From: Guillardia theta CCMP2712
Taxonomy: Eukaryota > Protista > Cryptophyta
Assembly (NCBI RefSeq): GCF_000315625.1
Contig: NW_005434641.1
Span: 77,113-141,112 of the forward strand
DNA: 64,000 nt
Direction of reading: 5' to 3'
Of this stretch, positions 1 through 64,000 are shown piece by piece; position 1 is the stretch's first letter; each line of letters opens with the position of its first letter. A program made the position numbers and the translations under genes. The notes under the pieces are model-generated. The model ran no database searches. It worked only from the letters and a program-made list of their open reading frames with translations, and had not been told where the DNA came from.

Positions 1-687
1 CTCCTCACATCAAACCCTGACGCTGCAACAGCTTTCTTTGCAGCCTGCGCCTTCGTGTCACATGACCACCACCACCACCACCACCACCACCACCACCACC
101 ACCACCACCATCACCATCTCCTCCTCCTCTTCCTCCTCCTTCTCTATCAATTCACCTCCTTGTCTTTAAATTCCACAAACCCGAAGCCCCTCGCTCGCTT
201 CGTCTCTCGGTCCCGGGCGATGTGAACTCGCAAGATATCCCCGAAGCCAGCTGCCCGAGCTTGTCAATCCTCGACTAGAACCGTTCCCCTCGCCCCCTCC
301 CTCCTCCTCCTCCTCCTCCCTCCCGCTCATCCTCCTCCCTCCCGCTCCTCTCCCTCCTCCACCTCCTCCTCCTGCATCTCCCTCCCACTCCTCCTCCTCC
401 TCCCCTTCCTTTCCCACCGAAAGCAAACATCAACGTGTCCTCGTTCACTTTGTACGGCAAGTTGGCCACGTGGCAGATCGTCTCGCTGTACGCTCCCTGC
501 GGCGCTGCCCCCCCGCCCTCGCGCCCTCCGGTGGTCCGCAAGTCTCCTCCCGCTTGAAACGTGGGGGCAGGAGCAGATTCTTGCGACAGCTTCAGCGAGG
601 TTGTCTCAGGGTTGCCGTCTCACCGTAGGGGGAGGCAGTCGTATTAGCAGGCCTTGTAGTGAGAGCTTCCATTGTCATTTCTGCCAT
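1..687 (-). CDS. RRM-domain RNA-binding protein, multi-exon, runs off the window start
   Basis: ATG at 687. Exons encode RNP2-like CHVANLPYKVNEDTLMFAF (~420-480), RNP1 GFGDILRVHIARDRETKRARGFGFVEFKDKE (~157-250) and AAKKAVAASGFD (~9-44). GT-AG introns are purine-repeat rich. Confidence 0.8.
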
Positions 688-1022
688 GCTCGTCAGGGCC
701 CGCCGACGCCTCCTAGCGCTCAGCACCCGTCACTGGCGTGATGTTTGCGGCATACAGCCAGCGTTGCTGATGAGCACGTGATTAGAGGAGAGATAGGAGA
801 AGAGAAGGGACGAGGATCATGGGTAGTTAGCTGTAGAAGGGGAGAAGGGAGGAAAAAGATGATGAGAGCTCAAGCGACATGAGAAGGGTTACACTGCAAG
901 TGAACAAATAGGAAAGAGAAATCGAATCGGGCTAGAGGGCGGCGGAGGAAAATTGAAGGGACCAAAGATGGGGAGGGGGAGGTATTGATAGGTAGCTGGG
1001 AAGCGAAGTAGGACGAATCCTA

Positions 1023-2463
1023 CCTTCTTATCCGGATTCCCAACACGCGCGATGCCCAGAAATCTGGTGATATGCTTCACAGCTCCCTCCTTTCGAATAC
1101 AGCACGAGCAGCAGAAGCAGACCAGGACGAGCCCAGCAGGAGGAGCGAGGCAAGTCAGACAGAGGAGAAGTTCAGCCAACAGCTCACCCGATCACTGGGG
1201 GAGGAGTTCACGTACGGAGCTCGCTCGTAGAAGATGCCTTCTGATCCCGCAAAGTGATACCTCGGCCTGCGGCAGGTCAGGTCCTCCTGCCAACTGATAC
1301 TGGCAGGGAGGGAAAGAAGGCAGGCAAGGGGGGAAAGGATGGAGCGCGTTCAGGGAATGAGGTTTGGATAAGAGAAGGTAGGTAGGTAGGTAGGTAGGTA
1401 GGTACTTAGGTAGGGAGGGAGGGAGGGAGGGAGTTGAGAGGAGGGAACAAGCACCTCAAGGTCTTGGCAACGCTGGTGACTACACTTGTCCCCATCTTCC
1501 CTTTGCCTCCATCAGGTGCCGCCTGACCTTGGAGATTGTTGTTCACTCCCAGCGGCCACTGGCAACAGCGTGTTACGGTAGCAACACAACAGGGCAAGCT
1601 CGTCAGCCTACCTGTACTGAAAGTAGGACGTCGACGGGTTTCTCAGGGTCTGAAAGATTCAACACTTAAGGGCAGACAACCTCAGGATAGCTGGTTAAAC
1701 CATGTTGGGAGACGAGCGATTTCGCCTTTACAGGGCAGTTACTCCCTAAACGATGCACAAGCAGAGTCGACATACCTGCATGGTTTCCAGAGACTCCGAT
1801 GCTGCAGACAAAAGAGTCATCTAGCGTCAATGTCAACCCTAGATGGGGGCAAAGTTTACCCTGCATCGAGTACGAGCCACACAGGTACCCGACCCTCAGG
1901 CCGTGGAGCTCGCGAATACCGTGATTTCCTGACGGGATCACAAGGATGAATCATCTCGACATGGAGTTGAGATAATCTACACTAGCAACCTAGGAAGAAG
2001 ATGTTCTTGGCCACCTGCCGTCTCAATCAGGTCCTGTGCGCACTTCCAACGTCGATGTAGAGCTCGGAGAGAGGCAAGAGAGGGGAGGGCAAGAAGTCGA
2101 ATCACCAACCTCCTGGAAGCTCGACGTCTGGTCAAGTTTAGGTCCCCACTCTGCATCGTCGTCAACCAACCTCCTCCACCCACCGCAGGTGGGCTATACC
2201 CTTGCCGCAGATGAAGTAGGTAGGTAAAGGTGCCTTCTTGGCCCCTGTGACATATTCCTTCTCCTTCTTAGAGCCACAGCCGGGACTAGCAGGCCAGCCT
2301 TCACCTTCAGAGGGTCTTGGTCGACATAGTTGGGCTGATCATCGTCCTCTCCTCCAACATCCGCGCTGCTCACGTGTCATGTTTGCTTACTGCTACAGTG
2401 TGCTTGGCAACCTGCTGAAAAATTCCCCGGCACAGAGCTGCGAGCTAAGTCAAACGTGTTCAT
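1023..2463 (-). CDS. Hypothetical multi-exon protein (boundaries uncertain)
   Basis: Several short coding-like segments are flanked by GT/AG on the minus strand (e.g. DVGGEDDDQPNYVDQDPLK ~2305-2360). No recognisable domain. Confidence 0.3.
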
Positions 2464-3106
2464 GACGACGTGAGACTTTCGACTTACAAGCATGTCGAAT
2501 GGCCCATTCTTCGCGTTCACGGTTGCCTACCACGCCCATAAGGATCCCCGATGAAATTCAAATTTGAATCTCTTACCACGCGATTGAAGAGTTCATCCAG
2601 ATTACCTGATGAGCACATGAAACGTGAGCATCAGTGATCATGCAAGAGGATATCGCCAGGATGCATCTGTGTGATCAATGGCTGAACATGACTGCTGTAA
2701 TAAACTCCTTGCTCCATACTCACTTTGACCTCGTCATGCATTTTGCTTTCAGTGACAAGCGTTCTTAGTGAAACTCCTTTCTCAATCTCTTTCTCCTCAT
2801 GGCCTGAAATCCTTTTCCTTCTACTTGATTCACCTCCGTTACAACACAAGTCATTCTTCGATCCGCACGAATTATGTGATTTCCTCTATCCACTTCCTCG
2901 ACAAACACCAAATTGACCAACCTCAAACAAGATGAGACCTCGCAACGAGCTCTCCCAAGGTGCTACATGCCATCTTGGCCGCCGATGATCCTCTTCAACT
3001 CTCTTCTCCTCTCCTCTCCCCTACCATTTGCTTTCCTCTCCTCTATCATCTTCTCACCTTGTGCATCGCCGCATACCAGCACCTTGGGCATCTTTCCGCC
3101 CCTTGA

Positions 3107-3200
3107 TCCCCTCATCCCCCTCATCCCCCTCATCCCCAGCCTCATCCCCCTCATCCCCAGCCTCATCCCCCTCATCCTCAGCTCATCCCCCTCATCCCCC
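3107..3200. repeat. Tandem CTCATCCCC-type 9-mer minisatellite
   Basis: Repeated ctcatcccc(c/ag) units are directly visible. Confidence 0.85.
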
Positions 3201-3370
3201 TCAGACCTACCCCATCAACCTCCCCACCCTACCCTAGATTTAGAGGATCAACCAGATCATCCCCATCAAGTACCCCTCCCGTTCAGTCATATTTCGACTG
3301 CCATCTACCCCCTCTACTATATGTGAGTTCCCCCTCCCACCCTGTACCTACTCTCGCTTTGAGCCTCCTC

Positions 3371-4742
3371 ATGCCGTCGGGGATTGTTATGCGGACCATG
3401 GCGGTAGCGCTGGCAAGCAGCGCGGCTGCCATGGCGTTCATGCCGTCCCCTCAACCATGCAGCATAACAACATCGTCCATCACATGCAAGTCTCCGTTGT
3501 GTTGTCCTCCATGCACACCCTTTTCTCTGCTCGCAAACGGCGTACCTCCTTCGCTTCTTCTCCCAAAGTTAAGATCCAACGCCGGCTCGGGAAAGAGCTA
3601 CAAGGAGCGGTAATGACGCTGCCCACGGCAGTGATGATTCCAATTCCGACAGTCCCGATGCTGAACTGCCATTTCCAGGTCCTTCCAACTTGCACGGACG
3701 TCTGCCAAGGGTCCTGGGGGAGCCAGCGATTGGATTATTGAGGATATGGATGCTGCAGAAGCGGAGGACATGCAAGCTTGGTTGGAGGAGACCTACGAGG
3801 CTGTGGACTATGAGGAGGCGCTGCAACGAGCAGGCTGCCTCTCAGAGTCCGAGCCAGACCAGAGCGAAGCGCAAGAAGAGGATTTCATCGCTGACGAATC
3901 TGCTATGTACATGGAAGAAGATTCAATCTGCGAGGGGAAGGAGAGGGAGTTGACGTATGGGGAGGTGACTTAGTCTGTCCTCTGGCTTCTGCCATCTTGC
4001 ATCTCCCCTATGTCCTCACTCCCCTGTCCTCTCTCCTCCAACCTTTCTTCGCTCCTTAAAGCCTTGGGCTTCATGCTGATTGTTGAATTCCCCCAGATGG
4101 ACCTTGCTTTCTTCGTCGCTCTCCTGCGGAAGATGCGGACGAGGGTCAAGACCGACGGGAACTTCTTTGACGTTGGGTGTGGGCGAGGGCAGCTTGTTCT
4201 CGCAGCTGCCAAGACGGGGTGGGCCAATAGTGACTGATCGCCTGCTGCGAGCTGACGATTATTTAGTTCTTCAAGAAGTGCGAAGGGATAGAGATCATGA
4301 AGGACGTGCTGGAGATTGGCAGAGGAGCGATCCTTGTGCTTGAAGGAGGGGGGATGCCGAGCTCAGAGTGCGTTCTGCACGAAGGGGATATGTACACGAG
4401 CATGGAACTGTGCAAGGACTCGGACCTGATCTTCGTGTATGCCACCTGTTTCGCCACCACCGACGGAGTGAGAGGAGGAGGGAGGAGAAGGAGGGAGGCG
4501 GGAGGAGGAGGAGGAGGGAGGAGGGAGGGCAGCTGACCGGTGGGTTGACTGCTGTTGGGAGGTGACGATCAAGAAGCTGTCGAACGCTCTTGCTGCGCAT
4601 ACGAAACCCGACGCCAGGATCATTACGGTCAACAAGAAGCTGAGCGAGGTGGATGCCACAATTATGCTGTTGCCTGCGTTATAATGACGATGATGCTATG
4701 ATGGCGATGATGATGATGATGATGATGATGATAGAGATGATT

Positions 4743-4784
<42 letters not shown>

Positions 4785-4973
4785 ATGATGATGATGATCG
4801 ACGATGGTGATGGTGATAATGGAGATGACATGGATGTTTTAGGAGGAGGAGAGGTTGTGATACGATTTTGGCAGGACGACAACTTCGTTCTCGAGGAGAC
4901 CTACATGGGCCCGAACCCTGACAGCGCGACCAACCCAGCCATTGCCTACGTCTGGAGAAAGCAGAGTCCGTAA
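3371..4973 (+). CDS. Class I SAM-dependent methyltransferase (DOT1-like fold) with probable bipartite plastid-targeting presequence
   Basis: N-terminus MRTMAVALASSAAAMA-FMP followed by a Ser/Thr-rich transit-like segment. Exons give ELTYGE, FFDVGCGRGQLVLAAA (motif I), CEGIEI, HEGDM, SDLIFVYATCF, ARIITVNKKL and end AYVWRKQSP*. Confidence 0.7.
4683..4830. repeat. (GAT)n microsatellite in intron
   Basis: Long ATG/GAT run, which explains the spurious poly-Met and poly-Ile ORFs. Confidence 0.9.
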
Positions 4974-5144
4974 CATCGAGCAGCTCTGCACTGAAACAAT
5001 CGTCGGGAAGAATCAAGTTTTCAGCAGGAGCGACTTAAGCATCGGAGGACTGAGCAGCAAGCCCATCTTTCCCTGGGCTCCTTCACTCTCTCGTCCTTCA
5101 CTTCCATACAGCAACAGACAGTAAGTTCGCATTCCGACTTCCTC

Positions 5145-8100
5145 CTACCTTGTGAGAATAGATTCAAACACGCTCTTCCACTTGCCCCGCACCTCCCTCC
5201 CCTGATCGAGGTTGAACTCCCTAGCCCCTTGGCTCGCTCTGAAGAGCCTGTCGCTGTCAGACGCCAAGTCCACAAGCTCGTCGAAGGAGCTCCACTGCAG
5301 AACATGAGGGAACGAGTAGAAGTCCGCAAACTGAAGCCAGAATTTGACAGCCGTCATGTTGCTGTCGTCATTGGGGTCCGGGACACTGCTCTCGGAGGGG
5401 TGGGGAGGTATGCTGCTGCCCACCGGGCACTGTCCGAAGACTCCAGCCCATGTTCGCTGCGGCATCATGCCGTAGAGTACGATCCAGTCGGCCATCAGCT
5501 GGAGGGAGGGGACGAGGATAGGGATGTTCATCCTGTACTGCTCGAAGAACGACATCACGGAGACCTGATAGGGGACCCATACGATCGCCGGGTGCTGGGC
5601 CAAGTCGGCGTGCTCGTACCTCCGGTACAGGCGTCGGATGTGGACGAACTTGAGGGTTTTGTCGAGGCCTCTGCGTTGAAGGGCTTGCAGGAGAGGAGGA
5701 GTCAGCGCCTGCTCTACCGCCTGTGGCATGGAGAGCAAAATCTCGCTCCTCCTGGGGAACCAGCTGAGCCGCTTGTCGCAGAGGGACGGGATAGTCTCCA
5801 CCGTCCTCCCGAGGAAGAACTGCATGTACCTAGCATCGTACCTGTTGTTCGCAGAGACAAAGTCTTTCCTGCTGCTCATGAGCTGCGAGACTTTCTGGTT
5901 CCACTCCTTCCACCTCGCCGGGTCGTCGGAGCAGCCTTGTGGCCTGGCATCGGAGAAGCAACGGCCCATCTCGTACCGCGTGCTCGCATGCACTATGACG
6001 GACTTGTTCAGCGGCTGGAACAGCTCGCACATACCCGGCGGGTGGTTGCAGACGAAGGCATCCACCTTGTCCATGAGCGGGTCGTCAGAATACTCCGACA
6101 CAAACTGCTGGATGAGGGAGGAGGGGGAGGGCCCAAGGTCCTGCCCGTTGCTGCCGTTGACGACTCGGAGACCCTGGGCGCAGGTGCCTTGGGAGGAGCA
6201 GGAGCCGGACAGGCTCTTGTCGATGACCGTTACCCGCCTGCCTCGCACCCTCAAGTCCTGCCAGATGTCCTTGAGGTCCGCGATGGGACCAACGTGGAAG
6301 TCGGAGCTCCAGACTACGAACGGCGGAGGCTCTGTGGAGGGGGAGGTGCTTCCTAGGATGGCTGCGGCGAACAGTGATCGGAGGTGGGATCCGTTGCACA
6401 AGTTGTCCAGCAAGATTCGTCTGGCTGCTGACCTCCTCTGCAGCAGCTCCCATACCTCCACCTGCTCTGCATGGCGGGCGACTGCCGTTCCCCTCCGATC
6501 GCCCCGCACCCTTCTCCCGTAAATCCCAGAGGAGCTCCGGCCCTTGAAAGAATACTCCAGTCCCTTGTAGTGGTTGAGGATCTTGTATGTGTCAGCCAAC
6601 ATCTCAGGCCTCGTCTCCTCATCGACCTTGAACACATCGTCCCACCTCGCTTCGCTCTCTCCGTGCAGCCCGACGTTTGCATGCAGCCTAACCCGCGGCC
6701 GGCAGGGGGCCAGGCAGTGCAGCTCGTGGTCAATGAGTCCGTTCATGATACCGTCGTATATCCCGCTGAAGTTCCAGACAGGAAGGAAGCGGAGGAAGCT
6801 TAGGCGCGACAGCCCGGCCCCCCAACCAGCAAAGAAGCGATCGTTGTAGAGCATGTCAGCCGATCCAGCTTGGCAGACACTGCGATTGAGCAGCTTGTCT
6901 TTGATGTAGCTGCAGTCATGCACAGGCCCATTCGGATATGCAAGGATGGAGAGAATGTTTGGATCCGAGGTTGCAACCTGTAGCCCCTTCAGTCCAGTCT
7001 CAAGGAGGAGGAAGAAGGAAGGAGGGAGATGGCAGGGAGGAGGATTGGGGGAGGATGGGAGAATGAGAAGGCACGAGGGGAGGGGGTGTGGGGAGGATGG
7101 AGGGAGGAAAGGAGTGGAACAGGGCCGGGGGGGCGGAGGAGGAGGAGGAGGAGGAGGAGGAGGATCAAGTACCTTCCGCATGTCCTGGTGATAAACAAGG
7201 AAGTCAGGGGAGGGGAGGAGGTCGTCTTCGAGGGTGATGACGTAGTCGAATGGGCAGGAGACGAGGGAGAGGCGGAGCCCGAAGACATAGTGAGCGTTGA
7301 GCCGGTGGACCCCCGTGTCCCAACCATGGAAGCCAAGGGAGGCCCTGGTCTCAGTGAAGGGATGGAAGTACACCCGGACATGCATGAAGTCCACTGCTGA
7401 AAGTTCCCGCAGCACTCCCTCCACCATGTCCCTGTCCACCGTCACGATCAACACCGCGGTCCTGATCCTCCAGACGCTGCGCAGCCGCTGCAGCACCAGA
7501 GACAGCGGGAAGGTCCTCCTGCAGGCCCTCAGCCAGATTGGGAGCGTGTCCTGTGGAGCCCCTGTGGAGCTCAGGTCCTTGTAAGGGTTCATATGAGCGT
7601 TCAGCTGGAGATGCCTGGCGTTTGCCAACACTTTCATCCCGTCGAGTTCCTTCTCCACCATCTCATACTGCCCTTCTGGACAAGGGCTGCTGGGCCCGTC
7701 GACCGCACAGCCCCTCAGCAGTCTGTCCCACCATCGACCGTCGACGCCTCGATGCGCGCGGTCCCTCCTCCCTCTCCATGCCTCGACAGCGCTGAAGACC
7801 GTCAGCAGGTCCTCTCCCTCACCGGCAAGCACGTATCTCCCCGCCTCCCAAGGGGAGAACTCTACCCAGAATTTCTCCATCACCCGCACAAGGACATCCT
7901 GCACCTGTGCGTGCCGGTACAGCTCTTCACTCCCTCCCTCAGGTCCCTCAGCTCGCGACTGAGCGCCATGGTTGGGCAGGTGCTTCCTCCAATGCCACGG
8001 GTGGAACACTGAGTTGAGGGCAAACCTCCGAACCGCCTCCCTCCTTTCTCGCCACCGCTCATGCTCAACGAGAGTGGCGTTGCACTGCTTGCCTTGAAGC

Positions 8101-8588
8101 GTCTCAGCGCTCTCTCCTCCTCCACGGGATAGTGCGCCTCCTCCCTCTCCAGCAACATCGCCAGCCATCGCCATGTTCCTGCTGCTCCCAGCCACCCTCA
8201 ACGCCCTTCCGAAGATCCTGAGGAACGATTCGTCGCTCATGCCAGCATGCGCTGGGCTTTGCGCTGACTCAAGGTAGTAGCAGAATGCCTTGCGGCCATG
8301 ATAGGAGCTCCAAGCTCCCTCCCTCCATGACATCCTCTCATGCTCCTCTCCAAGAGCATGAAGCATTGCCCATCGCTCGAGGCCACTGGGCAACTGCGCC
8401 ATGGCATCCTCGCATGCTCCTTCCACCTGTCCACACTCCGAGAGTTTCCACCACACCATCTTCATGGCGTGCACAGCCTTCACGAGCGCTCTCGCTTCCC
8501 TCTCCTCCGTCCTCGTGATATGCATCAGGTGGCAGAACAATCCGACTGCCAGGATCCCTGATCCCCTTCCCATGAATGACTTGCTCAT
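5145..8588 (-). CDS. Large secretory/type II membrane protein with a GT-A (GT13/GnT-I-like) domain and a second glycosyltransferase-like C-terminal region; contains an in-frame intron ~6977-7172
   Basis: 1147-codon ORF with hydrophobic N-terminus. VITLEDDLLPSPDFLVY and FFAGWGAGL resemble the GnT-I EDD and FFPGLGW motifs. The C-terminal half has WSSDFHVGPIADLK and PYQVSVMSFFEQYRMNIPILVPS. The poly-Pro stretch lies inside a GT..AG intron. Confidence 0.65.
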   Translation of the reverse strand: MSKSFMGRGSGILAVGLFCHLMHITRTEEREARALVKAVHAMKMVWWKLSECGQVEGACEDAMAQLPSGLERWAMLHALGEEHERMSWREGAWSSYHGRKAFCYYLESAQSPAHAGMSDESFLRIFGRALRVAGSSRNMAMAGDVAGEGGGALSRGGGESAETLQGKQCNATLVEHERWRERREAVRRFALNSVFHPWHWRKHLPNHGAQSRAEGPEGGSEELYRHAQVQDVLVRVMEKFWVEFSPWEAGRYVLAGEGEDLLTVFSAVEAWRGRRDRAHRGVDGRWWDRLLRGCAVDGPSSPCPEGQYEMVEKELDGMKVLANARHLQLNAHMNPYKDLSSTGAPQDTLPIWLRACRRTFPLSLVLQRLRSVWRIRTAVLIVTVDRDMVEGVLRELSAVDFMHVRVYFHPFTETRASLGFHGWDTGVHRLNAHYVFGLRLSLVSCPFDYVITLEDDLLPSPDFLVYHQDMRKVLDPPPPPPPPPPPPRPCSTPFLPPSSPHPLPSCLLILPSSPNPPPCHLPPSFFLLLETGLKGLQVATSDPNILSILAYPNGPVHDCSYIKDKLLNRSVCQAGSADMLYNDRFFAGWGAGLSRLSFLRFLPVWNFSGIYDGIMNGLIDHELHCLAPCRPRVRLHANVGLHGESEARWDDVFKVDEETRPEMLADTYKILNHYKGLEYSFKGRSSSGIYGRRVRGDRRGTAVARHAEQVEVWELLQRRSAARRILLDNLCNGSHLRSLFAAAILGSTSPSTEPPPFVVWSSDFHVGPIADLKDIWQDLRVRGRRVTVIDKSLSGSCSSQGTCAQGLRVVNGSNGQDLGPSPSSLIQQFVSEYSDDPLMDKVDAFVCNHPPGMCELFQPLNKSVIVHASTRYEMGRCFSDARPQGCSDDPARWKEWNQKVSQLMSSRKDFVSANNRYDARYMQFFLGRTVETIPSLCDKRLSWFPRRSEILLSMPQAVEQALTPPLLQALQRRGLDKTLKFVHIRRLYRRYEHADLAQHPAIVWVPYQVSVMSFFEQYRMNIPILVPSLQLMADWIVLYGMMPQRTWAGVFGQCPVGSSIPPHPSESSVPDPNDDSNMTAVKFWLQFADFYSFPHVLQWSSFDELVDLASDSDRLFRASQGAREFNLDQGREVRGKWKSVFESILTR

Positions 8589-8959
8589 TACCTCCCACTC
8601 CTCATTCGCTTCCTCTGCTCGTCAACTTCTTTCCCTCATCCGCTCCTCCCCTCGTTCAGATCACCATCCGCACTGCGGGATAGTCCCCATGCTGTTGCCC
8701 CCTCCCTCGCGCCTCCCCTCCTCTCACTATTTTCCCCACAAAAAGTTTTTCCCTGCCCGCCGGGTGCGATTTGGAAAATTGCTGCCTACTAGTAGGCTAC
8801 TGCGAACAATCCCTGGCGAGCATACGGGATGGGCGGGCGGGCGAGGAGTGGGGGCAAGAGGAAGGGAGATCGTTCGGATCTCAGGACAACGTGCCAGTGT
8901 TATCATACCTTCACCTCCCCGCCTGATACATGATAATCACAACCTGCCCAGTACTTTGG

Positions 8960-9688
8960 TGTGTTCGAAAGTTTCGATGGTGTATTGCTCGATAGCGACC
9001 TGGGGCGAACTTCGTGTCTCACTGGGATGGCACCGCCGCTGCTTCCGCTCCCTTGTGCTAGTCTGAGCAAGCTCATGTGCTGTGCCAGAGGATCGGCATG
9101 CCTCCTGTCAAGTATCGGGTCGTATCGTACACTCGAGCTCCAGGTGATGTCTGCAAGCAGATCAGATCACTCAATCCCTGTTGAATCGAAGCGCTCGTGT
9201 CGCAGGACAGGCGTTCAACTGAGGATTATGATGATAGGAAACTTATTGAATCAGAAGTTGCTGAAGTTGTCGTCGAGGCTTCAGGCATGCTGCATACAGT
9301 GGTGGGACCAAGACTACAGACCGACGTGTTTGAACGTTCATTTTCATTCACTCTAAACACAAAACAAACTGAAACATCAATTGGGCCATAGCATTGTCTC
9401 TCTAAAACTCATTTACAGCTGAATCACCTTGCCGCTTACTCCATACATCCTCGCCTTGCTAGTGATGAGCATAATTGCTCTTTGCAAGCATTCCAACTGC
9501 TTTCGACGGCAAGGGCAACCATATCGAAAACTTCTGAAGAGTTCATCGCTGTCCTCGTCTTCAAAACCAGACAGAATTTCCTTTCCAGCAAAGTCTGGAG
9601 CACTAGCAGCGTTGTACTGAACTAAGTCATAAAACTCATCGTTATTGCCACAAAAATTCGTCGCAGTTTCCATATTCAATTGCGGCAT
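8960..9688 (-). CDS. Hypothetical protein, probably multi-exon
   Basis: 91-aa ORF 9413-9688 with a gtaagc donor near 9440 and further open segments downstream. No recognised domain. Confidence 0.3.
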
Positions 9689-10369
9689 TGTAACAAGTTA
9701 TCAAAATGAAAACAATGAATTCGTTGTAATAAAGAAAAGTGTGAATTGCGATTCCAATCCAGGCAATAGCTTGAAATAGAAATGTGCGTGACACAATGAT
9801 TTTGCACAGCTGCGAGGATCAACGAAAAATTGAACAGAGAGTCTTCAGAATGAAAACGATGGCAAAAGTTGGCGATCAAGATGAGATAAAGTCCTAACGA
9901 TGGGGAAAGGAAGAGATAGACAGAGAGGACGGAACGAGAAGGAGTGGAGCACGGAGCGGTTCAGTGGAAATGGGGAGCAAACAGATAAAAGTACGCGGAT
10001 CGGAAAGGGGAGATGGCGAAGAGCCGGAAGGAGTTAAAAAAGCTGACGCATCATATCATCCAACCGCTCCGTTCTTTTGTCCTTTCATTGCGGAGATTCC
10101 AAACGATGTATTTTTGATATCTTAAGTAAGCGTCAAAACTGTACCGGTAATTCTCCAGATGAACAGAGGGGTGATTTAGCATGCAGGCGGATCGGTCCTA
10201 GGGGTCTATTGGTCACTTCAAAGTAGGGTGCTTGGAGGAAAGATCATTACTACAGACGAATAAAATTGATTGAGTCAATGGACAAAAACGAAACGAAGGC
10301 TTTTGAAGAGGTCATTTTTCTGACAGCCAGACAGAGTTAAGTAAAAGGATAGAGAATCGTATTTCAATC

Positions 10370-11070
10370 AAGTGACACGGGGCACTGGGCCCGCCACCCG
10401 CCGTCCGATCCCGGCGGCGCGAGCCCCGGCGGCCTGCGGCCGCACTCAGTGACTGCCGCAGTGCGGCACCGCCGTTCACCTGAGTGACCGGACCGTGCGG
10501 TGACCCAGGCCCGCCCCCAGATGCGGCAGAATTTGCGGCGCCGGGGCCGCCCGGCGGTGGGGCCCGGTCCCAGTGACTGAGGCGCACTGCCGCATCCGTG
10601 GCGGGCACAATCGGATTTCACTGTCACGGTGCCGCAGCCTAGTACGCCGTTTCAAGTTTCAAGTTCATCATTGTCACACGGGAAGTAACTCAGTTAACAA
10701 GTTGAGTCACGCCTCCGACTCGCGGCGCGGCCTCCGAGGCTCGGACAGGCTCTGAAGTACCGTAGTACGGTAAGTGCAGTGCCGCAACCCGGGCCGGCCC
10801 GCCGGCCCGGCACGGACCGGGTCCGTGCCGTAACTGCCACTGGCCGCGGCCGCCCGGCCAACCGACTGGAGTCACGGTGTTCGCCGGGACCGACTTACTC
10901 TGTGAGCCTCCGGGGAGTCCGGCTCGCGCGGAGCCTGACGGTCGGTCGGAGCCGCCCGCCGGGCCCGCCCGGGCTGACCCGGTACTAGCACGGCCCACGG
11001 TACTACGGGGTTTACTCAACGGTACAGCGCCTCCTCGATGGAAGTTCACGGTCAACCTGACCAACTGGTT
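10370..11070. repeat. GC-rich intergenic island (CCGG/GGCC and TGAGTCA/CAGTGAC rich), member of a dispersed family
   Basis: Composition differs sharply from the flanks. Contains TTTACTCAA (~11011), shared with islands at 18.6-19.0, 42.2-42.7 and 57.6-57.9 kb. Confidence 0.6.
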
Positions 11071-11101
11071 GTCTTACTAAAAAAGATTCGATTTTATCAA
11101 G

Positions 11102-12642
11102 TTATGATTCCAAGTATATCTACACTAGTCCTGCTATCATGGTACAAAGGGGAAGGGGGCTGGGAAGGAACAGGGGATGATATGAAGTCTCGACATCACC
11201 ATGGCTTAGAAAAAACCGCCTCTGGATAGCACATCCGCTCATGCCGGTGTTTTATGCCGCGTTATAGTGACAGATCCTTCCCGCTGACGCCTGTGATGGT
11301 TGCATGCCGCAGAATCAGGTCCACAGCCGCTGCCAAGCTCTGCAGCTGCTTGTGTCGGCTTGGACATCCATACTTACTGGAGCGCCGTGATTGGTCCTCA
11401 ATACAAGGCTCTCCTTGGACGGGGCGCTTAGGGGAAGCAGAGGCTGGCTCACAATGGGTCTTGCTTTCTACCATTGTAGGACTTGGACAGAAATTCGGGC
11501 CAGAGAAGAGGATGGAGGACAGAGAGCAGGAGAAGGACAGGGAGCAGCACAATATGACACGAAGCTCGACTGTATATGACACGAAGCTCGACTGTATATG
11601 ACGCGAAGCTCAACTGTATCAGTGGGAGGCAGAGAGGAGAGCTGGGGGATGCGAGGACTGATGTGGACTGAGCAGCGAAGGAGGAACGGTCACCGGGTAG
11701 CGCTTTTATGGAAGGCTGTCCCTGCTGACAGTCAGCAGGGACAAAGCTTTACAGGATCGACCGGCAATGAGGTTTTATCTATGATCTCTTCACATCAGAT
11801 CACATGTACCGCTGACAAAAAATTATCTATGGCTGTGGTAAACATCCCTAATCCTGTAAAGCTTTGTCCCTGCTGACTGTCAGCATCACACTGCCCAGCC
11901 CGTGTAATCTCGGCATAAAAGCCACCCGCAGTCCACATCAGTCCTCGCATCCCCCAGCTCTCCTCTCTGCCTCCCACTGATACAGTTGAGCTTTGTGTCA
12001 TATACAGTCGAGCTTTGTGTCATATACAGTCGAGCTTCGTGTCATATACAGTCGAGCTTCGTGTCATATACAGTCGAGCTTCGCGTCATATACAGTCGAG
12101 CTTCGTGTCATATACAGTCGAGCTTCGTGTCATATTGTGCTGAGCTTCGCGTCATATACAGTCGAGCTTCGTGTCATATACAGTCGAGCTTCGTGTCATA
12201 TTGTGCTGCTCCCTGTCCTTCTCCTGCTCTCTGTCCTCCATCCTCTTCTCTGGCCCGAATTTCTGTCCAAGTCCTACAATGGTAGAAAGCAAGACCCATT
12301 GTGAGCCAGCCTCTGCTTCCCCTAAGCGCCCCGTCCAAGGAGAGCCTTGTATTGAGGACCAATCACGGCGCTCCAGTAAGTATGGATGTCCAAGCCGACA
12401 CAAGCAGCTGCAGAGCTTGGCAGCGGCTGTGGACCTGATTCTGCGGCATGCAACCATCACAGGCGTCAGCGGGAAGGATCTGTCACTATAACGCGGCATA
12501 AAACACCGGCATGAGCGGATGTGCTATCCAGAGGCGGTTTTTTCTAAGCCATGGTGGTGTCGAGGACTCCTCTGCCCTCCCACCCACCCCGCGTGCGCTC
12601 TCTCTGTATATAGCAGTACTGTAGATATACTTGGAATCATAA
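11102..12642. mobile_element. Foldback-type palindromic element (non-autonomous) with nested inverted repeats and an internal 22-bp tandem array
   Basis: Outer 23-bp IR TTATGATTCCAAGTATATCTACA (11102-11124 / 12620-12642). Long arms ~11190-11670 and ~11929-12562 give identical 115-aa and 106-aa ORFs on opposite strands. Inner IR ~11722-11757 / 11851-11885. No transposase. Confidence 0.8.
11981..12200. repeat. 22-bp tandem repeat (TACAGTCGAGCTTCGTGTCATA) x~10; the inverted copy has x3 at 11552-11617
   Basis: Units counted directly in the sequence. Confidence 0.9.
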
Positions 12643-14350
12643 TAAAATCAGATCTTATCACATGTTGTCTGGTGAGGGGTCTTATTCTCTAGAGTTACAC
12701 TTCGTAGGAAGAAAGACGACAGGCCGCCATACCCACTGCCGGCAGTCCTACAGGATATTCTCAACACATGGAAATTATTCAGAATGATTTGCGCTGAGAG
12801 GTATGAATTTCATGTGAGATGCACTCGCGTCAAGAGCAAGCCCAGAGCTAATGCGAGCAAGTATAGTTTTTTGAGGGTGCATGAATTCAAAGAAAAGAAA
12901 ACAGTACGAGATGGGCGAGAAGAAAATTTTCATGAACTGTTACAAGATGTCTCTTACAATTACAGTCACTGTAGAGCAGGTTGCCCACTGTCGTGAGGCA
13001 AGCCCCTGGATTTCGCGATTAAAATGTGCATTTCTGCTGTCTCAAGAGTTTTGATTTTCAGATATTCAAGGAGCACCAGTGAATCATTTCAAATAAATGA
13101 GCAAAGGAATTGGAGAAGCTCTGCAATTTGAAGCATGTGTGAATAATGATGTCAGAGGGGAAAACATTGAAACCATCACACCAATATGGATCTGTCTATT
13201 CAAAGTTTACAAATGCTTTACAAGTACGTTCGATATATACATAAACTTCACGGTTTGCATCACCTGCAATGCAAAAATGTCAGGATATTTCTTGAGAGCA
13301 TGGTGCAGGAAGATCATCAAGAATGGAAGCTTGTCTCAGTAACCGTAGTAATTTCGAGTAATCAGAGCGCAATCATATTAATTCTAGAGCAATTTTTTGA
13401 GATCACAGACAAGAAGAGTTTTGAGAGGTGCGGGAAGAAGAAGGCATCCAGATAACCTCACCTTATCGCAATCATCCTCACTCCGCCATTAGAGTCGAAC
13501 AAGCCTTTGCGACGCTCTCCTACAGGGCCTCGTGCGTTTATCGGCCGATCCCCGCTCCTACCGCACGTGCCACAGCAGGAGGAGGTCTTAGTTTACCTCT
13601 TACCACACCCGGGGTTGTCGGCTGCCGGCCCGACTCCCGGGCCCGCCCCAAAAACAAATTGCGGCCCCCCTTCTCTTGCTCAGGTACAAATTAAAAACAC
13701 TCCGTACATCCGACTGCTGACACTTGCTATACCCCTCTACTTCATATGTCTTGGATTGATTCTGACTGGGTGGGTTGTCTGCATTTTAAAAAGTCAGAAG
13801 GCGTTACAGAATCTGGACCTCGACTAATGGTGGGGTGGTCGATGACCCTACCACCCAATAGATCCTATTGAACTACCCCCGGAAGTCTCCGAGGGATCAT
13901 CGTAGCCTCCAACAAGTGCATTTTACAGACCTTTACTTTTAAAAATCCGTGTTTGTACCAGGTAATACGTGACACAGTACAAATGTGGTCAGTGGGACGT
14001 TGCAGAATGACCCCTGCTCGGAAAGACAAATACCACCCTACCCTCAACATTCCACCAGGAATTCGCCCGACGTGCATCTTGTCTTTTGCCCCACCAAGTC
14101 TACGAATTATCTAATGGAGACTATATCAAAATTTCGGAATCCTCGTTCTTGTTGATTTGGGAGTTCCTCTCTGGCTATTCGTTCACCACCCACCATGTTG
14201 TGGCATTCCCGACCACCCCAACCACATGGACCCGACTATCCGGAGTCCTTATTCCGTGCGACGGCGCGGGGACATGCAGAGCAAAGTGAGTTGGAGCTCA
14301 TAGCAAGTCCTGCATATCACTCAACTCCTCTTTCACATCTGCCAATATAG

Positions 14351-17274
<2,924 letters not shown>

Positions 17275-17276
17275 AG

Positions 17277-17375
17277 TCGCTGCTATCGCTAATCTCCCCC
17301 GCTCGTTCTCGTTGCTGCTCGCTCAGAGCAACTTGAACTGTCGGCTCTCAGGAGCGGGGAAGACGATAGCAGCGA
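17277..17375 (+). other. Long RNA hairpin immediately 3' of the TrxR stop codon
   Basis: TCGCTGCTATCG (17277-17288) is the perfect complement of CGATAGCAGCGA (17364-17375). The inner CCCCGCTC pairs with GAGCGGGG. Confidence 0.7.
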
Positions 17376-17377
17376 GT

Positions 17378-17403
17378 TGGCCCTGGGGTTCGCCTCGGGG
17401 CCA
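17378..17403 (+). other. 11-bp stem with UUCG tetraloop in the TrxR 3'UTR
   Basis: TGGCCCTGGGG-TTCG-CCTCGGGGCCA pairs fully with two G-U pairs. Confidence 0.7.
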
Positions 17404-17424
17404 TGGCGGTTGTGAACCCTCGAG

Positions 17425-17494
17425 CGTCTGCTGCTATGAAGATCTTGTCAGAAAGTTCGCCTCACGGCACTGGCAAGGTACGAGCTTTACGACG
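17425..17494 (+). promoter_or_regulatory. Eukaryotic SECIS element (type II-like)
   Basis: ATGA core at 17436-17439, helix II ATCTTGTCAG/CTGGCAAGGT, apical AAA at 17452-17454 (11 nt from the core), mini-stem GCC-TCAC-GGC, GA at 17482-17483. It lies ~170 nt downstream of the in-frame TGA. Confidence 0.88.
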
Positions 17495-18569
17495 GTATCA
17501 CACTGCGCCTCATAATGGCCTGCAAAGATTTTAATTACGTGTTGTGACAAGTGCGTTCAGTAAATTATCTAACAGGCAGCTTGTTGTTTTCAGTCATATT
17601 TCCATCTCCTTCCCTGACTGTCTTTGCAAGCTCTCATTGATTTCAATGTAGACAGTTTGGTCGCTTCAGACAAGTTTTGCACGTGCACGAATCCGACCAT
17701 GAACTCTCGATCAGAAGGGGAAGCTGCGCGTGTTTAACAGCATGCAAGGACAGTTGCAAGCTTCTGGCATGTAAAGATTCCTGGAGCATCATATCTATTC
17801 AAAATCCAGCGAATCATGAGTGGTACCCCGAGTTGCAGTGCTGGCAGACGTGTAATCATGCCATAAAAGCGGTACAACAATCAAGGTGAAAGGTCAATAG
17901 GGCAGCCAAGTTGCCAACCCGACGACCTCGAGAGGGATGAGGTCAGGGATGGCTGCGAATTGAGAACAACCTGACCGCATGGAGGGGCAGTTACTGGAAA
18001 GTTGACGTGGAAGAACAAACACGTGTATGCTTGACTCAGAGGCACGTCCCACGAGTCGGAGCTCGCTGTTTTCAAACTTATCTAAGAAGGAGAGTGGTGA
18101 GGAGGCAGTTGGGGTAACAGAGTTTCGATTCAGTCAATGCTGCGGTGGGGCGTTCACCGGTACGTGGGACGATCTTAGTCGACTGAGGGACGCTGCTAGT
18201 GCTTAATCAGATAAGCGAGCAGAGCCTCGGAGGGAGGGGTAGGAGCAGTTAGAGCTGTAAACTCGTCACAATGAGTATCGTTCGCCCGGCGGCCTCGTGG
18301 ATGAAAGTAGCGCCCACTTTCGTAGCCAGGCCTGTCGGGATGCCACCTGATTCGGAGCTGATTCAGCTTCTTCTTGCGCTCCATAGCGCTGTGGGTACCG
18401 TACGGTGAAGAAACAAGGTGAGGCTGAAGAGTTGAACATGACTCGGAGGGCAAAAGTCGGACAGCTCGTCTCCTGTCCGATACGGTCGAATCATTCAGGC
18501 TGATCGTGTGTGTCATATTCGTCACGCGTCAGAGTTGAAGATTTCTTTATCATAGTATGGCAAACACAT

Positions 18570-19010
18570 TCCGGGAGTCCGGGCCTTCAGCTCGGACGGC
18601 GAGCCGCCGCATCGAGTCGGAGCTCAATTTGCCCAGGCTCCCGGAGTCCGAATCATCAAAGTTCATCAAGGCCCGGGCCCTGGCGGGCCTGGCGAGTCAT
18701 CGGCAGCCATGGCCCGCTGCTGGGAATTCTCTCTCTCTCGGAATTCTTTACTCAAAGTTAAGTTAAAAATCAGTACGAGGACAATCAGGAGAGTCGAGGA
18801 GGCTTTTGTCCTCGTACTGATTTTTAACTTAACTTTGAGTAAAGACTTGACCCTGAAGGAATTCAATTCAGCAAAGGTGGGGGCTTTTACTCAAAAGTGG
18901 GTAGTAGTGTGCGTGTCACTGGGCCGCACTCGTGACTCACGGTCACGAGCGGCCGTCCGAGTGAGGCCCGGCCCCGGGCGCGGCCCGGCCAGTGGGCCCA
19001 TCACTGACCG
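18570..19010. repeat. GC-rich island containing a perfect 39-bp inverted repeat (18746-18784 / 18806-18844)
   Basis: CTTTACTCAAAGTTAAGTTAAAAATCAGTACGAGGACAA, a 21-nt spacer, then the exact reverse complement. Confidence 0.85.
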
Positions 19011-19019
19011 AACTCCGCA

Positions 19020-19670
19020 GAAAAGTAGAGTAAAGGGGAGTAGGGTGGGGGTTGCTGAAGGTGGGCAAGAGGGGGGTGAGGTGGCATAATGACTAGTCGC
19101 AAAGGATGAAAGGGGGTGGGGGTAGTATTACATTGAGGAGTGTGAGGGGTTGGGGAACGAGGAATATGGGGTGGGGGAAGAGGGACCAGGGGGTGGAGGT
19201 AGTGACGTCGACAGTGGGTCCATGATTGGCTAGCAATGTGGGGAGGGGTAGTGATCAATATCTTTACTGGAGCGGTGGGGTCAATGTAGAATCGAGCGGT
19301 TGGGGTGGGGGTGAGGGATACATTTTTACTCGAGACAAGCGCAGCATTTCTGTACGGTACGGTAGTACTTGAGAGGGTGGGGTACACCGATGCATTCATT
19401 GGTGGGGTAGTGTGGGACATGGTGGGGAAACTTGGGCAATAGCCCATCAGGGAGGGTGTAGGGGTCTATCGGGTGAATAGTGAAATATTGGTGGAATGTA
19501 TTGGGGGAGGACACTCTGTCTTTGAAACGGGGTAGGGTGCCTAATAGTAGGGGTAGTGGAGAAAAATTGGATTAAATAGAGGGTGGGGGTATGCCTCGGG
19601 GGTGATTTGACTGGGTGGGGGTTAAACAACACCTGGGGTGATAAATCCTGTGATAAAGGGTAGGGTGGAG
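19020..19670 (+). other. Strongly G-skewed non-coding tract with many GGGG runs (G-quadruplex-prone) upstream of the SulP gene
   Basis: Dense GGGGT/GGGTGGGG motifs and no credible ORF. Confidence 0.5.
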
Positions 19671-19910
19671 GTCACCTGCAGTAAATGCGTAGGAGTGCGG
19701 CCAGTAGGGAAATGGAGGACAAAAGCTGAAGCAAAGAAGAGAGGAGGAGAGGGAGAGGGAGAGTGCATGCAGAATTACAGGAAAAAGACGGCGAACAGTC
19801 TTGGAGGTAGAAGGAGTTTCGCTGCAGGCAGGCAGGGCTGCAAGACGAGCAGAGAACTTTTTTTGTTCCGCTCCTGATCCATCACTGGATGTGAGGAGCC
19901 TCAGGGTAAG

Positions 19911-22900
19911 ATGAGTGACAAGGAGCCTTCCGATGTTGAGCTAAGCACTCAAAACCATGCTGACAATCGAACATCATCAGAGGTCCTCTCAGAGAATTTA
20001 TCGTTCGATGAAATAAGCCGATTCCCCACAACTCAACAAGTCCCGAGCATGTCTCAGTACACGTCAATGGGAAGCTCAAGAGACATCAAGAAGGAGAACC
20101 AGGGAATGGCAATGGCGTCAAGTCAACCAATCACGTCTCGTTCTCTCAACGAGCCACTTCAAGCCCTGAAGATGATGACAGCTCTGATCTCGATGCCATG
20201 TCCGAGATCAAAAGCAGCTTTCAACAATTCCAAAGTTTCGTGCAGAGGTTATGGGCTTCACTGACATGGTCTGTCATGTGGCAATTCTGTCTTGATCGCT
20301 TTCCTATCCTTGAATGGCTGCCCAAGTACACGTTGAACATGTTCATAAGCGACTTGCAGGCTGGTCTGGTTGTAGGGTGTATGCTGATCCCTCAAGGCAT
20401 GGGGTATGCCGATGTTGCTGGTTTGCCGTACGTGGTCGGTCTCTACAGCGGATTCGCTCCTCTTCTCATCTACTGCTGCACTGGAACTTCACGCCAGATG
20501 GGGCTCGGCCCTGTTGCCATCGTGTCGCTCCTGGTAGCTGAGGGGGTACCGGCTTGCAACAAGTTATGCCCGTTGCCTGATGGCAGCCTGCCTGCTGACA
20601 CGTGGCCATCCTGCAACGCTGACTGCAAAGGAGCCGTGTACAACCCCGCGTACTGGCAGTACGCAACGTGCATCGCGATGATGTCTGGGATGATTCAGGT
20701 CGTGTTCGGCCCCCTGCTGGGGTTCGTGATGAACTTCGTGCCCCACCCTGTTATCTCAGGCTTCACGTCAGCTGGAGGGCTGATCATCGCGATGTCACAG
20801 CTCAAGGACATCATGGGGTACAAGATCCGCAAAGGGACGCTGCAGCTGGGCATCTACGACTTCTTCGCACATATCGAGAATACACACGGGACGACGTGCG
20901 TGATGGGGGTGATTGCGATCATCTTCCTCTACTTCATGCGCAAGCTCGGGCAGGGCAAGGTTCTCTTCTTCCCCAAGGTTAAGGTGACGAGGAAGATGAG
21001 GATCTTCGGGAAGCTGCCTTGGCCTTTCATCGCCGTGATCCTCTACACGGGCATCACTTACGGCCTTCGGCTCAACGAGCGAGGGGTGAAGATTACTGGG
21101 AAAGTCCCTGGGGGGCTGCCCAAGTTCAGCTTCCCACCGAATTTCTTTGCAGCAGTTCCCAAGTTGATATCGATCACGATCCAGATCGTCATCATCGGCT
21201 ACCTCGAGTCGATCGCGGTGGAGACGAAGTTCGCCACGATCCTCAAGTATCCAGTCAGGCCTACCCAGGAGGCGATCGCGCAAGGGGCAGCGAACATCAT
21301 GGGGGGGCTGACGTTCTGCTACCCTGTGGTAGGAAGCTTCAGCAGATCAGCAACTAACGCCTCCTATGGCTCTCAGAGTCCCATGTGCAACTTCATCACC
21401 GGGATCGTGATCATGCTCACCCTCCTCTTCCTCACCAACCTCTTCCAGTTCATGCCCCTGAACATCCTGGCTGCCATTGTCATCGTCGCTGCCATCAGTC
21501 TTGTGGACCCGTCAGAAGCTCTGTTCCTGTGGAAGTCATCCAAGAAGGAGTTCGCTCTCCTGCTCATCACCTTCGTACTCACAGCCTTCGCTGCTCTCGA
21601 GCTCGGCATCTATGTCTCCATCGCCCTCTGCGGAGCCGAAGTCCTCTTCAAGTCGACTCGTCCCAAGGTTGCTGTGCTCAGCGACAACTTCATCCTCGTC
21701 TACCTCCCTGGGGCCGCCGGCATCCCAGGGATCGACGCTAGAGGAGACACTATGGCAGGCGAGATGATACCGCCCAACTTAAAAGGGAGAGACATCCTGG
21801 TCGTGAGGGTTGAGGGGGATCTGAACTTCTCTGCCGCATCCTCCCTCAAGAACGTCTTGAGCAGTCAGTTCAAGGCTGCGATCGGAAGGAGAGTCTTCAC
21901 TGCCCTTGTCTTCGACCTTGAGCAGATGGACATCGTGGACACAACAGCGCTTGATGTACCTGAAATTCTATCCTCCCGCTCCAGCTCTCATCCCTCCTTC
22001 TCATTCTGTTTCTGCTGCTGTCGTCTTGCTGCTGTCTCCTGTCTTCCTGCTCCTGTTTCTGTTCTCCTCCTCCTCCTCCTCCTCCTCCTCCTCCTCCTCC
22101 TGTCTCGTTGACTTGGCGACCCGCTCAGGCGCTCATAGTCCTTGTGGAGGAGATTGAGAGTCATAACGTGACCGTCTTCATCGCCGGAGTGCCCCCGGGC
22201 CTCCACCGGTTCCTCAAGATCGACTCCGTCAAGGCAAACTCAGTGCGTCCCTAGAGGAGGAGGAGGAGAGGGGTGGGGAGTGAGGAGGAGGCGGAGGAGN
22301 NNNNNNNNNNNNNNNNNNNNNNNNNNNNNNNNNNNNNNNNNNNNNNNNNNNNNNNNNNNNNNNNNNNNNNNNNNNNNNNNNNNNNNNNNNNNNNNNNNNN
22401 NNNNNNNNNNNNNNNNNNNNNNNNNNNNNNNNNNNNNNNNNNNNNNNNNNNNNNNNNNNNNNNNNNNNNNNNNNNNNNNNNNNNNNNNNNNNNNNNNNNN
22501 NNNNNNNNNNNNNNNNNNNNNNNNCGGGGAGCGTGACTATAGGGCAGGCAATGTGAGCATGAATCCGACTATGGAGGACTTTGCGGTCCACGAGCTGGAG
22601 AGGTTGACACAAGATGTCGTCGATAACGAGCACGTGGCTGCTGGGCACAAGAAGAGGTCTGAGCTTCTTCTCGCCACTTGCCTCCCCCTCTTCGTCCTTT
22701 CCCTGGCTCGTGTTTCTTGATCGCCTCGTCCTCATTCTACTCTTGCTCTTGCTCTTGCTCTTGCTCTCTTGCTTTTCCTCTTCCTCTTCCTCTTCCTCTT
22801 CCTCTTCCTCTTCCTCTTCCTCTTCCTCTTCCTCATCCTCTGCCTCTTCCTCATCCTCTGCCTCTTCCTCATCCTCATCCTCTGCCTCTGCCTCTCCCTC

Positions 22901-23470
22901 ATCCTCTCTGCCTCTGCCTCATCCTCCCGTCAGTCCTCGTCCTCATTTTGCTCCTTCTTGGACTGTTGACCAAGTCGTGATTTCTCCTTGGCCTCCTCAT
23001 CAAACTCTCGCGCCATCTTCTCTCCTCCTCTTTCTTCGTTTTCACTTCTTCTCTTCTCATCTCTTGCTCAGGTACCAGAAGGATCTTGCTCACGCTGTAC
23101 GTTCTTGTCCTTGTCCTCCTCCTCCTCACCCCCCTCTCATGGTTTCTCCCAGGTCGAAGCCGCCATCGTCGAGGATGAAGTCTACAGGAGGAGGTCCAAG
23201 GACTGCCATTCGGACTGCGACCACCTTGATACGTGCGTTACCTTACTTCCCTCCCATGCCCCTGCCCCTGCTCCTGATGTTTCCCTCTTCTTCTCTGCTC
23301 TTCTTTCTGCTCCATCGTCTTTCTTCACTATCTTTCTCCAACATCGCAATCGCCTCCTGTACTTGGCAACCACCTTTCATCTCCTGCCCTTTGCCTTGTT
23401 CTCTCTCTGCCTCTTTGCGCTGACACCCTGCCTGGCAGTACGGAGAGGGAAGAACTGCGCGATCTGACTC
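19911..23470 (+). CDS. SulP/SLC26 family anion (sulfate/bicarbonate) transporter with STAS domain; multi-exon, 3' end uncertain, spans an N-gap
   Basis: DRFPILEWLPKY, DLQAGLVVGCMLIPQGMGYA, GLYS..., GTSRQMGLGPVAIVSLL, HPVISGFTSA, GSFSRSATN, STAS-like VVRVEGDLNFSAA...LVFDLEQMDIVDTTALD. A likely first intron near 19984-20017 joins the ATG at 19911 in frame. Confidence 0.92.
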
Positions 23471-23658
23471 AGAATGGGCGCAGCCATTCCGATATTTTCC
23501 CCGTATGACGGTGGGGGGGGAAGGAGGGGGAGAAGGAGGAGTAGGGTGGAGGAGTAGGGGAGGAGGCGGCGGAGGGTGGAGGGTGGAGGAGGAGCTATTT
23601 GGGGACTTCTGCTCTGTTGTGTTTGTTTATTCTTTCCTCATAAAACAATTTTCGACAT

Positions 23659-25483
23659 CTACGAGTGACAGGACGTGCTGGGACATCCTGACGAAGGAAT
23701 CCTTCTCTTCGTTGTCTTCCTCCTCCTCTACCTCCTCATCCATCATGCTGCTCTTGTGCCTGCCTGCTTCGCTTCTTATCGCTCCTCCAACTTGTTCCAT
23801 TCTCCTCGCTCTGCTGCTCTCTTGGCATTAGCAAGAGCCTGCCGATCAGACATTAGTCAGAGCTCCTCCTCTGCTCCCTTCCCTGCTCCCTCTCCCGCTA
23901 CCTCCTCTGCTCCCTCTCCCGCTACCTCCTCTGCTCCCTCTCCCGCTACCTCCCCTTCTCCCTCTCCCGCTACCTCCCCTGCTCCCTCCCCTTGCTTCCT
24001 CCTCCCCCGCTCCCCCCTCTTGTCTTCTCTCCTCCTGTAAACTTTTCCACTTTGTCCTCCCTCACCTCAGGCTTCGGTCGCAGCTTTACCTGCCATCAAC
24101 GCATTACACTCCTCTCTTCCCCCCTCCTCTCCTCTCCTCTCCTCCCCTCTCCTCTGCTCTGCTCTGCTCTGCTCTGCTCTGCTCTGCTCTGCTCACCAGC
24201 CCTGATGCGCTTCGCCACGACTGAGGAGGAGGAACCTCAACGACGTCCACAATGTCGTAGTACTTGAGGGCCTAGACGAATGTGAGGAGCGAGCAGGAAG
24301 ACATCAAGAAGAAAAACGATAAAGTGACATGGGCGATGATGATTGTANNNNNNNNNNNNNNNNNNNNNNNNNNNNNNNNNNNNNNNNNNNNNNNNNNNNN
24401 NNNNNNNNNNNNNNNNNNNNNNNNNNNNNNNNNNNNNNNNNNNNNNNNNNNNNNNNNNNNNNNNNNNNNNNNNNNNNNNNNNNNNNNNNNNNNNNNNNNN
24501 NNNNNNNNNNNNNNNNNNNNNNNNNNNNNNNNNNNNNNNNNNNNNNNNNNNNNNNNNNNNNNNNNNNNNNNNNNNNNNNNNNNNNNNNNNNNNNNNNNNN
24601 NNNNNNNNNNNNNNNNNNNNNNNNNNNNNNNNNNNNNNNNNNNNNNNNNNNNNNNNNNNNNNNNNNNNNNNNNNNNNNNNNNNNNNNNNNNNNNNNNNNN
24701 NNNNNNNNNNNNNNNNNNNNNNNNNNNNNNNNNNNNNNNNNNNNNNNNNNNNNNNNNNNNNNNNNNNNNNNNNNNNNNNNNNNNNNNNNNNNNNNNNNNN
24801 NNNNNNNNNNNNNNNNNNNNNNNNNNNNNNNNNNNNNNNNNNNNNNNNNNNNNNNNNNNNNNNNNNNNNNNNNNNNNNNNNNNNNNNNNNNNNNNNNNNN
24901 NNNNNNNNNNNNNNNNNNNNNNNNNNNNNNNNNNNNNNNNNNNNNNNNNNNNNNNNNNNNNNNNNNNNNNNNNNNNNNNNNNNNNNNNNNNNNNNNNNNN
25001 NNNNNNNNNNNNNNNNNNNNNNNNNNNNNNNNNNNNNNNNNNNNNNNNNNNNNNNNNNNNNNNNNNNNNNNNNNNNNNNNNNNNNNNNNNNNNNNNNNNN
25101 NNNNNNNNNNNNNNNNNNNNNNNNNNNNNNNNNNNNNNNNGAGTGAACCACTGCGGTGCATTGGCTCTAGATGTATTCAGACAAGCTTTGGGCTCCCAGC
25201 AGCTTAGAAAGGTCAGAGCGGCTTCAAAGGTCAGAACAGCCCACGGTAGTACTGACAGAATTCAACACCTCAGATCATAGANNNNNNNNNNNNNNNNNNN
25301 NNNNNNNNNNNNNNNNNNNNNNNNNNNNNNNNNNNNNNNNNNNNNNNNNNNNNNNNNNNNNNNNNNNNNNNNNNNNNNNNNGGTATGGGAAGAGACCGTC
25401 TATCAGGACTACATCGGGCGGCTGCTCCCATGACTTGACTTCCTTGATCGCCTCGACCTGCCAAGAGCAGAATGAGACGAGGG

Positions 25484-25524
<41 letters not shown>

Positions 25525-26406
25525 GGCAGGGGCAGGGGCAGGGGCAGGGGCAGGGGCAGGGGCAGGAAAAGGGTGAGAGGAAAGAGGAGAAGAGGGAGGT
25601 GCAGGAGCAGGAGGAAGAGGAGGTGGTGGAGAAGGAGGAGGAAGAGAAGGAGGAAAAGGAAGAGGAGGAGGAGAAGGAGGAGGAGGAGGAGAAGGAAGAG
25701 GAGGAGGAGGAGGAGGAGGAGGAGATCGACGACAGCAAGGAGGAAGAGAAATCAGTGAAGATGGTGGTGGTGGTGTGCGGGGAGGGGGGATTCTTACGTA
25801 GGTTTTGAATTCTCTCTTTGATCCATCCCACTTACCCGGGGACCCGAAGCTCTCCTTATACTCTTCCTCGATAGGAACACAACGAATCTCGACCTACAGG
25901 AGGTATGAGGAGGGGGAGGACGAGAACAGCTGAGACGTGAGGGGAGGAGGGAGGACAAACAGAACGAGGAGGAAGGTGCAGGTGAGCGTGAGGGAGGAGA
26001 GGAGATGGGAGCAAGAAGGAGGAAGGAGGAAGGAGGAAGATGAAGGAGGGGAGGGAGAAGGGGGGGCATGAAGGAATGGGGGAAGGTGAGGAGGTGGAAA
26101 GGGAGGGGAGGAGGTGGGAAGGAGAAGAGAATGAGGGAAGAAGAGGAAAGGAGGAGGAGGAGGGGAAGAGTTCTATTTGTTGTTCTCACATTAGGAGGAG
26201 CGAGCTGTCGCATCTGATTACACCATGCTCCTTCGTGCTCCACTGAAACCCACTTGCCCACGCACTGCCTGTGCGTCTGTCAGTTCTGCTGCTCCTGTCC
26301 CTTCCCCTCCTGCCCCCTATGCTCCTGCTCCTGCTCCTGATGCTGCTCCTGCTGCTGCTCCTGCTGCTCCTCCTTTTGCTCTTGCTCCTGCTCTTCTCCT
26401 CTTGCA

Positions 26407-26444
<38 letters not shown>

Positions 26445-26687
26445 GTGCGCCCTCCACCCCGGCACCCGAAACCCCTTCCTCGTGTTCCTCAAAGCTTACG
26501 AGAAGTAGAGAGTCGAAGTGCCGCTGCCCCATTCCCACACAACTGACTTGGGGCCCTGAGGACAAATGTGAGGGAGACGGAAGAAAGTAGAGAAGAGGCC
26601 GCGAGGAGGGAGAAGAGGAGGGAGAATGTGCAACAGGAGGAGGAGGAGGAGGAGGAGGAGGAGGAGGAGGAGGAGGAGGAGGAGGAG

Positions 26688-26722
<35 letters not shown>

Positions 26723-26896
26723 GGACGGAGGAGGGAGGACGGAGGACGAGGAGGAAAGGACGCAGCAGAGAGACGAGGGGAGAGAGAAGGAGAANNNNNN
26801 NNNNNNNNNNNNNNNNNNNNNNNNNNNNNNNNNNNNNNNNNNNNNNNNNNNNNNNNNNNNNNNNNNNNNNNNNNNNNNNNNNNNNNNNNNNNNNCC

Positions 26897-26938
<42 letters not shown>

Positions 26939-28240
26939 ATCAATCAATCAATCACACCTGAACACATTGAGAGAAGTAGATCGCCGAGGCCCCACTTCCC
27001 CACTCTACAACTTTAGAGTCTTTCCTCAAAGACTGCAGGATGATGTTGGTAAGCTGAGGTAAGGGTCAGCCTGCTGCCTTGCACTACAGAAGAGAGCCGG
27101 GAGGGAGCAGAGGAAGGGAGGGGAGGGGAAAGCGAAGGGAAGGGAAGGGATGGAAAAACTGGGATAGGATGGGAAGGGAAGGGATGGGATGGAGGGAAGT
27201 ACCTGAGGGTCCATCTTTGGACAGATACGATTGTCTATCGCTCGCCCGTCGGCGCACTGGGACGGGCAGAACCTGGACAGCAGCAAGGACGGAAAGCACG
27301 GTGAGAGGAGAGAGGAGGAGTGAAGTTCCCTGCACGCTCTCACCCTGATCTCGACGGAGGGGAAGCAAACTTGGACGATGATCTGTATGGGTTCGCATCA
27401 TCGATATCATCGCCGCAGGCTGTTCAGGATGCCTTTCCCCTTCCTCCTTGTCCTCCTCCTCCTTTTCCTCCCTCCCCCTCTTTCCCCTTCCTCCTCATCC
27501 TCCTCGTCCTCCTACCTGCGCGATCTTGACTCCTTATAGCTTTGTAGATCTGACTGTGAACGAAACTTGGTCATAACGGACGTCTTCGCTTCTCCAACTC
27601 TCTCCTCCCCTCTCCCTAGCCCTTTCCTCCTCCTCCAGCATCCAGCACTCGTCTCTCCTTACCATCTCATGTTTGGGGTGGATCATCATGAACGCGCTGA
27701 AGGAAACCGCGAAGATCAGCGCGAGAATGATCTGCAGGGAAGCGAGGAAGTCAGGAGGAGAGGGCAAGACTGCATGCGCCCATTTCTTCTTAGAAGGAAG
27801 GGCTGGGCTCTTCTTACCAGTTGGATCCTCGCGAACCTTGAAAGGCCTGAAGACTTCGCTCTCGCCATGGTGGGATACTCTGTCTTCACGCCTCTGCCTT
27901 CATGGATAAATTCCTGTAAAAGATTGCCTGTCACCTCAACAGAGACCTTAAAAATCTCTTTTCACAGCCTTCTCATCCGCGATGCATCTATTATCAAATA
28001 CCCTGCCTCCCTGCCTGCCTGCCTGCCTGCCTGCCTCCCTCCCTCCCTCCCTCCCTGTCTTAAACCTTCATCTTCCATTCAGCTGTCATTCTTATCAATC
28101 CTGATATTCCTCCCCCTCCTCCCTCCCCCTCCCTCCCCCTCCTCCCCCTCCCCCCCCCTCCTCCTTCTCTACTGCCCATCCCCCAGCTGTGCATTCTTGC
28201 TCGACGAACATGGATTTTCCGGGTGCGTCATCCCGATGGT
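23659..28240 (-). CDS. Type II membrane class I SAM-dependent methyltransferase (possible glycan O-methyltransferase); many small exons, spans N-gaps
   Basis: Exons give TM IILALIFAVSFSAFMM (~27680-27735), KSVVWEWGSGTSTLYFS (~26500-26550), KWVSVEHEGAWCNQM (~26210-26260), PPDVVLIDG (~25395-25420) and LKYYDIVDVVE (~24237-24270). Confidence 0.65.
23862..23990. repeat. 24-bp minisatellite (CTCCTCTGCTCCCTCTCCCGCTAC)
   Basis: About 5 degenerate units visible. Confidence 0.7.
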
Positions 28241-29010
28241 CTGAGGGGGGACGAGGCCAACCTACTCATAAAAAGCTCTCCATGGCGGAAATCCTTGCGG
28301 TGTGNNNNNNNNNNNNNNNNNNNNNNNNNNNNNNNNNNNNNNNNNNNNNNNNNNNNNNNNNNNNNNNNNNNNNNNNNNNNNNNNNNNNNNNNNNNNNNNN
28401 NNNNTCCTTCTCCTTCCCTTGCCTCCTCCACCTCCATCTCCTCCTTCCTGCTCCGCGAGCATCCAAAACATGCTCGATTAGCGGCAATGTAATCTTGATA
28501 TGTTGCCTGAGATACTGGATCTCACATGATGCGATATGTGGTCTTGTCAGATCTGAGCGCGTTCACTTCCTTCTCATGGTCTTGTCATCCTCTCATGATC
28601 ATCCATCCGCGTCTCTCCCTAACCTGTCCCTTGCTCTCCTCTCCTCACTGGCACCAGTTTGAATCCGGATCTCCCATGGCAGGGCCTCGATGCCTGTTCT
28701 ATGATATCAAATGTGTCGACACGATGACGCATGTCTTTGAGCTATCAGCAAGAAATCAACCCTTGCTGGCGATCCCGCATAGTCACCAGTGAATCCACAT
28801 TGATCTGTCTCAGATTCCGACACACTGCCAACGAGGAGAAACCATCTCCCTGCCTCTTTCACACCTTGCTCCTTCACATTCACATGTGCACGCGTCATGC
28901 ACCTTCTTTGTCCTGCGTGCCACCGCTGATACCTTGTGCGCTTCCTCGTGTTGTTCCTCTGCCACGTGGGCATCTCTCCTTGACAGCTCTTCTGACTTTG
29001 CCCTCGCCAG

Positions 29011-30984
29011 GTGGTTGTGGCTATAGTCTTGTGCGTTGTTGGATTCCTATGGCTGAAGTTCAGTCAAGGGAAGGAGAAACCACAGTCTGCTACGAGTGAG
29101 GAAACACGACAGAGCTCCAAGGACAAGGCAAAGAACAACAAGCAAGAAAAGCAAGAACCACCTGCTAAAACGATAGACAAGAAAGTGAAGAAGGAAGAAA
29201 AGCACAAGCAATGCATCTTCGAGGTCAAGGGCCACAAGGACGGTATGAACTGCTTCATGTTCAGCTCGACAGGCAAGCTTGCAGCGTCTACCGGCGACGA
29301 CAGGAGAGTCATCATCTGGGACGCAACAAAGGTACCTTTAGCGGGTAACTGTTGACTCGCACCTGACCTTGGGTGGTGGTTCCTCCCTTTCGATCAAAAG
29401 TTCCCACCGATCCAGCTTCAGGTGATTGCTCCCATGGCAAGCTTGTCTCCAATTTACGAGAATTTCGATACCAGAACGTCATTCCCGAGCTCGATCAACC
29501 TGTTTCTGTTGCCTTCAGGTGTGTGACAGGGCTGCCAGCTGACTGTTTCTCCCCTGATCCTTTCTTGTTCTGCAGCCCAGATGACATGTACTTTGCTGTG
29601 GCATACGCTACCAGCAAAGAGGTGCACTCAAGACACAGTCCGTAGTTGTAAGGCTGATTTTTCGATGCAGATCAAGATATTTGCTGTCAAGGGGGTCAAG
29701 GAAGGAGCCAAGGTGATTCACCAGATGGCATCTGCAGGAGTTCAAACTCAATGAGCTGTTCTTGTCAGGTCTCCATCAAGACCAACGTGGCAAAGTCCAT
29801 CACGGAGATGCACTGGTCGTACAACGGGAAATTTCTGGCGATCTGCTCAACGGACGACAAGGTATACAAGGGAGTTGTAGCTTTCCGCCTCCATGACGAT
29901 GAGGGCAGGAGAGCGTTAGACTGTTCAAGGCGTCCGGGGAGCCGCTGGGGGTGATCAACCCTGGGGCCTTAGTGGTCTATCACTGTGTCATCTCTCCGGG
30001 TTAGTTGGCTGTTGCTGTTCGTGTGATCCTAAGGAGGTGAAGCTTGTGGCTTGTCGCGCAGATTCAAGATTCGTCGCTGTGGCCTCGATGCAGTGCGATG
30101 TTAAGGTGATCAGCACCTCGCTGCCCTCCTGCTCTTACTGGTGGAACAACGATAGGTGTGGGAGGTCGGAGCCGACAAAGAAGGCTTCAGGTGTTTATGA
30201 TCGGCTTGTTCCGCCATGACTTGCAATGATGTGATCGCTGGAAGGCTCTTCGGAAAGGTGATGGAGTTAACGGGGAGAAGCGGAGGAGGAGGGGCAACGG
30301 GTCACTCGGCTGCGGTGCATGCTGTCGACTTTGGCGGGAGCTCTCCTGCTATACTGGTAGCCCCTGACAATCTCAGTGCTTGGAACTTGACCTGAGAGCA
30401 AGGTTTGCGAGTCAACAAGGGCAGCAACGGTCTCCAAGGACGGCAAGTGCAAGATCTGGAACATCGACGTTCGATACAAGTGAGCGAGGATGGTGGCTGA
30501 AACCTGCCTTACTCGCATGGCCTCAGGATGAAAGAGGACCCGAAATGCTTGCTCACGATTGATGCGATCGATAGCAAATCGGTACGTCTTCCTCTGAAGC
30601 TCCCCGCCCCTCACGCACATCGCAGATCGATCTTGTAGCGATCGCCCCTGGTAAGGACAGCCCGATAGTAGCAACATGGAGCAAGACTGCCGGCCTCTGC
30701 TTCTACAAGCTCCCAACAGGAGAGCTTTTGTCCCAGGTCATGGCTCTGCGAGACATCTCTCCTGGTTTTGACTTGCAAAGCAGATTCACTTGGAGGAGAC
30801 GGGGCAGGTATTCATTGCTGTTGGTATACATGACATGCATGGCCTTGACTCCAGTCAACAGGTCTTTCAGATGATCTGGAGTCCTGATTCCCTCACGGAC
30901 AAAACTGGCAAAGTTTACCAGCACGTCCTCTGTACAGTGTCCAAGGATGGAAGGACTCGGGCGTGGGTACCCAACAGCGACTAG
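29011..30984 (+). CDS. WD40-repeat protein with N-terminal transmembrane anchor, TBL2-like (first exon upstream not resolved)
   Basis: TM VVVAIVLCVVGFLWLKF, Lys-rich linker, VKGHKDGMNCFMFSSTGKLAASTGDDRRVIIWD, ATVSKDGKCKIWNIDVRY, CTVSKDGRTRAW*. Numerous ~45-nt introns. Confidence 0.8.
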
Positions 30985-31057
30985 GAAGGATATTGCTACA
31001 TGCTTTCAATTATCTCTTTCTAGTTTCTAAAAAGCTACACGCTTTCAATTTCTGTTT

Positions 31058-31421
31058 CTAGAACACATTACATCCTCCGCCCTGTTTTGGACACTGACAC
31101 CGGTCTGCCTCGGGAACGTCCCTCAGGACCTGTTCGACATGCATTCCTGAACTCAAAACATCAGAAGGGGACAATGCGTCGAGCACAAGAGAGAAAATTT
31201 CAAGGAAACGGGCGTCGAGCACAAGAGAGAAAATTTCAAGGAAACGGTCGTGTATCGGCATGAAAACATTGTCGTGGAGCAGGGATAAGGCGGAAGGGAG
31301 TGTAGGAGAAAAGAGCATATGAATGCACAACAAGGTAACAGAGGTTTGGTTTGTCGATCGCCTCACCGCATCCTGCCCACGAGGGCTTCTTGCAAGTAGA
31401 GCAGGTAACACGACGGCACAT
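31058..31421 (-). CDS. 47-aa Cys-rich microprotein MCRRVTCSTCKKPSWAGCGMHVEQVLRDVPEADRCQCPKQGGGCNVF (exons 31421-31367, 31146-31058)
   Basis: The GT-AG intron 31366-31147 joins the two halves in frame. Pattern C-x4-CxxC-x4-WAGCGxH...CxC with a C-terminal CaaX (CNVF). Confidence 0.8.
31176..31247. repeat. 36-bp direct tandem duplication in intron
   Basis: GCGTCGAGCACAAGAGAGAAAATTTCAAGGAAACGG x2. Confidence 0.9.
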
Positions 31422-32706
31422 AGCTACAGAGCTGTGTTGCAACCAACTTAAGGGGCGAGTAGTGGAGGAGGGGACGAAAGGGGAGGGGGCGGGTGGAGGA
31501 GGAAGTGGAAGGGGTATTCCAGCAGTCGCAGGGGCTGTAGGCACTTTGAAGTAGGGTGGGGGTACTTGAGTACCCGTTACTTTCCCAATGACAATACGGG
31601 TACTGAAGTCGTGTCAGACCCTGAAGTAGGAAGGTAGTGGTCAGCAATCTCATCTGACAAGGCACCCCTACCCCCTGATTATCCGAAAGAGGACCCCCTT
31701 ATGGATGCCAAAGTACCCACAGGAACCGCCCCACCCCCACCCCCAATGAAAGCCTCCAGAACCTGCTCCCTATGGGAGAAATTTGTAGTAGACCCCTGGG
31801 TCGTAGCGACGGGAGGGTGTGTAGAGTACCCACTGAATCGTGGTTATTTTCTCCTAGCCATGGGGGGTGGGGGTACATTTCAGTAATATGTCGTTGGGGA
31901 ACACGAGTAGGCAACACCATGGCATCCAACCACCAGTCTTAAAACGTTTTACTTTAAAAATTTCCACGTGCAATAGAACTCCTAAAATGTTTTTGGAGTT
32001 ATAAAATGGTATCTCAAGATGCGGATCGACAACCATCCAGCTACATATTTTTTAAGGCTCGAAAGTATTGAATATATAAAACGTTATTTAATCGAGATCC
32101 GACAGATCGAAATTGTCATAGGACCGATTCAGTACTGCAACTAACTTCTTGTTATAAAGTGTGAGAACCGATTGAAATTTTGGTTTGAAAGCTTGAAATT
32201 GTTTTATCTAATTTCAAAAATGAGTTGCTTACGGTTTGATTCTATAAACACTTAAAACCTTGTTAAAATAGGTTTAAAATGCACTTGTAAACTGTTCCCC
32301 GTCGATGGAGGAAGGGCTTTTGGTCAAGCGAAGGAAGGGAGTGCAGCTTTCTGCGGCAATGGAAACCTTGAGAGCCAGCACGAGGAAACGTGAAACGGTC
32401 TGAACCCTGTTACTGCCGTCTTCAAGCCTACGATCATCATGGTGGATGCTTAAGCTCGCCCGCATTGCATAACGATTTGAAGATCTCATGCATACTTGCA
32501 GTCGTTCAAGCAACAACACGTCAGACACGAGACTAAGCATCCAAGTATCTCATTGTAATCTATAGTTTGTGTTGCATTCCACTGCAAGCTATTTCAACTC
32601 TGGGTATTTGATTGACATGTTCTTCTCGCGAATTGCAAGCATGCGCTGCGTTCTATCATGGCTCTTCTTATGGCTGTCCGTTATAAGTGCAATCCAAACA
32701 AATTCC

Positions 32707-35579
32707 ATGGGATCAAAACCTAGCAGGCAACATAATTCAAGTCCATCAGAAGTGAATCGTGCCCTATGCAGCATTTTTCCATCTTCCAGCAGAAACCCTG
32801 TCGAAAGGATATGGCGTAGTTCGTTAACAAACATGTGTGTCTCGCCAAGCAAGTTTATTTGCAGATGTTTGAACCTAAATATGTTCCTCTCCTGCTTTTT
32901 CTCACGCGCATCGGTGACCGAGAGCAAGCTGGAGGATGAACCGGATCCAGCGCCATACACGATCATCCAGAGTGCCATCGACCCCATCACCAAGACGCGG
33001 ATGGTGTTCTCCATGCTGTCTCAGATCGCCTCCGAGAGCGAAGATCTAGACAAGGCAAACTTCATTGAAATCAGGGCTATCGATTCTGGTGGAGCTCAGC
33101 TCCCCAAGAAGTTCCACCACGACGACGTCGTCTCCCTCGTGAAGCAGCTCTACGTGGACAAGCAGCACTTGCACAGAGGCACGCTGGAGAATATCCTCAA
33201 CCTCGTCAAGCCCATCCTTGCAGACGAGCCCAACATCGTGAAGATTCCTCCCATGCAACGGGTGACGGTCGTTGGCGACCTTCATGGGAGTCTAGCGGAT
33301 CTGTCGCGAATCTTCGAGCTGGTGGGATGGCCCGGTCCAGGAAACACATTCGTCTTCAATGGGGACTTTGTAGATAGAGGAGACCGCGGGGTTGAGATCA
33401 TTGCTGCATTGTTTGCGCTAAAGGTTGTGCACCCGAAGAATATCATTCTGAATCGTGGAAATCATGAAGATACGAAGATCTGCAAGCTATACGGTTTTTT
33501 CGACGAGATTGTTTGTAAATATGGATGTCGAGCACTGTATGAGAAGGTTTGCGATGTGTTTACGTATTTGCCCCTGGGGTGTGTCATTGGAAACGAGGCT
33601 TTTGTTGTGCATGCTGGCGTGCCCAGGTGACCATCTCACATTAGGAGCCCAGTTATGTAAGTGACGTGAAATGAGCAGAACCATGGTCAACATCGATCAA
33701 ATCAACTGTATCCCAAGGAGAAAGTTGAAGACGACCGTGAGGTCAGATGTGATTTAACAACATGATATGATTCTGAATCGAGATGCGCAGTGCTGCGTGG
33801 GAAGAGTCTCATCCTCCCGGCTGCAACTTGTGGGCCCAGATGCCGAAATGGCTAACGATCGCCGAGGTACTGGATTGCAAGCAAACACGTCATCTTGTTG
33901 AAACGCTGGCAGGATCTACTTTGGTCTGACCCTGTTGATCCTTCGATTGACCAGACTGCAAAGGATTTTGAAGCCACACCGAACTACTTCCGGGGAGCAG
34001 GAATCAGGTATGATATATTCACGACTGTGCTTCCCTGCGCTGTTCTTTTTAGAACAATCTTGCATCTACAAGCAGGCTGTGCTGAATGACACAATAATAT
34101 ATGAGGGTTGTCTCTGATGAAAGTTGCAGATATGGGCCCGGTGTTGTTCGGGAGTTCCTGAAAAAGAACAAGTTGAAAACTTTGGTCAGAAGCCACCAGT
34201 GTGTTGGCAAGGGCTGGGATGAGATCCACTGCGGTGATTATCGAATTTCTGTCTTTTCCTGTAAGTCTGATTCTTTTCAGGTCAAGACGTCTCTATCTGG
34301 ACTGTTTTCAGTGCGTCCAACTACGACGGAGTGGGAAACACAGCATCTGTGCTGGTAAATCTTGTGCCTTGCCTTTCATGCAGTGAGAGAAAGTCCACAG
34401 GTTTTCAATGGAGACGGCAAGGGAGTCCCAAGGTTGAACCTGCAATACTTTCAATCTTATGCATGACGGCTCGGTCAGGGTGGTCACTTTCTCGGCTGCA
34501 AACTCAGTGATTCGCTGCTTGGGATTCAAGAGCAGGTCTACTTGAACGATGGTCAAGTTAGCGGTCTGATGGAATTTCCTCAGGCAAAAGCTTGTAGACT
34601 TGATCTGTATGAACAAAGAAGCTCTGCGGAGAGAACTGCTCTCGGTTGCAAAGAAGAGAAAGGACATCAGGGAAGGAGAATGGAGCCAAGTCCTACGGTC
34701 CGGCTCTCCTCCACCGCCGACCGGTTCTCACCGTTATGCGCAGGAGAGTCTTGAAGCTCAACATCGACTTGCGGCATCTGCGAGGGGTACGAGAGCGCAA
34801 CCTTGTTTGAGGGAGACCCCGATCTGATGCCTTGAATCCAGGAGCTCGTTGGAGTCCCCAGTGATGGCAGCAAAATGGTCAACGTCGAGAGCTTCCTGGA
34901 GCGTTACAAGATGCAAGTGATCCTCCCTGACGGGATCTGCTTCTCACTGCCAGAGGAGGACGCGTTGGCGCAAGTAGCCTAGTCCATGAGCTGGTGACCG
35001 AAAGGACTGACGGCCTGCAGTACCTTCTGCCGAAGGCCCACGAGGTCGCAAGCGTGTTCTACCTCCTCGACAAAAATCTTGACGGGTGAAGAGACGAATA
35101 GCTGCCGGCACAGGCCTGCGGAACCCTTGACGTGCGCGCAGCAAACTGACGCTGGAGGAGGCGAACGCGGGACTGCAACTTGCAAAGAAGAAGCTCGCAA
35201 GCTCATACATGGTGAGAAGCTCAGTGGATCATATACCCCCACCTTGATCTCCCTCCCTTAGCTCATCCTCCTCATGTATCTCTCCCTCCTCCCTTGCTCC
35301 TTCATCGGCTCCACACTGCCATCCTCGTCGATTCCTTCCACCCTGACAGTGTATGAAGTGGCAAGGGAACTTCGAGATGAACGCGCACGAAATCTTCGAG
35401 AGCTGCTTTGCTGCAGGTTCAGGTATCACTGCAGCCTGCGACAGTTGTCAAGGTTGCCTGACTCGCCTCCCTCGCAGCATTCTTGGAGGTCGTGCAGTTC
35501 TGTCGCGGATGGTGCCAAGTCTTTCTCCAGCCTGACCTCAACTACCAGTTGTAACCTACGTCTTGTTCGCCCTGTTTGA
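32707..35579 (+). CDS. PPEF: PPP-family Ser/Thr protein phosphatase with C-terminal EF-hand-like region (PPEF/RdgC-like), N-myristoylation motif
   Basis: MGSKPS start, GDLHG, GDFVDRG, RGNHE, VHAG, DLLWSDP, RSHQ, SASNY motifs across exons. PPEF-like N-terminal 'TIIQSAID' segment and EF-like FYLLDKNLDG (~35058-35087). 3' end approximate. Confidence 0.85.
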
Positions 35580-36113
35580 CTAGAGTCTTATATTGTTTCT
35601 ACAACCGCAAGTTCTTATGTAAATCTTTATAAGGTGGAAGCCTTCCAAACTTTTGTCCTGCCCCGCTAACATGAATATGAAGGCACATACTTGCTGCTGT
35701 CATAGTTGGTTTTCGTTCCTTCCTTCCTTTCCCGTCGCCATGCTCTCCTTTCCGTGTGCTTCCCTTCTCCACGCCCTCCCCTCTTCTCCTGCCCCGTTCA
35801 TGTCCATCCCATCGCTTCCTCTCCCGTTCTGTCCTCGCATGTCAGATTCGTACCTCGCATGTCTACCATAGATCAATCGCATCTCCTCTCAACCGTGTCC
35901 TCGTCTCATGCTGCCCTTCCATCCCTCCTCCCCTCAGCTCTTCTCCCGCATGCGTTCTCTCCCCCGCATACATGTTGTTTCTCCCTCCCTCTCTTCTCTT
36001 CCCTCCCTCCCAGCCGCCCTGTTGCTCCTTTCCCTCGCCATTCGAAGTTTGTGGCTTTCAAAAGATACGGTCTGCCAGCTGCGCGGCTCACGAATTTCCG
36101 GACTTGCACCAAA

Positions 36114-38716
36114 ATGGTAGGGATTGGGCGCATCAACCTCCCCGTCATGCTGGCCTGCGTCGTGGCGACAGGAGGGCGAGGTGAGGGGGGGAACAGATGA
36201 TAACGCATAAAGATGGATGTCGGCGGCGGGGGAGGGGGGGGGAAGCAAGAGGGAGGAGAAAGACGTGTAAAGGTTTTCTCCTCTGAACTGTTTGCAATGT
36301 GCTGTAGATGTCAGTGAAAACTTTGATCTTGTGAAATCTTCAAGGTCTGCCCCCACAATCTTGCTGATACAACAGATACCAACTCATGTCATCCGGTTCT
36401 ATGGAGGGGCATGCAGTCCAAGAATGACAAATTTGCGGGGAGGTGCGTTCATTTCCTTGCATTCTGATTTCCTTGCCTTCTGGACTTTCTATCCATTCAA
36501 TTTCCCTCTCTTTCTGGCCTGGTTGCCTCTCACTGCGCCCCTCCCTCCTTCTATTCCTCTCCTTCCCTCCTATCCGACATTTTCTTTGCTCTTCTCATTC
36601 ATTGATGACTTTCCCCCTGCTCGTTCAGGCCTTGGAGACGATTTTAGCCTTGGTGATGATGATACCATGGAAGAAGTGGGGCACAAGATGGAGGAGGAGG
36701 AGGAGGAGGAAAGGAGAAGAGACTACATTCTGGGTGACCTTGATTTCGACGTGGTAGACTGTACTTTCGATCGCATCGGGGACAGGAACGGGGTCTGTGC
36801 TTGCCTTGACCTTGAAGAAAGAATCGCCAAGACTGTTGAGCAGGTCTTCTACTACCTGGGATCTAAGGACTCGGCGACGTCTAAGGATATTGACACCATC
36901 ATCAACCGGGCGTCGGCGTCGATCAAGGGAAGATATGTCAACCCTGCCCGCAAGGTGACGTCATGGCATGCTGTGCTCTTGTGGTGGAGGATGAGACTGG
37001 GGCAGGGGCGCGTGAAAGTCAAGACAGGGCCCCACCTGTGCCTGAGCTGTAGGCGCTTTGAAGGGCACATGTCACAACCAGAGGATGTAGCTACAGAGAT
37101 GAGATGGTCCAGCTGAGCTGAGAAATGCTCACAGGTGCTGGATCGAGTGATAGTTGGCGATCAATTCTCTTTTCCTGATGGTCGTCGAGACGAAGTTTCC
37201 TTCAGTCGTTGATCCTTCGTTGTCAGGATGGTTTGCTATCGATCTTGGAAATCACACGATGCTCCGGCCGAGTCACTATGTGATGAGGAACGGAGGGTCA
37301 AGGGTGGACGTCATAACAGGATGGGTGAACTTGTCCGTGCTGTACGTGAAGACGGTGGGTTCAACGCACGTGGACAGGTGTTGGAGGCCGCGACGTGGGT
37401 GAAGGGGAAATGGTGGAGAGAAGGAGATTGGACGGTGAGGAGCTATTTCTTACAGTGTAGAGGGGTAAGAAATTTTCAGATCATCGACAAGCATGTCAAC
37501 GACACTAGCTTCTATGATCTGATCGACGACGGGTCATCTCCTGGGTCAACGGCTGCTCGTTAAGGCACTTCGTTTGGCTGACTCGCCCTCGCAGTTTCTA
37601 CAACTTCACCAAGATGCCGATGAAGTGGAACAACCGGATAAAGCAATACGAGCCTGCTATTCACCCGCAGCTGTTATCTTCCCCTTGTATGCGCCTTGTC
37701 CTCTTACTCCGTCTCCCAGTCAATTCACTTGGTCGCCGACCCCCATCGGTGAGATGCCGCATCACACCTTGAGCTTCCCCCTGGAGTGCAAGAGGTCGTA
37801 CAGGTTGCAGCACGCGAAGGAGCAGGGAGAAGGGGCTAAGGAAAACTTCCGCAGGTTCTTCAGGCTGCGGCAGCTCACCCATGCACGGCATACGCATCAT
37901 GGGGGTACGTCGGAGGTGCTGAACAAGATGTACATCCAGGTGCTGGACCGTTGGTCATGATGGCGTGGGAGTTTAGATGCTCTTGCAGGGCTTCGAGCTC
38001 TATGGCCGTCTCAAGGTGGGCGTTCTGCAGAAGACCATGCCGCCCTTCGTCCCTCACGAGAGGTACTGTGACACTCGAGAGCTGTGTTGGGGCTGTTCAG
38101 TGCGATGGACCCGGAACAGACTCTGTTTGCGAGCAGGCTGGTTCCGTGCTTGCACAAAGATCCCTGTCTCAGCTTTCAAAGCTGATCGGTGCTGACTCTC
38201 TTGATTAGGGGACAGTGGGTGTTCGGTCCGAGCCCCGACAAGAGCACGTGGCCCGACAAATACGAGCCACGGTGAGATAGGCGAACGGAAGTGAAGAGAT
38301 ATGGGGAGGAGGAGACGACAGTCCAAGGGACGGAGGAGGTTGACAAGGTGAGCAGGTACATCTGGCGGTGGCATAGAGGAGAGAAAGACTTTCTACCCGG
38401 AGATCGGGCAGCTAAGGTGAAGCGCTATGTTTGCTCTGCCGAGAGATGACTGTGCCTGATGTGCAGACGTACTACAACAATTTCGTGGAGGCAAGTTGCC
38501 GCTTCTTTGCTTCCCAATGTTGCCTGCTCTGACTAGGAATGCAGACCCTCCAGCGCCACCTGTCAGGCAAGGTTTCTGACGAGTCTTCCGAGTCGTCATG
38601 GTCGAAAGAAGACACCTCGGAGTACCTGGCAGAGCTGCAGAAGAGCTACAGAGAACAGACAGGGCACAACTTCACGGCAAAGAGGAGACCATCTAGCTTG
38701 CCATCTATTACATAAT
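36114..38716 (+). CDS. Hypothetical multi-exon protein with possible signal peptide
   Basis: First exon MVGIGRINLPVMLACVVATGGR ends at gtgagg. Long coding-like exons at 36630-36953, 37250-37530 and 37720-37938. No domain recognised. Confidence 0.5.
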
Positions 38717-38717
38717 A

Positions 38718-38920
38718 ATCACATGACAACTATCACATGACAACTATCACATGACAACCATCACATGACAACCATCACATGACAACTATCACACGACAGC
38801 TATCAAATGAAAGCTATCAAATGACAACTTTCAGATAACAACTATCACATGACAACTATCACCTGACAATTATCAAATGACATTTATCACACGACATCTA
38901 TCACATGACAACTATCACAT
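38718..38920. repeat. 14-bp tandem repeat (ATCACATGACAACT)n, ~14 degenerate units
   Basis: Units are directly visible right after a stop codon. Confidence 0.9.
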
Positions 38921-39632
38921 CATGTATTATGGCAGTTGGTTTGCGCTTCAGAGTCGACACCCATCAGACGCTTCCAGGTGGTGGAGGAGGGCCACCGTTG
39001 ACCTTCACCCCCTCGGCATTGCGGGGTTCAGCCCTGTACCATGAGACAGTCACACAAAGGCGTTTGAAGGCATGTAGTCTCAACTTTAGATGAGTCCATC
39101 TCCAAGTTCTCCTCGACTGCTCCTACCCCTTTCTCCCTATCCTCTCTCCTTTTCTTTCCCCTCCCCTCCCTCTTGTCTTCCGTATCTCCTCCCTCCCCTC
39201 CCTCATCCCCTCCTACATCACCAGGTGTTGATGGTGTTAGTGAAGAGCCTCCACTCGTAAATGCTGCAGTCCTGCTCGCCGCACCTGTGACAGAATGAGC
39301 ACAGGACAAGTGTCGGCATGCAGGAGGAACCAGGTTGACTTTGCGCTTTCCATAAGCTCCACATACTGCCTCACAACCGCGAACGTCATGCTGTGACAAC
39401 AAGCGTCAGTTTCACTTCGGCAGCAAGAGACAAGACGGAAAGGGCCAGGTGACACTATGATGATGGCGATTCCTAGTCCCTAGACGATTCGAACCTCGTT
39501 CCCACTATCGAACTTCATCATTCTAGCTTCACCACTTGGCATCTTTCTCCTGCAGATTTTATGCATTCTTCATTGTGGAGCGACTCGCTTGCTCTCAACT
39601 TCTCCTTCCCATCATCTTTCCTTTCGTCTCTG

Positions 39633-39682
<50 letters not shown>

Positions 39683-39841
39683 CTTCCCCTTCCCTTGCAT
39701 GGTCAGGCAAGAACTCGCTGGGGGGCGAATCTTTTTCGGGCAGAGGAGCCTATACCTCATAGCCCAATCTTCCTGCCCCTCATACAGTCAGTCATACAGC
39801 AGAGCTCATACAGACCGTCATACAGAGCTCATACCTCTTAC

Positions 39842-41518
39842 ATGGCAGCCCAGCGAGCAGTACCGGCGCCGTCGAGGCGATGGGGACTGAGCATGGGCTT
39901 AACCAGCGGCGATCTTCCTCCTCCTCCTCTTCATCATCATCTTCATCCGTTGCACCCAGCCAGCGCGGCTCTTCCCTCACACTCCAGCGTCATCGACGCG
40001 TCCCTGAGGAGCAGCAGGGTCCCCCTCGAATGCGTTGACTTTGTCGCCAATGCATGGAGAGATCTTTGCGGAAAGGAAGGGAACTCGGAGCAAGGTATGA
40101 ATGAGCACATGTGCTTCCTTGCGAGCTCCTCGTCTGAGTTGGTTGCTCCTCGAACTCGTGTCATGCAGAGGATTCTTCAGACGTTGACGTGGAAGATATC
40201 GGGGGGTGGGTTTCAGAGTTTGTGCTGTCGGAGAGTGACGTCGCGAGGCTGAAATCCTTGTGTCAAGAGGTCAGAAGACGAGCGTGTCGAGCGATCTCAC
40301 CCTTGTGACTCCATCCCTCCATCCAGGCTCCCAACACCCTCGAAATGAGGCGAGTGCTGGGCTTCTTCTGGAAGAAGAACTCCAAGGTTTCCGAGCTCAT
40401 GGAAGCCATCGGATCTCGCAGACCTGGCCAGGTGCGTCACTCTAGAGCCCGTACAGAGCCCTCTGAAGCCTCGGATGCTCTCCTGCTCTCCTTGGCTGGT
40501 CAGAGTTCATACTACTCGCAGATGAAGCGCGAGGAGAGGTCGGCGCTGCAGAATCGCATTCGGCGTGAACTTGAGGTAACAGCAGGTGAACATTTGATGG
40601 GATTTTAATCTGCCGTCTGATTGCAGGAGTTCAAGAAGGAGGAGGAGAAAATCATCGAGAAGTGCGTGCATGCTCCTGCTGTATTGCCCCTCCTCCTTTT
40701 CCCGTGACCGCATGTGTCAGCTGGGATCAAGGGAAACCTGAGGGAGACAGCCTCCAACTCAAGCAAGAGAGCGATCGGTTGACGAGAGAGTTAGAGCAGA
40801 ACAAGCTGAGCAGAGGCTTGAACCTGTTGGAGGTCTTCGCGCCCCGCTGCTACCATGACCAACCTGACTTGCGTTGGGTACGTGTAGATGCGATCGAGGA
40901 TCAAAGACCTCAGGGACAGCCAGTTGCTCCATCGCGCCTGGTTTCAGAAGCGCGAGGAAGCGTATGTGGACAGTCTCATTGCTACCGCCCTCTTGACATT
41001 TTAGCAGCATAGCGCATTGCAGTCATAGTTTCTCAGTGGGCGATCAGCCCGAGTCCAGCGTCATGGAAGCTATTGATGCGGGACAGAGAGCGTACCCCCT
41101 TACTAACAGATGATTCATCCAGCTTCTCAGTCTCTTTGACAGGTTCGGAGGAAACCTGCACAAGGAAGAACTGTCATCGGAGTTCAGCGAGCTCCTCGGA
41201 GCTGCCGCTGTTGTATATGTTCACTCTGCAAGAAGAGCAGAGTCTCGTCAAGATGTTGATGCAGGTGAGAGAACGCATCAGCGTGTCAAACTGACGACAT
41301 GAGCTGACAACTTGTTTTTAGGCAAGAGATGCTGGGCAACCGCGGCAAGGCTGTGGGAACAGCAGATGAAGCACCTGATTGCCGTATGGGGGAGAGAGCA
41401 CACCAATGTAATGTGCCAACGCGGTTTTGTCGGTACTCTGGTGACCTCTTTACAGGTATCCAAATGTCTCGGTAATGTGAAGATGGCCCAGCAAAAATCA
41501 GGAATGATCTTCTCATAA
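39842..41518 (+). CDS. Hypothetical coiled-coil protein, multi-exon
   Basis: Exons such as MRRVLGFFWKKNSKVSELMEAIGSRRP, YYSQMKREERSALQNRIRRELE and QLKQESDRLTRELEQNKLSR are separated by short GT-AG introns. Confidence 0.5.
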
Positions 41519-41646
41519 CTGTCTTGTAAATGAATCTCACAAGTCTTTCACCACCTCGCGCACCGTTGATACTGCGCTCATGTGCACATAATAAGCTGAC
41601 GTACGGTCATCACGTCTCTTAGCGACATTTATTGCTGAGTTTTTCC

Positions 41647-42034
41647 TTACATGTCCTCGCTGTTGACCATCTTGGCAGATCCGCTAGCCTCGTTGGCGGC
41701 CACGGTGGCCTGCTGGTAAGAAGACATGGGGGTCTGGTCAACAGGGTTGAAGACCTTGGTGGCAACGTAGTGAGAGAGAACCTGCAGGTTGAAAGATCAG
41801 CGACAAGTCAAGATAGAACGACCCTGATCGCAATCAATCGCGTACCACGTCGCTCCCACAAATCACGTGAAATGCAAGTCATGGACTTCATGTTATGATC
41901 GTCAACTCTAACGTGAAACATAAAAGGCTTGCAATCAAACAGGCAACAGCAGACAAGATTGCACATGCTATCTCGCTCCTTCCTCCTTCCATTCTCATCG
42001 CGCCGCTCGCATCCTCCCGACTCACCGAGAACAT
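41647..42034 (-). CDS. 47-aa microprotein MFSVLSHYVATKVFNPVDQTPMSSYQQATVAANEASGSAKMVNSEDM (exons 42034-42026, 41781-41647)
   Basis: ATG TTC TCG followed by a gtgagt donor, a tgcag acceptor, then 44 codons with strong C-ending bias and TAA. Confidence 0.65.
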
Positions 42035-42199
42035 GCTGCGGTGGTTAGCGATACCGCAAATAGCGGTTTGCGTAGGCTTCCTAGGGCCAATTTCTTATCT
42101 CCTAGCCCTAGTTAGTCATTGTTCTATTGTGATGCCAGCTACTAGCACCAGGTCCTAGTAGCTGTATAGACTTGGAGCGTCGTAGAACGATCCTAGAAC

Positions 42200-42745
42200 A
42201 GCACCACGGCACTACGGTACGTTTGTTGGCGCCGTGCCACCCGGCGGGCCGCCGCCGTCTGAGGCGAGTCAGTGCCAAGCCGCGAGTCAGTCGCCGGTCC
42301 GATCTCGGATCCCGGCGAGCCATCACCGGGCTTAACTTTGAGTAAAGACCGGGCAGGTTTAGGTTTGGTTCTCGCTGTCTTTTCTCTTCTCGCCGTTTGG
42401 CCTGTGCGACAGTCTCAGGGTCAAGCCTCCTCGACTCTCCTGATTGTCCTCGTACTGATTTTTAACTTAACTTCAGTGAGTAAACCTCAGGCTGGTAGTA
42501 CACTGGCACGGGTGACGGTGGAATCACAACTACTATCATGTATGCCGCAGTCCGACACCGGCCTTGATGCTGCAGTTCAAGGTTGTCGGACCGTCCCGCC
42601 GTGTGTCTCGTGACTCAGTCACTGCCCGGGGTCACGAAGTGAGTTGGCAGGTATCATGGTACTATAACTTTTAGTAACGTATGTAGAAGTTGGTACAAGT
42701 CACTAGTAGCCGTGACTCCCGACTCATCTGACTCAATGATTCGGA
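42200..42745. repeat. GC-rich island with a copy of the AT-rich core (42423-42484) and a partial copy (42331-42349)
   Basis: AAGCCTCCTCGACTCTCCTGATTGTCCTCGTACTGATTTTTAACTTAACTT equals the reverse complement of 18755-18805. Confidence 0.8.
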
Positions 42746-42748
42746 CGG

Positions 42749-46703
<3,955 letters not shown>

Positions 46704-47110
46704 TCACTCCTCCACGACATCATCCCGAACAATCTCCTTCTCCTCCAGTGAACACCCAAACGTCCCAAGAAGTTCAAGGGACGAAAGTCCTTCCTTCCAA
46801 TCCCTGCGGCCCGATCCCTTCCTCCCCGAGGAGGAGCAGTCCATGCTGCAATCATCTTCGGCGTTAAGCTGCTCATCTCGACATGCTCTCGTTGCTGAGG
46901 AGCCTGGCGGCCTCACCCCCATCGAGCGGGCGGACTGTGGCTCACACACAGGGCATGGCCCGCCAACCAAAAAAGCAGGACAGTGAATATAAAACTAATG
47001 AAGTCGTTGCTGCTTTTGTATTTCTTGAATTGAGACACTGATGCGGGCTCGAAATTTCGCGTATGTAATTGATTTTCATTGAGGCTCCTGGGGGCGTTGA
47101 AGCACCGACG

Positions 47111-48242
47111 ATGACGATCATGGTGGGGGGGGAGGCCCTGGGAGGCCCGATCATGAAGAAGATCCTTACAACTCCGTGTCTGATGAGGTGATTTCGATGT
47201 TTTCAATCGATCTCTCCTCCTCCTCCTCCTCCTCCTCCTCCTCCTCCTCCTCCTCCTCCTCCTCCTCACCTTTGTCTCCTCACCTTTGTATCCTCGCCCG
47301 TGTATCCGCTCCCCTTCCTCCCTTGGTCCTCTCCCACGCCACTCGCACTCACGCTGAGCTCGTAGGTCAGCTCAGGAGTTCAGCGCTCAGGAGGTGAAAC
47401 GAGTAGGGAAGGATCAGAAGAGCGTGTGCATCCTCCAGTCCGAAAGCGCAGCGGCATGCTCGGATGACGAAATGCTGATCGGGTCATGTGACGCCACGAC
47501 GTGCCTCATCGTGTTTGTAGTCTGCAACTACGGGGTTTCAGTGCTGCATCTAGATGATGGCACTTGTGGCGACGAGGATTATCTTCAGAAGGGCATCAGG
47601 TTTGTTGACAGTGAAGCGGACCTGTACATGGTGGGCTCCTATGCAGAGCCGTCATATCACTCCAAGAATGTCCTCAGCGCCGCTCTGTCCTTCTTCGAGC
47701 AATGCCGGGCAACCTTCAATCTCGTCCTCGCGTTTGTGGACGCGGTGAACACACAGGAGAAGGTGGTGAATGGTGTAGCGATCCCAGCCCCAAGGATCAC
47801 GGGTGCTTGCATGAATCCTGTGACTCGCAAGATCTTCCCTGCAGACTTTGTTGATCACGGGCCCAAGTATGTCGAGAGGCGGATGAGGTGTATGTTATCA
47901 GCTCCCAACTCGGACGTGTACGACTTTGAGCGTAGACGGTTCAGGTTCGAGCCCTGGCCATTCAGCTTGTCGAGCCATGCAGTACAGAGGTACAGGAAGT
48001 ACGTGGAGTTGGACGATGCTTCTTTGCTCCGTTGCACCTCGACGTCTCCAGAGGTTGAGAAGGATGAGTACGCGGATGACATGAGAGAGATGTTTCAAAC
48101 ACTTATCGACAACCCATCCAGTGACAAACTATTCGGACCGAGGCTGGAAGTGGCAATGTTCGAGTGGCGTAACGATGGGTGGGCTATCGTGGCAAGTGGG
48201 GAGATGGAGAGTTCAAGTGCTGTGATCATGCAAGCTGCTTGA
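47111..48242 (+). CDS. NTAN1: Protein N-terminal asparagine amidohydrolase (N-degron pathway)
   Basis: Exon 1 MTIMVGGEALGG..., intron ~47188-47365, then GSCDATTCLIV, LHLD, LYMVGSY, DHGP and STSPEVE, matching the NTAN1 motifs GSDDATTC and STSP. Confidence 0.88.
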
Positions 48243-48321
48243 TTGTTTTGCTATTGATTTTTATGCGCTTTTTTGTTGTTACCTTTCAGTTCTCAATGAA
48301 TTCACCAAGAAACGTTGGTTC

Positions 48322-49352
48322 TCATTGATTCGATTCCTCAACTGCCTTCTCTTGTTGGGTTCCGCTGTTTTGGCTCTCTATCTCTGCTGTTTTCTCTTGA
48401 AGGGCCTCTGGTTCTGATCTGCTTGCATCCATCTGAGCATCATTCGAGCGAGGCTGATCGGCAGCTGCTTTCTTGTCGCCACTCTCAGTATCAGCAGCGT
48501 TGGAGCTCTCAGGCTCCTTCTGGACAGCAGGTTGCGGTTGCTCCTTGCCTGTCTCCGAAGCACTTGGGTTGGCATCACTCGCTGCCTGCATCTGATTGGA
48601 CTGAATAGCATTCCCTGCTCCCTCGCCGCCCGTTGCTGATTCACTCACGGCACTCGCCTCTTGGGTTGCTGCTTGCTTGCCCTCCTGGCTCGCTCCCTCC
48701 TGAGCTGTTCCCTGGTTGGCTTCCTGGTTGCCTCCCTGATTCGCTGCCTGTTGAGCCTTGTCGGTCTTCATCTTCTTCTGAGACATCTCAGGTAGGATGC
48801 CAGGCCCGTCCAGAAACTCGAAACGAGGGATTGACTTGATGCAGTCACCTGTGAGTTACGTCAGCCAGAACACTTTGATATCTTCTAGATCTTCTCACCA
48901 ATGTCCTGCAACTGCATTGTCTTACGCTTCCTATCCATAGTCAAGCTGTGCGCTTGCTTGGAAATTTCGACCAGGAACAATTCCTTTCAAAATGCTTTCA
49001 GAGACCAACTACGGGAGAATCTTTTACTTACTGTGCAAACAGTCATCGCATGGATGGTTTCTCTGCTGTAATTCTTCTTCTTGTCAGGATTTTTCCTCAT
49101 GATTCTTTTGATTCTCGCGTAGGGGAAATTGACCTCTTGCTCTTCGGTCCCCTGATTTTCCCCGTCGCCGCCCCGTTCGCCTTCATCCTTATCAGCTTCG
49201 GCGTCAACTTCTTCCGCCTGGTCCTTCTCTGCCTGAGTTCCACCATATTCATCAAGTCTTGCATAGCTCCCTGTGCTGATCGGCTCTTTCTCTTCGCTCC
49301 CCTCCACCTCCATTCTGCCTCCCTCTTGCCCGACGGCTTCCACTTCAACCAT
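48322..49352 (-). CDS. H2A-type histone-fold protein (NF-YC/CHRAC1/POLE4-like) with acidic Gln/Ala-rich tails
   Basis: FPYARIKRIMRKNPD...SRETIHAMTVCT and LTMDRKRKTMQLQDI. Confidence 0.75.
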
Positions 49353-49954
49353 TTCCCGCGTAGCCCCTCTAGAGCAACACCCTACCCTTTTGTCTATCCA
49401 AACCCATGCTGTGAAACACCCCTACAAATTACAGTTAAAAGACCGGTATTTAATACAAAACGAACTCCCCTACCCTCCAGTTGTGATATTCAAACTATTT
49501 TGAAATCTGTCAATACTTTTTGGAGTTTGCTAGGATAAGATTCAAGTTCATTTGGAGGCTTCCCGTACCATGGTCGGATTGCACAGCATAGCAGGGGGCA
49601 AGCTCTACATGGCGAGACATGCGAAGAGATGAGGTTAATGCGCTGCACATGCGACTTGATGCTGAAAAAAAAGATGCTGGCCTCCCCTTCTTTCTTCACG
49701 ATCTTCTTGACTGCTGCTTCTGCTTGCTCGCACTTTGTACTCCTGTAGCTCACCCCTACGTAGCGTCTGAACAACGAACGTCACTGGTCGAAACCATTCT
49801 CAGCGGTATGTTGAGCACGAATACAATCAAGGTGAAACATGCATGCTGCAACCTACTGTCCGTCATTTCTGGGGCAGAATTCTGCAGGGGGAGGAAGGCT
49901 AATGCGGGCAACCCTGCTGATGTTGTTGTGTTGCCTGCTCCATAGTGGAGGATC

Positions 49955-51358
49955 AGTACCGCTGGAGGCAACAATTATAGCGTAACATCCCTCCTGATAT
50001 CCTGCTATTCTTGAATGCCTCTTCTCAGCGTAGACAACTCGATGCATATGATCAATGGTGACCATCGGCCAAATCGCTTCCAGTGTCAGCAAGAATGTGT
50101 CAATCTGATCTGCAATGTGAAGACGCAGGTGACTCTTTGACTGGATCATGTTTGAAACTCCAGATGAAGATGTGATATGAATGCAGAACCCAGAGAATAC
50201 GATCGGATTGATGACGATGGCGTGCTTACCAAACGAATATCCTTGTGTGCACATCGCTCCAGCGATGAACCAGGCATTTCCTGTCCCATCCACCAGCACA
50301 GCGAAGCTCACCCATATGCAGGATGGAGATCTGATCCAGCATCTTCTTGAAAAACTAGGGAACGATCTGAGGTGTTTCTCAAGGCTGGAACCCCTCTTAA
50401 GTCACTGATTCTCACAAAGTTACGAAATGCGCTTTGAGGAGTCGATGAAGATAGCTTGGGCAAGCCTGAAGCATCGCATGAACAAGAATCAAAGACCCAG
50501 GTTGATTTCTCACATGATTGTATGCGTCTCATCAAGTTTGCAGGATCGTGGCCTTCGTTGCGGGCCCTCTAGAAATCCAGGATCAACAAGATCTGATCAA
50601 ATTCGGCAAGAAGCTTCGTAAGAACAACGTCGCCATCGACATCATCAGCTTCGGGGACTCCCCCCGGCATAACACACCTGTCCTAACGGTGTGTGCAACA
50701 AGTTAAGATCTGAGTGATGAGACTTCTGCAGGCGTTCTTGAACGCCGTCAACAGAGACGGAAACAGCCACTTGCTATCGATGCCTCCTGAGCAGTGCCCG
50801 CCCGGTAAGTTCCCCAGAGCATTTTCCGATCTGCTGTGACTTCACTGTAGGAGGGCTCTCGGATGTTCTCTTCACCTCTCCGATCCTAACAGAGGCGAGT
50901 GCTCCTCAGGCTCCAAATCAGCAGGGGGCGAGTCCAGCCGCCCCGGACTTTGCGGAGTACGGTGGCATCAATCCGCAGCTCGACCCGGAGCTCGCTATGG
51001 CACTCAAGATGTCGGCAGAGGTGAAGATTCCTTGCATGACGTCATTGGATCACTGAGACCACTGGAACAGGAAGAGACGACACGCCGCGAGACTCAAGCT
51101 CGCCGTGAGCGAGAAGCTCTGGCTCGATCAGCGGCGGCTGCGTCGAAGGAAGCGGAAGCTGCCAAGCAAGTAGAGGCACCCTCCACACCAGCTGCTGTTA
51201 CTGCAGCAACCAACTCTACTGCTGCTGCCGAACCACACGCAAATGCCGATGAGAAGATGGAAGAAAACAGCGAAGAAGAGCAGCTCCGTCGAGCTATCGA
51301 GCTGTCTATGATGGATCAAGATGTTGATATGGAGCGTGAGAATGAGAAAGATTCGTAA
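49955..51358 (+). CDS. RPN10: 26S proteasome ubiquitin receptor RPN10/PSMD4 (VWA + UIMs); start exon uncertain
   Basis: PLEATIIAVDNSMHMINGD, NPENTIGLMTMA, LKHRMNKNQRPRIVAFV, KKLRKNNVAIDIISFG, LSDVLFTSPIL, DPELAMALKMS and EEEQLRRAIELSM. Confidence 0.93.
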
Positions 51359-51503
51359 CGTCATCGCAAAGAATTTCTTGGGTCGAACAAGCACAAATGA
51401 ATTAGAGTAAAATGGGGAATTCGTCACAAAGTAAGGCAAAGGTCAATTATTCAAGAAGCAGAGATCCGACAAACCTGTCTTGCACACTGTGCTGCTGTTT
51501 CTT

Positions 51504-52031
51504 TCATTTACCATTGGCCAGGAGACTCCGTCGCTTTGCCTCGAGGAAGGCTATCTCCATCTTAGCTTTCTTCAGCTCTTGCTTTGCTTGAGTCAATCGG
51601 CTTCCCAGTTGTTTCACACTCTTCTGGAGCTGCTTGTGTTTCGTCTTGAGGAATTTTTTTTCTTTCTGCGATTGATAGGTCGTTGTCACCGCCGGAGGCT
51701 TCTGCAATGGCGCAACTTCTTCTCCTTCCGCAAGGATTTCCGAGAGGATAGCATACGGATCTATGGGTGTAGAGGCATCAGGAAGTGAGGAGGCAGGGGC
51801 GGCGGCAGAGGGCGACCCTGTGTCCGGTTCTGCCTTCACCACGTCGCTAGCCGCCGCATCCTCACCCTGATGCATCTGTGGGAAACATGGATCAGATCCA
51901 ACCACAAGAATGCACATGAACCATCTGATCCTGGAAAAGAAAAAAATGCTACTACTATAGAAGGCATTGATTCTCAATTTAGTCACGATATGATCGTCGC
52001 TGCTTTTCATTTTCATGTTCTTCCTCGACAA
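51504..52031 (-). CDS. Small hypothetical coiled-coil protein
   Basis: C-terminal heptad-rich segment KHKQLQKSVKQLGSRLTQAKQELKKAKMEIAFLEAK. The 5' part probably includes an intron. Confidence 0.45.
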   Translation of the reverse strand: MSRKNMKMKSSDDHIVTKLRINAFYSSSIFFFSRIRWFMCILVVGSDPCFPQMHQGEDAAASDVVKAEPDTGSPSAAAPASSLPDASTPIDPYAILSEILAEGEEVAPLQKPPAVTTTYQSQKEKKFLKTKHKQLQKSVKQLGSRLTQAKQELKKAKMEIAFLEAKRRSLLANGK

Positions 52032-54202
52032 TGCTCTAGTCCCCTATGAGAGAAGATGCTGCATTCTAACAAGGATTTTGCTGTGCTTTCTCCTTCCCCT
52101 GCTCACTCCTTCAGTACATCCTTTCCTAGCTTTCCATCTTCTCTACCGCCATCTTGTTCATGCTCCCTCCGATGTCCCTTTTGGGCATTCCACTCCAGCA
52201 TTTGCCGAAATCTAACCATTCGTGCTCATCTACAAATTTTGTCCGAATATTTGAAAAGAAGATTTCAAGTTTCAGAAACATCAAATCTTCTGAGGCGGTT
52301 CGGGGAAAGAACTGTTGTATCAACGTGCTAACTTGTGTGATAAAAGTGAACTGACGGAAACCTCAACAACTTTGAGCTGCGCTCAATGAACGTGGTAGAA
52401 GTTCGGACACAACTTAGATAAGCTAGTTAAAAGTCAAGATTGGGAATGAATCCATAAACCCGCTTCAGTAAATCCTGTAATTGCCATCCCAAGCACATCA
52501 TCATCAGACCCATATCTCGATGAAGTTTGCTGCATCAAGAAATAGGATTGGTCAAATTAAATCCACGCCGTAAGTTGCAAAGCAATGGCATTCTCAATAA
52601 TTTCACTTTGACAGGACAACCAAGAATTAGACGCTGGATCATCGGTTAGGTAACCTGTCCAGCTGATCAAGTATTGTACACAACTACATGATAAACCCGA
52701 ATTATGTAAAGAAATGCAATGATGCTCTCAAGTATGCCATGCACAAAGAAGAAAATGATAGATCATTGAACAAAAGGATTCAAGTTGTAAGTCCACATAT
52801 CTTTATTCACATCTGGTTGTATATACATAATCAACAAACTACTGTACAATTCGTTTCTCTCTCTCAATATGACAAATCGATAGTCCCAATACACTTCAAG
52901 CCTTCATGACTGCTTGTCCTGCTCTTTTCCTTGAAGTTTCGCGTTGCAAACCTTGCTTCGGGCAGCCAACAGGTTACTGAGGCACATTTCGCCATTCTTG
53001 GAGATCTTGGACTCGCATGCTATCCGTTTTCCCTTGGCATTGTCGATGTTCCAGTCCTCGATGAAGCGGATGGTGCGGCTGGACTTGAGAGCATTGGGCT
53101 TCAGGCAGGTAGCCTTGAGGGACATGGTAGAGGATGCCATGATGAGCTCGTTGGTGCGGATGCTCCCGAGTCGGAATAGATATAGGGCCCCATACAAGGG
53201 GAGTGGTAGTAAATTAGGACAGAAATGGAATTTTCGGAATGAAATCAAAAGAGTTAGACTGCACTTTGAATCCGATTTCAATTTTTTGGAATTTTCGATT
53301 TCCGCGCGGTGTGTTTGACTGTTCCTGCCGTCAGCAGTCACGGTATTTCGAAACTCCGAGCGTCATCACCTACGGGAGAGAGGATAAAACACTATGTTTT
53401 GCTGTATCCGTCACGAGAAGGTTCACCTCCCGCTAAAAGTATTGTATTCTTGTTCCCGATATCTCCTGGCTGTCAGCAGACACCGATAGCACCCAGCTAA
53501 ATCCCTCCGAATTACGAGAAAACTACCGGTGTTCTGACAGTCCGCTACCGAACGGAGTAGAATTATCCATGTAGTAAAGTCTATGACGGACACGTGACCG
53601 AAACGGTGTGTGATTCTAGGCGAAAGTCTTCTTTTGCCTCCCCCGCTCTCCCATAAATTCTACCCTCTTGGGTACAGATCACACTCCAGCAACAGGCAAT
53701 GCTTTTGACGACCAGCCTTCCTCGTCGCTCCATCCGATTCCAAGAGGACTGGCATGTAACCTCGGCCAACACGTCCTCAAGAACCTCCGGAGCTCTTGAG
53801 TCGCTGAAGAACAACGCTTGCCTGGCTAACATGCTAGCAGCTCGGCAGAAGTCAGTCAAGGGGAAGGCTGGTGAGAGTGAAACTCGAATGCTATGATTGT
53901 TGTACCAGATAGGATTCGGTAAAGGAGTGTAAAATATGTGTAGAGTGTCATAGACTAGATAGTAACGGAGTGAATTAAAGAATCTCTAGAACGATCACCT
54001 TGGTGAAAGATCATGAAATGGATCAGCCACCCCAAGAACAAGGATGTGGGTACCATCAAAGAGTTTCAAAGATTAATTAAATTTATTCTTGCGATGAATT
54101 CATGGCTGTCCGCCTTCGAGTGAATTATTGCACAGTATCAAATAAGCACATTATAAATCAATTCTGAATCAATAATATTACACACGCATGAACCAGTCTC
54201 AC

Positions 54203-55399
54203 TTACTCAGGCTCAAACGAAGTCGCCGTATGAAGGTAGTTATGCAGAACATTCTGCATGTCTCCAATAGTGTACCGGTTCACAAATTTCTCCGGCAACC
54301 GCAAACGCGGGTTGAACATCTCTGGATCGAAAGTTGGAATTCGGAATTCCAACTTGCCTGTTTCAGCATTGCGCGCTATAACTCTGTCTTGCTCATCAGC
54401 ACCCAGCATGTATTCTATCAGTGACGGCTCCAGGCTTTCAAGAGGAAGATGCTCCTCGAGAAACGTTGTCAGTACACTCTTGCTCTCTTCCGTCATTGCG
54501 CTGTATGGGGATATGCTGAACACCCTGGGATCATTCGACAGCGAAGGATTGTCGTCCCACAAGAAAGTTGAGTCGAGATTAGCCCCAAGATGCTTCGCCG
54601 TATGAAACACGCTCTTCTTCTTGGCTGAAAGAACCATCGTGGGCACGTATGTCAACATCAGCGCCTCGCGGATGACCTCCCTTGTGATAAGAAGACGGTC
54701 GAAAGCACTTTCAAGATCATGCTTCTCCTCATCAAGAAGAGCAACTGGAGATGAATAAGTGTCCAGAATCATTTTCCCAGTCAAGCATTTCGGGGGGAGG
54801 TATATTTGAGCCCCATCGTGCCACGACAAGTCCCAACGAAGAGGAATGACTGTTTCTCGGAATGCAGACTCGTACAGGAAGAACGAGCTTCTCATGCTGT
54901 AGATGACCACTCGGACGGATTTCGCTTGTCTGCTGAGGAACCCATAGGTCTGCATCAGCAGGGGGTTCAATAGACGGTGGTAGAGCTCCTTCATTGACTC
55001 TCGTGAATTGCCCATCCACTGAAACGCCAGTCCAAGATCATTCCCATCGTTTCCAAAGATTGCTGCTTTGTCTATATCCACGAGCAGTGTGATCTCCGCG
55101 AACTGAAGCTTGTTCCTAGGAATGTATGTAGCCCTGGTGCACTCCTCCTCCAGTTCGGACATGTGTAGAGCTGAAATGGCTGACACTGCCGGATCCTCCG
55201 CCTGCGAGATATGCCTTTTGTTTGCCAGATGTCTCAATTCAATGTTTGACTTCTTCCGAAGTTCAGCTTGGGAGAAGTGTTTTAGTTTATAGTCGAAGCA
55301 GTTTGCTCGGCAAGAGACGATCAAGACCAAGGAGACAGCTATCAGGAACAATACTCTCTGTGCTGAAGAGATCTGCACCATGCTTCGCGCACAAATCAA
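54203..55399 (-). CDS. Intronless HAD-superfamily (FCP1/NIF-like) phosphatase with signal peptide
   Basis: Motif I LLVDIDKAAI (DxD), motif II VVIYSM, motif III K in SAKKKSV, motif IV HLGANLDSTFLWDDNP. Hydrophobic N-terminus. Confidence 0.65.
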   Translation of the reverse strand: MICARSMVQISSAQRVLFLIAVSLVLIVSCRANCFDYKLKHFSQAELRKKSNIELRHLANKRHISQAEDPAVSAISALHMSELEEECTRATYIPRNKLQFAEITLLVDIDKAAIFGNDGNDLGLAFQWMGNSRESMKELYHRLLNPLLMQTYGFLSRQAKSVRVVIYSMRSSFFLYESAFRETVIPLRWDLSWHDGAQIYLPPKCLTGKMILDTYSSPVALLDEEKHDLESAFDRLLITREVIREALMLTYVPTMVLSAKKKSVFHTAKHLGANLDSTFLWDDNPSLSNDPRVFSISPYSAMTEESKSVLTTFLEEHLPLESLEPSLIEYMLGADEQDRVIARNAETGKLEFRIPTFDPEMFNPRLRLPEKFVNRYTIGDMQNVLHNYLHTATSFEPE

Positions 55400-55949
55400 A
55401 TATGAACAGGATAGACACGCAAGTTCAGGTGGCCTTAGCTGGCTTCAGGCCGCAAAGTAGGAGAAGCGTCCTGTGTAGACCTCACTAGCTCAACCCAGAT
55501 TAATGGAAGCGGATGCTAAAGGAATATGAAGGATTCTGTTGCCACAATGCTCTTTGAATACTCCTTATCTCATTCCTGCTGGCAGTGAAGCTAGTCGCTG
55601 TACATGGCCGCTCTCCCGCTCTGATGCGCCTGCATGTTTATGCGCCGATTGCCGTCTGCCCACGACCGCTTCTCGTGGTGTAAAGACCCATCTCACCAGC
55701 CCCTACAATTTCACTAAACTGTCCGTCATTAGCTGCTGCCCCAAGCATTGACTTCAACAATTAGTCTAAAATACCTATGTGTGACGATATCTCACTATGA
55801 TCTGTCCTGAGGCGGAGTTCTTGAGATAGATTTATTTTTCCTGCTTTTTTCAGTACCATGTTTTACAGTGACTCGGTGATGCATTTTTCAGCGGACTACC
55901 CCATATTTGAGCCAAAGACTACCCCCTACACTGATGTTAATAACACATC

Positions 55950-56445
55950 AGTGAGCCCGCGCCGGAGTGATGGGGGCCCACTCTGGCCATCCGATCGGAC
56001 GCAAACTGCTCAGTGGCGGACTCGGAGCTGCGGCCGGGCCGGGCCGCCGGGCACCGGGCCAGGCTTGCCAAGTGCCAAGTTGACAGCGGCGCGGCCAGTG
56101 CCCTGGCCCCGGCACCGTGTCCGACGGCGATCGGCCCCGATCCGAGGATGGCCGGTGACCCGAAGTTCAACGGTTGGTGGCCCGCCGCTTCAAAAGTCAC
56201 GGTTCAACGCCCAAGTTTACTGAAGCACTCTTGAGTCAACACTGAAAAATAGCAGTAAACTGACCGGGACTCTGTGAGGTGCTCAGCGGCTAGCACTGGG
56301 CTACCGGCCACTGGCAACTTGCAGTGTGACCCGGACAGAGCGCCAGCCGGGCGAGAATCACTGAGTTGACCGTGACCGCGGGGCTCGATGACGCCTTTCA
56401 ACATACTTTTCATCAGTTGTAAAAGTCACTGGGCCGGGTGAGCGC
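55950..56445. repeat. GC-rich intergenic island of the same compositional family
   Basis: CCGG/GGCC/CAGTG/TGAC-rich, similar to 10370-11070 (both contain AAGTTCA(C/A)CGG-type motifs). Confidence 0.5.
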
Positions 56446-56446
56446 C

Positions 56447-56908
56447 TCAAGACATGCTGTTGGGCATGCTTGAAACCGCGGAGGCATTTAGAAGCAGTGC
56501 AAGCTCCTTGGCTTTCAAGTAGTCGCCGCTCTGTATCGCATGGATCGCCTCCTGCCGCATCTCCTCCATGTGCCCATCCAAACCAAACTTGCTCGCGTTT
56601 ACACCGACGACTTCAGCTTCTGGCAGAACACCAGCGAGCCTCTCACCCCTCTTTGGCCCCATCAGTGTCTTTCCACAGAGTTCAATGAAGCAAGGCTTCG
56701 GCGGGAACTGAAAGGGGATGAACAAGCAACAAAATTTGTAGCCGTACAGGAGACATCCCTCTGGTCCACAAGCTTCGACACAGTCGCATGTGCTCCGAGA
56801 TTGGTAGCACAGAAACTTCAACTCCTGAGAGCAAAGGTTTGGTTCAGAGAATTTCGTGCAACCGTACCCATGGCAGCAACAGTAGCAAGCATAGAATCTG
56901 GGACACAT
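56447..56908 (-). CDS. Cys-rich hypothetical protein (possible upstream exon)
   Basis: CYCCCHGYGC...CSQELKFLCYQSRSTCDCVEACGPEGC...KFCCL...PPKPCFIELCG. Confidence 0.55.
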   Translation of the reverse strand: MCPRFYACYCCCHGYGCTKFSEPNLCSQELKFLCYQSRSTCDCVEACGPEGCLLYGYKFCCLFIPFQFPPKPCFIELCGKTLMGPKRGERLAGVLPEAEVVGVNASKFGLDGHMEEMRQEAIHAIQSGDYLKAKELALLLNASAVSSMPNSMS

Positions 56909-57589
56909 CTTTTTCAGAAGCTAGTAAAGCACAGAGTTGCAAACATTTGTACTCACGTGTCGTCCAGCAATTGCAATGCAGTTCCTTGCTTGGACATTTT
57001 TAGAGGATACTAAGATTAGACAAATCAATCTCTCTCAGAAAGTACATTTACGGTTAGAAGCTTGCTAATTTCGGAGTGAGTTGTGCTACTGATTTTTGGC
57101 TATCGTTTGTCAAAATCATGAAAAGTCTCGCTTGCTGACTGAAGCAGATTCAAATTAGGAACCTTGCATTGAATACTCAGAGAAGACTACAACTATTTCG
57201 CAGGCAACAAGAACGCATGAAGAACATCGCACTTGCTACGGACGAAGCAAGTAAAGAGGGAGCAAAAGGAATGGCTTGAAGAGAAGGTGAAGGTCACAGG
57301 GTGCCCAGCTGGGAGCATGATGATGCCAGGATCACCCATCATGAGCTGTGAGGTAGAGCCCTAGAACGGTAGCAGCATGTTCTTCTCTGCTGCTACGACT
57401 CATTGATGCAATCTAGCCTCCTTGTGTTATATCTCTTCATTTCGAGTCTTTGTACCGGTGCTTTCGGGGGGTAGGGGGAGGGTGGGTACACGCGGGGCAC
57501 TGACTGTAATGACATGTGGGTGGTTCTGCAGTCATACGGACCGCTCAAGAAGTTGACACTGCCTCTAGGAGATGAACTTTTTTTTTTCA

Positions 57590-57865
57590 AGCCTGCCCGG
57601 CCACCGGCGAAACGCCGCACAGCCGGGCCCTCGGATCGGATCGGCGGGGCGGCATTCAGGGCCGAGTTCCGAATGAGTCAGCGGCCGGCCAATCATCCGA
57701 TCCGGCGGATCACCTCAGTGGCTCTCCTGATTGTCCTCGTACTGATTTTTAACTTAACTTTGAGTAAAAGGCGTGACTAACTACTTGGAGTAAAACCACA
57801 CTGACCATTAGTTTAATCACTGAGGCCGGCCGGACGAAAAACCGGGGGAGTCGGGGCCCGATCAA
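57590..57865. repeat. GC-rich island with the conserved core at 57722-57768
   Basis: CTCTCCTGATTGTCCTCGTACTGATTTTTAACTTAACTTTGAGTAAA, identical to the core at 18747-18793 (reverse complement). Confidence 0.85.
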
Positions 57866-58001
57866 CCGCTCCCCATGTGGATGGGAGGTCGAGGAGCGGG
57901 ATGAAGGCGCGGCTTGCAGCTCCAAGATGAGCAGGAGCCTCGACGATATCTCCTTTGCTTGCTCTCTCCTGACACGTTGCTGAGGTAGCGATCTCCTTGC
58001 C

Positions 58002-61000
58002 ATGAGGGAGAGCTTCTCCTCCTCGAACGCGCCCAAGCTGCGAGTCTTGTCCGGCCCCAACAAGAGCGAGACCTTTCAGCTGCGGCTAGGGAACAATGTC
58101 GTTGGGAGAGCTTCGGATTGCGACGTGTGTCTGGAAGGGTCCGGCATCTCCAAGCGCCATGCGTCCATCGTTGTGTCTGCTGAGAGGACGGACAGCAAGA
58201 CTTTCACAGTGCAGATTGAGGACCTTGGTAGCACAAACAAGTCCTTTCTCGGATCCTTGGAGGAGCCAGTAGAGCTGACACCTGGACGACGTTATCCGAT
58301 GGAGCATGGAGAGGTGGTCGTGTTCGGGGATGTTGCCTGCGTCCTGCTGTCGCGGAACAAGTCCCAGCCCTCCTCCTGTGAAGCGACGCAGACAGAAGAC
58401 TTCCCTGAGGTGGTCGGGATGACGGGGAGCGGATCCATGATAGGAGAAGCCATCCAGACTACCGCCCCTGACATGACGGTGCAGTCGCAGGAGACGATCT
58501 TGACGCAGCTGGACAAGCTGATGCAGGGGATGACGAACCTGTACTCCATCGTGCAAGGAAGCGCCCCTGGCTCCATAGCGTCAGACTCCTGGGCTCCTCC
58601 CAGGACCTCGACGAGCGTCATGCAGAGCAACATGACGCAGACGGACTTCGAGCTGGGGGAAGAGGACATCATCCTGAACCAGACGGACGTCGACATGTGG
58701 CCGCACGAGCAGGCGAGGGTGTCGGTCATGGCCTCGGACATGCACACAAGGAGTGTCGGGGAGCGAGCAGGAGCGAACCTGCAAGGGATGGGGACTCAGT
58801 CCCAGCTCCTGCCGCCGAGTCTTGATGCAGATCGACCTCTCCCCGGCATCCTGCGGCACGCAGCCGTTGCTGCGCCTCAGCCCACCTTGGACCCTTCACT
58901 CTTCCAGGACTTGTACCGCGGGGTGACGGCGGAGGGAAGGACGACGCAGAGATCTCTGCAGAGGTCGCGCATGCATACTCACAGGAGCAGACACAGCGAT
59001 GCCATGCTCGAGGAGGAGGAGGAGGAGGTGCTGGTGAGCATGAGAGACGTCCAGGTCCCTCAGAGGGTCGTGTTCCATATCCTCTGCTTCCTCCCTCGCA
59101 TCCCCTGCATGCTGCTTATGTCCTCCGTCAACTCGTACTTCCGGAGACTGTGCGAGGCCAGCCTCCTGTGGGAAGAGCTCGACCTCTCCTGGAACACCAT
59201 CTCCCCGGACCCCATCTGCAACAGGATCACCGACGAGATCCTGCACCGGCTGCTGACCAGGTGCTACCGGACCTCCCTCCTCCGCGTCGACCTCTCGGGC
59301 TGCAGCTTCGTCAGCGACTGGACGCTCCTCAACCTCTCGAAGCACAGCTACAACGTGCGGTCCATGGTGTTGAAGTGCTTCGCAGACGTCGGTCCGCAAA
59401 TCTCTGACGCCGGTCTTGTCGAACTTGCTCGCCGGCTCCCCAAGGTGGAACACGTGAACTTGTTCTGGTGCCACAGGGTGAGAAGTTTTGCCCCCTCCCC
59501 CCTCCCCCCTCCTCCCTCCTCCCTCCTCCCTCCTCCCTCCTCCCTCCTCCTTTAATGTCGATCATGCTCTTCGCAGTTCCTTATCGTTTGCTCGATTCTT
59601 TCATCCTTTCCCTGTTCGTTCTACTTCTGCTTCCGCCTTCTGTCCTCCTCTGATCACATCCCTTCTACCCTCTCATCTCAAATCCCGCCCCTCCTCCTTC
59701 CTCCTGTGGCCTTCCTCCTCCTCACAGGACTGACTGTCTGGCGCAGATCACCAACGTCTCTGTCACAACCCTCTCCTCCCACTGCCCCAACCTCAAGTCC
59801 CTCGACCTCTCCGGCTGCTTCGAGCTCACCGACCTCTCCATCATCTCCCTCGCAGAAGCTCAGTGCGGCCCTCAGCTACTCGACCTCAAGCTCAAGGCCT
59901 GCGAGTCCATCTCGACCGAAGCTGTGCTCGCTCTCGCAAGGAGGTGTGATGAACAAGTCTTGTTCTCCTCCTCCTCCGTCTCTTTTCCTCTCAAACCCTT
60001 CTCCTGAATTCACCCACCTCCCCTCTCTCCTCCACTCGCTCAGCTTCAGACACCCCCTTCCCCGCTCCAGCTCCTTCCCTCCTCCAGCTTTGCTCTTCTC
60101 CCCCTGCTCTCACGGGGATCAGAACAAGAGCGCTCACTCTCCTTTCAAGGTGTACATCTCTACAAACTCTCGATATCGGCGGATGCAGCAGAGTGAAAGG
60201 AGACGCGCTGGTTGCGCTGATGTCTCAATGTGTGTCATTACGGGAGCTTGACATCTCGCAATGCCACCAGGAAAGTTCTGTCACCACCTGATCTCAACTC
60301 TTACTCCTCCTCTCGCTTCCTACTCGTTCTCTTCTCCTCTCTCTCTTCACTCTGAGCATCTCGGCTGATCATGGTCCCTCCTCCTCACACCTTATCTGCC
60401 CTCCTCCTCCTGACTTCTCTTCGCCTCTCCTCCTCCTCTCCTGACGTCTCCCTCCAGGTCCTCGACATTCACATGAGAGCGATGGCCCCGTCCTTCACGA
60501 GGATCAGCCGCTTGAGCGTAGCTTACAGCCGCAACCTATCAGACGACGGCATCAAGGACATGGTCAGGTTCTGCAACCAGGTGACCCTCCTGCCGCACTC
60601 TCCTCCCTGATCCTCATGCTGTCGCATCCGCTTGCTCCTGCTTTTACAAGTCTTCTCCCTTCTCAACATCTCTTTTCACCCTTTTGCACCTTCATCTGTT
60701 CCTGTTCCTCTTCATCCTCCCTCCCTCGTTCTCTTCTCTTCCTCCGTCTCAGTCTTCCACTCCGTCCCTCCCCCTGGCCTCTTCGCTTGTCTGATCCTCT
60801 GACACCTCCCTCAAGCTCGAAGTCGCCGACCTCCGCGGCCTCCGTCGCATGACGGATGATTCTCTCCTTAAACTCTCTCAGGTCAGCTCGCAACTTTCCC
60901 TGCCCCTCCCTTGACCCCGAGGCTTCAGATTGCCAGAAACCTCAGTAGCCTCGACGTCCGCGGCTGCCAGTCCCTCACTCATGAGATCCTAGGAAAACTT

Positions 61001-61048
61001 GCGACGCAGCTTGTCAAGTGCAGGTTCACAACGTCCTATGTAAACTGA
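58002..61048 (+). CDS. FHA domain + TQ/SQ-rich linker + F-box + FBXL-type leucine-rich repeats, multi-exon
   Basis: FHA: VVGRASDCDVCLEGSGISKRHASI...IEDLGSTN. F-box: VPQRVVFHILCFLP...SSVNSYFRRLC...LWEELDLS. LRRs: LLRVDLSGCSFVSDWTL, VNLFWCHR, LKSLDLSGCFELTDLSI, LSSLDVRGCQSLT. Confidence 0.85.
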
Positions 61049-62094
61049 GTTGCGACACTTGTGCGTGTCTGAAGACTTTCATGATTGTACAACAACGACA
61101 ACAACATTACATCTTCTGTCATTCTTGCACGACAACGACATCGTAGCAAACAATTCCATTCCTCTGCATCTTGAGCTCTTATCCTTGGACCAAAAGCTCT
61201 CAGTCCTTGCTCTTGCTCCCCCGCAATCTGCCCATGTCCAAACCCAAGAAGAAGGAGAAGAGAACTACCGTCTTGCAACCGAGGGTTACAAACTGAGTTC
61301 ATCTCCACAGCAACCAACCTGCAGGAAGGAGAGGATGACGAAGAGGTCGTTGAAATCGATCTCTTGAGAAGTTGACAGGACCTGCCCCAATTTGGGTGAG
61401 CTCTTACAGTAAATCACAGGAGAGAAGAGGAGGGAGTGGCGGGAAAAGAGAGGAGGGAGAGAAAGGAGAGGAGAGGGAGAAGGGATGAAGACAGTGTCGC
61501 AGTGAGCTAGAGACCGCGGAGAGGATATTGTTGAGGCCGTGGATGATAAGAGGCTCCAGTATGCCGTTGCGTCGATGGTTCACAAGGAACCTCCTGCCAA
61601 CCCAACGTGTCAGGCAAGGACGTCAAGACGAGGATAGCTCTGAATGCGAATTTTGTTCCTTCATCGCCCTAGATCATCTTCATCGTCTCTATCCTCCTCG
61701 ACCACATTCCCTCCTTCCTCCTCCCTCTGCTCCTGCTCCTTCCCTGCTCCTGCTCCTTCCCTGCTCCTGCTCCTTCCCTGCTCCTGCTCCTTCCCTGCTC
61801 CTGCTCCTGCCCTCTCTGGGACAGAGGCTCCCACTTACGTGCAAAGGAAAGTGCCGATGAGGCAGGACATGACGATCTGAACGATCACGTACGAGGTTCG
61901 ATATCTTGGATGGTAAACATTGGAGAGGTGAATGACGCCGAAGAATGCCCCGGAAATAAGCACACTAGTGCTCGGAGACAAGCGATTCCTGTACCACACC
62001 CGTTATCCCCGAAGACAATCGTTGTCGTTAATCGTCATCGTCATGATGCTCATGATCATAACCATCATCGCGAATATCATGGTCATCATGGTGG

Positions 62095-62132
<38 letters not shown>

Positions 62133-62173
62133 GGAGGAGGAGGAGGAGGAGGAGGAGGAGGAGGAGGAGGAGG

Positions 62174-62232
<59 letters not shown>

Positions 62233-63034
62233 CAGCAGCAGCAGCATCAGCAGCTCTTCTAATTACGTCATATTGATCCTCCTCCTTCTCCCTCCCCTCC
62301 TCATCGCCGTCATAATCACCTCCATTACAACCTTTCCATCAAGATTTACCTTGCAAGAAGCACCAGAAAGAATCTGAAGATGACCTCTTCACGCAGGGGA
62401 GCAAACAGCTAGAGGTGTACCAGAGACAACGAAAGATCAGCAACAAAACAAAACAAGGAGACATGAGTACAATAAGTTCCAGCAGACGGTGCAAGGAGAA
62501 GGCAAGCTCCCCCTCGACGAAGTTGTCTACCCCGAACAACTGCCTATGCATCCGTCGCTGCATGTACAGCTGCTGGACGAAGCCCAAGACCATGAGGAAG
62601 CAGATCACCATGGTACTGATCGACACGCTCCCGCACTTGGAGAGACATCTGACCACGTGGCTGAAACTGACGCCAAAGAAGCTGCTGTACCGCCATGACA
62701 GGTACACAGTCACAGCCGCGACTATGGCGAAGCTCGACGCAATGACGAGCACGTCACGCTGCAACGAGCATGAAAGAGCAATCATGATCCCTTCATGGAG
62801 AGGACACGGCGTCTTCCTAGGCATAGCGGCCTTGGACAGGTCTGAGAGAACGGTGTTGAATACAAAAATTACGATCATTGCCTCGCAGTAGCACGAGAGC
62901 ATATCCATCAAGGCCAGCCCGACTCCTAGCTTCCCGCCACGAATAACCCTCGTGATCTTCTCCTCGTTGGCAGCATTCCTCGCCTCTAGCAGCACGAGAG
63001 CCAGCGATCCTCGCTCCTCCTCTGCACGTAGCAT
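61036..63034 (-). CDS. CPBP family intramembrane glutamic protease (Rce1/Abi type II CAAX protease-like), multi-exon
   Basis: Motif 1 FAPLREEVIFR (~62373-62405), motif 2 ISGAFFGVIHLSN (~61920-61958), motif 4 LEPLIIHGLNN (~61527-61560). Multiple TM segments. 3' end approximate. Confidence 0.8.
62090..62252. repeat. Compound microsatellite (CAT)n(GGA)n(GCA)n in intron
   Basis: Three adjacent trinucleotide tracts. Confidence 0.9.
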
Positions 63035-63652
63035 CCTGCCAAGATCCTCCCGCGGTGGAGCTGATCTCTCAGCTGGTACTGGCCATAATGTGAGTATCCC
63101 TTGGCAACCTGCTCATACACCAGCAAGGCATGATGGTGTAGAGATGATCGCTAGCAGGCGCTTCCCCGATGAGAAGTTTTGGTCGAAAGTTTGCAAAGAT
63201 TTCACATGGTAAACTTTACCTGGTCAAAGTTTCAAACGTTTCAAAGTTCTCAACGGCTATCAACAGCGACTAACCACCGCTACCCCCTCGCCACAGGGAA
63301 ACGACGAGGAAATCACTGAGGTGGGTACTCTATGAGGTCGGTTGAGCATTGCGACGAAGTGCAACGGGCCAGAGGAGTGCGACTGAAGGGGGACTGAGGA
63401 GGAGAAAGAACGAGAGAGCAAGAGAGTTGAGAGGAGAAAGATTGGGGTCATCGGAAGAACGGACTGAGAGACCGTACTGCGATGCTTGATGGATACAGAC
63501 AACATACACACTCTTCAAGTGCAGCACATTGGAGTGTACATCTATTGGCAGGTGTGCGAAGTGAGAGTTGAATGTGACCGACCAAGGATCTGTTTGAACT
63601 TGACAAAGCAAAAAAGTGCCTTGATTGACTCCTATAACATACCGTAGACGGC

Positions 63653-64000
63653 ATGTTCCCTGACAGAAGCAAGTCCGCAAGGGTGAACCCACCCAACAGA
63701 AGGCAGGTTCCGAGATGGCTGCCTGCTTCATACACCAGACACGTCTTCTTGAAGAACCATCCAGTCGAGAAAACAGACGCACCTGGTCCTGGAACATATG
63801 ATATCTTGACTGTAAAACGGAGCCCTGCTGATTTCCGGCAACGAAAACCGATCGAGAAGAGTAGGAGCGTCGATGTGCTGAGCAAGCTGCCATTTCGAAG
63901 GACAAAGAAGCTGCACGCAAAGAAAGATAGGAAGAAGCACAACCATGGAGATGCCGTCAAAATGCCAAAGCTCAAGATGGAAGCCATTCGGAAGCTCAGG
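63653..64000 (+). CDS. Partial basic protein with PGPGxY (STPGR/SHIPPO-type) motif, runs off the window end
   Basis: Open frame from ATG 63653 to the window end, containing DAPGPGTYDI. Upstream exons are possible. Confidence 0.45.
   Translation, partial: MFPDRSKSARVNPPNRRQVPRWLPASYTRHVFLKNHPVEKTDAPGPGTYDILTVKRSPADFRQRKPIEKSRSVDVLSKLPFRRTKKLHAKKDRKKHNHGDAVKMPKLKMEAIRKLR

What the first reader, a model, noticed from the sequence alone, without database searches (positions are those of the whole stretch)
17266..17494. UGA recoding: Gly-Cys-Sec-Gly terminus plus a SECIS element missed by the ORF track
Seen: the ORF caller stops at TGA 17266-17268, but the sequence continues GGT TAA, giving the canonical TrxR GCUG tail. 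About 170 nt downstream is a fold with AUGA core, 10-bp helix II, unpaired AAA, a mini-stem and GA. Established: this is the eukaryotic selenocysteine insertion signal. Automated annotation would truncate the protein by two residues and lose its catalytic Sec.
Basis: partly seen in the sequence, partly recalled or inferred. Interest (0 to 1): 0.75.

Follow-up and report, generated by a model that had tools for sequence, protein, structure and literature searches.

The report
Selenocysteine UGA and SECIS confirmed
The apparent stop codon two codons before the end of this algal thioredoxin-reductase gene is almost certainly read as selenocysteine under the direction of a conserved 3'UTR hairpin (SECIS); this is textbook biology and mainly an annotation fix, plus one conserved stem-loop right after the UGA that is worth a bench test.

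Summary
Confirmed. The + strand reads GGT TGC TGA GGT TAA at 17260-17274. This ends a three-exon gene (14399-17274) for a large thioredoxin reductase (TrxR) fused to an N-terminal DUF4395 membrane domain.

- **Relatives:** nine contigs fetched by protein identity all keep TGC-TGA-GGN-TAA. All 14 database models of the family stop at ...Gly-Cys.
- **SECIS:** a type 2 SECIS lies at 17424-17495, with AUGA 170 nt after the UGA. It is the best hit in the 64-kb window for a strict descriptor and for a covariance model built without it. Helix II covaries in four lineages. It scores below Rfam's cut-off (17.6 against 35 bits), as does every SECIS_1 hit in this genome.
- **Machinery:** the genome has tRNA-Sec, SepSecS, SelD, eEFSec and a second Sec-TrxR. 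PSTK is weak and SBP2 was not found.
- **Extra element:** a very stable rod starts 8 nt after the UGA. Its 12-bp closing stem covaries. Such proximal stem-loops are enriched at this position in 38 Sec-TrxR 3'UTRs. The class is already noted in human TR1, function unknown.

No RNA reads could be obtained for this gene. Earlier notes of this scan report other selenoprotein genes in the same genome. Verdict: a real but ordinary new member of a known kind.

The parts
14399..15991 (+). Exon 1 (531 codons): P/Q/M-rich N-terminus, DUF4395 membrane domain, and the start of the TrxR FAD domain with the CVNVGC redox centre. The true start codon is not established.
   Evidence: ORF. Pfam DUF4395 1.6e-14 and Pyr_redox_2. 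GT at 15992. The junction RENIQ|NHIHEL matches the continuous ORF of relative P0001.
16040..16399 (+). Exon 2 (120 codons), NADPH-binding part of TrxR. It is flanked by introns 15992-16039 and 16400-16449 (GT..AG).
   Evidence: Sequence. The junction ETKVM|VRSVVL matches P0001.
16450..17274 (+). Exon 3, coding part: the rest of Pyr_redox_2, the dimerisation domain with HPTCAEE, and the tail Gly-Cys-Sec-Gly-stop.
   Evidence: Pyr_redox_dim 5.4e-25.
17266..17268 (+). UGA read as selenocysteine (penultimate residue).
   Evidence: TGC-TGA-GGN-TAA is kept in 9 of 9 relatives' contigs that reach past it and in the paralog L145.
17269..17274 (+). Gly codon GGT and the true stop UAA.
   Evidence: The third base of the Gly codon varies among relatives (GGT/GGC/GGA), while Gly and TAA are kept.
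17277..17375 (+). Proximal stem-loop (PSL-like rod). The 12-bp closing stem 17277-17288 with 17364-17375 starts 8 nt after the UGA and 2 nt after the UAA.
   Evidence: Fold of 17266-17410: -73.3 kcal/mol, z -4.85, 0/200 shuffles as stable. In 5 family sequences 58 of 60 cells pair, with compensatory changes at 4 pairs. Best-stem score 12 against a shuffle mean of 6.8, p=0.00.
17379..17402 (+). Second hairpin: 10-bp stem with a UUCG loop.
   Evidence: In L011 the stem is kept with one change on both sides (G-C to A-U) and two one-sided changes (read).
17424..17495 (+). Type 2 SECIS: AUGA 17436-17439, helix II 17441-17451/17470-17480, AAA 17452-17454, mini-stem 17459-17461/17466-17468, GA 17482-17483. 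Helix I is short (about 4+2 bp).
   Evidence: It is the top hit of model R2 in the whole window (17432-17487, 14.2 bits, E 0.18 for 128 kb).
17559..17564 (+). AGTAAA, a possible poly(A) signal (inferred only).
   Evidence: The same hexamer lies at a similar distance in L011, and 15 nt before the poly(A) tail of L013. No read data for this genome.

Best explanation
The gene at 14399-17274 (+) encodes a large, animal-type thioredoxin reductase (TrxR) carried on an N-terminal DUF4395 membrane domain. Its C-terminal redox centre is Gly-Cys-Sec-Gly. The UGA at 17266-17268 is decoded as selenocysteine. [quoted passage not shown] The ribosome then adds one Gly and terminates at UAA 17272-17274. What is shown: the codons, the fold, their conservation and covariation, and the presence of the Sec machinery genes. 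What is inferred: that Sec is actually inserted, and that the 3'UTR of this gene reaches the SECIS. A very stable, conserved stem-loop begins 8 nt after the UGA. At that distance it sits at the mRNA entry of a ribosome holding UGA in the A site. I rate it as a likely functional proximal stem-loop (about 0.6). I rate the idea that it tunes the choice between Sec insertion and termination at about 0.35; that role is inference only.
For: **Tail and enzyme domains**
- Codons GGT TGC TGA GGT TAA.
- TrxR domains and redox motifs are present.

**Relatives**
- Nine contigs were fetched by protein identity, not by pattern. All keep TGC-TGA-GGN-TAA, with synonymous variation in the Gly codon.
- All 14 family models end in GC.

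**SECIS**
- The strict descriptor hit at 17436-17483 is the best of 3 in 128 kb. Shuffles give 2.17 hits, or 0.40 with at least 10 pairs.
- Rfam SECIS_1 matches the full-length model at 17428-17493. E is 3.4 over 4227 families and 2.4 kb. My own rescaling to one family gives about 8e-4.
- Model R2, built without the window and its nearest relative, ranks it first in the window.
- Helix II in the family: 82.5% of cells paired, 4 of 8 pairs changed on both sides, covariation 0.587 against 0.298 in shuffles (0/500 as high). Slid controls pair at 22-50%.
- Relatives' poly(A) tails lie beyond the SECIS.

**Machinery and paralog**
- tRNA-Sec, SepSecS (10), SelD (12), eEFSec (52, 67).
- A second Sec-TrxR in the genome has the same UGA-Gly-UAA, stem-loop and SECIS layout.

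**Proximal stem-loop**
-.
Against: - There are no RNA or protein data for this gene.
- Rfam SECIS_1 scores 17.6 bits against a gathering score of 35. The best hit in the whole genome is only 27.2 bits.
- R2's E-value for the whole window is only 0.18.
- The first custom model, R1, missed the element. It also missed other good SECIS elements.
- The SECIS segment alone is no more stable than shuffles (z +0.96).
- Helix I is short.
- SBP2 was not found by an L7Ae scan, and PSTK matched only weakly.
- No canonical SECIS was found in the 3'UTRs of the more distant family members L015 and L016.
Confidence: 0.93

Rival explanations
1. The UGA is an ordinary stop. The enzyme ends in Gly-Cys, and the SECIS-like fold is a chance hairpin.
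For: Rfam score below the gathering threshold. The descriptor gives about 2 chance hits per 128 kb. The fold is not unusually stable. No expression data.
Against: A Gly codon and TAA directly after the TGA are kept in 9 of 9 independently fetched relatives and in the paralog. The fold sits at the same place in relatives with covarying helix II. The genome keeps a full set of Sec genes. From established knowledge, large TrxRs truncated before Sec are inactive towards thioredoxin.
Confidence: 0.03
2. Both outcomes occur. A sizeable share of ribosomes terminates at the UGA and gives a two-residue-shorter, Sec-less protein. The ratio is set by selenium supply and by the stem-loop beside the UGA. 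This does not exclude the best explanation.
For: Sec insertion competes with termination in all known systems. SelS, which also has a penultimate Sec, yields both forms, and its proximal stem-loop affects recoding only when close to the UGA (PMC3628699; PMC6844570). A strong conserved stem lies 8 nt after the UGA here.
Against: Nothing here measures efficiency. Deleting the proximal stem-loop (PSL) of human TR1 did not raise Sec insertion in the one construct reported (PMC6844570).
Confidence: 0.3
3. The stem-loop after the stop codon has nothing to do with recoding. It serves mRNA stability or localisation, or it simply compacts the spacer between the UGA and the SECIS.
For: The function of such stem-loops in TR1 and SelK is stated to be unknown. 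The insert closed by the stem varies from about 75 to 190 nt among relatives, as expected if only the closure matters.
Against: The 5' arm starts within +6 to +18 of the UGA in 63% of 38 non-redundant Sec-TrxR 3'UTRs. The figure is 0-24% at 14 other offsets, and 10% after 68 other long open frames in this window. That position dependence fits a ribosome-proximal role.
Confidence: 0.4

Closest known systems
Animal-type large thioredoxin reductases (mammalian TXNRD1/2/3) and their SECIS-dependent penultimate Sec
   Same: Same domain order (FAD/NADPH, then dimerisation domain). Same N-terminal CVNVGC centre and C-terminal Gly-Cys-Sec-Gly encoded as TGC TGA GGN TAA. SECIS in the 3'UTR.
   Different: This protein carries about 430 extra N-terminal residues with a DUF4395 membrane domain. 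No paper in the library mentions that combination.
Algal Sec-TrxRs and the published Guillardia theta selenoproteome (Jiang et al. 2020, PMC7539508)
   Same: That survey reports 14 selenoproteins in 12 families in G. theta and lists TXNRD among algal selenoprotein families. The genome here has the same size class, and earlier notes of this scan name it G. theta.
   Different: I could not see in the text held whether this gene or its DUF4395 fusion is in their list.
Proximal stem-loops (PSL) of mRNAs with C-terminal Sec (SelS SL1/PSL and SPUR; SelK, SelO, TR1): Bubenik 2013 PMC3628699, Cockman 2019 PMC6844570
   Same: A stem-loop immediately after the canonical stop codon of an mRNA whose Sec is the penultimate residue. 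It was predicted in 6 of 8 such human mRNAs, TR1 among them.
   Different: Here the stem closes a 99-nt rod. Support comes from covariation and from positional enrichment across many protist Sec-TrxRs, not from mutagenesis. No SPUR-like motif was looked for.
Selenocysteine redefinition element (SRE) of SELENON/SELENOT
   Same: A stem-loop a few nucleotides 3' of the UGA that favours Sec over termination (PMC8704476). The spacer here is 8 nt.
   Different: SREs lie inside coding sequence. This one lies in the 3'UTR because the UGA is the penultimate codon. No sequence similarity was tested.

Membership tests
Eukaryotic SECIS element (type 2) | AUGA on the 5' side and GA on the 3' side of a non-Watson-Crick quartet | tested here: met
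   ATGA 17436-17439 and GA 17482-17483, in register with one unpaired base on each side before helix II.
Eukaryotic SECIS element (type 2) | Helix II of about 9-13 bp between the quartet and unpaired AA(R) | tested here: met
   11 positions with 10 standard pairs, then AAA 17452-17454.
Eukaryotic SECIS element (type 2) | Mini-stem above the AA bulge | tested here: met
   3-bp stem 17459-17461/17466-17468 with a 4-nt loop in the MFE and centroid folds.
Eukaryotic SECIS element (type 2) | Helix I below the quartet | tested here: inconclusive
   Only about 4+2 bp can be drawn by eye (17425-17428 with 17491-17494). Relatives L012, L013 and L140 have 6-8 bp.
Eukaryotic SECIS element (type 2) | Score over the curated threshold of the Rfam model RF00031 | tested here: not met
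   17.6 bits against 35. No site in the 87-Mb genome reaches 35, and the best, at 27.2 bits, belongs to the paralogous Sec-TrxR. The model therefore under-scores this lineage.
Eukaryotic SECIS element (type 2) | Lies in the 3'UTR, more than about 50 nt after the UGA, and is conserved with covariation | tested here: met
   170 nt after the UGA. Present in L011, L012, L013 and L140, with 4 of 8 helix II pairs changed on both sides. The UTR extent in this genome is inferred from relatives only.
Large (high-Mr) Sec-type thioredoxin reductase | Pyr_redox_2 and Pyr_redox_dim domains with the CVNVGC disulphide and the HPxxxEE dyad | tested here: met
   Pfam hits. [13 protein letters not shown] and GIHPTCAEE are seen in the translations.
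Large (high-Mr) Sec-type thioredoxin reductase | C-terminal Gly-Cys-Sec-Gly | tested here: met
   GGT TGC TGA GGT TAA at 17260-17274. Insertion of Sec itself is not testable with these tools.
Sec-decoding organism | tRNA-Sec, SepSecS, SelD/SPS and eEFSec genes | tested here: met
   72.9 bits, anticodon TCA; 1.6e-125; 5.1e-85; human eEFSec 1e-48 against EF-Tu 1e-11.
Sec-decoding organism | PSTK and SBP2 genes | tested here: inconclusive
   PSTK model: one weak hit, 9.4e-6, far below the cut-off. L7Ae scan: 8 hits. The two weakest, which I read, look by eye like RPS12 and NHP2; the rest are short open frames, and none looks like SBP2. SBP2 is divergent in protists.
Proximal stem-loop (PSL) of C-terminal-Sec mRNAs | Stable stem-loop starting right after the canonical stop codon | tested here: met
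   The stem starts 2 nt after the UAA. z -4.85; p=0.00 against shuffles.
Proximal stem-loop (PSL) of C-terminal-Sec mRNAs | Effect on UGA recoding | not testable with these tools
   Needs reporter or native-context mutagenesis.

The most novel reading that the evidence does not exclude
The stem-loop that begins a few nucleotides after UGA-Gly-UAA is an ancient, position-specific element shared by Sec-TrxR mRNAs from many protist lineages, and by the human TR1 PSL noted in the literature. It acts at the ribosome's mRNA entry to set the balance between Sec insertion and termination at a penultimate UGA. That would make it a third cis-element of recoding for C-terminal Sec, beside the UGA and the SECIS.
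Probability: 0.3. Interest if true: 0.6.

Novelty: new member of a known kind. Interest (0 to 1): 0.35.

Why it matters
For annotation, the gene model must read through the UGA. Otherwise the catalytic Sec is lost, as has happened in every database model of this family that I saw. For biology, the recoding itself is textbook. Two things add some value. First, the selenoenzyme is tethered to a DUF4395 membrane domain, which another finding of this scan covers. Second, the proximal stem-loop is shown here to be conserved with covariation and to be strongly enriched at that exact position across diverse Sec-TrxR genes. That turns a structure of unknown function in human TR1 into a directly testable, evolutionarily supported element.

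Tried and rejected
- **Model R1:** it was built from 7 control SECIS elements with their flanks. It did not find the window's element. It also missed L011, L012, L022 and L062 and scored only its own lineage highly. I rejected it as over-fitted.
- **Alignments A3, A7 and A9:** these misplace the GA or the AAA and were not used.
- **Distant relatives:** neither the descriptor nor R1 found a canonical SECIS in L015 or L016. L141 was scanned with the descriptor only, and a run of N interrupts it.
- **Other descriptor hits in the window:** 3810-3846 (+) lies inside an acidic open frame, and 9348-9412 (-) is AT-rich with a long loop. Both are at the chance level of about 2 per window.
- **SBP2:** not found by the L7Ae scan.
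- No read-through protein was handed to any tool.

Full report
**Observation**

The + strand reads GGT TGC TGA GGT TAA at 17260-17274. The mechanical ORF 16510-17268 ends ...KKSGC at that TGA. ATGA lies at 17436-17439, exactly 170 nt after the U of the UGA. After it come:
- an 11-position helix II (17441-17451 with 17470-17480), with ten standard pairs and one G.A;
- unpaired AAA at 17452-17454;
- a 3-bp mini-stem;
- GA at 17482-17483.

**Gene and protein**

By GT..AG and reading frame the gene has three exons: 14399-15991, 16040-16399 and 16450-17274. Both junctions match the uninterrupted ORF of the closest relative's transcript, P0001 (89% identity over residues 200-531 of exon 1). Pfam finds DUF4395, Pyr_redox_2 and Pyr_redox_dim. 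The CVNVGC centre and the HPTCAEE dyad are present. It is therefore an animal-type large thioredoxin reductase (TrxR) on a membrane-domain N-terminal extension. The start codon is not settled.

**Conservation of the recoded tail**

A word search with exon 1 found about fifteen DUF4395-TrxR clusters. All 14 sequences that I fetched end in Gly-Cys. Contigs encoding nine of them were fetched by exact protein identity, so they were not selected for what follows the stop. Every one that extends past the stop reads TGC TGA GGN TAA, with GGT or GGC for Gly. A Gly codon and a TAA held in frame after a real stop would be unexplained.

**The SECIS**

Four lines of evidence agree.
1. A strict, bulge-free descriptor finds three sites in both strands of the window. 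This one is the best, with 10 of 11 pairs. Dinucleotide shuffles give 2.17 sites per 128 kb, or 0.40 with at least 10 pairs. The chance of one within 500 nt downstream of the UGA is therefore below 1%.
2. Rfam SECIS_1 aligns its whole model to 17428-17493 at 17.6 bits. That is under the gathering score of 35. However, the best SECIS_1 hit in the whole 87-Mb genome is only 27.2 bits, and it belongs to a second, ordinary Sec-TrxR gene. The curated model under-scores this lineage.
3. A covariance model (R2) was built from eight SECIS elements of other Sec-TrxR genes, without the window or its nearest relative. It ranks 17432-17487 first in the whole window, at 14.2 bits and E 0.18 for 128 kb. An earlier model with flanks (R1) missed it, but it also missed other good elements, so it was over-fitted.
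4. The relatives L011, L012, L013 and L140 have a SECIS at the equivalent place with quite different helix II sequences. On the alignment, 82.5% of cells pair. Four of eight pairs change on both sides. The covariation score is 0.587 against 0.298 in shuffles (0 of 500 as high). Slid controls pair at 22-50%.

Two weak points remain. Helix I is short here. The SECIS segment alone is not more stable than shuffles, which is usual for a fold with a non-canonical core.

**Sec machinery**

The window's own genome (87.1 Mb, 669 contigs) has the following:
- a tRNA-Sec at 72.9 bits that ARAGORN calls SeC with anticodon TCA;
- SepSecS at 1.6e-125;
- SelD at 5.1e-85;
- an exon that matches human eEFSec at 1e-48 against 1e-11 for EF-Tu.

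PSTK gave one weak hit. An L7Ae scan did not reveal SBP2. Both are inconclusive.

Earlier notes of this scan call the genome Guillardia theta and report several other selenoprotein genes in it. I did not test the name. It fits the genome size, and a published survey counts 14 selenoproteins in that alga (PMC7539508).

**An extra element**

The 145 nt from the UGA onward fold at -73.3 kcal/mol, with z -4.85 and none of 200 shuffles as stable. The fold has two parts.
- A 99-nt rod is closed by a perfect 12-bp stem (17277-17288 with 17364-17375). It starts 8 nt after the UGA.
- A separate 10-bp hairpin lies at 17379-17402.

In five family sequences the closing stem pairs in 58 of 60 cells. The six proximal pairs are invariant, and four of the six distal pairs show compensatory changes. 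The enclosed insert varies from about 75 to 190 nt.

I then asked whether this is general. A pattern scan of metagenome contigs gave about 48 further Sec-TrxR 3' ends. In 38 non-redundant loci, I scored the best stem whose 5' arm starts at +6 to +18 from the UGA.
- At that position the mean score is 10.0, and 63% of loci reach 9.5.
- At 14 other offsets the mean is 7.0-8.2, and 0-24% reach 9.5.
- After 68 other long open frames of this window the mean is 7.1, and 10% reach 9.5.

The class is not new. Cockman et al. 2019 predicted proximal stem-loops in six of eight human mRNAs with C-terminal Sec, TR1 included, and call their function unknown (PMC6844570). The SelS stem-loop acts only when near the UGA (PMC3628699).

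**Mechanism**

Shown:
- the codons, the folds and their conservation;
- the presence of the genes for Sec synthesis and delivery.

Inferred from established knowledge of eukaryotic Sec decoding:
- Sec is inserted, Gly follows, and UAA terminates.
- An 8-nt spacer puts the base of the proximal stem at the mRNA entry when UGA is in the A site. This is the geometry of known recoding stimulators. A helper role is therefore plausible but untested.

**Limits**

In relatives, the poly(A) tails of L012 and L013 lie about 260 and 200 nt beyond the SECIS. The L011 transcript runs at least 85 nt beyond it. No cause or place was named, and I flag it for the operators. SECISearch3 could not be run.

**Verdict**

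It is a new member of a known kind. The finding is a sound annotation fix for a Sec-TrxR, with a conserved proximal stem-loop as the one feature that deserves an experiment.

Noticed in passing
window 14399-15991 (exon 1); proteins P0001-P0015: The TrxR is fused to a DUF4395 membrane domain behind a P/Q/M-rich N-terminus. The same fusion, always ending in Gly-Cys at a UGA, occurs in about 15 clusters. Named sources include Cantina marsupialis, Pygsuia biforma and Cyanophora paradoxa. No paper in the library pairs DUF4395 with thioredoxin reductase. Another finding of this scan covers it (s1-445475).
   Followed up: partly
L145 (G000 C9:796476-799538, minus strand): This is a second, ordinary Sec-TrxR gene in the same genome...LSGC TGA GGA TAA. 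A 10-bp stem starts at +13, and a SECIS has its ATGA at +91. That SECIS is the best Rfam SECIS_1 hit of the whole genome, at 27.2 bits.
   Followed up: partly
L009 (G000 C2:791896-792825, minus strand): The SelD (selenophosphate synthetase) match lies in an open frame of 962 aa, about three times the length of the domain. That suggests a fusion with another domain.
   Followed up: no
L001 1500-1664 (G000 C65): The tRNA-Sec gene lies 5 nt from a tRNA-Ala(AGC) gene on the same strand.
   Followed up: no
window 17279-17286 and 17430-17437: The octamer GCTGCTAT occurs in the 5' arm of the proximal stem and again just before and into the AUGA of the SECIS. The 3' arm of the stem (17364-17375) could therefore pair with either site. 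The repeat is also in L011 but not in L012, L013 or L140, so it may be chance.
   Followed up: partly
control loci L031, L081, L104 and many others (metagenome Sec-TrxR 3' ends): In many unrelated Sec-TrxR genes the stem after the stop begins with the last bases of the stop itself (AAGCC...). In three loci the 3' arm contains ATGAAG, which resembles a SECIS core.
   Followed up: no
window 3810-3846 (+) and 9348-9412 (-): These are two further matches to the simple SECIS descriptor. The first lies inside an acidic open frame (3746-3973). The second is AT-rich with a long loop. Both are at the chance expectation of about 2 per window.
   Followed up: partly
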